Of a stretch of DNA of 64,000 nt, positions 1-64,000 are shown piece after piece. The position numbers were made by a program, and so were the translations under genes. This DNA comes from Octopus sinensis (lineage: Eukaryota): the NCBI RefSeq assembly GCF_006345805.1, contig NW_021825323.1, positions 310,001 to 374,000 of the forward strand. The letters are read 5' to 3'. The notes beneath the pieces were generated by a model that saw nothing but the letters and a program-made list of their open reading frames with translations, was not told where the DNA came from and did not search any database. How positions within the stretch are numbered: position 1 is the stretch's first letter; each line of letters begins with the position of its first letter.

Positions 1-232
1 GAGCTGCCGAGCTAGTATGCAGATATAATATGGGAAAATCCTTCCGTAAATCGGTCATCTTTGCTGTTTCTTTAATTGCATTGTGGGCTAATTCAATTGC
101 TTCACTCCGGGTTGTAAGTATTAGAGAGTAATTGGAAATCATTATAAAAGAAAATACTGCATGTTTATCCAATTTTAGTGCCGTGCTTTTCTGGACCCAA
201 TTGTCGCAACTTAACTTGTATAGTTTACAATA

Positions 233-1748
233 CAGTACCGCTCAAATGTTTCGGACCACCCTATTTTTCTCAATTTCCAAGTCAATCCTAAATTATTTTT
301 ATACGGTTCTTTAGAGAAACTTATTAGATAAGCTTAAATACATTTATTCTATTCTAAATTTTTCTTTAAATATTTTTGTTTGGCGCCAATTGAATATAAT
401 TGATTTTTGACTCGATCATATGTTCCGGACCAGTTGCAATCATATGTTTCGAACCAGTTAAATCTCTTTAAATTTAAATAATTTTTGATTCAATTAAAAA
501 CAAAAGACTAATAAATAACAAATGCCGCGTGTTTCACTGGTTGATCGGGTCGCTATCATCACTTTTTTTAAAGATGGAGCTTCACAAAGAGAAATTGCCG
601 AAAAATTAAAAATATCCAAAACTGCTGTTCAAAGAACAATTTCCAGATATTCATCCGTTGGACTATATTCCGACAGACCCAAATCTGGTCGACCGAGATT
701 GTTATCCCCAAGATCTGAACGCAAATTAGTGAGAATTTCGAAAGCAGACCCCACAAAAACGGCAAATTAAATTTGATATGAAATTAAATTCTATTGTAAG
801 CACAAATACAATTAAAAGATGCCTACAAAGAAATAATTTGAATGGGCGAAAGCAATGCCCAAAACCAAGTCTTTCCATATGCCATAAAAAGGCTAGAAAA
901 AATTGGTGCATTGAGAAATTAACTTGGAGCCAAAATGATTGGGGTAAAATTATTTTTAGTGATGAATGCAAAATAAATTTGCATTCAAACACAAAAAATT
1001 ATGTTAGAAGGCCACCAAACTCTAGATTTGACTCAAAATATTGTTTAAAAACACGAAAATTTTCTCCTAGCATTATGGTCTGGGGAGCTATTGCTGCAAA
1101 TGGATGGAGAAACATTGTCTTATGCATTAAAAATGTTGATTCCGCAGAGTATCAGAGAATTATAAATGTTGGACTCGAAAATTTTTATGATGAGACCATG
1201 TATCTCCAGCAAGACGGCGCTCCTTCCCATCGGTCCATGTCGACAATGAATTTTTTTCAAAGGAAACAAATAAAAATCTTAGAAACTTGGCCGAGCCAGT
1301 CACCCGAACTGAATATTATTGAAAATATGTGGTCGGTACTAAAACAAAAACTTTATGATCTGGAACCAAAAGATCTTCCAGAGCTCTGGAATTTGACCAA
1401 AAAAATTTGGTACGAGATTGATAATTCGTACATTGAAAAATTATACAATTCACTTCCAGAGCGAATAAATGCTGTTATAACGAACAACGGAGGAAATATT
1501 AATTATTAACTTTTTATAAGTTTAATAAATTTTCGGTTTTTTTTAAACTGGTCCGGAACATATGATCGAGTATAAAATCGATAATTTTAAAATTGCGCCA
1601 AACATGAATATCTGTCCAAGTTTTTAAAATAGAATAAATGTGTTTAAGCTTATCTAATAAGTTTCTCTAAAGAACCGTATAAAAATAATTTAGGATTGAC
1701 TTGGAAATTGAGAAAAATAGGGTGGTCCGAAACATTTGAGCGGTACTG
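233..1748 (+). mobile_element. Tc1/mariner DNA transposon with long (~200 bp) TIRs and TA target duplication
   Basis: TA|CAGTACCGCTCAAATGTTTCGGACCACCC at 233 and the inverse GGGTGGTCCGAAACATTTGAGCGGTACTG|TA at 1748. Inverted similarity continues inward to CTCGATCATATGTTCCGGACCAGTT (~411-435 vs ~1546-1570). Confidence 0.97.
522..1509 (+). pseudogene. Tc1-family transposase with one frameshift near 770; catalytic spacing DD35E
   Basis: ORF 522-770 has a paired-like HTH and GRPR. ORF 778-1509 has FSDE, QQDGAPSH and WPSQSPELNIIE, with 35 residues between the second D and the E. Confidence 0.93.
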
Positions 1749-2171
1749 TAGTGTAGAAATCTATTTCAAACATAAAGATTCCTCCATTGTATACACATAC
1801 AAGAATTACGGTCAAAAAATATAACAAGAAATCAAATATACCGATAATTGTTCTGGGAGTATAAAATTTGATAATATTCCGTTTATGAAATTATTCAACA
1901 TCACTGGGTTTACATTACAAGACAGTCTAGAAAACAAATAAATTCAAAAAATACGAAAAATAACGAGAAATTTCTTGTTCCGGGAAATAAAAAAACATTT
2001 ATGTTCTTAGAAAAACCAATGATGGCATTATTGGTAATCTGAGAAATTTTGTTGTTATAATCATTATCTGATATTTTAATACAAAAAATTCATCATAGTG
2101 TTCTTTGGGAGTATTCGGTTACTCTTGTATCTGAAGCAACAGAAACTCTTTCCAAATAAGGAATTGTTACT

Positions 2172-2957
2172 ACAGTTCTCGATCGCCGTTATCCGGGGGA
2201 ACAGTTTGGCGATCTGCCAGGCTGCTGGCTTTCCCTTCGATTAATCTTTTATCACTTTTCCTATAAAAACAAATCAATTTTTGTTGTGAAACATGTAGGA
2301 TTCTAAAACAAAATTAAGAAATTCTAAGCCACCATATGAAACATTTTATCAACTGACACGTTCAATATTCATAAATATCACTTTAATCACGCTGAAAGGT
2401 TGTGGATAAAGCTTCAAAGATGACAGTCTCAAATTTCAGTATGGTTATGAGAAATGAGATCAATGAAAAATTGAAAATAACTCTCTTTCAAGAAACAAAA
2501 CATTTCTTATTATTAAAATCAAGATCACCGTCCAAAACATAGAACTAATTAATCAGATGATCCCGGCTTCTCTGAGGAGGGTCCTCATCTTTGCTCGGTG
2601 CTGCTCCCTAGTCCCGACACAATTTCTATGAGGGCACGGTGGTGGAGTTTTAGGGCCTGTAGGCCCATGGTTCCTTCCCAGGATTTCTTTAAATGAGGCG
2701 ATAGATAAATGTTATTCGGTCCTTGTAGTCCTTTCCGAAATCTTTCTTGAGTTTTTTCGATTTTACATCGGTTTTTAATACCATTACTGTTTGAAAGCAT
2801 CACAATTCCAGTTTGATCGGTTAATAAAAAAATAATTTTTTTCCGCAAAGAGGATTAATCCGATGAATAATTAATTATTCTTTTAGCAGAAGGAAGGGCC
2901 AGCGCCCTGACGGATCGCCAAACTGTTCTCCCTGAGAACGGCGATCGAGAACCGCTG
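2172..2957. repeat. Degenerate ~75-bp inverted repeat pair, possibly an old hAT-like MITE; partial third copy at ~30472-30510
   Basis: GTTCTCGATCGCCGTT...GCTGGCTTTCCCTTCGATTAATC (2175-2245) is the approximate reverse complement of 2888-2957, which ends GAGAACCGCTG. No TSD found. Confidence 0.5.
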
Positions 2958-3299
2958 AAAAGCCAGTCCACCTCCCGAGTACGCATTATTTTTGAGATAT
3001 TTTTGGATTTTACTCCTCTAATCTGCTTCTTTCACTTTTGAAATTTTGTGATTTGATTTTTTTAATATGCACTTTTTAAATCTTTTTTTGAAATTTAACT
3101 TAGTTGATGGATTATGAGATAATATGCGAAAATCGGTCAGTCCGTGCTGTGGGGATTCCCCAGGGCATATTCGTTGCATAAGATTTGTGTTTGAACGTGA
3201 CCATTTTAAACTTTATCCAAAATCAGAACAAGAAAAAGTCCCAAACTTTTATTACTTATTTTTGTTTTAGTTAAATTTAGTCCCGTACGTACAGTGACA

Positions 3300-4540
3300 T
3301 CATTACCTCGATGGCACGCCTCATTTTAAAACGACACTTTGGAATCTCCCGAGTACTTGCAGCTCGTACACAGGGCAGAAATTTGGCAGTGGAGAGCTTA
3401 TGTGTTTCAGATCACACATGTATAAAGTACGGTGAGAAAATGCTTAAACTGTTGGACAATATTAACTCGAAGTGTCTCCCGGACTATTATGGAAGCATGT
3501 TTCGATCATAGTAAAGAAGGCTGCTGGGATTGTAATGGGAAATCGTTTAAGGAGAGTCAAGAGGACTTTTGACAAAGAAATATACAAATTGACAAAAGAA
3601 CAAAGGAAACTCCCTCTCCTAATTGAATCGACAAACTCGACCCGCCATACTGAATCTTTTCAAAAGAACGCAACAAAATTAAATATAAAATAAAGAAAAG
3701 AGTAAAAGAACTGGCTTGGCTTACACTGGATAACTTGGCAAAAAACGTCGAACGATACAAACATGTGCAAAAATGTTCGCAGCAGTTAAAAAATATTCCG
3801 CAATACCAGACCGGAAGAATCGTAATTTTTGATGATGCGCAAAGGCTATAATCTATCTGGAGGCAGCTCTAAGACCTCTTTGGAAAAATAAATGTTTTAC
3901 CAATGTGATAGAAGTAATTTACGTCGACGACATATATTTAGCCTGCCGAAGCCAGAATTCACTCGAAAACTTACTAAAAGTAATCCCTCATTTGCTGGAT
4001 GAATGGTCTTTGGTTGTAAACTCAGGAAAAACAGAGAAAACAACTATATCCTCTCCCGCAACGAAAAACGTGGAGAAGTAGTGAACTTGTAAGAAAGTTG
4101 GATTTCTCTTTGGGGATTCGGACGACGTTACTCGAAGGAAAGTGCTGACTGTTGTTTCTTTCAAAAAAATATTGACGATCTGGATGAGGCGCAAGTACAT
4201 ACTATTCGACGTTCAACCAATCCTACTTTACAACGCAGGAACCTGAGGTCTATTCGCTAAAAAACTGGAACAGCTCAACTCGTTCCATAGACGACAATTA
4301 AAACAACTACAAGAGTTTGATGGCCGAAAAGATGAGCAACGAAGAACTGTACAGAATTACTCATGCATCCCAAATTGAAAATAAAGTGATAACCATAAAA
4401 CGGCAGCTCTTTGTGACATCGCAAATGACTTCGGCTAATCAAGCCATGGTATCTTACTTCTGCTTATCAAACAATACAACATATCGGGGCCGACAAAGAA
4501 CAACATTACCGACCACGATGGACCATGAACACAGTTAAGC
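3300..4540 (+). pseudogene. Degraded RTE-clade non-LTR retrotransposon ORF2
   Basis: EVIYVDDIYL (YVDD at 3920), LVVNSGKTE, LFGDSDDVTRRK and QPILLYNAGT with stops; parallels the 11690-13300 element. Confidence 0.8.
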
Positions 4541-5269
4541 CTTGTAAGTAAGCTCTCATATCTTTAAGACTAAAAGGTCTCTATTATAGTCATTACATTT
4601 GATAGAGTTGTTTCTATATTTTCAAAAATTAAGCTGATAAACTATCTATAAAAAGGAACGAGAACTCTGAATCAAAACATCTGCTAAATAGGGTCGTTCT
4701 TACACGTCTCGGGGCTAAAAGAAAGGACACAATAGAAGTAATGTAGGACCATAAAAACTCTCCACAGAGTTCCAAGGGATTCTGTCGCATCACTCCACGT
4801 AATGCTTATGGATCACTACTGTACAAACTCAAATTCGTTTGTTGTTCCAACGATTATAGATTAGTCAAATTCTCCCAACCAGGCTTTCTGCTTGAATGAC
4901 GGAAAGTTGAGCAGTTAATACAGATTAACTTCAATGCGACAATTCTTACGTCCACGATTCATTCATGCTCAAGATATCTCTTTGTTTTCATTAAATATTA
5001 ATCACTTAAATTCCACACAGTTAGAAAGCATTTTAAGTGTTACAATACCTCTTTCTCATCGTAAAAATAATTTACAATTTAATGGATCTAGATTTTCATA
5101 TCAATAATAATTTTATAGAAATACATACTCCAATTATTTTAAATCATTGTTTAATTCGGATTTATTGAGTACTTGTCTCATTAGTTTTCTTTAATTGTTG
5201 TGCGGCTGTAACGACGCTAGGAAGCCCGGAAATCCATACATGTTTGGAGTCCGTATGTAATGAGATGTG

Positions 5270-5400
5270 TCTATTGAATTGCAGTTTTCGCTGCCGAGGC
5301 CAGAATTCACTTGAAAACTTACTAAGAGTAATCCCTCGTTCGCTGGATGAATGATCTTTGGTTGTAAACCCAGGTAAAACAGAGAAAACAACTATATCCG
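5270..5400 (+). pseudogene. Short second fragment of the same RTE relic
   Basis: Near-identical to 3945-4050 (GCCAGAATTCAC...GAGAAAACAACTATATCC). Confidence 0.7.
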
Positions 5401-5419
5401 TCACTGAGATGGCGTCATT

Positions 5420-6010
5420 CGTCACTCTGTATTGTCACTCGTGAAACCAAATCGGAGCTTCTTGCTTCCCTGGGACGTCAAATCTGTTCGTCTTATCGGA
5501 AAGAAAAGTAAATAACCGAACCATTAAATATCCATTTGTCGCCATTATTTGAATCGTTAAATTTTATAACATCTATAAGGTCTGCTTGGAATCGTTTATT
5601 TGGTCTTTTGGCAATCACATGGAATTTAGAATCAGAAACCTGCTATTAATTTTTTAATTTTATACTTTAAGTGGAATAGAAAACTTGCAAATTGAGCATT
5701 TTGACAACTCGTTCTATAATTTTCCGCTTTATTGTAAAATAAGAATGTAAACATTTCTGTTGCAGTTTACGAATTTCGAATAGCTATTCCGATGAATAGA
5801 ATCTGCAATAGTTTGCATTTCAATTTCATTATCCGTGCAAATAACTAGTTTGTGCTTTTGAAATCTTTCGTCTTTGAGGTATAAGCGGTCATTGATAACA
5901 ATAAATTTGGTGGATTTTTTTTGTTAATTTATATTTTAACTGCCTTGAGAATGTCTGTAAAGGTTCGCCACTTAAGAAACTCACTTTAGATTGATATTCT
6001 ACGATATTTT
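5420..6010 (-). pseudogene. Ginger-like integrase relic (Zn-binding region plus start of the catalytic core)
   Basis: Minus strand reads FIVINDRLYLKDERFQKHKLVICTDNEIEMQTIADSIH and VIAKRPNKRFQADLIDV; homologous to the coding remnant inside 15503-16524. Confidence 0.7.
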
Positions 6011-6025
6011 TCACAAAACCTATTA

Positions 6026-6538
6026 CAGTCTAACCTCTTTTTGGGGCACCTAGTGCCCCAAAAACAGGGGTTTCCCCAGATAGAGGGGTTTTCTAATATT
6101 AACGAAAAAAACTAACGTTTTGTTAATTTAAAACCAAAAGATGTTTATTCTTAATTTCATTTAAAAATTTTAATCTTTACTTGTCGGGAAATGATCCGTT
6201 ATTTTCGCTCCGAATTGGTACTTTTGAATTAATCGATCCATTGTCAAATTAATCGATCCAAAACGACCTTGTCGAGAAATGAATGTTTATCACTATTATC
6301 GGGTTCTCTGAAGCCTCAGAACCTTCACATCCATCAAAATTACATCCATCAAAACAACAGAAACACGTTATTATTAGTTATTCAAAAATTATAACTAAAA
6401 AATATATAAAATATAAATGCCCCATAACGGGGTTTATCTTATAAAGAATAAACAGAAAAACTCCTAATAGAAATTCAAATTGCCCCAAAACCCGAGGGTG
6501 CCCCACGTCCGGGGTCGCCCCAATAAGGGGTTGCACTG
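6026..6538. mobile_element. pogo/Tigger-type MITE, TA-flanked
   Basis: TA|CAGTCTAACCTCTTTTTGGGGC ... GCCCCAATAAGGGGTTGCACTG|TA imperfect TIRs; no coding capacity; related fragment at ~45950-46100. Confidence 0.8.
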
Positions 6539-6621
6539 TATTTATATATAGGGAGAAAGATTTTAAAGAGGACATGTTTAAAATTAAGAAACGAAATTGA
6601 ACGTAAAATTTTTATTTTAAA

Positions 6622-6910
6622 AAGGCTGTTAGTAGAGGGTATATTAAGACCTTCGGCATTCCTGCCTTTTCAGTCCCGCACACACGCTCGCCTCTCAGCC
6701 TCTCTCAGTCCGCTGGGTATCAGCCAAACGCATCGAGTCGGTCTGGACAAAAGGGCCACCCACGAGTTCGTCCAAAACCGATGTGTGCATTCAGACATCG
6801 CCGGATCCCGGTCCCGACAACAATCCGAAGTCAAATACTGACGATCATGCGATGAAGACCAATCTGTGCGCAAAAATAACGACCCTTCTCTTGGAGAGAA
6901 AGCGCTTGAG
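6622..6910 (-). mobile_element. GC-rich retroelement 3' end sharing its terminal motif with the LINE copies at 22.8 kb and 26.6 kb
   Basis: Minus strand GAGGCGAGCGTGTGTGCGGGACTGAAAAGGCAGGAATGCCGAAGGTCT...CCCTCTACTAACAGCCT matches 22817-22888. Confidence 0.7.
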
Positions 6911-7072
6911 AAATAAACTCAGACGCTGATTTTAAAATATATTTGAAGAAAAAATTAAATCATTCTTTGTATGAATGAAGTAAGTTGAAGATTCACCAAT
7001 ATTTATGTCGAGGGGTGTATAATACTACAAATTGGATAATAGTATTTTTTAAATATTAATTAATTTATTAAA

Positions 7073-7635
7073 ATGTTTTTTAATGTTTTTAGGTGGTGTT
7101 CCAAGTTTTTTTCTGATAACCGAACTTTACTCTTTGTACGGTAAACAGTAATTTAATAATTATGTATATTAGTAATAGTCGGAATCTTTCAAATCAAAAA
7201 TGCCAACTTTCAACTAAATCTGGCATTCAAGAACCAACAGAAAACAATTTTCCAAAATTTGATCTAGTTAACGACCCTAACGACATAAAAGTATACATAT
7301 ATGAACTACAAAGGACAGAACTATATACCCTATGGACATGATTTGTCGGACTACGACAGGGATGCGTTTATTCACCGTGTTAATATGACTCTTTTATTCA
7401 CATTCGTGACTTTGGTCTTACTGTGCAAATTATACGAACCTGATAGAAAGTGAGTGGTTTTGTTTGATTTGTCTTCAGTTTAAAAGATTGGGCTAAACGA
7501 GAGGCCTTTTTAGAGATTGATTATTGTGAGAGGAATGGACTCCCCTTTGTAGATCCAAATCTTATTTCACCAAGTCGTGTTGAACTGCCTACGGAGGATG
7601 AGTTAAAGTGTTACGGATTCGAACCTCATCTTTAA
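7073..7635 (+). CDS. NDUFB11: NADH:ubiquinone oxidoreductase subunit B11 (ESSS), 4 exons
   Basis: Spliced product MFFNVFRW...NYIPYGHDL...(TM)...EPDRNLKDWAKREAFLEIDYCERNGLPFVDPNLISPSRVELPTEDEL. GT-AG introns of 32 nt (7141-7172), 28 nt and 29 nt (7450-7478). Confidence 0.88.
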
Positions 7636-8039
7636 ATTTACAGTTTTAATACTAATGTGATAACTAAATTATTATTGTGACGAGAAATAGAATAGAAAGA
7701 AATAAAAATAAATGACTTAAGCGAAAAAAATATTTGAAAGATGGTTCAGTTTTTTGTCACTTTCATCTTATGGAATTAAAGATGACTCTCAAATGTGACC
7801 AGATAACTATTGGATTCTACACGATTTACATGGATAGCCCAACCTAACCTGTTCAACCACTTCTAGGTCCCTCGTTTCTGAAACCAGGGGTTTTGTAAAA
7901 AACACGCATATTCTTCGGTGTCTAAGTCAGCGGTGCTCAACATTTTGGTGATGAGAGGCAAATTAATAATCTATTGTTTCGTGCAGAATCGACAAATAAG
8001 TGGAGATTACGCGCAGCTCTTATTCGAAAGCACGCGTCA

Positions 8040-8345
8040 TCATTAATGCTGTTGAAGGCTTTTGTAAGGTCAAATCTTAGGATTTACTGACTTTTGAGTA
8101 TTTTTGGCATATTGGTGTAAGCCATCTATGGCTCCACATGATATCTGAGGTAGATTTTCAGCTTCTAAATCCATTTTGACTTTTTGAAAAGTATTTTTCC
8201 TCAGGCTTTCATATACGGTTAAGCACTATAATCGTAAAGGTTTTCCTGATGATTGACAGTAGAATAATTGGCCTTAGTTCATCTAGTGATCCTTCTATTT
8301 TCCCAGGTTTGTGTATTGGGATTAAGAATCTGTCCTAATCGAAGA
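8040..8345 (-). pseudogene. RTE-clade reverse transcriptase relic
   Basis: Minus strand LIPIHKPGKIEGSLDELRPIILLS...SQNGFRS...SDIMWSHRW...DLTKAFNSIN. Confidence 0.8.
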
Positions 8346-9968
8346 GAACGGTGAAGCTCAATTGACTTGTTTAATAGACTGTTAAAATCGCTTTTATATC
8401 TAAAAGAATTATCTGATGTGTAAGATATGTTTCAATATTCTGTACTTAAATTCAGAAAAATGGGTCGTATTTTTGATTAGAGTAATGGCTTTTATAACAA
8501 TGCGATCTACTAGAGAAAAAACATTCGTTAAATAAAAAAAATTAATTCCGAAGGCCCGAAAAGCTACATTAATAAGCGTTTGATTGCAGGAGGGGCTTTT
8601 ATTTTTTTAAGTAGGTTTAGCTAGTTGATTAAAGCAACTTTCGCTCACGTGTTCGATATTAATACATAACTTCTTAACTTTTTTGAGTTTGCCCCTTTGC
8701 CTTCGGAACCTCAGGAATCTTCTGCAAAGCAGCGACTCAACTTTTTAGTGACATTATTAGAAGAATCTCCTCGAAAAAAAACGACCGGAGGGAGACGAGC
8801 TAAGTCTTTTACAGAATCTCGGTCGTCGTGCTCAGCGAAAACTGCAATTCAATACATAAGACGGCATCGTTGAACTGACCTTTGGCTCTCGACTACCCTT
8901 TCAGGCACTTATCCTACCTATCATTTAACTTTGTTTCTTAATATCAGAAAATTTTTATTTAAAAAAAGTTGAAATCAATTAAGAACAAAATTGGAAATTA
9001 AGTTTGATAGCTTCTGGAATTTTGGGCTATCAGATTCTTGAATCATCAGTACTGGACAATTTCTAGCTGGTTGAACAACCCCCTCAAAAGGCTAAGAAAT
9101 ATATGAAAAAATAACGTCAAAGGAAGGAATAAAACAAAACGGGATATTCATTTCTTCGCAGACAACAATAATATGACAGTAATCGTCAATAGGCGTGTAA
9201 GTTCCAGAAATCACGACGATTCTAAAATATGTTATTTGACAGAAAACCCTTTGATACTTTTTGTTAATATTGCCTTAATTGCTTTTTTTGTTCCAGATAT
9301 TAGATTTTTAGATTCGTAACCTGTTAAATAATTAGTATTTATCAACTTCCAATTATTAATTTGACTACACGCTTTGCATATTTCTCATTTATAAGAGGCT
9401 GGGCTATTTCTGAAACATGTTGACACTGCTCTTCGTAGGTTAATTTACTAATTTCTTGGTCCACATCAACCATATATGATTAGAAATGTGCAGGGTTTTT
9501 TAAATTTATTAATTTTAAATATAATATACATTAAAATAGAACCAACGGTATTTAAAGAATATTTCATTAAAAATTCAACAAGTGAATTCACTCAGGAATC
9601 TTCTGCAAATTGCAGGTCCAGGTCCGCACAAAAGCGAATCTTGATCCACCCAAAATATGTAGATAGGCTGGCACGGGTAAAACCGTCACCAATGAAACTT
9701 AAATTGATATGATATATTAAAGATTTGTGGATGAGTTTGTAAATTCTGGATGAGGAATCAACAGCACCAAAACATGGGGAAGAACAAAGGATATAAATAA
9801 ATTTCGGAACAAAAAAGAAATTCCTCACAAAGAAAAACGCCAGATAGGAGTCAAACCCACTAATCAGATCAGTAACCAGCTTAATTTCGTCCCATTTAAA
9901 CGATAAGGCTTTTAACTATACGATGGTCGGGAATTGACAAGCCCAAGATAACTATACCATTTCCCATA

Positions 9969-10094
9969 CTAAATGGGATTAACACCAAACTAAATGGAAT
10001 CAATAACAAACCAAGTGGCATTAGCAAAGAACCAATTTCGACTAACAATAAACTAATTGGGATTAACAACAAACTAAATTGGATCAATGAAAGA
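9969..10094 (+). repeat. Degenerate 21-bp tandem repeat, 6 units
   Basis: Units such as CTAAATGGGATTAACACCAAA and CTAAATGGAATCAATAACAAA; plus frame LNGINTK LNGINNK PSGISKE PISTNNK LIGINNK LNWINER. Confidence 0.7.
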
Positions 10095-10439
10095 TTAGGT
10101 TTATCATGAATATTATATTTGATCCAGAGAATAAAAATTCCACGTAATTCATTGGAAGAAAAAAAGCAAATCCATAGAAACAAATTTCACCTGCAGATTC
10201 AGGTAGGGATTAGGAAAAAACGGTAATCGAACTCAATATTTCGAGAACAACAGCATATCGTTGGATAAAGGATGAAGTTAAACCTGACACGCGAGATGGA
10301 AATTAAGTCCTCATTAACACTTATAATCATCTTTATCCACATCGTTCGAGGCACATGGTCTCAGTATGCAGCATTAAGAACTAATTGACGTCAAACATAA
10401 AAAGAGACCCATGCGACCAGCCCTTCCTCTGTCGGTATA

Positions 10440-11200
10440 ATGATTGACAAACAGATCGGATCTGTTTGCATATCAAAATCTACAGTCATTGGCACTCTGT
10501 TCGTCGATGTATCCAGGAACACAGCGTCCGTCTGTACTCTGACATCAAAGACCTTCATAACAATCTTTTTCTTAACAATTTCTTTCGAAATTTCTCTTTT
10601 TGCAAGTTTCTCATTAAAAACAATTTCGTTGAGTGCATTCCTTTTTGGATATTCATTATTTGTGATGTCCTTAGAACCTCAAAGAGTATTCAGTTTTAAT
10701 TTTTCTGTTTACAATCCTGCTCCAGCCATCAGATAGTGTTACAGAACTCCCGAAGCAGTCTTTGATTGTTGAATTATCCCGATTTTTCTCTCCTGTAACT
10801 GGGCAACCTCCACAGTTGGCTCTATGCGTCGACAGGCCACAATTGATACACTGGAGCTTTACTTTCGTTCCAGATGGACATTTTTCCGATTTATGCATAC
10901 CCCGCATAGGAAGCAGCGCAAGAATCCTTGCAAAAAGATGCAATGTGACCAAAATTTTGACAGCGAAAACACTTCACTTGTGGGTTTTTGAACAATTCAA
11001 ATTTCATTTTTGTAAAACCAATTATTATTCCTAAAGTTATTGGTCTATGTTTCAACATTGTCGGCAAGAATAAGTTTTCCGAGGGTTAAAGGCTCCCCGT
11101 TTTCCAGTACGAAACTTTTGAAAATTACATTCGACAGAAGCTTTCACGATATTGTTAACTACAAAAGATTAGTGAATTAATTCGCTATATATTGTCAAAT
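10440..11200 (-). pseudogene. LINE ORF1 (gag-like) relic with three CCHC zinc knuckles, Jockey/I-like
   Basis: KCFRCQNFGHIASFC, RCFLCG..HKSEKC and CINCGLSTHRANCGGCP across frameshifts. Confidence 0.85.
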
Positions 11201-11421
11201 ATAATAAATGAATGTATCAGAGAGAAATTCGACTTTGCCATTCAATATATCTGGGAATATTAAACTTTAATTTAAGTTTCGTTTATTAGGTAACTCATAT
11301 GTGACTTGTTGATCAGACTATCACAATTGACAGCTTTTGGTTTGCTTTCTTACTGGGGTGCAACTCCTGGGGTTCCTAAATACTTAAGATTAAGTTATAA
11401 TCACTAATCACAAACGATCAC

Positions 11422-11700
11422 GTGAATCTCTTATATGTGGAGGCTCTGAAAGCTGAATGGATGAAGTATGAGCTGGAAGATTCAGATTTCAACGAAATTG
11501 CCTATTTTATTGGTTCAAATTTGAAAAAAATTGGAGTGAACGGGCCTGGATATTATCTCGTTGATACAAATAATAAGGATGAAGGAAAATACATAATGTA
11601 TAGATTTTTGGGTAAATATGAATACCCGATGGGATTCGTAGAAACAACTTGCACCAAACATTTATTGCCTTTTAGTATTATTATTATTAAAAGCATTCCC
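11422..11700 (+). other. Unassigned open frame (~95 aa, no ATG start) abutting the RTE insertion
   Basis: Protein-like composition (EWMKYELEDSDFNEIAYFIGSNLKKIGVNGPGYYLVD); no family recognised. Confidence 0.25.
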
Positions 11701-13300
11701 GAGGAGTCATAAAACTAATCAACTTCTTTTTAGTTCTCCATAGAGACATAAGCTTTCTAAAAGCTCCATTTGAAAGGATTTTCCTTCGGGTAACATCCTC
11801 TGTGTCTCCCAGGAGCGTTCCCAACTTTTTGTCCCTTCTCCGTGATTCATCAATGCGTCTTTCCGATCGGCTTAAGGATATATATTCGGTTTTTTTGGTG
11901 TTCACAGTGAGAAACCATTTTTTGAATTTGTTCGGGAGCATATTATATCTTGTTTCGTCTGAATGGAGGAAGCTCTTTAATACTTCCATAAGGAGCCCTC
12001 TGTGAATGGAATCGAAGGCCCGAGTCATGTTTACCCCAAGAATTTCGATACACTTTTTATAGTTTTGGCACAGGGCACCAGTCCATCTGTATGTCCAAAT
12101 TACATCAGCTGTTGATCTTCCCTCCCTGAATCCACTTTGTCCATGGGATAGAAAACTGTTTACTCGGTCTTTGATTCGGGTCAGTATAATTAGCGATAAT
12201 GTCTTTCTCAGTGTCGATAGCAGAATAATCGGCCTCAGGTTGCCAGGAGGTCCTCTCGGTTTCCCGGGTTTTGGTAGTGGAATTAGCAATCCTTTTCCAA
12301 TGTCTAAGTTTCCGTTTTCTTTAATTGCTTTGTTCAGTATGTGTGTGATCACTTCGGCCAGCTCGGTTGGTCCAAATTTGAGGAGCTCTGCAGGAATGTT
12401 GTCTGGTCCGGGGGACCTTTTGCAGTTTAATTTCTTAATGGCATCCATTGTTTCTGTAATATTAATAGGACTGATTATTCGAGTGTCTTGAATGTTCAGA
12501 ATTTCATTGACTTCGCTATTTTGGTTGAAAATTTCGTGGAAATATTCCGAAATGATTGCAGTTTTTTCAGTTTCATTAATGACTGTTCTTCCAAGTTTAT
12601 CATGCACAGTAATATGGTTTGTTCTTTTTCCCCTGTTTATTAAGCGAACAGCTTTAAACATCTTCGTTCCATCCTTATATTTTTCAATTTCGACCACTTG
12701 CTCCTCAACTTCTTTTTGTAATTGACGTTTTTGTATTGTTTTGATTTTTGTTAATATTCTTCCACGTTGTGTCTTCAGTTCCCTTTTCCTATTTGCCGTC
12801 AATGTTTTGTTTATCTCGAGCCTGAGTCTTTTCTGTTCAATCGAAAGAGATTCGATTTCCAAATTATTGTGCAGGTATTTTCTTTTATGAACAGGTCCCA
12901 AAATAGATAATGACGTCTTCTTAATTCCAAGAACAGTCTCCGTCCATAATATGTTTGCGGCTTGCTTATGTAATTTTATTAATTTCTCTTTTGAGATTTT
13001 CACTGTACTCAATTTTGTCGTAAACAAGTTTCTCTGTGTCGATGGTTTTCATTTGTCCTGTTCTTTGTACGCCAACTGTCCCATGTAATCTCTTAAAAAC
13101 AATCCTAGTCACAACCAGTTTTGATCACTGCTGGTTTCAAGGCCATCATAGGATCTCGCATCTGACAATATGTTTTTCATAATTCTTCTGCATATGATGT
13201 AGTCAATCTGGTTATAAATCGGTAAATGTTTCCGTTTTTGTCTTTTCTTGCTCTTGTCCAGGTAGTTTTATGCCTTGCTCGGTGGTCGTTGCATTTTAGT
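11690..13300 (-). mobile_element. RTE-clade non-LTR retrotransposon fragment (APE C-terminus plus RT N-half, internally deleted)
   Basis: NQIDYIICRR...DARSYDG..SD at 13100-13220; SPGPDNIPAELLK, LRPIILLSTLRK, QSGFREGRST and NMTRAFDSI in ORF 11687-13027. Confidence 0.92.
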
Positions 13301-13354
13301 AAATAAATTTATCTAAAAAGAATAAACTTTGTAACCCAAGTTTTTTTTATGTGG

Positions 13355-13480
13355 GATTTTTTTTATTTAACCCAAGAATCACCGACAGTTAATAGGGTAA
13401 TTAATTAGGTGATTCTAACAATCCTCAAGATCTTTCTCAACTTTTCCGATGTTGGACTCTGTACCCAACGCAAGTGCGGG
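13355..13480 (-). repeat. Dispersed repeat, probable retroelement 3' end; second copy at ~63340-63468
   Basis: AACC(C/T)AAGAATCACC(G/A)ACAGTTAAT..GGTAATTAATTAGGTGATT...CAATCCTCAAGATCTTTCTCA...CCCAACGCAAGTGCGGGACG is present at both sites, next to a T-rich tract. Confidence 0.7.
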
Positions 13481-13946
13481 ACGGCCGGGGAGCAGTTTTT
13501 CTGAGGAATTGAATCGGGTGATGTGCTTCTGGTTGTTAAGGTCTTGGTCTTTTGGCAGGTGGTACTGTTGGATGGCTAAGAACCCTTTCCTTTTTTTTAA
13601 TTGGAATGTCACGTTGCGTCATGTGGTTCACCATTGTTACAACTCTGGAGGCGCACAGAATGCTCCTAAAGCATTCGAGAAAAGAACCATTCACTCTTCC
13701 CAGCTGGAATTATCCAGACGACAATCCCGGATCTCAGCCCCCGATGGACATGTGGGATTTTGATATATTCGTGTACACGTACAGTGAATACTCCCAAATT
13801 CGCCATTTTGGTTCCGTCATTTTTTCCGGCGAATTTGAGAAATGGCGAATTCCAGAATATAATCAATAATTTTTGAATGTGAGTAGAACTGTTTAATAAT
13901 TCGAAAATAGCAAAATTGACTTGATAGGGGAATATTTAAAAAGCTA

Positions 13947-14865
13947 CAGTGGTCGTCAAAAAAAATTGCTCACATAGATCCTCTTTACTTTTCGGGGGAT
14001 TTTTAGCTAATTCTCTTTTCATAAAGCACCATACATGCTCTATTGGATTAAGATCCGGTGATTGCGATGGCCAATCAAGAATAATATATTTTTGGTTTCG
14101 AAATATGCCTTAACCATACGAGAGTATGGCATGGAGCATTATCCTGTTGAAAATAAACGAGGATAAGCCATTTTTTCAGCTGATTGGTCCTGATTATTAG
14201 ACAGTAAAATTATATAATATCCAGAGTTCATAGTTTCTTCGATAAAACCAAATTGCCTACACCACTATACGATATACAGCCCCAAATCATAACTCTCCCT
14301 ACTCCGAACTTAACAGTCGGCAGCAAATGTGCATTTTTTAACTTCGTTTTATTTTTTCTGTAAACAACCAGATGTTTTCTGTTGTTAAAAACATCGAACA
14401 TTGACTCATCTGAGAATATCACCGATTTCCATGTACTATCGGATATCGATAAAAATCGTAGTGACGCAGACCATCTCGAAATAATATTTTTTGAGAAAGC
14501 AATGGCTTTCTTTTTGCTACACGACAATATACCCCATTTTATTCAAAGTTCTCAGAATTGTCCTAGGGGAAACATCAATATTGAAAGTTTCTTTAGTTTT
14601 GTTGGACAAATCCACTGCCAACATGTAGGATGTGATTCGGTTTCATTACATAAAAATTGTATTTGGGGGGAACTTAGTTTCGGAAGACGTCCTGAGCCCG
14701 GTCTCCGATGCAGTGTTCCAAATTCTCAAATTTTCGAATATTAAATGAAATTGTGGAATACGGCAAATTAAGTATTTTTGAGATTTCTCTGATTGATTTA
14801 CCCTCTTTAAAGTACGCAATATCATAAAAATATATTTTCTGGATTTTGGTTAAAATAAACAACAC
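13947..14865 (-). mobile_element. Degraded Tc1 element (DD34E-type transposase pseudogene), one TIR visible
   Basis: TA|CAGTGGTCGTCAAAAAAAATTGCTCACA at 13947; minus-strand KSIREISKIL, VIFSDES, VMIWGCIS, QQDNAPCH and DWPSQSPDLNPIEHVW with frameshifts. Confidence 0.88.
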
Positions 14866-15349
14866 GCATGTCCTCGACTCACATAATGAGGTCCTTTAAA
14901 ACAACCTTCCCGTCAGAAAAATCAAAATTATTTTCTGCATTTGGTTAAAATAACAACTACGATGTCCCCGACTCACATATGAGGTCTTTAAAACGTTTCT
15001 TGCCAAAACATATTTTTTGCATTTGTTTAAAATGAACAAAGTTAATGTCCTCGATCTATTAAAACTTTCCAGATTTTCTCGTATAATTTTTTTTTCTTAG
15101 AATTAAATTCCAGTATATCATTATCGATTATAAATCAAAATTAAGGTTATTATCAAATTTGACCTTGACAGAGTGCAAAAAACAGATTGTATGACACTGA
15201 AGCAATTACCCGATTTTGAAAAACACTTTAACAGTTATAACCACATTAGAACAATTATTAACACCATTTACCATCAATGACAGCTGAATTAAAAGAATTT
15301 TCGTAGAAATATTAAGTATTTATTTAACGTTTCGTAAAGATTTAATTCA

Positions 15350-16691
15350 TTTTCGGTATGCTTTTCCATGGACTGATGTATGTGGGATGCTCAATGTAGG
15401 TAGAAAAGAAAATTTATTTACATATGCCAAGGAAAGACGGAGAACAAACATGGTTTATCAACAGGCGTTAGAATAGGGTCACATCAACCAGGTCGTTTAA
15501 TATGTGACATGGGCAACCGGTTACATTTTTTGACCTTGTGATGTCAATTATTAATCATTCAATACTTCAAAGAATAATGCATTTTAACAAAAAAATTAAA
15601 TTAATCATTTGTTGGTCTTGCCATTGGTACCGTCCATATCTCTCCTTTAGCATATTTTATCTATTAAATAAAATGATTGATTTACCTCGACTCGATTATT
15701 TGATAAAATGTTAGTTATTTCAGCCGTCGGATAGAATGGAGACTCGAATTTATCCGACCGCAACAAAGGGTTTGTTCCATTTTTTAACTCGAACCTATCT
15801 ATAATTATTTATCTAAACTTTATCTCCGACACTAAATTCGTATTTATGATTCATATCACCAACCTACATTAAAAATTAAAAAGAATTAAAACTTTCAATG
15901 GACAGGCAAATTTACATACTTCACATTTCGAATGACTTTCCTGATTATGTCATTTTTAACAATGAAGTATCTTTGTCGACACTCATACTCAATCTTGTTT
16001 ACTCCTCCTTGAATATTCGTGTAGAGATTTAGCTACATGCTCCATTTCAGTTTCATTGTCCAAAGTAATGACGAGCTTTGGATCATCAGATTTGAGATAC
16101 AATCTGCGCATTATCGTAAATCTAGAGTACCTTTCATTGATTATTGTAAAACTCTCGGTCTTTTTTACAAGTCTATATTTTGCTTGCCTAGAAAAATCTT
16201 CCGGAATTTATTTCCAAAGCATCTTTAAAATTCGATACTCTAAGAATCTTTGACATAACCTCTATATGAAGCCATTACAAGAAACAAATCTAGCACGCTA
16301 AAAATTTTCCAATAAGTTTAGGTTTACCAACATTAAAAAAAAATAACTTTTTTAAAATTATTTAAGTACACGAACAAAAACTAATTTAAATCAAACAAGG
16401 CATTGTTAAACTTTATAATTGGCCCATAAAAATATTATTTTTGATAATCAAAGGATTTAATTTTGACATCTACAAGGTCAAAAAATGTAACCGGTTGCCC
16501 ATGCGTAACGCGTTGCCCATCACATAATATATTCACATACACTTGAATTATTAATAGCTATTTTTTTACATTATAAATTTTTATTAACCCTTATTCTATC
16601 TATCTAATTAGCGGCAGAATAGCTATTGTTTGATGAAACAAGCCGTCCGCAGGACTTAGGTCGCGGTGAGCGAAGCGAGCTGCTGAGATAG
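15350..16691 (+). mobile_element. Helitron 3' end (helicase C-terminus plus terminal hairpin), interrupted by the Ginger-like element
   Basis: 15361-15475 reads FHGLMYVGCS(x)VGRKENLFTYAKER..NMVYQQALE*, like the PIF1 helicase tail HGQLYVA.SRV. GC-rich CGCGGTGAGCGAAGCGAGC followed by ATAG|T near 16690. Confidence 0.55.
15503..16524 (-). mobile_element. Ginger-like (gypsy-integrase-related) DNA transposon deletion derivative
   Basis: TGT...ACA termini; ~45-bp TIR (CATGGGCAACCGGTTACATTTTTTGACCTTGT); TAATA duplicated at 15498-15502 and 16525-16529; internal frameshifted SLHE..GGVNKIEYECRQRYFIVKNDIIRKVIR.CEVCK, an integrase H2C2 region. Confidence 0.8.
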
Positions 16692-17193
16692 TTACAACAA
16701 TAGTTTCTTTAAGTTTAGCACATGGAGCTATAAACATTATGGCTTTTGTCAAAGTATCATAATAAAAATAAAAGTGGTATAAAGTAGCTCTTCAATTTGT
16801 CGAAATTTCCAATAATGTCAAAAATTGGCTTTTCTCCAGAAGTATTTACAGTAATTTTAATTGTTTTCTTATTCAGTCGATGTTTTATTCAATCTCTACA
16901 TTCTCGACTTGTATAGCAAAAAGAATTGTATATGTAGATTTTGAGGCGATCTATCTGATCGCAAGAGTGGATATAATCATTGATTAAGGTTGAAAACTAA
17001 TATTGTATTTTGAAAGTATCTCACAATTGAAAATATTTTTTATTAGATGATTCTAAAATCAATATTAACATTACCAACGATTGGAACCGTTTTTACCCAA
17101 GATAAAATAAATTATTTATTAACAATATTTATAGTTATTTTTTAACAAATTTTAATTTATCAAAAAATATTAGTTGTTGTAGCAATTCAATTG

Positions 17194-19090
17194 ATGAATA
17201 TCTACGAACCTCTGTCAAAAGTACTTATTGGGATAAGTTGCACAAATCTCGGCTCATCTGACGCCTTTTCAAAGTCTGATCCACAAATTTTGATAAAAGA
17301 ATTGGACAATAATTCAAACAATTTTATTGAGGTTAAAGTAAATATAATGTAGAAAGGTTGCAAAAACCGAGAAAATTATGAACACATTGAATCCAACATT
17401 TAATGAAATAGAATATGATTTTTATTTTGAACGTATTCAGAAACTAAGATTTGAAATTTACGACATCGATGATCACTTTTCGAGTGCTAAAATCGAAAAA
17501 GGCGATTTTCTCGGTCAGTTCACATCATCCTTGACACAAGTAACAATTTAAACTTTTGCAAAGTTTAGTTGTCAAGATCAGGCCAAACTACTGGTAAACT
17601 AACTGGATTTAATGAAAAACAGAAATTTAAGGGATCAATTCAGGTACATACAAATTTCAATTTTCTATTCCAAAACAATGTTTATTTATAGATAAACGTC
17701 CGTGAAATAAAATCATCAAGAGATGAGTTACAACTAAGTTTTTCTGCTACAAACATTTCGAAAAAAGTAGTTAAAATAATCTCCTTTATTTCCTTAGGGT
17801 ATACTTGGTAAGAAAATTCCCAAAACACGATTAATTCTCCAATCGATAAGTCATAACAAGACATGGAAAACAGTTTTTACTTCCAACACGATCCAACATT
17901 CAATAAATCCAGTCTATGAAGCCTTTAACATAAAAATGTGCAAACTAACAATAAATGAAGGATCCACTGAAGACAAAATTAGAGTTTTTCACTTTTTAAA
18001 TTATCGTAGATATGCATTTGTAAAGCTGAAAAACTGTCAAAAATCTATAGTTTAGCGACATTTCCTATTTCCGATCTGATCGAATCTGCAAATAAAAAAA
18101 CAACGGTAAAATTGCCAAAATCCGTTTTTAGAGATCTTGGATGAGTGAAAATTCATTTGATGACTCATGTTTAATTCTCCTTAATAACTGTGAGATAAGA
18201 CAAGTGTATACTTTTCTCGAACACTTGCAGAGAGGGATGGAACTTAATTTAGTGGTCTGAAACATTATACGAGTCAGCGAATAGACCGCTATTGACTTTA
18301 CGCTGTCAAATGGAGACCCTCGAAAACACGACTCCCTGCATTTTCTTCACAACTATGGCGATGTCATTCGAAATGACTACACACAGGCAATAGAGACTAT
18401 TGGGCGAGTTGTTGAAGAATATGACACGTATTTTATTTCGAGATCACATACTAGTGACAAACTAATTCCTGTCTTTGGATTTGGAGCCAAACTCCCACCA
18501 AACTATTCTTTTGTTAGTCACGATTTTGCGGTCAATTTGAATGTTTCGAATCCGAACTGTTTTGGTAGAGACTTTGTATGAGTTGGTAGGGGTTAATGGG
18601 ATTCTCGAGGCATATAGAGGTCTTATTCCACTAGTGCAACTGTTCGGACCTACAAACTTCAGTCCAGTAATCAGACACGTGATAGAATTAGCTAAGAATT
18701 CTCCTTTATCGGTTATTTGCTTGTTTAAAATAATTTAGCGCTATTTCGTATTGCTTATTTTGACTGATGGGGTCATTAGTGACCTAAGGGAAAGTATAGA
18801 CTCGATAATCGACGCTTCGAGTCTTCCAATATCGATTATAATTGTCGGAATTGGAGACGCAGACTTTAAGGAGATGAATTTTTTGGATAGTGATGACAGA
18901 AAGTTACGGTCACTGGACAGGCAGAGGATTTCAAAAAGAGACATTGTTCAATTTGTTGAATTCAACCAATTTAAAACAGTTTTTTAATCTTTTAGATTTT
19001 TAGAGTTCAATGGAATTGCTGGCAAAGAATGTCTTGGCAGAATTACCTTCTCAAGTCATGGAATTTTATAGTTTGCAGAAAACTAAGTAA
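17194..19090 (+). CDS. CPNE: Copine (C2-C2-vWA), about 12 exons
   Basis: [92 protein letters not shown] and [13 protein letters not shown]. Introns are 25-48 nt, e.g. 17332-17356 and 18428-18454. Confidence 0.95.
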
Positions 19091-20107
19091 CTTTAATTTA
19101 TTTTAAGTAAAATTACTAATTCATTTAAAACTAATATTGTGGTATTCTTTTCTGAAATAAATACAGTAAAAATTGTCTAAAACGATCCAAAGAATGAAAT
19201 CTGATCTTAAGACGATTTATTGAGACAAATTACATTTCTGGACTCTATAATAGCTATTAATAATTCATGAGACAAGAAGAACGAAAAAAATTGTATAAAA
19301 TTGCTTTAAATGTGCATTTTCTAATATTCGCTCTTTCTAGTGGAGTCATATTTAACTTAAGAGGCGACCTAAGAGATCTTATTAACCCATACGAGTCCCT
19401 AGGAATCGAAGATCTTTCCATGTATAATCATATAATCGATTGAAAATGAGGGTTCAAACAATTAGTGAATGAAGCTAGTGGTTTATTTATCCGAAATGAG
19501 TTACCCAAAAATGCGCGTGCTGATGAAGCCTACTAAAAGTACTTCTAAGACTCCACAACCGCCAATACCAAATTTCAGGGCATTCTTATCTGATTGGTGA
19601 ACCTTGGGAGGGTATCAGTCGTGGAATTTGTTTGAGATATCGGCTTTCTGTAGAAATAAATGTTCAATATGTTTTTCTGAAAATTAAAGAACAACTTCTC
19701 TTAATTCCATTAATTGGTCTGCACAAAACAGACAGACAGCGTTGATTATAATATAGGCACCGGAAGTCCAGGAAGGGGGAATATGGGAGAAATATTAATT
19801 GCATTCAGGACGATTTTTTAATACTTCACTTAAAAAAGTGGTACATAGAGATACAGACTTGTTTGTTGTTTAAAGTGAAAGATCAGGTAGCTTGAACAAT
19901 AGTTTACAGACATTTAAAAACTGATGTTGCTAATTTATTGATTTTAATTATTTTATGTGTTAGGAATATTAACGGTTCTGTTCGACGTAATTAAACGACT
20001 CTAATATTGCTCAGAAATATTTTCAAGTTATTTTTCTGTAGTGAATTCGATCATGGGGACGTTATAAAACTACTTGTCAAAGAATCTTTCAATAAAAAAT
20101 TAGATAA

Positions 20108-20710
20108 TCAATCATTAAAGGTTAAAATTAGTAAATTAATTAAAGTGGAGAAATATCTTATCCAGATAATATTGGTTCCAGCTTCCCCCTCATTGCCTCC
20201 AATCCGCATCCTTCTGCCAGACTCATGGGCCGGGATACGTTCCATGTACTTGACAGGTTCCATTGATGTCTCTTGCTGGTTACTTCCTCCATTAAGTCGC
20301 TTATTGCTTGCCATAACATCCATTGAAATACTTGTTCTGGTATTCGCTGCCATAGCTAAAAGTTTGTATTCCGGACGCATGGTCTTAAATGTCTTTTTAA
20401 TCACGATCGTCTGGACATAGACAGGAGTTGAATCCTCGATTTTTAAAGGGTTTTGGTGATGCTTGTAAAATTTAGATACTATTCCAACCCATATGAGAAC
20501 CAGTGGTACGACATTCACATTTTCATTGTGGATTAACTTCAATTCGTTTGGCAAGAGATCGCATTTATGTAATTTCTCGACATCCACTTGCTTTAAAGAT
20601 TGTTGAGAAGTAATCCCAATTTCGATGAGCGTAATGATGATGTCCCCAATAATGTCCGGTTCATTGTTATTGATTTTAGTATCCGTCTTGATCGTCGTGT
20701 CGACAAAAAA
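20108..20710 (-). pseudogene. R4/Dong-like non-LTR element, restriction-like endonuclease and C-terminus
   Basis: KINNNEPDII...TLIEIGITSQQSLKQVDVEKLHKCDLLPNEL...VPLVLIWVGIVSK...YVQTIVIKKT. Confidence 0.75.
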
Positions 20711-20783
20711 ATTAGATAGTAAAAATTAAAGTAAATTTATTAAAAAAACTTTCTTTTGTCTGTTAATAAGATTTGTCTAACTA

Positions 20784-21464
20784 CAGTAAAACCTCTCGAA
20801 TCCGCCGATTTTGGGACCGACCAAAAAATTCCTCTTCAATAATTGTTTCCTAAGTATAATTATTAAATAAAATCACTAACTGATTGAACTTTTTTTGACT
20901 GTAATGTACCAGCTTGTTCAGATTTGTCTAAAAATTCGATTAGCTCTTCATTTTCAGTATATCCGTAATCAACAAATTCACTATAAGATATTGGATCGTC
21001 AATTTGAAATTTCTTAATTATTTCTTCATAATTATTTTCGTAGTTCTTGGATTCACTGTTGATTGTGATTGTTTCACATTTTATCCATTGTGCATGACGG
21101 AAACAATTTTTGAAGGTCGTTTATAGTTCTCGGAGAAATTTTCTTTTTTAACCGTGAAGAAAAAATCCTGGAAATTTGAGGTGCAGAAACGAATGGGTTG
21201 TCAGAAATATAACGTAGTATAGAAATTTTTTCGTTGATAGAAAGTCTAACACAGCGACGCATCACAAAAATACAATTTAACGTGTAATGAGAATTTTAAA
21301 ATGTTAAGTAATTTAACTTACAATTAGATAAAAAAATTATTTTTCATAATACTTGAGGAGCGGATTCGAGAAACAAGCGGATTCAAGAATCATTTATAGG
21401 AAATTTCAAATTTTTGATTAAAACAAGCGGATTCGAGAAGCGGCGGATTCGAGAGGTTTCACTG
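20784..21464 (-). mobile_element. pogo/Tigger internal-deletion element, TA-flanked
   Basis: TIR CAGT(A/G)AAACCTCTCGAATCCGCCG at both ends; keeps a CENP-B-like HTH start (MRRCVRLSINEKISIL); same family as 51165-52329. Confidence 0.93.
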
Positions 21465-21621
21465 TACATGTAAATTATGTCCATTGAAAGACTAAAAAAC
21501 CTAACTATAAAATAATTTTTAAATATTTTGAATAAGTTTGATTTTATTATCAATTATTTTTTAGTTGCTAGACAATTTATTAGATTACAAAAAGTTAAGT
21601 TGATTCTAAGGATTGCGTAAA

Positions 21622-22584
21622 ATGCATATTTGCGTTTTGGACGGAAATACGTCGATTTCGTTGCCATTGAGTCAATATCTGGGAAGTTTCTCAGAATTTA
21701 AGGTTAAATCAATTATTTCTCAAAATGTACAAAAACCAAAACTCGATTCAAAAGTCGAGATTTTTTCCACTGATCTCGATAATTATTCAAACATATTGAC
21801 TGCTCTAGAAGAAACTGATGTGTGTGTTTTTGATATTAATTTTGAACATGAATGTCTCCCAAAAGAGGTACTAAAATAATGTTAAATGTATAGAAATTAA
21901 TAAAACGATGGAAAACAATTTTAGATGTCTGTAAAAAATTAAATATCAAGAAAATAATTTTTAATTCGTCATTGTCCAATTTGGAAATAACCGGAATAAA
22001 TTGCATTTATTTGGATGTCAGAGCCTCGGTTTACAGATACATAAAGGAATTGGGACTCGAAGCAGTATGTTTCATATCTCCTTTTCTATATGAAGAATTG
22101 ATTTCTAATCCACAAAGATATTTTAGAAAAACAAATAAAATTCTGATAGGTCAGATACAAATTTTTTTACTCCATTAGATTTGCCCATAGGAGATGATTT
22201 TATTGAAATGATTTCTGCTATTGACGTGGCAGTAATTGTTGCAAAAATGCTGGCAAATTATTCTTTGTATTCGGGAAAAACGTTTAGTCTGGCTGCAGAT
22301 AGTCTGACGACAAATGAAATTGCAAAAATTATTTCCAATAATGTTTCACACGCAAACGTTGTTAATTCCAAAGTATTTTGATTTTAATTTCGTAGATGAC
22401 GGTAAACGAGTACAGGCTTAAACAAATTGATAAGAGCTGTGATATAGCAAACTATTTTCATTTCAGTAGAAAAAAATATTTACAATCGCATGTCAGCAAA
22501 ACGGTAGAAGTGTTTGGACCTTTGATGAATTTTGATACATGGGTAAAAATGAATGTAGAAAGTTTAAAAAAAATACTTAACTAA
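21622..22584 (+). CDS. NMRAL1: NmrA-like NAD(P)-binding protein (NMRAL1/HSCARG-like), multi-exon
   Basis: VEIFSTDLDNYSNILTALEETDVCVF, LPIGDDFIEMISAIDVA, YSGKTFSLAADSLTTNEIAKIIS and FDTWVKMN, distributed over ORFs separated by short GT-AG gaps. Confidence 0.7.
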
Positions 22585-22689
22585 ACTTACTAATAGATAT
22601 TAATTGAAACTTATAAAACTATAAAATATTTTTAAACTGAAGTAAAATTATCTAATACTGCGCTTTTAGTTCGCGATCGAAAAAAGTTC

Positions 22690-22890
22690 TCATGACTTAG
22701 GATGGCTAGAGGAGCTCTCGGACGCCTAGGAATTGTCCCTTAAAGGTCTCCCCGAGGTCCTATAGAAGATAATGTCTGGGTGGCAGGTAAGACGGTAAGT
22801 CCTAGCTTGTGGCTAGGAGGCGAGCGTGTGTGCGGGACTGAAAAGGCAGGAATGCCGAGGGTCTTTATCTACCCTCTACTAACAGCCTCT
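22690..22890 (+). mobile_element. 5'-truncated ~200-bp 3' tail of the LINE family at 26.6-29.3 kb
   Basis: Aligns by eye to the reverse complement of 26610-26790 (GAGCTCTC..ACGCC..GGAAT..CCCT..AAAGG..TCT..GAGGTCCTA..GGCAGGTAAG.CGGTAAGTC). Confidence 0.85.
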
Positions 22891-23214
22891 ATTTAAATAA
22901 ATATTTTTCTTGTACGCAGTGCCTTCTGGATGAAGTACTCCCAATTTGTATCATCAGTTCCATGTTCGACAGTAGAACTTCTATTACTGGCTTTGTTCCT
23001 CGTACTTCATCTTCTTTTCGTTCTTTATTTTCCATCTGAGATTTTCGTTGATCACACCACACCACCCTAAATTATTTAAAACCAATTAAATTATCAATTA
23101 AATTTCTGATCTAATATTAATTGAGTAATTAGATATAATCATTAACTATAAAATTTTTAGATCAATAGATACAATCTGTTTATTTTAAAAACAAAACATA
23201 ACGTTGTGTAGAAA

Positions 23215-23855
23215 ATGATTAAATCAAACTTTGCTAAAAAGATAGATAAATCTATCTTCATTAGGATAATTGCACTTCTGATCATATATATAATTATTAT
23301 AGTAAATGAGCGTGTTAAAAGTGCTCAACTTATAACGTCTTCTTTGTTAATTAGGTGTGTTAATGACAATATACTGCATTCCTCAATTGGTTGACATAAA
23401 TTATTAATTGTAGCTTTATTGTCCTGGATTCTCATAAAAGGGAGGATATGTTCTCGAACACTCCTCCAAAGTATATTCTGTGGGTTATTGGCATTCATAA
23501 TTGACATTGATCATGCTATCGAGGCTCGTTCGTTTGATTTAAAGGTATTGTGTAACATCAGGAATAGATCATTCTCAGACAAACAAACAGACCATTCCTT
23601 CACAACTCTTTACTAATGGTTTTGTTATCTTTGGCAGTCTGGAGTGCTCATTTGAGCGATGACATCTTTTTTATGTTCCTTAATTCTTGGTCATCTCACC
23701 ACACTCTCGATGCCATCCACCGCGGCTATTGGATACCGCCATTTGGGAGCACTCCTTCAATCTCTAGACCGTGTGCAATTCTTATTATTACAATTATTTG
23801 CATTTGTTCTATAAGGAGAACCAACGTGGTTTATTCTTCTGTCATTGACATCTAG
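23215..23855 (+). CDS. TMEM267: Transmembrane protein 267 (C5orf28), 3 exons
   Basis: RCVNDNILHSSIALLSW, CGLLAFIIDIDH, RPFLHNS and WSSHHTLDAIHRGYWIPPFG. Introns of 24 nt (from 23390) and 23 nt (23545-23567). Confidence 0.88.
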
Positions 23856-23959
23856 TAATATTAAACATTGTTTAATATCAATACTTGATTTCATTTTGAT
23901 GTTTTTTAAATTTTGAGTTATTGTAACTGAATTTTATGCCGCCTTGAATGATACTTTTA

Positions 23960-24760
23960 AGCACGCGCTCAACGCCGCTGGATTCCCTTCGGTCCTGTTG
24001 CCGGTTGGGTTAGACCAGGGGTTCTCAACCTTTTTAGCTCAAGGGCCAAATCGATAATTAAGATTAGCTCCGCGGGCCGCACAAAAAATATTTTATATAT
24101 TTTTATATTTTCCATTTTACTAAATATTGATTCGCATAAATATGTAGATTCATATGCATTGTGTGTTATATTTTTGAATTTGTCTTGAGGAATTAATTCG
24201 TAAAAATTAATAATGGACGCATTTTTGAACAATGCCGCCAGTTCTATATCATGTTGTAAATTAATGAGTTCTAGTTGAAACTTTGCAGGCACATCCTTAA
24301 TTTCCACACTGAATGGAGTTGCGAATATTTTCATTAAAGGAAGGAATTCTTTAAAATTCTAAAAATTAAATTTATATAAATGTACCCCAAAACGTGCTTC
24401 AAATTGATTAATGAAATCACCAATTATGGATATGTTTAACCTTAAGAATGAATAATTAAATCTAAACATTATTAAAAAATTTAAAAAGTTAGTTACTCTA
24501 GAGGGGCCGCAAAAAAAATCCCGGGGGCCGCATTTGAGAACCGCTGGGTTAGACCGTGGTGACGGAAAACGTCTCGATGGGTCCACGCTATTCCCGTTCA
24601 AGGAAGGACTCGCTCTCGTTTGGGACGTTACCTGTGTCGACTCTTTTTACTCGTCATCTCTCATCGACTCTGCCTGGCTCAACCTCCGCACATGCCGAAA
24701 CGAAAAAAATCGCAAAGTACGCCTCATTGGAGAACACCTGCCTTTTCGTCCCCCTGGCTT
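23960..24760 (+). pseudogene. CRE-clade non-LTR RLE fragment split by a hAT MITE
   Basis: RALNAAGFPSVLLPVGLD|RGDGKRLDGSTLFPFKEGLALVWDVTCVDS becomes contiguous once 24016-24554 is removed. Confidence 0.88.
24016..24546 (-). mobile_element. Non-autonomous hAT (SPIN/Charlie-like) element with 8-bp TSD GGTTAGAC
   Basis: Termini CAGGGGTTCTCAAC and TTGAGAACCGCTG; GGTTAGAC at 24008-24015 and 24547-24554; internal transposase remnant FATPFSVEIKDVPAKFQLELINLQ..STYLCESIFS. Confidence 0.96.
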
Positions 24761-25015
24761 TCCAGCCTAGAAACGTGCCCAGGATCAACAGCGGACAGAG
24801 CGAGATTTCTGCGCGAGAATGTTTCTGAGTAGGTGGAGTCCCAAATAAGTGATTTCCCCTGCTCATAAGGAATGATGGTCATGCCGTCTGGGCGTTTGCT
24901 GCCTCCTCTATCCAGCCAAACCGGCTCAAGGATTGACGGGACACCCGCAGAAGCAAGGGCTCTCTGAATAATTGCGTTGAGTTCACAGTGACAAGAGAGA
25001 GCCACGACCGGCACC
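24750..25015 (-). pseudogene. Second CRE-clade RLE fragment, joined convergently to the previous one
   Basis: HCELNAIIQRALASAGVPSILEPVWLDRGGSKRPDGMTIIPYEQGKSLIWDST. Confidence 0.88.
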
Positions 25016-25039
25016 TCAACGGAAAGCGAGAGGGTGGAA

Positions 25040-25352
25040 ACCAGATTCCTTGAGATTTTTTTTGCCTTTTAGTTTTAATTAATTCTTCAAAACGCGGTTT
25101 TTTGTTTGCTAATACAATTCTGAAATTGTTTTCAGAGCTAAAAGAGTTTCTTTTTTTTATATATTTGAGAAATGAAAATCCAGATTCATATAGCCAAGTC
25201 TTTGCAAATGGTACCAGAACTTCCAATGCTTTCTTTGCAAGTTTTGGAAACCCTAATCGCACCAAAAAATCTCCAAAGAATTTGAGTCTTACAAAATTTT
25301 TAAGTAATGTAGGTGCTTGCAATTCAACTGTCTTTAAATTCTTTTCTATCAT
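25040..25352 (-). pseudogene. hAT (Charlie/ZBED5-like) transposase C-terminal dimerisation relic
   Basis: FPKLAKKALEVLVPFAKTWLYESGFS...FRIVLANKKPRFEEL. Confidence 0.8.
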
Positions 25353-25619
25353 CCATCTTTTCTATTTTAAAAACAAATGGATTAACGATCGATCCAGATA
25401 TCAGAATCATTAATAATTCCGAGTAGAAAATATCCATCAAATAAAATTTTTAAACATTCAAGATGATTGTTGATTTTTTTAATATTTACATCAAAGGTAA
25501 AGTCGGAATCGATAGCAACTTCATTCAGCTTTAAAAATTGACACAATGACAATTGATTTAATTTACTAGTTAGGAAGACAGGAAAAATTAGCCATTATCG
25601 ACGACGGGATATTTTAAAA

Positions 25620-26570
25620 AGAATGAGGCACCGGAGTGTCTCTACTGAGCGGCATATTCCCCTGATAGACACTTTAAATATCTGACGTCCACTACAAAAA
25701 AGATTGCGCCTTCTCCAGGACGGACTGTATTTTGGGGACGCAGGATTCGTAAAAGTTATTCAATTTTTATTTGAGATCGAGACCGTAGGCCAACTTAATG
25801 GCGTAACGCCTCGTTTTCTCGAGTTTGTTAATTAGACAAACCCTCTCACCTGTGTCATACCAGCCCTCAAACCGTACGTGAGAATCGGTTGTACACATGT
25901 CTTGTATATGTAGATGTATGTTTCTGGACTCAGATGAAATCTGATCAGGCTTCGTAGGATTTTAACGGCTCTCTTCCTTTGGGTATCGATATGATTTTCA
26001 TAAGAGCCTCTGGCATCTATTGTAATTCCAAGGTATTGGAGGTCCCCAACTTCAAAGAAACAAGCAGTTTCGCTCCTCTGCTTCGACAGTTTGCACACTG
26101 TGCTCTTGTCACGGGCTGGGGTTAGACCCTTTGCACGAGTCCATTCCATTATCCTTGCAAGGTATGGTTCGAGCCTTCGCCATGACAGATCACTCCGTCT
26201 CGAGAAATCAGTCACGAGAATGTCGTCCGGGTATACAATGAGATTACTCGATCGACCCGTAGGTAACGGGATGTCAGCAAGAAAAAGATTGAATAATAGC
26301 GGGCTCAGTATAGAACCCTGAGGGACACCTCTTTTTAGATCCACACAGTCCGATAGTCGGTTTCCGCACCGTACATAAGATTTCCTCTCGTTGAGATAAC
26401 TCTTTAGCCATTTGAATGTTTTTTCACCTGCACCAGTCTCCAAAACTTTTTCCAAAAGTCCAAGGTGCCAGACGCAGTCAAAAGCCTTCGATAAATCCAA
26501 GCACACAGCGGTCGTGCAAGATTTATTACGTATTGCCCAAGAAAGTTACCTTTATTTCAGAAGGAGGAAA
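25620..26570 (-). mobile_element. 5'-truncated Jockey/I-like LINE (RT C-half plus 3' UTR)
   Basis: LDLSKAFDCVWH, GVPQGSILSPLLFN, YPDD, YLGITID and YKTCVQPILTYG. Confidence 0.9.
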
Positions 26571-26599
26571 AATTTATTAGTTAAGGGAGGCAGTTAAAA

Positions 26600-29300
26600 A
26601 CTAACTAAGTAGACCTTCGGCATCGCTGCCTTTTCAGTCTCCATCACACACACGCTCCCTACACACAACCACAAGTTAAGACTTACCGCCTTACCTGCCA
26701 TCCAGAAATAATCTTCTCTAGGACCTCAGAGAGGCCTTTGAGGGATGATTCCTGGCGTCGGAGAGCTCAGTCCGGAATCCTAAGCCATAGGCTAGCCTTA
26801 TGGCTCGTCTTCTTACTTTTTTAAGCACGTCAACATGCTTATCCCTGTCCTCATAGAGGTACCAAGCGTGGACGCCATAGGTCAAGACGGGTAACACCAT
26901 GGCGTTAAACACGCGGAACCAGGCACCTCTGCTCAAGCGGAAAGCACGCAACGCACCTAATCGCTGCATTGCACGCATTTTCGTACGTGCAATGTGATCA
27001 TCAAACTTACCGGACGGCTTAAAGAGCACGCCCAAATAAGTCATCCGATCAACTCCAGCGATTGCTGACCCGCTCAGCAATAACCTAGGAACAAAATTAG
27101 TGTAACCCCTCGTCCTTTTACAGACTTTAAGGACACTGCACTTGTCCGCGCACATTCTCAGACCCCTACTCCCACACCAGTTTGCAAGTCCATCCACAGC
27201 AACCTGAAGCCTACGACACGCACACTCCGGTTTCATTGAGTGATCCCAGAGGATAATGTCGTCTGCATAGATTACCATTTCAGTACGAGCATTGACTGGC
27301 ATAGGCGCAGTGGCCATAAACACATTGAATAGTGTCGGACTGAGCACAGAGCCCTGAGGGACCCCGCGAAGGACTGTTGCGACTTTCGAAAAGACCCCCT
27401 GATGCCGCACGACCTGTCTGCGAGATTCAAGAAACCCCGACAGCCAGCGCCTTAGACACGGAGAAACCCCGCACGTGGCAAGGGAACTCCGGAGGCCGTC
27501 GTGCCACACCGAGTCGAAGGCCTTTTCAATGTCGAGACTAACTAAAATACCGCATTCCCTTTTCTGGAGGGCGCTCTTCATACTAGACGACACCTTGTGA
27601 AGGCAGTCCCCGCATGAGCGGCCCTCCCTGAAGCCCCATTGGAACTCAGGGAGGGCGTCTGCCACCATCAGCCCCTCCACGAGCCTTTGGTGCATAATTC
27701 TTTCTAGGATTTTAGATATCGCGGGGAGCAAGGAAATGGGCCTATATCCCCCGGGGACATCATGTGGCTTCCCGGGTTTTCCGATAAGGATCACCTCAGC
27801 TACTTTCCACCTGGAAGGAATCATCCCAAGTCGCAAGCTCCCGTTAAATAAAACCTTTAGCGCAGTGATTAACCGCGGCGGGGCCTTCTTAAAGATGGCC
27901 ATCGGGATCCGATCCAAGCCCGCCGCGGTGTTCTTACTTCGGAGATTGCTGCCAGAATCTCCGCTTCAGTAATTTCGCCTGCATCGTCCATTGATATATC
28001 CAGCTGGCAGCGCTTGTCCCACGACAATATCTGCTGGACAGTATCAAAGGACGATTCTCTACGAACTGACTTCCGTCAGTTCCCGAGATGTCATTGAGAT
28101 GGGCTGAAAGTATTTCAACCACCTCAACCGGGTCCGAAGCGAGGGTTCCATCAGAGCGTTTAAGGCGCACTGATTTAGCCCCCCTTCTCCCCGACAGGCT
28201 CTTCAACTGCTTCCAGAAGTCCGGAAAGCGAGGGTCCACCCTTCGGCAGGCCCTCTCCCACCGCGAACTTTCGAGTTCGCGGATTTCTCTTCGGATCTCC
28301 CTCTGAAGCCGGCTAATCCAGCCACGAAACAAACCAACACGGTTCTCCTCGTAAATGCATTTGTCCCGTAGTCTGGATAGCCGGCGCTTGAACCTAATTT
28401 TATTTAAGATCCGGTGAGGGAGCGTGGAATGTGACTGACCCTGCACTGAGTTCTGTTTGAAATTATCTCGCATGTAATCAGTCAGGGCAGCATTGATTCC
28501 ATTATCAAGCGCCTCCAACTCACGTATGTTGGCGCAGGTATTCCCCACCAGAAGTGAGGGCAACCTGCTGGCCATGAAACTCTCCAGGTTAGCCCAGGAA
28601 CCCACCCGGAGGTCAAAGTATCCTGGGACCCTTTGAGGAACTGGCTCACGGAGTTCGTGCAATAGAGGCAGATGGTCGCTCCCAATATCGGGCAATAAAA
28701 TAGTTTTACTAACCCAATTTAGAAGACCGGGACTGACCAGAGCAAGCCCTAGCCAGTCACGTCCTCCCCTCGTGTCGACGTGGTTTGGCTCGCTCGAGGT
28801 CCGGATTTCCAGCCCGAGTTCTTCAATCAGCGTCTTCAGAGCCAAACCATGCGAGTTGGTTACCCTGAAGCCAAGATCTTGATGCTTGGCATTCAGGTCC
28901 CCAACAACCATGGCCTTCGGATGCTTTTCAAAGAACTCCCGTACGTGCCAGGAGCACGCCGTAAAGTTCTTCGAGTACATCCCTCCTAGGTAAAATGTAA
29001 GCTCACCTATGCGAATTCTCACTTGGAGGAATTCACATAGGCTACATAAACATAAACCTGAACTTTGTAGGGGAAGGTACGGCTTGTAGAAGAGGCTAGT
29101 TCCCGTGCCACATATTGACCCGTCTTTCCAGGGTATGTGACGACAGTTGTAGCCATCAACTACGTACGGACCCCCCCTTATCTTCGTTTCGTTGACCACC
29201 AGAATGTCCGCACTCGTGGTGGCCAACATCCTCTGAACGGCGTCCCTTTTCCCTTCCAGGGAACGCGCGTTCACCGATATGATGTTGAGCATCATATTGG
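26600..29300 (-). mobile_element. GC-rich Jockey/I-like LINE with full-length ORF2 (APE plus RT), frameshifted near 27920-28030
   Basis: APE: MMLNIISVNARSL, VNETK, GDLNAKH, SDHLPL. RT: YRPISLLPAISKILE, QWGFREGRS, LDIEKAFDSVWH, GVPQGSVLSP, YADD. The 3' tail motif is at 26611-26640. Confidence 0.96.
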
Positions 29301-29429
29301 TCTTATATAGTAAGAAAAATATTTTTCTTAAAAAATTTAGAGTAATGCAAAAAAAGTATCATCCCGAAATTTTTTGATAGAATTACTAATCATCATTCAA
29401 ATTAAAAAATTAAATATTTTTAAATAATT

Positions 29430-30400
29430 TTTTTTTTTTTTTTTATTTAACTAACAATTAACACCGAAAATAGTTAAGTTCCAGCGGCGAGGACGCAGTG
29501 TGCGTTGCCCCGAACAATGGCCAGGCCGATGCGCTGGCGGAACCAGAGGCTCTCTCTCGAGTCCTTGAGCCTTCTCCCGATGGACTGCCCGACCTCTTTG
29601 AGGAACGAGTCAGTCTCCTTTCCTGCAACTCCAGCGGTCTCCAGAGCGATTGCCGTAACGCGGTAGCGGTCCGCGAGCGAAGAATATTTATGTATTTTGA
29701 TCTTTTCGGCGTGGTTTGCAGCCGAACAAGGGTTTGCCGCAGAAGAATGGATCCTCGATTTCGAAAAGGTATCCACAACGGTGACATCCCATACAAGGGC
29801 CTCCCCGACGAGTACGGGAATATTGTCATCCCGTCAGGCCTTTTGCCATCTCCCCGATCGAGTCCGACCGGTTCGAGGAGGCACGAATGGCCCGCCATTT
29901 CGAGACCGGCCTTTACGATTTCATTGAGGGCCTTGTGTCTGTGTTCCCTGCCTGCGCTCCTCTTGCAAGAAAGTGGGTGCAGTCCCTTTTCGTCAACGTC
30001 CTCACCGCATCTGCAGCGGTGTTTTGCACAAACATCCAGCCCGAGACGGTGAGCCACTCCGATGCGTATGGCAGCATCGTCTAGCCACGTCCCGATGCTG
30101 GAGAGAGGAAGAGCATTCAGCCAGCTGCCAGAGTGAGGGGCGGATGCCGCACGAAGGCATGCCAGGCGGTGTTGATCAAGGGTTGCCGAGAGCACAGACA
30201 CACGCGCTCGGCATGCGATAGAGTCCCAGGCACGTTGGGAGGAGAAATCTTCGGGCCTCTCAGAAAAGGAGCGATCCCAGGTAGTGAGCCCATCCGAAAA
30301 AGCACCATCCAGGCAAGATCCGAAAGAGTTGAGTAGGATCTCAGAGGCCAGGTTGTTGCACATCGAAAGGGAGGATAGATATGCCGGAAGTGCCACATCG
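29430..30400 (-). mobile_element. CRE-clade non-LTR element 3' portion with poly(A) tail
   Basis: HSGSWLNALP, CAKHRCRCG, HPLSCKRSAGREHRHKALNE, KRPDGMTIFP and RIGLAIVRGNA; T-run at 29429-29444. Confidence 0.93.
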
Positions 30401-30639
30401 GATGCAGTGCACCAAAAAATATCAGTGCACCAAAAAATATTTTTAAATAATTAGCACCAAAAAATATCAGTTTGGCAATCCGCAAGGTTGCTGGCCTTCC
30501 CTTCGATTAATCGATATTAAATATCACAATTTGAATTTGATAAATGTTTTTTATATTTATAATTATTGCTAAAATTGATAAATTTTTCAAGATTACAGGT
30601 TAAATTACTAATTTTTTCCTGTCTATTTCTTTATTTTGC

Positions 30640-31090
30640 AAAAGTGAACATAGTACCCATAGTATTAACGTGGGATGCCATTGTCAGTAAATACTACAAA
30701 CAATACCAGAATGGTCTGAAAATTGAGTACCCTGTAAGAGCATACATCCAAACTATTATCATGAAGAAGACTCTTGAAAGTATGTGCATCGATTATAAAC
30801 ATGGAATGATGTCCCAAGAGGACGACGGTTTTGAAGAAAATATAACTTTCCTTGATAACAACATAAATCAGAAACTCGACGAAACCGACTTAATGACGGA
30901 AGCATTTGAAAAAGAGTCCTACTCCTATAATAACATTAATCGAGAGGAAGGGCGATGGAACTATAAATTGGAACCTGATGAAAGTCGTCTCATCCGGGAA
31001 AAGAAGAATGATCCTTTAGATTGCCTAAAAGAAGTTTGGAGACCGGTCAAGGTTGTCCGTGTTGGGGCAAAGAGGAGGATGGTCTATTGA
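30640..31090 (+). pseudogene. R4/Dong-like element C-terminus
   Basis: KVNIVPIVLTWDAIVSKYYKQY..LKI...RAYIQTIIMKKTLES; homologous to 20108-20587. Confidence 0.75.
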
Positions 31091-31169
31091 GCTGGAAATT
31101 CGTTTAATTAGTTTAACATCACTTTTAACTTAGTTGAATTCTACTTGTCTGTTCCTATTTTCATGTTTT

Positions 31170-33400
31170 TTTTCTTTTCATGTAAATCTGTTAACTCTCG
31201 TAAATCGGGTCGTTTATGCGTTTCCTCCAGCCAATTTTTTCACCTTATGTGTGTTAAACTCACTAAGCGCGACTCGGCCGCGATATTCTCTTGGAAATAT
31301 TTTTCATGCCTTCCACACACGATGATCACTAAGCCTATATCTTCTGAAAAATCCTCTGGCCTCAAACTCGCCAGATGATTGGTACAAGCTCTTCTCTTTT
31401 GCCTCTGTTTGTCTCAGAGGCTCTCCCAGCCACAACCACGGTGGCGACCGCACGACTCTTTCGCAGAATATTAAATCAAATTGTGAAATATTCGACAACG
31501 CTAAATTCGATATCAGCGCCATTTCTCTCCAGTCCGTAAAAAGGCATCGTCGTCCGAACATATCCATTCAAGACATCACCAGAATAATTCAAGGCAAACT
31601 CATGCAAGGCGATGTACACAGTGCTGTTCGTGTTATCTGCTCAAACTCATCTATTGTCCCTCTTTCGGACAAGGTTTTTAGTCAACTACGTTCAAAACAC
31701 CCTGCGGCATCAGACGATCTATCCGAAATTCCTGAGTTGGTCACTGGTTCCGTTTGTAACGCATATTCCGTCACTTCAGCAGAAGTATCTGCTGCTCTCA
31801 GTTATTTCCCCCTCAGTAGCAGTGGTGATATTGATGGTATGAAGCTCATCCATCTCAAGGACCTTCTTTCTCTGGTAACTGCTGAGGCGGGAAGACGCCT
31901 AATGTTGGCCATCATGTGCCTATGTACAAGAATTATCTCTGGTGAGATCCCTCCTTTCGCAAGGGATTTACTCTTCTCCGCAAATCTGATGGCTCTAAAC
32001 AAATGTGATGGTAAAATACGACCCATTTCTGTTGGGAATGTCTTGAGACGCCTGGCAGCTAAAATTATTTGCTGTTCGGTAGTCTCCGAAACAAATGAAC
32101 TTTTAATGCCGATCCAACTGGGCGTAGGTGTGAAAGGTGATTGTGAAGCAGCCGCCCATGGTATACTGCAGCTGGCTTCTTCGAAAAATAATGGAATCCC
32201 TTTCCTCCTTAAAATGGATGTCAAAAACGCATTCAATTCTATTTGTCGAGATCATATTCTAGAATCTGTCCGTAATCGTTTTCCCTCATTATATTCCATC
32301 GTACATCTATCATATGCCTCCCCAAGTTGTCTCCTGTTTGCTGACAACGTTATTATGTCTGAATCGGGGATTCAACAGGGCCCCTTCTGTTTTCCCTAGG
32401 AGTACATCATATTGAGTCTCAATTATCTTCCAAAGTCAATCTTTGGTATCTTGATGACGTCACACTTGATGAAGATTTTAAGGTCGTGAAAAATGATGTC
32501 TCGCTCTCAACGGATCCAAATCTGAACTAATTCGCCTTTCTGCAAATCCACTCGAATTTAAATCTATCTTCTCAACCTTAGCTCATCGTATCGAGCATTT
32601 GAGCATCACCGCTTTTGACGATCTGATTATCCTCGGATCCCCAATCAGTGGTAAGGGTACTAAGAAGGCTCTCGCTAACAAGGAAGAGGAGATAGAAATC
32701 CTCATTTCGCGTATATGTAAACTTGAATCACACCTGGGGCTTTTTCTACTCAAGAACTATCTCTTTATTCCGAAATTTACTTTTCTCATGCGCTCTACGC
32801 CCTGCTTCCTCGAACAAGAATACTTATCTCCCCTCGATAATCTGGTTTCCAAAGCCCTTGAGCTACTGGTAAACATCAAATTCAAAAATGATGATATGCT
32901 GCGTGTTAATTTTCCCATTAGTTATGGGGGCATCGGTATTCGCTCTTGCCGTAATTTATCCCTTCAGTGTTACCTACCATCGTTGTCCGCTTCCACTAAT
33001 TTTGTCAACTCTGTTCTTCTTCACTCTTCTGAACAGTTTGAGTTGTTGTAATATGTGGCTGGTGTCAACGAGTGGGTTTCTCGAGGGCTTAAAGTCCCAG
33101 ACATTCCGTCTGTTCAAAGGAACTGGGACAAGATATATTGTTCGCATGTAATCGAAGATATCCGCTCACATGCCGACCAGTTTCAGTTAGCAAGCATTAA
33201 TTGTCCCTGTCAACCACATTCGGGCGATTGGCTGAATGCGTTACCGATCTCGTTAGCTGGTATGTCCTGGACAACGAATCAGTCCGCATCGGAATCTGTT
33301 TACGGCTTGACATAGAGATTTGCCAGCCGCACCATTGCAGATGTGTACAACTCATCGACAAGAGAGGTTTACACCATCTCTCTTTACATCATCTAATTTA
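31170..33400 (+). mobile_element. Degraded CRE-clade non-LTR element (RT and downstream region, 3'-truncated)
   Basis: LRSKHP, SSGDIDG, ALNKCDGKIRPISVGNVLRRLAAK, QLGVG, DVKNAFNSI, GIQQG, WYLDD and HSGDWLNALP, with frameshifts. Confidence 0.92.
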
Positions 33401-33649
33401 GTTAACTTTTCTTTTTTCATTTTTTAATTATATATTAAATGACAAAAAACGACTGTTTATTAGAAAAATACTGAATATTGTTTTAAAAAAAATCAAAACA
33501 ATTAAAAAAAAAGAAAGTTTTTAATACTTAATTATTACAATGTTTTTTATTGGATTATCAAAAAATGCTTTCAAAAATTAAGATTTATAAAGATTCCGCC
33601 TGTTTAGACGAAGAAAGAACGTTTTCGCATCAGAAGTTTCTCGAATATT

Positions 33650-34120
33650 TTTTAATTTGACAGAGAAAAAGTTTTTATTTTTTTAAAGAAGGAAACTTTT
33701 GAGGTTTCTTGCAACTGAAGAAGCTGAATCTGAGATGAAAACTATTGAGGTAAACGTATTGATTAGAATTTTAAAGCTGAACACATTTCTAACCATTTTG
33801 GTAGAGATAAGCTTCTTACTCTATTAGCATCTAAAATATATGGAATATAAAGACCAGAAGTTTGTAAAGTTACCGGACAATGCGTTTTTTGTCAGGCAAG
33901 TTATAAGTCATTTAATTTGTAGTCTAAACTGTTAATGGCATCTAAACCTCTCATTACACCTATAATTGCTTATGCGCCACGGGACAGATATATTATACAT
34001 GAGACAACTCGACATAAACCTTTTGAAGTTTTTATGCGAGTTCGACGTCATGATTTAAAAAGTGGGATCAAATTGAAGCGCGTAATCAATTTGAAAGAGA
34101 TGACGAAAACGCAGAGATAG
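33650..34120 (+). pseudogene. Possible Ginger/KRBA2-type integrase relic
   Basis: GI*RPEVCKVTGQCVFCQA, LITPIIAYAPRDRY and HETTRHKPFEVF motifs, internally deleted. Confidence 0.45.
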
Positions 34121-34479
34121 ATTTCAAAGTCATTGAAAATCTCAAAAAAGCTGGGGAAAATAATCAAAAAAGATAGAAATTTGACGAAGAAGATATCTAT
34201 GTGGAAGAGTCAGTAATATTAAGAAACGACATCGATGCAAATAAAAAAATTCCCATCTGCAAAAAAATATAGTCACGAAAAAATATATAAATATCCCTAT
34301 TAGGAAAATAACGGAGCTTTGTATACCCTTAAATTCTTCGTCAAATGCATCAATTGTATGTCGAGAGGAAAAATGTTGAAAGGAAAAATCTTTGCTTGTT
34401 ATTAAACGACGCGGAAAAATAAAAAATTTGTATCCTAACCGATTTTACGTAACATAAATTGCACATTTAATTTACAATT

Positions 34480-35030
34480 GTGCATTAAGGATAAAACAAA
34501 ATTATCGTGTAGTAGATAACTTAATTGCCTTTATGAAAAAGCTTGTTCTGAAAAATAATAGTCGAAGGCAACTATTTGCTTAAATAGGACTACCTCCAGA
34601 ACCTATTATTGCTAGATAAAAAAGCTGGCTCCAGTCAACCAAATACTATGCGGAAAATTTTTCCAGAGTGTTGAAAATATGCAATTCGCTATAAGGGGAA
34701 TTCATATTAATTCGGAGAGCAAAGGAATCAATAAAAATGAAGTACTTTTTAATGATCTAAAGGAGAAATGTAATAAATATTCCCCACTCGTTCTTGTTCT
34801 AAATGAAATTGAGTCAAGAAACATTCTATCAAAAAGCTTACAATTTTCTGAAAAAACTCGATTTAAAAGAAGAATGAAACTCAAATGAAATTATAAAAAT
34901 TGTTAACGGCGATGAAATTTTTGTTACCTTCGGAAAAGTTTCAACTACTCCAGTGTCAGGCTCAACGTGTTCGGTAAAGCAGTGATTTTCAGTTCTTCAT
35001 GAAATTCTGGCCAAAGACCGAAATTTTAAA
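34480..35030 (+). pseudogene. hAT-like (CGGBP1-related type) transposase relic
   Basis: GLPPEPIIAR(W)KSWLQSTKYYAENF, and later SV..FSVLHEILAKDRNF. Confidence 0.6.
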
Positions 35031-35241
35031 AGCGAAATTTTTTAAAGTCAACTAGAAAAATCAGTTTTTCGTTTTTAGGCAACTTTGTGGTTGGCTTAGT
35101 CATGATTATTGTCGAATGACAAGTGAATACAATTAAAAAAACAAAGAAAGTAAGAATAGGCATGCAATAAAAAATTCCTGGAAAATGTAGAACACGATCG
35201 ATAATATAGCCTCAATTGATTATTATAAAAACAAAAAAATA

Positions 35242-36654
35242 TTAATTCAAACTAACAATGGAGTGCGATGGCGGATTATTCAAGATAAATATTAGCCCGG
35301 TTATAGAAGATAGCCCAGCAAATACGAAATATATTATTCCTGAGTAAAATTGGATAGTGGCTGAGTATAAAATCATTATTAACGGATTCACAATCAACAG
35401 GGTGAAATTCTTAATTGAAAATAGAAACGCAAACAATCTGCCTAACAATAAATAGAATAAAAAACCATTCTCCTCGGTCTTGACCAGATTAACTAGAATA
35501 GTCTTACAATTAGCCATATTTAGGGAAGAACTCGCAACCATAAATGTCCCTATCAATATGATGAAAAATACCAACCAATGAAGAGCAGGTAATACGAACG
35601 AGCAAAGCCGAATGTAACAAATCCAGAAGTGGATACCAGTGCAGTCACGAAAGATACTTTATTCAATTCAATTATTTTTTTATGTAGAATAAGACCTCCA
35701 ATCAGACCGAAAACAGCAGTTCCAATCCCAACAATAAGAATGAGAAAGGAATATTGTAAGTTTTTCATTAGAAAGGGGTCACCACTGACGTACAGGTACG
35801 AGGTTATGAAAAAGCCTGAGATAGTTAGAACTGACACAACCATCGTATATAAGGCTGATGACAAGGTATAGAACAGTGTACTTAAATAGCCATTTCCTGT
35901 TTGGATTCATAGAAGACAACAAAGAGGCCATCATTCTCAGAATTTTACGGAAAGTTTACCTTAATTTATAAACCAAATTGTTGCATGATTTGTTTGACTC
36001 GTATGAGTCGGAAAGTGCAAACATAGGATAAACGACGCACACCGAAGAGAGAGATATAATGATAATAAGACAAACACTGTAATATCTCAAGTCCACTATA
36101 AATCCACCCAGTATGCTCCCACAGATGAAACCCAGAGTAGTAAATGTCTCAGCCAATATTATTCTCAAAGGAATATGGTCTGGTTGGGATTGTTTTACGA
36201 TATATGAGAAACAGCACAACAGGTAAACGATTTCTCCTCCAAAAAAAGACTTGGCAAAGAATATGACATACAAATAGACAAATTTCAATTCGAAGGTGAC
36301 ATATGCAATTATACAAAGTATGCCACACGCGTAATTGAACATTGAGAGAACCATAGCTCGTAAAAACTTTCCATTGTCAATGTCCATTCCAAAATACAGA
36401 CTTTGAAACAGAGGCATTAACATTGATAGAAATCCAATAACAGCCGATATTCTGCTTGCTTCCTTTTGAACATGGTTTCTCTTGAAAATAGTTTTATTAT
36501 CAAACATTTCAGTCGACCGCAAAAATGAGCAGTTCAAATATATTTCTTTACAAGTTTCTTCATATATCAATGATCTCATGAATATTATTTCGAGAGCCCA
36601 CATGAACATCGAGATGAAAAGTAATGGTTCTGCAAACTTGAATAAGAATTTCAT
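35242..36654 (-). CDS. MFS transporter, SLC46 (PCFT-like) family, multi-exon; 3' end approximate
   Basis: AEPLLF..IYEETCKEIYLNC..VQKEAS, FFGG..CFSYIV..LRIILAE..GFICGSILGG; many hydrophobic helices. Confidence 0.7.
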
Positions 36655-36849
36655 TGCTATGAATATAAATGGGAATCTGATAACGTTAATTAATCAGACA
36701 ATTTTCAATTAATTTAAAATAGAATACTAGTTAATAAATAAAATTTAATTAAAGAAATTAAGAAACTTTTATCATTAAATTAATATCTGCAATTTTTCCT
36801 TATTTCAAATAAAAATACTTTTTATTTTTGAGTCAAATACTGTAACTTC

Positions 36850-37470
36850 CTTCAAATGTTCACCCTTCCGAAATCCTTCTTGACCGCTTCGCTCAGATTA
36901 ATCTTGCTCGTTTCCGCTCTGACATCATTCATTAACCACTACGCCTACAAAATAGACGACTCGATCTCTTTTTTTTTGCAACCTTTGCTGACGACCATTC
37001 AACTGATCACCTTGTCTGCTGTCACGGTCTTCTCCCTATCTTCAAAAAATTTGATGTTTACTCTCCTAAGGTTTTTTTTGTACTTAGCCGACACGTAGCC
37101 TTTTGTGTTCCCATGTTGTGTACCACGCGCTTTTCAACATAAAGGATGGCAGCCTTTCTTTGGGATACACTCATACATCTTAGTAAGACGTCGCTCACTT
37201 AAGTTGACGATGTTACTCAGTCCACGTCCTAGCTACCCGCGAGACGAGTATAATATCTCCTTTCTTTCAACATTAAACTACGCAAGTCCATCATGGGCAC
37301 TCCACACCAGCACTCCACTATTGCCGTATCTTAAGCTCATTCCCCCACAAAAAACCATCGGAAATAAAGAACTAATAAATAAATCCTCCTTGAACGCACT
37401 AACCGCAAATAATATCCTCAACATTCACCCCCCAAAAATAAACTCAGCTGAAAAGGATTGTTTTTAATAA
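36850..37470 (-). pseudogene. R4/Dong-like post-RT region relic
   Basis: Minus strand KEILYSSRG*LGRGLSNIVNLSERRL and RKAAILYVEK, matching the ERLY..R...GRGL motif. Confidence 0.6.
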
Positions 37471-37489
37471 AATGACATGTGAGATTACC

Positions 37490-37960
37490 TTAGTAGAGGT
37501 TGGAATCACTTCTCAGGAGTAGCTGGAGTTGGTTTAGGTATAAAAACTTCATAAATACAACTTTCTTGCTGGAGAGTTGTCTCAAATATACAACGCGAAA
37601 GTTAAAATTATTCCTACTGTTTTGACTTTGGAGAAAATTGTAAGTTCTACAAGTCATATATGGATTTTTCGAAAGTGGATATCATTTTAAAGGCATATAT
37701 TTAATTTATTGTACTGAAAAGTTTCGATCTCTTTATAGCTTTTACCTCTTTGTAAAAAGGCACGACACACGTGAGACTCGGTGGCTTCTTCAGTTGATCT
37801 CTGTTGCTATCGTGAGAGGCAACGCAAAGTCGATAATGTCGGCGGGGTCCACTTCAGATGGATGGCTTTGTTAAAATTATTCCTATTGTTTTGACTTGGG
37901 AGAAAATTGTAAGTTCTACAAGTCATATATGGATTTTTCGTTGATGTAACTATATTAACT
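37490..37960 (+). pseudogene. R4/Dong-like RLE relics (two partial copies)
   Basis: LVEVGITSQE*LELV...KLHKYNFLAGELSQIYNAKVKIIPTVLT; repeated as KIIPIVLTWEKIVS at ~37870. Confidence 0.75.
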
Positions 37961-38298
37961 TCTAATTGCAAAAAAAATTTGATAATTAATAGAAAATAGG
38001 CTAATAAGAACACACGATTTCATTATAAAAGTTATAAAAGCTATCAAAAATAGTAATCATTATAAAACATGTCAAATTAAAAAAAGGATAGGCGTTCAAT
38101 AAGTTGTTTGTCCCCACTGTATTAGGAGTATGAGGCCAGATTCTACACGTGCCATAAGTATCTATTGCCTCCTGTTAAGGAAAAATTCTTTTAAATAGTG
38201 ATTTGTCAGAAAAAACAATTAGAACGAGATGATGAAACTAACTATTTACGAAATCATTGTTTGAAGATATATAATTAATCAGGAAGCGGCAGTAGTAA

Positions 38299-41200
38299 TC
38301 AAATGCTGTAAATCTGTGATAAAATAGATGCAGTATCATCGGCCAACACGAGCATTGCTTGATCGACCAGTCCCTCCTTAACTGCAACGTCTGTTTCTTC
38401 ATAATTGCGCCACCGTCTTGCTTCCTGGAAAAGTTCCGAAATCAAAATTTGTTCGACATGATCGATTCGCCTGCCGGTTTTTAGTTTGATTGGAATAAAT
38501 TCGGCAAACACAGTCTCAACCACTGCTGTTTCCACAGCATTTTCAAACTCCTCAATTGTAGAAGGTAGACGACACTCCCGGGAACTGCGACGACCACCGA
38601 GCGAACTGAGTACTCGCTTTCTCGGCAGCCAAGACCAATTCAACTTTTTACTAACTTGTGCCGTTTTAATATAGTCATTAATGACCATAATAACCTACGA
38701 TTAACAAATACTCAACGCACAATGTCGTCCACCAATCTTTCACTGCTGTCATTCCAAGTGAGAGGCAGAGATTCCAGTTCGTGATCTGCGGCGACTAATA
38801 ACGGCCAGGCATGTCGCGCAAATGTTCTACATCGGGAAACAACCATTTCTCTCTCGACGAAAGGGAGAGTGGGCGTTGGAGAGACCGATTCATCAATGAG
38901 TGTTATTTCAATCTCGTCGGGAGTACACATTTCATGTTCTTTAACTGAAGGTATGTCCGTGGGGGGAGTGCCAAGGTGTTCTGATATTGAATCCTTAGAG
39001 TTCTCAGATGAAAGCTCGTCCAGTTCTATTTTGAGAGAGATTTCAGAATCATTTTGAGATAACTCCTCAACACTCAAACAACGAGTTTCTAATTCATTCG
39101 TAGAGAAGGAATGGATGGTTTCCTCTTTGACATATGAGTCACAAATAGGCGGATTCTCGCCAGTTTCTATTTTTTCATCATTCGGATGTAATTCATCGGT
39201 AGAAGTTAACTCGTTTTGGATATGTAGAAATATCTACAATGAGTAACGCTAAAATGCCTTGGGAATTGAACTGGTAGAAATGAATTGATCCAGAATGACC
39301 GTCATTTCTTCATAACGACAGTTTCTTTTCAAGAATTCCATCCGTTTTTCAATAAGCAAAACTGAATAATCGTCTAATTCTTGTTTCTCTGACATCATTT
39401 TCCTCTCAAGACGAGATATCCAATCGATTGCGTCACTTTCGCGAGTACAGTTTGTCATATTTTGCTGCAACCAAGCAATCATCAGTTTGTGATAGTTCTG
39501 CTGCAAGAAATTGAGACTCTTTAATGCATTTTCTATATCAGTTTGTGTTGGCTTATCATCGGGGAATTGTACCTGGCAACTGGCATCTTTCTTTTTAGTT
39601 TCTATTTCAGCATTTCCCTTCGATTTTGATAGATTTCCCAATTCTGCCAATGATTTTTCAAGAGAGTTTAAATGTGATAATTCCACTGAAAATTTTGCAG
39701 CCAGACTAGTGGGGGAATATCTTAACGATTCCGTTAAGGATTCTCGGGTGTTGACTTGTTCTGTGAATGTATAACTGTCTTCCAATGATTCTTCTGTAAG
39801 CTCCTGTGAACGAGAAACATCTGATTCTTTTAGCGATTCGTCTTGCAAAACTTCGGGGAAATGGTTTAATTCTTGTATTGGAATATTTTGAGTATGATCT
39901 GATTGCAAAGATGAACAGCTATCCAACGGTGCAATTGATAGGTGAGGTTTATTTAAATATGTGGGATCAGGACTCTTCTTGGAAGTCAGTCGATTTGAAA
40001 TAATATCCAAAACGTTGTAATTATCTCTCAAGGCTCCTGGAAACGGGAGGTTTCCTTTACAGCTTCTCCTGTTTTCATGAAACTGCTTGTATTTAAACAA
40101 CAAAATATACAGAAATGCGAGAATCATTAGTGGTAGAAAGAAATGAATAAGGCTTGGCCTCCACAGTGAAGACTCTCTTCGGATGTCGTAATCCCGCTGT
40201 TGTTGATATCGCTTTGTTATCAGATGTTCTTGGGAGAATACTTTCAACCGCTTGAAATTGACAGATATTTTCAGGCTGAGATAGGCCAGTATCCACAGGT
40301 TGAGAGTGGTCATTATTAAATACAGTACGAGAAAGGCCAGTATCCACAGGTTGAGAGTGGTCGTTATTAAATACAGTACGAGAAAGGCCAGTATCCACAG
40401 GTTGAGAGTGGTCGTTATTAAATACAGTCCGAGAAAGGCCAGTATCCACTGGTTGAAAGTGGTCGTTATTAAATACAGTCCGAGAAAGGCCAGTATCCAC
40501 AGGTTGAAAGTGCTCATTATTGAATACAGTCTGAGGAAGGCCAGTATCCACAGGTTGAAAGTGGTCGTTATCCAGAGGTTGAGAGTGAACAGCATCCAAC
40601 ATAGGTTTTAATTGTTTCGCTGCTTGTTCAATTCCTTGTCGAATCAACCCGGCTTGTCTAATCAGTTCAGCCATTTTTTGATTTGAGTTATTTTTATTCA
40701 ATGTGCTGTAGGGCTGCGCAGACCTGACGGGGGAAATGTTAACAGTCAACTGATCAGTATTTGACGACGTGTCACTCGATGTAATGCAATCGTAAGGACG
40801 GTCAGGAAAGGCAGTGCGCAAGTATCCTTTATCTTTATGGATATTTTTGTATGCTCCCTTTTTAACTGGCTTTTCCTTTGACATTATTTTCCTAGCATTT
40901 TCGCACTGAACTTGATGGAGTTTGTAAAGTCGTCGTTTGATTTCCTCTCGATTCTGCATTATAACCAATTTATACCTTTATTTCTTGAAATTTTGCATTC
41001 TTAGCTTGTTCCTTTCTTTCTGAGCGCTTTCTCTGCATGTAATCGACCACTTCTTTAACACAATAATTACGACCTCTCCCATGCACACTCTTTGTCTCCT
41101 TCTTGACTGTGGGACTATCGAATATATTTATAATATTCACCGAGTCCTCACAACATCCTCATTTGACCAATGTGACAACTTCCCCACAGGTTTCAAAAAT

Positions 41201-41780
41201 TCCGCGGACTTACAGCATTTGCTAGACTTAGTGCTATTTCCCCGAGTAATAATCTTTTTAACCAATCTTTCCCCATCTCGCCATGAAAATGGCGTTATTG
41301 GAATTTCCGGCGGTTTTATTTCGTCTTGCTGAATACTTGCAGAACTTTCTCCCGTCACTGCTTTGATTTTTCGAACTTTTCTTTTTGGCGGATAATTATC
41401 AGGATGGGTTTGGTCGACTGCGGGAACAAATCGATCACTGAGAGCGACTTTCCTCCTCACGTTTGGAGAGACTGAGTTGCATTGTCGGGCTACACATTCG
41501 CGTAATTCTTGGAAGCATGGTTCTGCCTGTTTGATGTGAGTTTGTTGTAAATTATTTTCGTTGGATTGGACAATTTCTCTTACAAAATCGTCGTTGATAC
41601 AATGAATGGAAGACATTTGGAAGTTTCCCTCACATGAACGACTCCTATGTCTCGAAGAGTCATCCTAATATTTCCAATTAATGTTTTACGTTATATAAAC
41701 TGTCGATACTCGTTCGTATTCGACTTACACTTTTGTGTAAATCTGCGAACTGACAATTATAAATAGTAAAAGCCTACCAT
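38299..41780 (-). CDS. CEP350: CEP350 (CAP350)-like centrosomal protein, strongly shortened, multi-exon
   Basis: C-terminus RIDHVEQILISELFQEARRWRNYEETDVAVK..DDTASILSQI and internal SLAAKFSVELSHLNSLEKSLAEL resemble conserved CEP350 blocks. Putative ATG-only first exon at 41778-41780; short introns. Confidence 0.7.
40283..40587 (-). repeat. 51-bp coding tandem repeat (~6 units of QPVDTGLSRTVFNNDH[S/F]) inside the CEP350-like gene
   Basis: AGGCCAGTATCCAC recurs at 40283, 40334 and onward with period 51. Confidence 0.97.
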
Positions 41781-42929
41781 TAAATTAACTGCGGAGGATT
41801 GGGGGGTTTCTGGCTTTCCAGGTTTGATTTCTCCTTCAATATTAGGTTTATTCGATTATTTACTTTGTTTGTTCCTCATATTCGATTTTTTATACATAAG
41901 TTTGCCACATTCCATGGAAATATTTATTTATTTAAGTCAGGAAATACTTAATCAAATGAATATTTTTTTAATTTACCTAAACGGATTTTGTTTAACATTT
42001 TTTTGAAACATATCATAGGCCTTCTAAAAACATCTGGCAATTCATTTTCATAAAAGGTTAAAGCAAATTTTGGTACTCTTAGGTTAGCTACATACCATAA
42101 CAGTATCCAAATTTCTTATTCTTTAGAAGCTTGAGAGGATTAGTCTTGAGGGAACTCTTGAATAGCTGTCTACTTTCTAACAATTGCAGTTTTTATGTGA
42201 TAATAAATCAGGGTTAATAATTAACTAATATCTTCCAAACTCATCACAGGCCTGCTCAATTTTAGATTTCAGGAAATAGAGCAACCAATCAATTATATTA
42301 TTTCGCTAGTCTGTTTTGTATTCGTGAGTTTTCAATCGATAAAACGAGTGGCTTCACGGCGAAGTAGGTTTATGCTAATTTTTTAATTTTATAATAAAAA
42401 GAAAGTTTTTAGGAAATGAAAAAAAGCGAGGACTATTAGGAGCAGCGAATTGCTACGCAATTCTCGTGGATAATGGATAAAGAAACATGTTGCAACAGCC
42501 AGGTCACACGTTCTCACGTTCGAAAACCTTCCATGGAAATGAATTCACAGGGCTTTACCCCGAGAATGCTGCTGGTCTCAACAGCAATGGAAGTCAGCAG
42601 GAAGACTTACTGATGGCCGAGAACAGTCAAACCCCTCTAAACCGACTCCTTGGTATACGGAATTCCCTTAAAACTAGACTAAAATTCTAGTCCCCATTCA
42701 CCTCGTAGACCATTACTGCTATTTCATCTTCGATATACCCGGATTTCCCACCGCCAAATTTCGTGGTCCCAACTTGAATTTTTTATCATAAACTGGCCTT
42801 CTGATATCAATCTTTGATCTAATCTTATCAATCGCCTTTAACCTTGAATTACAAACAAATATATTGCGAACAACTCGACTAAAAATCGGTGTATTAGGTC
42901 AGCTTGGATGGACGTCTCTCTCTGCTTTA

Positions 42930-43400
42930 ATAAGTGTTGGTTAAATACTCCTTGGTATAAATACTCCTTTGGAAGCCACCGACCCAGGCTGTGCGTCGCT
43001 TAATAGCCGCTGGCTTCTTGCATGTCCGGCAGTCCAGGGCTACTAAGTAACTAACCGGCCTTTCCTTTATAACAGATAATTCTGTCGGTCCCAAGAGGAA
43101 CTGTTTTAAAGGGGTTTGACTGTATTTAGCGATTTTTAGTTTTTTGGCACCCTGCGTTGCGGATCTAGAGGAGCAGACAAAGTTAATAAAATTAGACTTT
43201 TCAAAAGAATCCGCACAAGTGACGTCCGAGAAGACAAGAGAAAGAAAAAGTATCATCCCATTGGGACGTTTTCCGTCTTTGTGGTCGAGGCGCACAGACT
43301 CTAGGACAGAACAAAAGCCTGCTAAATTGAGAGCTCTCCTGACAATGTCGTTTAACGCGAAGTGCTTTAGACTCGACAACATTCATGCCACGACAACCAC
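42930..43400 (-). pseudogene. CRE-clade RLE relic
   Basis: HFALNDIVRRALNLAGFCSVLESVRLDHKDGKRPNGM...DVTCADS. Confidence 0.85.
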
Positions 43401-43829
43401 ACATTTAGACCCAGACGGAGGCAAAACTCGATCTGGGCGGATTCATTATCCAAAAGGAATCCGGTGGAGGCCAAAAGGACAGCACCGAGCCAGTCGCCAG
43501 GATGAGTCTGACATGCAATGTTCAAGGCAGCTAGTTCAAGTTGGTCAGAACAAAAGTAAAAATTTTCCAGAGCGGAAGTAATATCAATTGCATCCTACTA
43601 TTTTTTATTCTCGGGAATTTCAAGTTTTAAGTCGAATCAGGTATCAAAAACGCCCACGGAATCTGACAAATCAAAAGGAAAAAAGAACAGAGCTTACAAG
43701 ATTGCTGAAATTATAGAAAGAGGCAAGGAAGGATTGAAGAGTCAAGTCCTTACAAAATCAGATTCCAGCAAGGCAGTTTAGCCCGTAACAGGCCATCGGA
43801 ATATAATTGCATGTTCCACGGGGAGTCTA

Positions 43830-44170
43830 TACCGAGGGAAATTCGGCCATCAATTTTGTACAAGCCCTCAGTCTTAACAAAACAAGGAGAAAAAATCGCA
43901 GTAAAAAAATAAATTTGAGCATAAAAAGATAATTTTTTGGAAGAAAGAGACCCAGATGGGCCTCCAGAGACGAAATACTATTAAGAACACAATTCAGCAC
44001 GAGTTCTTTGTTAAGGAGGGCTTTCATGATTCCATTCGGGTGGATTGGGAAATCGAAAATAGTAATATCTTCAATCTCTGTAAGCGAAAGGTCTTGGATG
44101 CTCCTGGAATGAGTAGTAAAGGATCTGGTAAAATTTGAAATGTCTTCAGCAGCCCTGGTTATCTGCACGG
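43830..44170 (-). pseudogene. CRE-clade post-RT relic
   Basis: LEAHLGLFLPKNYLFMLKF matches LESHLGLFLLKNYLFIPKF at 32720-32780. Confidence 0.7.
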
Positions 44171-44259
44171 TAAGGGAAATGCCAATTAATCTTGAATTAT
44201 ATTAAAAATGAATTTGAACCAAATTAATTAAGAATCTTTGTAATTATCAATTAAAATAC

Positions 44260-45504
44260 ATGTTAAGGACTTTATATTGCAAGGTGGATATATTTATTAG
44301 TTACTAAAAGGTAAGAATTCCACAATCTTGTCTATTGCGTCATGTGAGGACAGTCCATAACACAATCGACAACCACAAGTTAAACAATTCCCACTTTGAA
44401 TCGATTTCCATACCACCTCGTCCCCAAGGGAGTGAAATATCCCCAATAGTAAACTCACTGGGAGAAGAGACGATAAGTTCTGCGGGACTGGGGGGGTTAT
44501 CTCCCTCTGCTCTGTACAGACAAATGCTGGAACTAATTCACGTGCATGGATCTATTCCCTGGTGGGGAAGCATAATATGCGGAACCATAATAATCAGACT
44601 ACTGATGACCCCTCTGAACATCATTCAGCAGAGACTTGGGGCAGAGGCATCAAATAAGAGCGCGGAGATGGGGGAATTGTTGGGCAGACTCAATGACGCC
44701 GAAGTAGCGAATAATATGTTGGAAAGTAGTGATTGAATCACTAATTGTAGAATACAAGGTGACTTCTCAGCTTAAAAATATGCAAAATAATATTGGAACC
44801 CAAATATGCTTACTATTCGTACCGGTCTGAGTAGTTGTATCAATAGTAGATTCCCGTGTTCTGTTCTGTTTATTATGGCCTTGACAAAATGGCCGCTCTC
44901 CCTTTGCAGAGTCTGCGGACAGGGGGGCCGTCCTTCATGCCAGACCTGACAACTCACGACCCTCTCTTTATCCTCCCCACACTAGTCAGTGCTGGACTAT
45001 TACTTTCGATCAAAGTACTCTCCCACGAATATTCCAGTTGGCTCAGTCAGGCAACAGTCATATGACCGTATCAAAGTCCTATTCTGCCTTCTTTTACCTG
45101 ATTCCTTTGGTCGTCTTTTTTCTTATATTCAAATTCCCCTCTGTTCTATATTTCTTATATTTTCAGGCAATTCTTCTTCACTGGACTGTCTCTACCTTCT
45201 ACGGACTGTGCACAAGTTGTCTGTACAGACTGTCTGGTATCAGGCGCATGCTCAATCTCCCCACTGTTCAGAAGACTGAATTGAAGCCTAGTCAACAGTC
45301 GTTCTCAAAGGGCTTCATGGAGGGCTTTCGCGGGGGTATTTTGGGACTTTGATTGTCAAATTAGCCTTCGAAAGAGCTCGGAAGTCGAGGAGTGTGGAGG
45401 AACGTCTTCGGGATGACTATGATTCCTTCCAAAAGCTGGGATCTCAGCCCATTAGGGAGTCGTACATTCGCGACCCCACCAAGAAGAGAGGAAACAAGAA
45501 CTAA
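44260..45504 (+). CDS. OXA1L: Mitochondrial inner-membrane insertase Oxa1 (YidC family), multi-exon
   Basis: GLGGLSP..LELIH..IPWWGSII..IRLLMTPL, MAALPLQSLRTGG..DLTTHDPLFILP, FPS..LHWTVS and G..PIRESYIRDPTK. First intron 44284-44310 (27 nt). Confidence 0.93.
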
Positions 45505-45949
45505 TATTTATTCATAAAATTAAAGTTTTTTGTTTCCCTACTGAATTAGTAATCTATTCTAATTGAACTTTTCTTGTCCCCTAGGCAAGAAAATGGCTTT
45601 ATTGAATATGCCAGAAGCTGGATGCTGTCCTAACAAGAAATATTATTTCTGTTTGTAAAATATAGTTCACATTCTTTTCTATGGGAACCTCGTTTTTCAC
45701 AATACGATTTAACGCATGCTGGACGTTGAGTGAATATAGTGTCGATATTAACGGACTTGCTAATACGTTGTTATATAAATAGAGCCTTGAAATTTTACGT
45801 TACAGTTAGAACACAAAGCAGCTTTAATATTATATATTTTAATTCTAATGCGATCGAGGATGACATTTTCATCTTGCTCCAGCGAGATCAAGTGCATTTT
45901 ATAGCTTTATAAAGTTAATGATGGATTGATTAATTCAAAAGTACAAATT

Positions 45950-46100
45950 TTGAAAGAAAATAACAGATTATTTTCCACAAGTAAAAACGAAAGATTAAGA
46001 TCTTTAAATGATATTTAAAATAAACATGGTGTAGTTTTAAACTAATAAACGTTAATTTTTTGTTAATATCAAAAACACCGGTTTTGGGGGCACTAGGTGA
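45950..46100 (-). repeat. Fragment of the 6026-6538 MITE family
   Basis: Reverse complement CACCTAGTGCCCCCAAAAC...ATATTAAC.AAAAA.TAACGTTT matches 6047-6200. Confidence 0.7.
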
Positions 46101-46328
46101 GCTTGGACTTGTATTCCCAAATGTCACTTAAAATAATTTCCTTGAGACGAAAATATTATAAGTGTTCGAATACTAAAAAATCTTTTGACTTGGTAAATGG
46201 TAGGTAGTCGATATTTGAGGCAGCCTGTGATTATTCAGATGCCATAATGACTGAGTTAGTTAGAATATAAAATAGATATGGAGATATTAAGTTTAAACAT
46301 TTTTTTATCAGAAATTCAAATTAAACGA

Positions 46329-47069
46329 ATGGTGTTTGGTGAACATTTAAAAATTGTTAGTTTACATTATTTGGGGGGAGTGAATGCCCAGACTGGATAC
46401 TTGCGGAAATCGGTACACTATCGAGAATGGTATTGTTGGTAATTTGACACAGACCATTCTCAAATTCAAAAAACTGTGCTCTCAGCTTATCAAAGATATG
46501 CTTTCCGGAGATAACACAGTGCCTTGATTAGTCATATTTATAGATAACAAATTTGTTGCCACTTTTTGATCTTTCGAAATTTGGTATATTCAGAATGTTA
46601 TTTCTAGAGACCGAGGATATTGTGGCAATTTCGAATACTCTGCGATATATCCTTCATAATGCTACCCGCCATCAAATTAGTGAGGAGTCTCTCAACGAAC
46701 AGACAATGCAGCTCGGATTCCTAAAAGGTGTTCACTTGGATCATTTGGTAGAACATGCTGGAATACTCCGCACTGCCTACGCAGTTTCCTACGAAAATTT
46801 GCAGGACTTGTTGAGAAAGACGACATACAGATGTGCGTGCATACAACTGACTTGGCAGTTCCTACCATTGAATCCTTTGAATGTTGCCCGAAAGACGACG
46901 CGTGTCAAATTAGTTTTGATTTGGTTTCTCAATACGCCCCGTCACAAAAATTTGAATTGATGATAAGTTCAGATCAACTCGTGCTGCTTTGTGCTGGTCT
47001 GTACTTATTAAAACTTTAGAGTTGGAGGATGCCAGGGACTGCTTTGATTCATGTAATTTCTTTGACTAA
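46329..47069 (+). CDS. COMMD4: COMM domain-containing protein 4, about 8 exons
   Basis: M|FTLFGGSECPDWILAEIGTLSRM|TILKFKKLCSQL...YILHNATRH..SEESLNEQTMQLGFLK|EHA...L..ELEDA. Introns are 23-29 nt. Confidence 0.92.
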
Positions 47070-47205
47070 TACTTTATTTGAGCGTTATTAACATATAAAA
47101 CCAGTTGTGCAATACTAGTTAATAAACTTTATTAAAAATATGAGGATAACTTGCAATCAACGTTTATTTTGTGAAAATTCAGAGAGAGTGGTGGACCTTT
47201 ACAAT

Positions 47206-50200
47206 TTACAAAAATGCACACCTCTTCCCTACCGCTGGCACGTGATCTTGGGGATTAGGAGTCTTCAAGTCGAGTAGATAAGCTTCAATGTACGTTGTCT
47301 TCACGACAAGGCAATCTAAAGATGATGAATATAATTTCAACTCTTAACGTCGGGAGGAATCAAAGACTTGTCGTCAACAAAAATGTGAGTAAGTGGTCTG
47401 TCAGTGGATTCGATAAGACATCCTCCCCCGGCGAGGAGGAGTCGTTCAAGGCTGCATTTCTTGGATTGAGACGGGACGAGGACTCGACATACCCACAGAC
47501 TGAATGGGCCGACTAACTGAGAATAAACAAAAGGCATTATACATTGCACTTGATATGTTCACGCCAATGACAAATGGAATGGACAAACCTGGACTGAGCA
47601 AAGGTGAGTGCATCGATAGAATTACCCCATGAATGGGACATTTCCTGAAACCAATTAGTGAACAAATGACACATCGACAAGGAACGACGAAGAGTGACAG
47701 GCATAAACATAAGATTTTTGTAGGACCCATTTCCCGGCAGCAATGCAAGAGAGAGTTTTTTCATTGCGAGACAATTCCCCAGCCACCAAATGAGTGCACT
47801 CCTCTAAGTATATGCCAGTCTCGACCACACGAGCACCCAAACTCCTCAGTACAGTGCTACAAAATTCCTTCTCCTTTAAAGACATAGAAGAACATATAAA
47901 AACACACTCGCGAGACATCGCTCGCTCCAGTTCACTCAGATTCCCCACTAAAATATCAATTTGTGTTTACCCAAAGCTCCAGAATCGTTCAAGACCAGCG
48001 ACTCAAAGTGGGATAGTCGCTCCAATTCCTTTTCCGACACACTGTCACGAAGCCGCACCTCGAAGGAGGACGTTGGTTTGTCCGAAATATGCACGGGAGA
48101 GTCCATAACTCGACTAATGCTCGTAGTAGTCCTGTTGCGAGTCTCCTCAGCAAGCAAGTCGGTGAATTTATGAATGAGTGGCTTTTCAGTGTTCTTGTCA
48201 AATCAATATTACGTAATGTACTTGAACTGCCGCTGACAATGCTTTAGAGAAGTCTGTTGACAGATTCTATGATTTATATGACTGAACTAACCAAACGAGG
48301 AGGTTCCTCTTGGAGGATAGTGGTAGACACATCGAGAGCTCTGCACATATCAAAGGCAGCCCACATATTTACACAAATATTACCGACAGTCGAAGACCAT
48401 GTATTTTTGGGGACGTGGAGGATCTAATCAAAATGACATTCAGCAACTACTTTTTTCCCTTTTGAATGAGGCGATCTTCTTCTATCACACCCTTCTTGAC
48501 AACTCGGAATAGCCAACTAGGATAATCCCATATTTCATACTCGTGTGACACATTCGACTCACCGGGTCTGTCAGACAGAACCAATTTTGTTCTGAATTGC
48601 CCAGAAAATCCCTTCTCTCCAGAATTAACTACTCTGCAATATTGATTCGAACAATAAACAGTCCGCCATGAGTCTGAATAATCTGGATGTCAGCCTCCCG
48701 ACATAAATGGTCCCCAATACTCTCTTCGATGTCAAAAATGAACGACTCGAATAAACGAGCATTCGATATTGAGACTGGACGGAAATAAGGGTCATCTACA
48801 GACAAGAGGCATCTCGATTTTATGGAGCATTTCTACAATAGAAGACAACCACGTACAATCCAAATTTCAGTGACTACTTTAGAACTGTCGACATGTTCTT
48901 CGTTCGTTGCGATTAAACCAGTGACCAAATAGTCGTGGTGGAATGTGGATTGGAGACGACCCCCGTTTTTAAGTATCAGGTCAGTCAGAGAGGAACAGTC
49001 CACTGAAGAATGAAGTTTAAAAGTGAGTCCCTCGAACAGTCCCCCTTAGAATATAAAAAGTTATACAACCGTCGGCCGAATATTCAAACATGATATCATT
49101 CGCCTGAATATTCGAGCATTGGGAATTCAGAACAGGCTCGGATGACGTGAGGAGAGTGTTGTGATCACTAAACTCGCTCCACCTTGAGCAGCGATTATCC
49201 TCGAGTTGAATGTTCTCATTTAAAGATAAGTGATCTGCCCACGTGTCCCCTGCCTCACTCAATGGGACTTGCTGCGTGTCCTCCACTTGAATACAGCTGC
49301 CAGAAGTGGTGACAGAGTCGGCAATGTCCAGTTTCGGACTGTAGAGTGTTTCATCTGGGCAGTATGTGGATTGTCCACACGCATACAACCACGTGCAAGT
49401 CACGACCTTAATTTTCCACCGTCGGGCGCATTTGTATTTATCGGCTGGGAATATTAGAGATGAATACTAATTTTGGGGTCTTCTGGGACCACGAGATGTG
49501 TGCAGTCATTAATCTTCATAGTCCCCGTGTACTGTCCCCCTAGAATAGAACAGACCTCTGACCATTGCTTTCAATTATATTTTGGAGAGCATGACGGTCA
49601 CATGCCTCAAAGCCCGAGAGAGAAATGACGAGTCCAGACAGAGAGGGACATCTGAACTGTCGCAGATATACACGTGCATCCACGTCGCAACCTCCGTTGG
49701 TCATTTGCCACAATTCCTCGATAGCCGAAGGAACGACAACTTCCAACCCAAGTCTGCGCGCAACCTGCAAATAAGGCAAGAGATGTCGACAGCATATTTC
49801 TTGGAGCCCACCGAGTCGCATATCAAGTGAGTGACGTTGTCGGTTAGCGAATTAATGAACCTGCCCCCCATCAGTCGAATTCGTGATGACATTTGTGTCT
49901 GTCTATGAGAAATAGAAATCACCCTCGACTCAGTGGAAACTCCGGTGGACGTGAAGAACGTGTCGACAAGAGTGATTGTCATTATTGGATGGCCCAGTTT
50001 GGGGATTTGCTAATAAATCACATTATGAGAGATACAGAGTTTTGTTTGGCTGCCATGATTATGCACTTAGGGCCAATTATTCTAACAAATTAGCCACCAT
50101 TCACCTACCGCGACTTGATGCTCACCAGCTTTTCATATACCGGCCCGCTAAATTCTCCCATAATATAAATGGATGACTGGGAGGTGGAAGGGATAGAATC

Positions 50201-50330
50201 TCCATCCTCTATCAAACGAATGGACGCATCCTGAGAACTGAGTATCTGCAATCGCTGTCATTTTTGTACTTTATATGCTGATTTTAGGTCAGCACAACTG
50301 TTCTTGTTCACAAATATAAAGTTGAGTGAT
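47206..50330 (-). CDS. TOPBP1: TopBP1-like multi-BRCT scaffold, multi-exon; 5' end approximate
   Basis: VTHLICDSVGSKKY, FRCPSLSGLVISLSG..DRHALQNIIESNGG.YTG..DCTHLVV..KYKCARRWKI, and CTHLVAGELSRNEKTLSCIAAGKWVLQKSY (BRCT7-like). Confidence 0.9.
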
Positions 50331-50922
50331 GTCCTAGAATTCAATCCTATGTCAAATTTCAATTTATCATTTTTCATGTGATTTTAGTTCTAATAACGTG
50401 ATTTGGTACTTATTACACCACATAAACAATTTCAAAAAAGCAATTATCAATTAAGGCGGCAAATTATTTTCAATATTTTTTCAGTAATTAATGGAAATAA
50501 TATTCATACAAATAATATTAAGCTATTAATACAAATAATCAGTTTCCATTGCGATCTTAGGTGGCAACATCTCTATCATTAGTAGTTTCAGATCAAAACT
50601 AAATTTTATTTTAAATATAACCCTTTTTAATAATCATTATCAACATACAAAAACAAATAATTAATAGCAGTCTTCTATCAAAAATTCAAAAAACAGTTGG
50701 AAATCTCTCAGTCTCTCCCAAGTCTCTCAGTTATCTATAAAATGAGTAATATTGTCACAGATTTCGTATCACATAGTTAGCTGTGAACATTTTTTGTTCC
50801 ACTAACTAATAAGAGACTTCAAATATTACAGATGTTATAGACTGATCAAATATGCGAGACTGGTAATTAAAACCTTTTTTGATTGCATTTTTAATTTGAG
50901 TTAATTTTACCTCACTTTAGAC

Positions 50923-52923
50923 CAGGGGTTCTCAACCTTTTTAGCTCAAGGGCCAAATCGATAATTAAGATTAGCTTCGCGGGCCCCACAAAAAATTTTT
51001 TTATATATTTTCCAAGCCGGTAACTCGCTTGCAATCCGAAGTGCAGCCACTGCTGATGCGTAATGAGTTTTTGGACTCTTTTTTCTTTTTTTAATTTCCA
51101 TTTCCTTTATAAAGAAATAAAAGCTAAAAAATCTACAAAAGGCGTTGTAACTAAAAAGAAAGTACAGTAAAACCTCTCGAATCCGCCGATTTTTTGGTCG
51201 GTCCCAAAATCGGCGGATTCGAGAGGCAATTTAAATAAAATTTTATAGTTGAAACATGAACTTACAATATAGATTAAATATTTCTTTTTATATACAAATG
51301 ACTGAATACACAAATTATTTATATTCAAATTATCAGAAATTTTATAACATTTCCTCAATTCGCATAATATTTTAGAGATCATCTATCTATTGCAAGTCTT
51401 ATTGGAATGGGTGTAGGTAACATATTTTCCAATGTTGAAATTTTTAGAACATCTTGGACTTTTGAATCTTTCTATCATTACAGGCCTTCTTTTATCGGAA
51501 CCAGAACAATTTGCGCATAATAGTAAAGAAAATCGATCCTTCGATAACTTTATTCCAGGCCTTGATTTAGTGCACACATGTTTAGAAGAAATCGCCTTGT
51601 AAAAAACACCACTTTCATCTGAATTATGGACATTGTCCAATCCATATTGTTCAGTTTTTAAACTGATTGTTTCATTAAAATCAGCAATAGATTTTTCATC
51701 ATGATTTACTGATCCAGTGTCTCCATGAAATTTTCTGACTTGATACCATTTTGTAATTTAGACTTTTCTAGCCACCCACGACTTGCTTTAAATTCTGGAA
51801 AATTTTTTAAAATTTTAAGAGCTTTTGCAATTAACATCGAATCTGATAGAATTGCTCCACTAGATTCCATTAAGTCAATCCATGTTATCATCGCTACATC
51901 AATTTCATTAAATTTGAGTTTTGGAATTCTCATTATGTTTAATTTTTTGATATCAGTCCTATTCAAAAGGTCCGATTTTGATTTAAGGTCGTTTATAGTT
52001 TTCGGAAAAATTTTCTTTTTTAATCGTGAAGAAAAATCCTGGAAATTTGAGGTGCAGAAACAAATGGGTTGTCAGAAATATAACGTAGTATAGAAATTTT
52101 TTCGTTGATAGAAAGTCTAACACAACGACGCATCACAAAAATACAATTTAACGTGTAATGAGAATTTTAAAATGTTAATAAAAAATTATTTTTCATAATA
52201 CTTGAGGAGCGGATTCGAGAAACAAGCGGATTCAAGAATCATTCATAGGAAATTTCAAATTTTTGATTAAAACAAGCGGATTCGAGAAGCGGCGGATTCG
52301 AGAAGCAGCGGATTCGAGAGGTTTCACTGTATTATTTGTTTATTAAGTTTTTGAAATCCGGAATAAGTAAAATTGAAAAAGTTCGTAAAAGCTGACGTAG
52401 AATTTTTTGAATTTGTCTTGAGGAATTAATTCGTAAAAATTAATAATGGACGCATTTTTGAACAATGCTGCCAGATCTATATCATGTTGTAAATTAATGA
52501 GTTCTAGTTGAAACTTTGCAGGCGCATCCTTAATTTCCACGCTGAATGGAGTTGCAAATATTTTCATTAAAGGAAAGAATTGTCGTCAACTATGACTACA
52601 ATTGGGGATACGCATGGAAAGAGACACTTCGGTGCCTTGTTTTTATCTCCCCGTTGATGATTTCTTCCTTGTTTTTCTTTTTCTTTTCGGTCAATAAATA
52701 CTATTCTATTCTAAAGGAAAGAATTCGTTAAAATTCTAAAAATTAAATGTATATAAATGTACCCCAAAACGTGCTTCAAATTGATTAATTAAATCACCAA
52801 TTATGGATATGTTTAACCTTAAGAATAAATAATTAAATTTTAACATTATTAAAAAATTAAAAAAGTTAGTTACTCTAAAGGGGCCGCAAAAAAAATCCTG
52901 GGGGCCGCATTTGAGAACCGCTG
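50923..52923 (-). mobile_element. Second copy of the non-autonomous hAT element, TSD CTTTAGAC, carrying a nested Tigger
   Basis: Same termini as 24016-24546; CTTTAGAC at 50915-50922 and 52924-52931. Confidence 0.96.
51165..52329 (-). mobile_element. pogo/Tigger element with transposase pseudogene, TA-flanked
   Basis: TIR CAGT(A/G)AAACCTCTCGAATCCGC; FKASRGWLEK (CENP-B HTH), NSDESGVFY and KDRFSLLLCANCSGSDKRRP (DDE_1). Confidence 0.95.
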
Positions 52924-53104
52924 CTTTAGACTTTTCTTTCGTTACTGATTGTGGTGATAAAACTGTTTTCCGATCTCAATTTTTTTTATATATTAATAAA
53001 TTTTTTGAAATTGTTAAAAAAGAATCCGAAAGTATGACTCACCAAAAATTTTAAAAAATTTGAATAGTATTTTTAAATTACAAGTTGCCACAGTTACTTC
53101 GTCC

Positions 53105-55629
53105 ATGCAAAAAACCCAAATAAAAATATCTGCCATCGACCTAGTCGATATTGCACTCAGTCCTACTTCACCCAACATTGTCAACTTTGATGCCCTGAGG
53201 AGTTGTCTATTGGCTATTTTGGGGGATAATGTAAATAAAGATTTGTTGGTGTCCCCCGATATATTGGAGGGCGGAAGACACACTTTACAAAAAACCGACG
53301 AGCTGTGGACGCGATTGAAGGCAAATGAGACTGCAGTTGAAGCTTTGAGAGGAAACTCAAACGAAACTGAGGCTTTACTTAAGCGAGCTGGACTTGTTCC
53401 CAGACTGGGAAGTTGTGAATTTGGGATAAGTGATATCTGGAAAGCAGTGGAGTTAGATCACAGAGTTGGGGCCAACAGTAATGGAATAGATAAGGCAATT
53501 TATAAATCATGCGAGTCGTAGTTGGGAAGAATTATGGACGAAATGTCAAAAATGATGAAAGAGATAGAACGTCGCCAAAATGAAATTGAAAAGGTATGCT
53601 TTGCAGATCTGGCTTACGTAAACTGAGAGTATCATGCACCTTATAGAGTACACCAGTTGCATATATTGATTGCGGGCTATTTGTAGAATTTTAATTAGTT
53701 TGACACGCAGATTAAATATCTGCTCAAACAGAATTAATTTTCTTCAACTTAGCTAATGCTTAGTTCATGCAACACATTCAAATCACTGTAGAACAAGTCA
53801 GAGGTGAACTCAGTAAGCAGACGGTTTCCGTTTTAAATATCACTTTTTTAGAAGAACCTACAGGACTCTGTAGACGCACTCTCTGAGACTGTCGTAAACA
53901 GAACCTCACTCCAAACATATGTCACTTGGAGTCAATTAGAAGAGTCTCTTTCAAGACTGATAAAGAAAACAGAATCATTCGAAGTTGTATGTCAGACCGA
54001 TCAGGTTGGTTTTGAACAGCAGAAAAGTAGAGTATGGCCAAAATGAGATCAAGGTCGGTGTCGGTCTGTTCTCTTGGTCCATCGGAAGAACTGGCTGACT
54101 TACTTAGCAGACTGGGCAGTCTTGCAGACAATCATTTAGAATTTATCAAGAAAATGGACGAATTAGACGTATTCCATAATACTAAATATCTCAAAGAAAT
54201 GTTTAGAAACGAAGGCAAATTCCGCTGACCTTGAAAATTATAGTAATCATTTTGTAGTTATGTTAGTGCCGACGCACAGAGCCGAAGAAGAATTTAAACA
54301 GCTTATTACACTCAAATCTTTGATTGAATCGTCAATGGCGGACGTTTTCTAACTTTAACTAGTTTTAGACAAACAGTCAACTGATTGCATTGGACTCAAC
54401 GTCAAAAAATAACTGCAGAGAAATTACAAGTTTAACTGACCAGCTCGAAAAAATTAATTCGAAATGGGAATCAGATTCCGAGAATATCAAAGTACCACTA
54501 ATTGTACTATTCGACAGAATCTGAGGGGATTATGTGTAGCGTTAGATAATTCCAAGGCGGATCGACAACAAATGGACATTAGTTTAGCAGAGGTATGTCC
54601 TCCTTGTACCATTCCGTAGAAAGTAGACAAATCCTTGTTTGAGGACTCACTGAGCAGTTCTTTATTTAAAGAAACAATCGAACGGATTGAATCGGCGATC
54701 CACAACATAACCGAAAGAATGACCGAGCAGAGCACAGTTTATGCCGACTGTCATATTTAGGTAATTCAACTTCGAGAAGCAATGCGCTTGTTGGCCGAGG
54801 AAGTCAACAGTAAGCCAAGTCAGGCGGATTTGACTCAGTTCAAACACATCATGGAAAGGAGACTACGTTTATTAAAACGTGGATCTCACGAAGCCCGTTC
54901 CAATGAAGCAGCCGTTCTTAACAGGTTGATTAACCAGTCATGTTGAAGACGACTCTCCACCAGTTTTCACTGTCTCTCGTGTGGCCGTCCTGTTAATGTC
55001 GTCGTCCACAGGTAGCATAGTTTTTAAGAAATAAGGTTTTTAAACGACATTGACAGCTCATTTCGACCTTCTTCCGCTGTCGCCCCTTTTCCTGAAATGC
55101 ACGGAAACAAGACTCATCTGAGTATATCCAGACCACTCTCCTCCGGTCGTGGATTGAGATCAAAATCGAGGGATCCTCAGAAAAAGTACATTTGTCTACT
55201 GTTAGTAAAAGCAAGAAGTGGTGGCAATCCGACCGTACATATGCCATTAACTCCTCCAGGTTTTTAATTTTTGCCAATTTTAAGAAATCAAAGTCCGGTT
55301 ATTTATAGCAGTCTTTCGGCGTTGGCAATGCGTTTAATTTGTAGTACTGAGGTCCCATTGCTCGGCATCGACGGACATATCTACAAAGGGAAGATTGATA
55401 GAGACAGTCCCGACACCATCAAATACCGCCTGGGTGCCATTTCTTCCAAAAAGGAATTGGAAAATGACACGCATTTCATAAGTGACGGAGTCATGTATCA
55501 TCAGGAGGCATCAATAAGGTTGAGAGGACATAGTGTTCACTCTAATTAATTACCAATTTTAATTCGTTTTAGTCCCAATCAATTGACACAAAGTCGTCAC
55601 GAAGGGTGATTTACACGCCAAATAACTAA
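53105..55629 (+). CDS. QRICH2/C16orf96-like (DUF4795-type) coiled-coil protein, multi-exon
   Basis: N-terminal SAIDLVDIALSPTSPNIVNFDALRSCLLAIL; C-terminal FHCLSCGRPV and LLGIDGHIYKG; coiled-coil middle; short GT-AG introns. Confidence 0.75.
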
Positions 55630-56149
55630 CATTATTTTCACTTGGTTAAATAATATATTTTATTACTTCAAACATTGCAAAAAAAGTTCAATGTGATCAT
55701 TCAAGATTCTTATGAAAGCAACATTTTAATTTGATAGTGATTTATTAGTTCCTATTATTTCTCTTGTCTGAAACGAAGCTGGATTATTTGAAAATACAGT
55801 TAAACCCCGGTTAATCGCCGGACCACTCGCGTTAGTCAGTCGCTACTTTTTGTACGAAAAATAAAATTTTATAAAAAAAATTAAGTTACTCAAAAATTTC
55901 AGATACTTGCCATTATTTTTAATTGCCTAATTTAAAATAAAATGATTTAATTTCGAACAATAAAATAAAGCTCAGTAAAATAAAGTTGTTTATTTAAAAA
56001 ACGGATGAGAAAAGTGCACGGTTAGACGTCACTTGCGGCTGCATGCATGATGCAGTGTGCATTTGCGCGAACGACAGCTATTCCTATTTGGCAGGAGGAT
56101 TTCGTAAAAATGTGATTTCCTCAGTTGCTTAGTCAGTTTGAGACAATTT

Positions 56150-57130
56150 GATGCGTAAATTAATGCTACGAATTGACAGAAAGAGAAAAGTGGTGGATTG
56201 TGTTAAGAAACTTGAAAACGGTGGAAAAATTGACCTTGGCCATCTCAATGTGGTTTCCGATTATTTTGCATTTTGCGACGTGTTGATCGATGTTGCGGTT
56301 GTTATTTATCGAAGCCGAGATTTTGGTAACCGCGATTCAGAAGTGAAATCAACATCGTCAGCATAGCGATTCCTCAATTGTATAATGTGAAAAACGAAGG
56401 AATTATTGATATTATAAAAGTTCTTCCAAATTGGAAAGCTAGCGGCTGTGATGGAGTTTACAACTTTTTTATAAAGAGCTTTACTGCTGTCTATGAACCC
56501 CTATGCGAGGAGATACGGAAAAGAATAAAAGATTAATATACTTCAGAAGATTGGTTTTACATCGGTACTACGTACTATATACCAAAAATGGATGTATGTG
56601 ATCACTCAAGGATCTGATACCAATTACGTGTATGCCTAACCTGTATAAACTGATGACAAAGTGTGTGAACAACAAATTATCGGACTATATCGAAGCATAT
56701 GGCCTCGTTAGCGACAATCAACTTGGAATACGAAGAATGTGTTAGGGAGCGAAGAAACAGGCAATCGTAAATGCGAATAAGCTATCTTATATGTGGATTG
56801 ATGTGAGGAAAGCATTTGATTCAGTCGACCACGAATTCTTAATCCAGGCCCTGCAAAACTCTGGGCTCCCGTGTTGGATAGTAATGTTTATCAAGAAACT
56901 CACTATCAAATAGAAAATTCGTATAAATTTGGAAAACAGAACACTGAGGGAAGTTAAAATCAATAGAGGTATACTGCTAGGAGATTCTCTCGCACCTCTG
57001 ATCTTTGTCCTATTAATGGACCCTCTAAGCCGAAAGCTCAACGGAAAATTCCTGAAAGTAATTATGGGAAACTCAGGCAAGGAACCCGCATATGCTACTA
57101 ACCACCGCCTATTTATGAAAGATATACACT
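56150..57130 (+). pseudogene. R4/Dong-like reverse transcriptase relic
   Basis: LPNWKASGCDGVYNFFIK, PITCMPNLYKLMTKCV, NQLG, WIDVRKAFDSVDH, RGILLGDSLAPLIFVLLMDPLSRKLN and TNHRLFM. Confidence 0.88.
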
Positions 57131-57641
57131 GAACAAAAATAAAAAACTGAACAAGCATTTTCTCAAGAATTTAATATGAAACAATATCTAAAAAATAACT
57201 TCTATTGATTTAAAACATTAAATAAAGTATTGTTTACTTTTTTTGTTTTTCTAAAAAATATTATATTTATACGGTTTTTTATTCATTGATAATTCAGAAC
57301 CCAAAAAAACTGAACAAATTTATTTAATATCTACTATGTCCTCCAATGTTTGGTTCCTCAATTATAATAAAAATGATTCTTATATTCGTAGTATTAACAA
57401 GTCATGACCTATCTATAGTTTATCACTAGTTCTAAAATCTTAAAAAATACGGAAAGTAGCATGATGGGTCAATATCTCCCTAGAAATCGAAAGGCCTTTT
57501 CGTGGAATATCATTACTCAGATAGTCGACGATGCAATTCAAATAATTTGGTTCAAAGGGAAAATTTCCTTTGTTAAAGTCGCTACATAATTCTTTAATTT
57601 GTACACGTAACAAAAAGTTTTAGTGTATTTATTTAATCTTT

Positions 57642-58487
57642 TTGAATGAGTCATTTGATGAAGCTTGCCGGGATTGGAACGGGTCAGGACTCAAAATCCC
57701 CGAAGACACAACGAAACAAAGGAACTGGGATAACATTGTCTGCTCCAAAATTTCAGAAGGGCTTAAAAAAGAAGCAAATCAACATCGCCTTGCTTGCCTG
57801 GTGTCAGCCTCAAGTGGAGGGAGCGGAGCATGGCTTGGTGCAATCCCTTGCCCAAATCTCGGGACTTTTTTGGACGACGATTCTTTGAGGATTGGAATCG
57901 GACAAAGACTTGGACTAGACGTTTGCCAGGAGCACCGATGCCGCTGCGGGAAAACGGTCGATGCGAAGGGATTGCACCCGCTATCCTGCAGGAGATCCGC
58001 CGGAAGAGGACCACGTCACGCCGCTCTGAACGACGTGATCGTCAGAGCTCTGAAGGCTGCAGGCTTCCCAGCACAGCTTGAACCAGTGGGTCTCGATCGA
58101 GGTGATGGAAAGAGACCTGACGGGATGACTCTTTTCCCTTTCAACTCCGGACGATCTTTGGTCTGGGACGCAACTTGCGTCGATACTTACTCAAGCACGA
58201 ATCTCCTTAAATCGGTTCAGACACCTGGAGCAGCTGCCTCAATCGCGGAAAACCTTAAAACCAAAAAATATTCCTCCCTCGGGGACCGCTACAGATTCAC
58301 CCCTGTTGCGGCTGAGTCATCAGGAGCTGTTGGCCCAGCGACTGCCGAGTTCTTGCGCGAACTCGGAAGAATGCTCGCCACAAAGAAAAATGATCCTCGT
58401 GAAGGAGTATGGCTAAGACAAAGGATCGGAATAGCCATACTCCGAGGGAACTCGCTTTCCATACAGGCAGCGGGCTTCCTCAATTGA
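57642..58487 (+). mobile_element. 5'-truncated CRE-clade element with an open Zn-knuckle/RLE frame (281 aa)
   Basis: SGAWLGAIP, CQEHRCRCG, HPLSCRRSAGRGPRHAALND, KRPDGMTLFPF..LVWDATCVD and RIGIAILRGN. Confidence 0.94.
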
Positions 58488-58589
58488 TTTCTCAAATCAA
58501 TCTCTTCTCTGAATTTATTAACTGACATTATTAATAATGAAAAAAATCTTTAACTTAAATTTTCCCCGGTCTTATTCGTTGTATATCTA

Positions 58590-58950
58590 GAGACGGCCCT
58601 ACGAAATACCAGGAATAATATCCCCAGACATATTACAGAAGTCATCTACGCAGATGGCATAGATCTCACCGCAACAGACCATCAATTAGAAGGTACTATG
58701 GACAAATTGCCCAACACATTTGAAAAATCATTCCTAAAAATTAACATTGAGAAAATAGAATACACTATAGTGAGGCGATGTGAACAACTACACGAGGGAA
58801 AATGGAGGCATACAAAGAAACTTGGCACTTTCTTAGAAGATACAGAAGACATGATACGAAGAAAATCACTAGCAACTTTCGAGCTTAAAAGATTAAACAA
58901 CGTATGGTTGAGAGGTAACAAATTTCTGCGTCTTTCACAAGCGAGATAAC
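58590..58950 (+). pseudogene. RTE-clade RT C-half relic
   Basis: VIYADG, LKINIEKIE and KKLGTFLEDTEDMIRRKSLA. Confidence 0.8.
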
Positions 58951-59244
58951 TTTACTAACTTTATTTTGCAGTGTGCTTATTAACAAAGAAACTAATTAAC
59001 TAAGTAATTTTTCTAACTAAGTCCAGAGCCTTTAAAGTGAGCAGAATGTGGCACTCCACGCACCTCCTCCCCTTCTTCCTTTTCTTCTCTGGCACTGTAG
59101 ACCTTCGAGAAGGTGCAGTCCAGCGCCTCTCGCTGACTAAACGTCAGGAAAGGGCTGGATCGGCGAGCATCAAACGAGACACTCTCCAAAGTTCTCTTAA
59201 GAACAGTTGACTGTATATAAGCCTGTAGACTCTACAGTGTAGAC

Positions 59245-61562
59245 CAGTGATTCTTAACGGGGGCGCTGGCGCCCCCCTGGGGGCGCTGGAACATATTAGG
59301 GGGGCGCTGGAATTTTAATTTTTTTTAATTATTATAAATATTTTATTAGTTTTTGTAAATCATTATCACGTGCTTTTCTATTAATTCTAAATTCAAATTG
59401 TCTTGTGTGTACGTAAAAAAATTATTCACTGATAATATTTATAAATATTTGTTAATTGTATTTAATATTTTAGAACTTTTTAATAAATATTTTAATTATA
59501 TTTTATAGATGTCTGATAAAAAAGTAAAACGACGTATATATTCGGATGAATACCTAAAGTTTGGAGTGATACCCTACGACCATAACAATTCACTTCCAAT
59601 GTGTCTTATGTGTAAAAAGGTCTTTACAAATGAAGGAATGAAGCCTTCAAGAATGCTAAATCATCTTAAGATTTGTCATCCTGACAAACTTGATGCGGAT
59701 ATCAATTATTTTTCTAATCTGAAATATAATTATGAAAATCGTCTTATGATTAATCAACTATTTACAAAAAATTCGAAGATGCTTGAAAAAGGCCTATTAG
59801 CATCATACAAAATATCGCAATTGATAGCGAAATCAGGAAAACCTCATACTATTGGAGAGTCATTAATATTACCAGCTATCAAAGAAGTGTTAAATTCAAT
59901 GGTTGATTGTGATTCTGAACAAATAATTTCATCAATTCCTTTGAGTAATAGTTCTGTTTCTTCCAGAATTGATGAAATGGCATTTGATATCGAAGAAACC
60001 CTATGTGCATTTTTAAGAACAACAAAATTTTCAATTCAGATTGATGAATCGACATTCAACGATAGTGTTGCACTTTTATTAGTTTACGTACGTTATATTA
60101 ATCAAAATGATGTAATTCAAGAAGAATTTTTATTTTCTGAACACCTTGAACTCGATACAAGAGGATTAACAATTTTCAAAACTGTTGAACAATATTTTTT
60201 GAAACATGAAATACCCCTTAGCAATATTTTTGCTTGTTCAACAGATGGGGCACCTGCGATGGTTGGAGTTCATCGTGGGTTTTTGGCATATATGAAGGAA
60301 AAAGTACCGAATATTTTTACAATCCATTGCGTCATTCACAGACAGCATTTAGCTGCGAAAAATTTAAGTGAGAGGCTGAATGAATCACTAAATGTTGTCA
60401 TATGTGCAATAAATCGTATTAAAATGCACCCATTGAATTCGAGAATATTTCGACATATTTGTGAACAAAACGATGAGCATTATGAACGACTTCTTTTGCA
60501 TACCCATGTTAGATGGCTTTCAAAAGGAAACTGTTTGTGTCGATTTTTTGAATTGTATGATTCAATCTTAGAATTTTGTCAGTTACATGAGCAGAGAATT
60601 TTTAGGTAATTATTCCTTAATCATTTTAGTAAGTTGATTTTATTGAAAGCTGATATAGCTTATCTAGCTGATATTTTTTATAAAATCAACCAAGTAAATA
60701 TTAGCTTGCAAGGAAACAATATCAATTTAATAAATGTAAAAGGAATTATTATGCCTTTTATTGAAAAATTACAACTTTATGAAAACAATATTAAGAAAAA
60801 GATTTTTATTAATTTTCCAAATCTACAAAAATTTGGGGTTATTTTTTGTAATAATATTTATTAGGTCGAAAAATTAACGGATTCTGACTGTGAATGCTTT
60901 TGCTTGCATCTAAAAATGTTAAAAGATGACATGAAAATCCGCTTTGAAGATTTAGAAAATTTAAAATTTTTTGATTGGTATATAAATCCATTTGAAACTG
61001 AAAACGTTAATTTATCTCAAGAAATAACAGAAAATTTATTAAATCTGAAATATGACTTTGAAGCTAAAGTCATTTTCAACAAATATGGATATCAACAATT
61101 CTGGGTTACTCATAGAAAAAAATATCCTTTATTGTGGAATGAAATTGAAACACTTATAATAGCATTTCCTTCAACATATCTAGTTGAAAGAGGATTTAGT
61201 GCAGTCTCTAATATTTTGACCAAAAAAAGAAATAAATTACAAATTGTGAATAGAGGAGATTTGAGACTAAGTCTGTCGACTATTGAAGCTGACATAAAAC
61301 GATTGACAAATTCCCATCAAGCACAAGGCAGTCACTAAAATTTTTTTATATAAAAAAGTTTGGTTTGTGAATACCCTTTTTAATTCTAAAAAAATAATAA
61401 GTAATATTCGAAAATATTAAAATGAAACAATTGGCGAAAAAATTGCCAAATAAATCTATAATTGAAAAAAAATAAATTAAATAATAGGGGGGCGCTGAAA
61501 TTTTGAAGCTTCGAAATTGTGTCAAAAGGGGGCGCTGACTTAAAAAAGGTTAAGAACCACTG
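59245..61562 (+). mobile_element. Complete hAT (Buster/Charlie) DNA transposon with 8-bp TSD GTGTAGAC
   Basis: TIRs CAGTGATTCTTAAC and GTTAAGAACCACTG; GTGTAGAC at 59237-59244 and 61563-61570; GGGGCGCTG subterminal repeats at both ends. Confidence 0.97.
59509..61338 (+). CDS. hAT transposase (ZBED5/SCAND3-like), ~592 aa after removing introns 60606-60629 and 60838-60864
   Basis: BED finger CLMC..HLKICH, QIDEST (D), STDGAPAM (D), HCVIH, VRWLS and STYLVERGFS (E). The only stops lie inside 24-nt and 27-nt GT-AG segments. Confidence 0.9.
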
Positions 61563-62108
61563 GTGTAGACTCTACACTGTAGAGACTTATCTACACCCAG
61601 CTGTCTTTAGCACCGTTTGTGTCTTATTAACAATAATAACTTAAATTTTTTGGTTAATTTTTCTAGTTCTTAGGGTAATAAAGTTATTTTTTGGTTAAAT
61701 TTTTATATTTTTAGCTTAAAAAATGCCCTACGTATTATAATTAATTTGAAGTTGGAAAATTGAATTTTTTGGTGTTAAATGAGGCTTTTCCTTTTTATGC
61801 CCCGCAACGACTGAGTGTTGTATTTATGTGGGCCCCTTATTTGTTTCATGACATGACTATCTTGGCTTGTAACATTTTACAGAGCATATAAGCAAGTTTT
61901 ATGGATTGCTATCCATATGGGTATATGGCCATTAGCAATTTACTTTAAATTATAAGTAAAAAAGCTAATCAATGAGAGTTTTAGTCTGCTACAATATTTT
62001 AATTAATTCGTCAATCATTATTTAATTCTAACAAATTCTGTTCAACATTTTCCCATACTCAGTGACGTTTGATTCTGCTCAGATATTAAAATAAAAGTTT
62101 CTTATCTA

Positions 62109-62630
62109 CACCCCTCGACATTAAAATCCGGACAGTTAATAAATCGTTATTTTTATTATCAATTTTATTAAATTAAAAACTTAAGCATGCTAATATCATC
62201 TATATTTTTTAATTTTATAATATTTATCCATAAATCTTTTTAAAATATTGAGAATAAAGAAAAAACCGATTTTTTTAAGACAAAAAATTCCGGACAAATG
62301 TCAAAAAAATAAAATATCAGTAAGGAATATGCTTTCCTCTCGATTTATATAACTCTAAACTACGAGTTTTCATCGAATTTATTAATTTTCGAATAAAATC
62401 AATTGGAATTTTATCCCAAATTTCTAATATTTTATCCTTTTGTTGATGTTTATTTTTTGGTCGATTTTCTGTATCATCCCTCAATAATTCATATTTAATT
62501 TTTGACCAAATATGTTCAATGGGATTCATATCGGGGGATTGTGCCGGCCAATCGAGTAAATTAATTTTGTTTGCAGAAAAATACTTCTTTGTTGCTTTCG
62601 AAGTATAGTTTCTAACTGATAAAGCGATTT
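62109..62630 (-). mobile_element. Tc1 element 3' part with one TIR; a related lone TIR end lies at ~6997-7017
   Basis: TA|CACCCCTCGACAT at 62109; LLDWPAQSPDMNPIEHIWS...SRGKHIPY*; ATGTCGAGGGGTG|TA ending at 7017. Confidence 0.88.
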
Positions 62631-63839
62631 AATTAAGAATCATTGAAGGAAAGGTTTTTAAGCTGCTTATAAAAAGTTTTGGTTATTTGAAAAAAGACTG
62701 TTTCTTCATCGTCTTTGTTTAAGTGTACATTAAGAGAGAGCATTTTACATGTATCGATTAGGTAGAAGTGGCAACTGTTTACATCGTCCCAAAAGATTAT
62801 GATGTTCTTATGCGCGACTTCTAATAGATACTCTAAAAGGAATTAAAAAAATGATTGTTAAGTTTCTAAAAAATTACGATATTCTATTTTTTCTGATTTT
62901 AGAGACATCTAGCTTTTTACTCATTTTATCGTCGGACATGAAATCGAGTCAAGACTGAAACCATGACAGCTGTCATCAATGCTAAAATTGTTAGAAAATT
63001 TTGCAACAATAGTGACAGATTTTCCGTCGAACAATAAACATTCTTCAATAAAATACATTAATAATGGAGTGGCCCTCCATTGTGGAACCGGATTGTTTGA
63101 AAAAGATCGACACACAGTAATAAAGAAGTAAAGATTCTCTGGTCCTACCTATGATTAATTAAAAATATTAACTTTTTACTCTTTACTTAAATAAAGTGTG
63201 TGTCCTGCACATGCGGGACTATAAACATTGTGGCTCTTGTGAAGTGCTACTAATAATAATGGCTTAAGTTACGTTCTAATTAATAAGCCCACATGTTTAT
63301 TTAGTGGTCAAATTGAAATTTTGATTTCAGTTTTCAAGTTTTATTTATTTAACCTAAGAATCACCAACAGTTAATTAGGGTAATTAATTAGGTGATTCCA
63401 ACAATCCTCAAGATCTTTCTCAGCTTTTCCCAATTTTTAACCCTGGACCCAACGCAAGTGCGGGACGTTAACAGTTCCCCAATAGCGACATTTATGCGCT
63501 TGACAGATGTTTACTATAGAAGCAACTTTGTAGTCTAAACTCTTAATTTCACTCTTCATTTTTTGAAATAATAATTTTTTAATTATTTACTTTAAATATT
63601 TTTTAATTCTGTGCATATAAAATTTTTAATCGCCATCCTGTGACTTGTTCCCAAATTTGGCAACTAAACGGGGTTTAACTGTATTTATTTACAAAATTAA
63701 TTGCATTTTAAACTAAATTTACATTAAAAATTAATCATCAAAACCATAATTACCACACTTAAACTGTGTTAATAATCTAAGGAAATACATGAAAAATAAA
63801 TCGAATAATAAACAACTATTAATAGAAATAAGTCAGATT

Positions 63840-64000
63840 TTAGCCAAGATAAGGAGGGAGACCAACCTTTTCAGGCTTGAAGTTCTCAAAAGAGTCAATC
63901 CTCAATTTAACTTGCATATCCAGCTGGTTGTCTTGTACTACTTGATCTGGAATCCAAACAACTTGCATCCCCGCTCGTATACCCGCCCATGCTCCGTTAA
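63840..64000 (-). CDS. PUDP: 3' end of pseudouridine-5'-phosphatase (HDHD1/GS1-like HAD hydrolase); runs off the window
   Basis: NGAWAGIRAGMQVVWIPD...IDSFENFKPEKVGLPPYLG*. Confidence 0.82.
   Translation of the reverse strand, partial: NGAWAGIRAGMQVVWIPDQVVQDNQLDMQVKLRIDSFENFKPEKVGLPPYLG

What the first reader, a model, noticed from the sequence alone, without database searches (positions are those of the whole stretch)
59245..61562. Apparently intact hAT transposon whose transposase carries host-style micro-introns that mask stop codons
Seen: the transposase looks broken into three ORFs. Both stops fall inside tiny GT..AG segments (60606-60629, 24 nt; 60838-60864, 27 nt). Removing them gives one ~592-aa frame with BED finger, D-D-E triad, CxxH and RW motifs. 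TIRs and the 8-bp TSD are intact, and the ATG directly follows TTTTATAG, a possible 5'-UTR acceptor. Both introns are multiples of 3, so the unspliced RNA terminates early. Inference: the element uses the host's minimal-intron splicing, and splicing could act as an on/off switch for transposase, as the regulated intron does for the Drosophila P element. ORF-based tools would wrongly call it dead.
Basis: partly seen in the sequence, partly recalled or inferred. Interest (0 to 1): 0.72.

Follow-up and report, generated by a model that had tools for sequence, protein, structure and literature searches.

The report
Buster hAT transposon with two micro-introns
A complete cut-and-paste (hAT/Buster) transposon sits here, and its transposase gene is interrupted by two tiny 24- and 27-base introns of the same kind as the host animal's own genes, so it is very probably intact rather than dead; whether splicing regulates it is untested.

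Summary
The element spans 59245-61562 and has 14-bp TIRs (13/14 matching) and a perfect 8-bp TSD, GTGTAGAC. One reading frame is broken only by TAA at 60607 and TAG at 60862, and each stop lies inside a GT..AG segment (24 nt and 27 nt).

Against 120 homologous Buster transposases, the only two query-specific insertions in 609 residues are these two segments. Removing them restores the modal spacing at site 1 and an in-range spacing at site 2.

Host genes in the same window have the same kind of intron. I found 17 host introns of 22-31 nt (plus one of 48 nt), with a GTA..TAG consensus. They include in-frame, stop-bearing introns that are absent from copine homologues.

Random 24/27-nt insertions have GT..AG ends only 0.2% of the time.

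The spliced 592-aa protein keeps the BED CCHH, D-D-E, CxxH and RW residues. Its predicted structure matches the Hermes transposase.

The host is an animal with ultra-short introns, probably a dicyemid and possibly a myxobolid myxozoan.

Three things are not supported by any evidence: the P-element-like splicing switch, the 5'-UTR acceptor, and current activity. No RNA data and no other copies could be reached.

This is a new variant of known kinds, of moderate interest.

The parts
59237..59244 (.). Left copy of the 8-bp target-site duplication, GTGTAGAC
   Evidence: Identical to 61563-61570. TA at positions 4-5 fits the Buster nnnTAnnn consensus (PMC3499496).
59245..59258 (+). Left terminal inverted repeat, CAGTGATTCTTAAC
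   Evidence: Matches the right end at 13/14 positions.
59259..59312 (+). Three subterminal GGGGGCGCTG(G) repeats at 59259, 59279 and 59300. Inferred to be transposase-binding sites.
   Evidence: The window has 5 copies, all inside the element ends, against 0.01 expected by chance. The function is inferred by analogy with subterminal repeats of other hAT elements.
59509..60605 (+). Transposase exon 1. ATG at 59509; contains the BED-type CCHH finger, the first two catalytic Asp, CxxH and RW.
   Evidence: Homologue N-termini align with this ATG.
60606..60629 (+). Micro-intron 1: 24 nt, phase 2, GTAATTATTCCTTAATCATTTTAG. Contains the in-frame TAA at 60607-60609.
   Evidence: 0/120 homologues have residues in its 8 codon columns. 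Spacing between anchors is 41 unspliced and 33 spliced, and 33 is the homologue mode. Chosen by all 16 spliced alignments. Its length and its GTA..TAG ends match the host introns.
60630..60837 (+). Transposase exon 2, part of the all-alpha insertion domain
60838..60864 (+). Micro-intron 2: 27 nt, phase 0, GTTATTTTTTGTAATAATATTTATTAG. Its last three bases are the in-frame TAG.
   Evidence: It is the second of only two query-specific runs in the whole protein. The linker is 30 residues unspliced, above the homologue range of 16-29; spliced it is 21. Chosen by all 16 spliced alignments. It falls in a predicted loop, residues 435-440 of the model.
60865..61338 (+). Transposase exon 3, with the catalytic Glu and the hAT C-terminal dimerisation motif (STYLVERGFS). 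The TAA stop follows ..HQAQGSH.
   Evidence: The C-terminus coincides with that of the homologues. Pfam Dimer_Tnp_hAT gives E=0.0025, below the curated cutoff.
61449..61476 (+). Two AATAAA motifs downstream of the stop; possible polyadenylation signals
   Evidence: This is a sequence match only.
61488..61537 (+). Two subterminal GGGGGCGCTG repeats at 61488 and 61528
61549..61562 (-). Right terminal inverted repeat (reverse complement CAGTGGTTCTTAAC)
61563..61570 (.). Right copy of the target-site duplication, GTGTAGAC

Best explanation
Window 59245-61562 is a structurally complete autonomous DNA transposon of the hAT superfamily, Buster clade. It carries TIRs, an 8-bp TSD, subterminal repeats and one transposase gene.

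The gene has three exons separated by two spliceosomal GT-AG introns of 24 and 27 nt. These belong to the same ultra-short size and sequence class as the introns of the host's own genes. The host's normal splicing machinery is expected to remove them from the pre-mRNA. That would give a 592-aa transposase with all catalytic and DNA-binding residues.

The closest relatives are uninterrupted ORFs at both positions, so the two introns were gained in this element's lineage, inside a host lineage with ultra-short introns (probably a dicyemid, possibly a myxobolid myxozoan). DNA transposons copy themselves as DNA, so the introns are carried along at each transposition.

Both introns are multiples of 3 with an in-frame stop. 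An unspliced message therefore terminates early. I read this as the ordinary safeguard against intron retention, not as a dedicated switch.

Shown here: the anatomy, the insertion status relative to homologues, the match to host introns, and the fold. Inferred: actual splicing, expression and mobility.
For: 1. Anatomy and coordinates.
2. Family: 808 homologues, the best being ZBED5/8/9 and 'SCAN domain-containing protein 3-like' Buster transposases at 46-57% identity over the full length. The AlphaFold model has pLDDT 85.8, and its best structural matches are Hermes transposase entries 4d1q, 2bw3 and 8sjd, with E about 1e-9 and probability 1.00. The TSD fits nnnTAnnn.
3. The two stop-bearing segments are the only two query-specific insertions in 609 residues against 120 homologues, and the query has no deletions. 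Their removal restores the modal length at site 1 and an in-range length at site 2.
4. My spliced aligner, run with 16 different homologues, always picks exactly 60606-60629 and 60838-60864 and aligns from the first to the last residue. The intronless relative L001 yields no intron.
5. Host introns in the same window: 10-11 in the copine gene supported by 8 homologues, plus 7 from ORF joins. Lengths are 22-31 nt (one of 48), median 26, with A at +3 in 10/17 and T at -3 in 14/17. They include in-frame stop-bearing introns of 30 and 27 nt that are absent from copine homologues.
6. Only 0.22% of random 24/27-nt insertions have GT..AG ends, so two by chance is about 5e-6.
7. Literature: animals with introns under 30 nt are known only among dicyemids and myxobolid myxozoans, with the 5' splice site reduced to GTa (PMC13644364; PMC6543705).
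Against: - No transcript evidence of any kind could be obtained.
- Only one copy is visible, so neither conservation of the introns among copies nor recent mobility can be shown.
- Site 2 lies in a length-variable linker, so its insertion status is weaker than that of site 1.
- GT..AG bracketing by itself is expected for about 19% of random nonsense mutations.
- The host species is not identified. Its proteins are absent from the searched collections.
- Pfam hits to the hAT dimerisation domain and DUF4371 are below the curated cutoffs in the local library.
Confidence: 0.8

Rival explanations
1. Dead copy. The two segments are ordinary small insertion mutations (replication slippage, filler DNA or repair scars) that happen to carry stops, and the element no longer encodes a transposase.
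For: - Only one copy is seen, and no RNA is available.
- A 6-nt direct repeat (TTTTAG) precedes and ends segment 1. That is compatible with an insertion created during repair.
- 19% of nonsense mutations can be bracketed by a 3n GT..AG.
Against: - Both insertions have exact GT..AG ends, at 0.22% each by chance.
- Both are in the host's intron size class, AT-rich, and have the host's preferred T at -3.
- Apart from these two segments, the 592 codons carry no stop, frameshift or deletion relative to 120 homologues, and every invariant residue is kept. That is unexpected for a decaying copy in 70% A+T DNA.
- The segments are not duplications of flanking sequence.
Confidence: 0.08
2. Regulated-intron switch. 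One or both micro-introns are retained in some cell types or life stages. That would shut off the transposase or yield a 366-aa BED-containing truncated repressor, as with intron 3 of the Drosophila P element.
For: - Unspliced RNA would terminate after residue 366. That product keeps the BED finger and lacks the catalytic Glu.
- Both introns are 3n with in-frame stops.
- Very short introns can be inefficiently spliced in other lineages (microsporidia, cited in PMC13644364).
Against: - Nothing distinguishes these introns from constitutive host introns. The host copine gene has in-frame stop-bearing introns of 30 and 27 nt too.
- 3n plus an in-frame stop is the generic NMD-compatible state expected under selection against translatable retained introns (PMC11334263).
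- With 2 introns, both being 3n has a chance probability of about 1/9, and a stop within 8-9 codons of 80-90% A+T sequence is roughly even odds (my estimate).
- No regulatory motif was identified.
Confidence: 0.1
3. Variant genetic code. TAA and TAG are sense codons in the host, as in many ciliates with about 25-nt introns, so the frame is simply open.
For: Ultra-short introns and A+T-rich DNA are typical of ciliates such as Paramecium (PMC11334263).
Against: - The transposase ends at a TAA exactly where 120 homologues end.
- Only two in-frame TAA/TAG occur in 1.8 kb of 70% A+T coding sequence, and both lie in the insertions.
- Host genes such as copine read as standard-code exons, with TAA/TAG/TGA confined to introns.
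- The copine gene's best hits are all animal proteins.
Confidence: 0.01

Closest known systems
Buster-clade hAT transposons (TcBuster, AeBuster, AnBuster, SPIN; domesticated ZBED5/8/9, SCAND3)
   Same: - 8-bp TSD with TA at positions 4-5.
- 14-16-bp TIRs starting with CAG.
- Total size of roughly 2.3-3 kb.
- A transposase of about 590-680 aa with a BED finger, a DDE RNase-H-like core with an all-alpha insertion domain, and a C-terminal hAT domain.
- 46-57% identity to database members.
   Different: The described active Buster elements carry one uninterrupted ORF (PMC12637253). This one has two introns of 24 and 27 nt. It is only 57% identical to its nearest database relative.
hAT and other DNA transposons whose transposase genes contain host-type spliceosomal introns: BuT2 of Drosophila buzzatii (five exons; PMC3942097 abstract); Ac, Tol2 and the P element (own knowledge); CACTA transposases (PMC4158355)
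   Same: The transposase is encoded by several exons. The introns travel with the DNA copy. Expression depends on the host spliceosome.
   Different: Those introns are of ordinary length, tens to hundreds of nt. Here they are 24 and 27 nt, at the lower limit known for animals, in frame, and recognisable only by comparison with homologues.
Ultra-short spliceosomal introns of Dicyemida and myxobolid Myxozoa (PMC13644364, PMC6543705, PMC6736024)
   Same: Length class (medians of 22-27 nt in those taxa; 26 for host genes in this window), GT-AG ends, a 5' signal reduced to about GTA, and A+T richness.
   Different: The papers I read describe the class in host genes, and for RPS13 at positions conserved across metazoans (PMC13644364). 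Here two such introns sit in a mobile element whose relatives lack them. This implies de novo gain at ultra-short size.
Drosophila P element intron 3 (tissue-specific retention giving a truncated repressor) - own knowledge
   Same: An unspliced message would yield an N-terminal, DNA-binding, catalytically dead fragment.
   Different: There is no evidence here for regulated retention, splicing silencers or a repressor product. This is a resemblance of possibility only.

Membership tests
hAT superfamily | 8-bp target-site duplication | tested here: met
   GTGTAGAC at 59237-44 and 61563-70, 8/8; it does not extend to 9.
hAT superfamily | Short terminal inverted repeats (about 10-25 bp) beginning with CAG | tested here: met
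   CAGTGATTCTTAAC and CAGTGGTTCTTAAC, 13/14 matching.
hAT superfamily | DDE transposase with an RNase-H-like core interrupted by an all-alpha insertion domain (Hermes-type fold) | tested here: met
   AlphaFold2 model with pLDDT 85.8 and pTM 0.75. The top six PDB matches are Hermes transposase chains, with E from 1e-9 to 6e-8, probability 1.00 and TM about 0.5. D179, D246 and E560 are conserved.
hAT superfamily | C-terminal hAT dimerisation domain (Pfam PF05699) | tested here: inconclusive
   The Pfam hit has E=0.0025 and 18 bits, below the 21.4-bit cutoff. However, the motif FPSTYLVERGFS...R..L is conserved with all homologues.
hAT superfamily | N-terminal BED-type zinc finger | tested here: inconclusive
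   C32-x2-C35...H52-x4-H57 are invariant in 28 sequences. No Pfam zf-BED hit was found, only a weak zf-C2H2_12 hit.
Buster clade of hAT | TSD consensus nnnTAnnn | tested here: met
   GTGTAGAC has T at position 4 and A at position 5. Consensus from PMC3499496.
Buster clade of hAT | Transposase groups with ZBED5/8/9, SCAND3 and TcBuster-type proteins | tested here: met
   The best named hits are 'SCAN domain-containing protein 3-like', ZBED5-like and ZBED8, with precomputed Pfam families FAM200-ZBED5_RNase-like and FAM200-GTF2IRD2-like. No explicit phylogeny was built.
Buster clade of hAT | Single uninterrupted transposase ORF, as in the described active members | tested here: not met
   There are two in-frame stops inside inserts of 24 and 27 nt. 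This is a descriptive, not a definitional, feature of the clade.
U2-type spliceosomal ultra-short introns of the host | GT...AG boundaries whose removal restores a continuous frame | tested here: met
U2-type spliceosomal ultra-short introns of the host | Length and end composition within the host's own intron distribution | tested here: met
   Host introns: n=17, 22-31 nt (plus one of 48), median 26, +3 A in 10/17, -3 T in 14/17. The element's introns are 24 and 27 nt, GTA../GTT.. and ..TAG.
U2-type spliceosomal ultra-short introns of the host | Segment absent from homologous proteins (insertion, not substitution) | tested here: met
   Site 1: 0/120 homologues have residues there. Site 2: 0-11 of 120 homologues have a residue in the eight query-specific columns, residues 446-453 (34 of 120 at residue 445, 59 at 444), in a length-variable linker, and the unspliced length exceeds all 120. 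These are the only two such runs in the protein.
U2-type spliceosomal ultra-short introns of the host | Removal from RNA in vivo | not testable with these tools
   No transcriptome of the host was reachable. Exact-protein and junction-pattern searches returned nothing.
P-element-type regulated intron | Cell-type-specific retention producing a truncated repressor | not testable with these tools
   Only the theoretical 366-aa product can be stated.

The most novel reading that the evidence does not exclude
The two introns (and a third in a sister family in the same window) arose de novo at ultra-short size. They arose inside a mobile element that entered, or has long resided in, a host lineage with ultra-short introns. 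If so, such introns are still being created, rather than being only shrunken ancestral introns. In addition, the element may benefit from them in one of two ways. Host-like splicing may license its expression or let it escape surveillance of intronless foreign transcripts. Alternatively, stage-specific retention may yield a BED-only repressor, giving P-element-like self-regulation.
Probability: 0.12. Interest if true: 0.75.

Novelty: new variant of a known kind. Interest (0 to 1): 0.48.

Why it matters
1. Annotation. In animals with introns under 30 nt, ORF- or stop-codon-based pipelines will score intact DNA transposons as dead and will under-count autonomous elements. Here two 'nonsense mutations' are really introns.

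2. Intron evolution. The nearest relatives of this transposase are uninterrupted ORFs, so these introns are dated gains. They show that ultra-short introns can arise at that size in a lineage where they were mostly described as miniaturised ancestral introns. A transposon family gives many independently ageing copies in which to study the gain.

3. Transposon biology. Expression of the element depends on the host's unusual minimal-intron splicing. That dependence could limit its horizontal spread and would have to be allowed for (by using a cDNA) if the transposase were ever tested as a tool.

Tried and rejected
- **Variant (ciliate) genetic code.** Rejected. The C-terminal TAA coincides with the homologue ends, the only in-frame TAA/TAG lie in the inserts, and host exons read in the standard code.
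- **Plain nonsense mutations.** Rejected by the alignment with 120 homologues.
- **Introns derived from duplication of flanking exon sequence.** No similarity above shuffled controls (p=0.65-0.86).
- **5'-UTR micro-intron ending at TTTTATAG|ATG.** No GT lies within 50 nt. The possible lengths are 51 nt, 58 nt and from 96 nt upward. Left as untestable.
- **Identifying the host.**
  - An MFS-like gene gave no homologues at all.
  - Copine is only about 39% identical to any animal copine and does not clearly favour spiralians or cnidarians.
  - Rfam found no RNA gene.
  - Exact-protein look-ups of four window ORFs or relatives found nothing from the same organism.
  - G+C of about 36% and LINE-rich, repeat-rich DNA fit Dicyema japonicum (36.7% GC, 49% repeats) better than the described myxobolids. 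This is not proof.
- **Other copies or spliced transcripts.** A junction pattern allowing 0-24 nt between the exons found nothing in JGI metagenome contigs. The nearest relative, P0001/L001 (SRR30685181), has no similar termini.
- **PDB by sequence.** No hit with the protein or with the family profile. Only the fold comparison found Hermes.
- **Spliced alignment of the second hAT family at 24.0-24.8 kb against Buster proteins.** It is too divergent (scores 42-64) to confirm its putative intron by homology.
- **The first genome-wide GT..AG ORF-joining scan.** Far too noisy to use (351 candidates on one strand). Replaced by homology-guided spliced alignment.
Full report
**1. The observation**

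The region was read directly and every coordinate was re-derived by script.

- The element runs from 59245 to 61562.
- Its ends are CAGTGATTCTTAAC and, in reverse complement, CAGTGGTTCTTAAC. They match at 13 of 14 positions.
- The element is flanked by a perfect 8-bp duplication, GTGTAGAC. The duplication cannot be extended to a ninth base.
- Five copies of GGGGGCGCTG lie just inside the two ends and nowhere else in the 64-kb window, against 0.01 expected.
Translating 59509-61338 straight through gives 609 codons with only two stops, TAA at 60607 and TAG at 60862.
- Each stop lies in a GT..AG segment: 60606-60629 (24 nt) and 60838-60864 (27 nt). Deleting both leaves 592 codons ending in TAA.

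**2. What family the element belongs to**

- A search of 5.8 billion proteins found 808 relatives. The best are full-length (99-100% coverage) at 46-57% identity. Where named, they are 'SCAN domain-containing protein 3-like', 'ZBED5-like', 'ZBED8' or 'zinc finger MYM-type protein 6-like'. This is the Buster branch of hAT transposases and its domesticated derivatives.
- The alignment keeps the CCHH finger (C32, C35, H52, H57), D179, D246, C274-x-x-H277, R335-W336 and E560.
- Local Pfam hits are only sub-threshold, and sequence searches of the PDB find nothing.
- An AlphaFold2 model of the spliced protein is confident (pLDDT 85.8, pTM 0.75). Its six best structural matches are all Hermes transposase chains, with E from 1e-9 to 6e-8 and probability 1.00.
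- The TSD has TA at positions 4-5, the Buster consensus nnnTAnnn (PMC3499496).
- Size, TIR length and protein length match described active Buster elements. Those, however, carry one uninterrupted ORF (PMC12637253).

**3. Nonsense mutations or introns?**

I aligned the read-through translation with 120 homologues.

- In the whole 609-residue protein there are exactly two runs where the query has residues and fewer than 10% of homologues do. They are residues 365-372 and 446-453, and each contains one of the two stops.
- There is no query deletion anywhere.
- Site 1: no homologue (0/120) has a residue in the eight columns. The distance between flanking invariant anchors is 41 in the query, against 31-35 in 119 of the 120 homologues (mode 33 in 95 of them; one outlier at 128). 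Removing the 24 nt gives 33.
- Site 2: the segment lies in a length-variable linker. The unspliced length (30) exceeds all 120 homologues (16-29). The spliced length is 21.

I also wrote a protein-to-DNA aligner that may open GT..AG introns of 15-150 nt.

- With each of 16 different homologues, it chose exactly 60606-60629 (phase 2) and 60838-60864 (phase 0). It aligned from the first Met to the last residue each time.
- On the closest relative's own DNA (L001, one continuous 598-codon ORF), it opened no intron.

**4. Is it host-style?**

The window is repeat-rich animal DNA, with several LINE reverse-transcriptase and endonuclease ORFs and Tc1/mariner remnants. It also carries host genes:

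- a copine gene (17.2-19.1 kb, + strand);
- an NmrA-like gene (21.6-22.4 kb, + strand);
- an Oxa1-like gene (44.3-45.1 kb, + strand);
- a BRCT-repeat gene (47.7-50.0 kb, - strand);
- an unnamed gene (38.3-41.6 kb, - strand).

Evidence from these genes:

- tblastn of mollusc copines against the window shows in-frame blocks that contain stops and are missing from the homologues..LNLVV*NIIRVSE*TAIDF.. and ..[15 protein letters not shown]...
- The spliced aligner, run with eight copine homologues, agrees on introns of 25, 29, 48, 31, 26, 30, 27, 25, 27 and 25 nt. One further junction, near 17984-18055, is placed inconsistently.
- Removing them yields a stop-free copine translation.
- Adding seven ORF-joining introns from two other genes gives 17 host introns of 22-31 nt plus one of 48 nt, with a median of 26. 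All are GT..AG, with A at +3 in 10/17 and T at -3 in 14/17, and they are 60-84% A+T.
- The transposon's introns (24 nt, GTA...TAG; 27 nt, GTT...TAG; 79% and 89% A+T) fall inside this class.
- The copine intron at 18712-18738 (GTTATTTGCTTGTTTAAAATAATTTAG) is the same length and has the same architecture as transposon intron 2.

**5. Chance**

- GT..AG bracketing alone is not strong. 19% of simulated single-base nonsense mutations in this ORF can be hidden in a 3n GT..AG of 18-33 nt. But that model predicts a deletion relative to homologues after 'splicing', which is the opposite of what is seen.
- Under the relevant null, a random 24/27-nt insertion of matching composition, GT..AG ends occur in 0.22% of trials. 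Two such events would occur with probability of about 5e-6.
- The rest of the ORF is unblemished in 70% A+T DNA.

I therefore put 0.8 on two genuine spliceosomal micro-introns. The residue covers the absence of RNA evidence.

**6. Origin of the introns**

- The nearest relatives in the database are contiguous ORFs called on short contigs. This was verified for P0001/L001. They are therefore intronless at these positions, and the introns are gains in this element's lineage.
- The introns are not duplications of neighbouring exon sequence.
- Intron 1 is preceded by, and ends in, the same hexamer, TTTTAG. This is compatible with insertion during repair, but it is a single case.

**7. The host**

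- Introns under 30 nt are reported in animals only for dicyemids and myxobolid myxozoans. Medians are 27 nt in Dicyema sp., 27 nt in Henneguya and 22 nt in Thelohanellus and Myxobolus rasmusseni. The 5' signal is reduced to GTa (PMC13644364; PMC6543705).
- The window's G+C (about 36%) and its LINE-rich, repeat-rich content resemble Dicyema japonicum (36.7% GC, 49% repeats, many LINE ORF2 copies; PMC6736024). They resemble Henneguya (29% GC) or the LINE-poor Myxobolus honghuensis less.
- The copine gene is equidistant (about 39%) from all animal copines. An MFS-like gene has no detectable relatives.
- I call the host 'probably a dicyemid'. It is not identified.

**8. How the element most likely works**

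- Shown: a complete Buster-type element whose gene needs removal of two ultra-short introns to encode a transposase.
- Inferred: the host spliceosome removes them as it does the host's own introns. The 592-aa protein binds the subterminal GGGGGCGCTG repeats and TIRs, and it cuts and pastes the element with 8-bp duplications at nnnTAnnn sites. The introns are copied with the DNA.
- If unspliced, the message stops after 366 residues. A length that is a multiple of 3 plus an in-frame stop is what selection against translatable retained introns produces in short-intron genomes generally (PMC11334263). It also occurs in the host copine gene, so it does not by itself indicate a switch.
- The P-element analogy remains an untested possibility (0.1).
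- The proposed 5'-UTR acceptor has no donor at micro-intron distance.

**9. Comparison with what is known, and novelty**

- Transposase genes with introns are familiar: BuT2 with five exons (PMC3942097), CACTA elements (PMC4158355), and Ac, Tol2 and P (own knowledge).
- Ultra-short animal introns are also known.
- Transposon-derived genes have been used as zero-intron baselines to test intron gain in mammals (PMC3369469).
- What is new here is the combination. A Buster element, elsewhere a single ORF, has gained introns at the extreme lower size limit. They are invisible except by homology and so mimic nonsense mutations.

I rate this a new variant of known kinds with interest 0.48. It has practical importance for TE annotation in such genomes, and it is a usable handle on de novo gain of ultra-short introns.

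**10. Limits**

- No RNA data, no further copies and no host identification were obtainable with the collections at hand.
- Activity, expression and regulation are all inferences.

Noticed in passing
window 24010-24554 and 50917-51011 + 52404-52581 + 52712-52931: Two copies (94.5-96.6% identical; the second is interrupted by insertions) of the 3' part of a second, related hAT family. Its end, CAGGGGTTCTCAACCTTTTTAGC, resembles this element's right end. Read on the minus strand, the frame ..INQFEARFG[VHLYKFNF*]NFKEFLPLMKIFATPF..STYLCESIFSKM.. contains a 27-nt, phase-0 GT..AG block ending in an in-frame TAG (24359-24385). Both copies have it, with one substitution. It looks like a third micro-intron in a transposase, at a different position. 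Homology support is weak because the family is too divergent.
   Followed up: partly
window 59237-59244, 24008-24015, 50915-50922: The 8 bases next to the TIR in all three Buster-like insertions end in TAGAC (GTGTAGAC, GGTTAGAC, CTTTAGAC). This suggests a target preference narrower than nnnTAnnn.
   Followed up: no
window 59224-59244 joined to 61571-61590 (empty site): The element inserted into a short tandem array, about 2.5 copies, of a 14-nt near-palindromic unit TGTAGACTCTACA(G/C). This explains the 20-nt displaced direct repeat and the 17-nt inverted repeat across the element.
   Followed up: partly
window 17209-19069 (+): Host copine gene with 10-11 introns of 25-31 nt (one of 48) in 1.9 kb. 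The intron at 18428-18454 is 27 nt, in frame and without a stop, so it would be translatable if retained. It could instead be a real 9-residue insertion in the protein.
   Followed up: partly
window 26718-30396 (-): A LINE with long endonuclease (453 aa) and reverse-transcriptase (399 aa) ORFs sits in a 50% G+C block inside about 36% G+C DNA. It may be a young element. As expected for an element that copies itself through RNA, it has no micro-introns.
   Followed up: no
window 40250-40570 (-): The unnamed host gene contains six tandem copies of a 17-residue unit (HFQPVDTGLSRTVFNND). A long overlapping ORF on the same strand is created by the repeat.
   Followed up: no
window 35242-36654 (-): A three-ORF gene has a weak MFS_1 Pfam hit (E=8e-6, below cutoff) and no detectable homologue among 5.8 billion proteins. 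It is either a very fast-evolving or a lineage-specific transporter-like gene.
   Followed up: partly
window 480-1509 (+): In this Tc1/mariner copy, the HTH part and the DDE_3 part are in different frames. The natural continuation ..ADPTKTAN / QIKFDM.. indicates a frameshift mutation rather than an intron. The only GT..AG candidates are 16-19 nt.
   Followed up: partly
window 24879-25352 (-): Another hAT C-terminal fragment (..FPKLAKKALEVLVPFAKTWLYESGFSFLKYIKKRN..) lies next to the family-2 copy. hAT remnants are frequent in this window.
   Followed up: no
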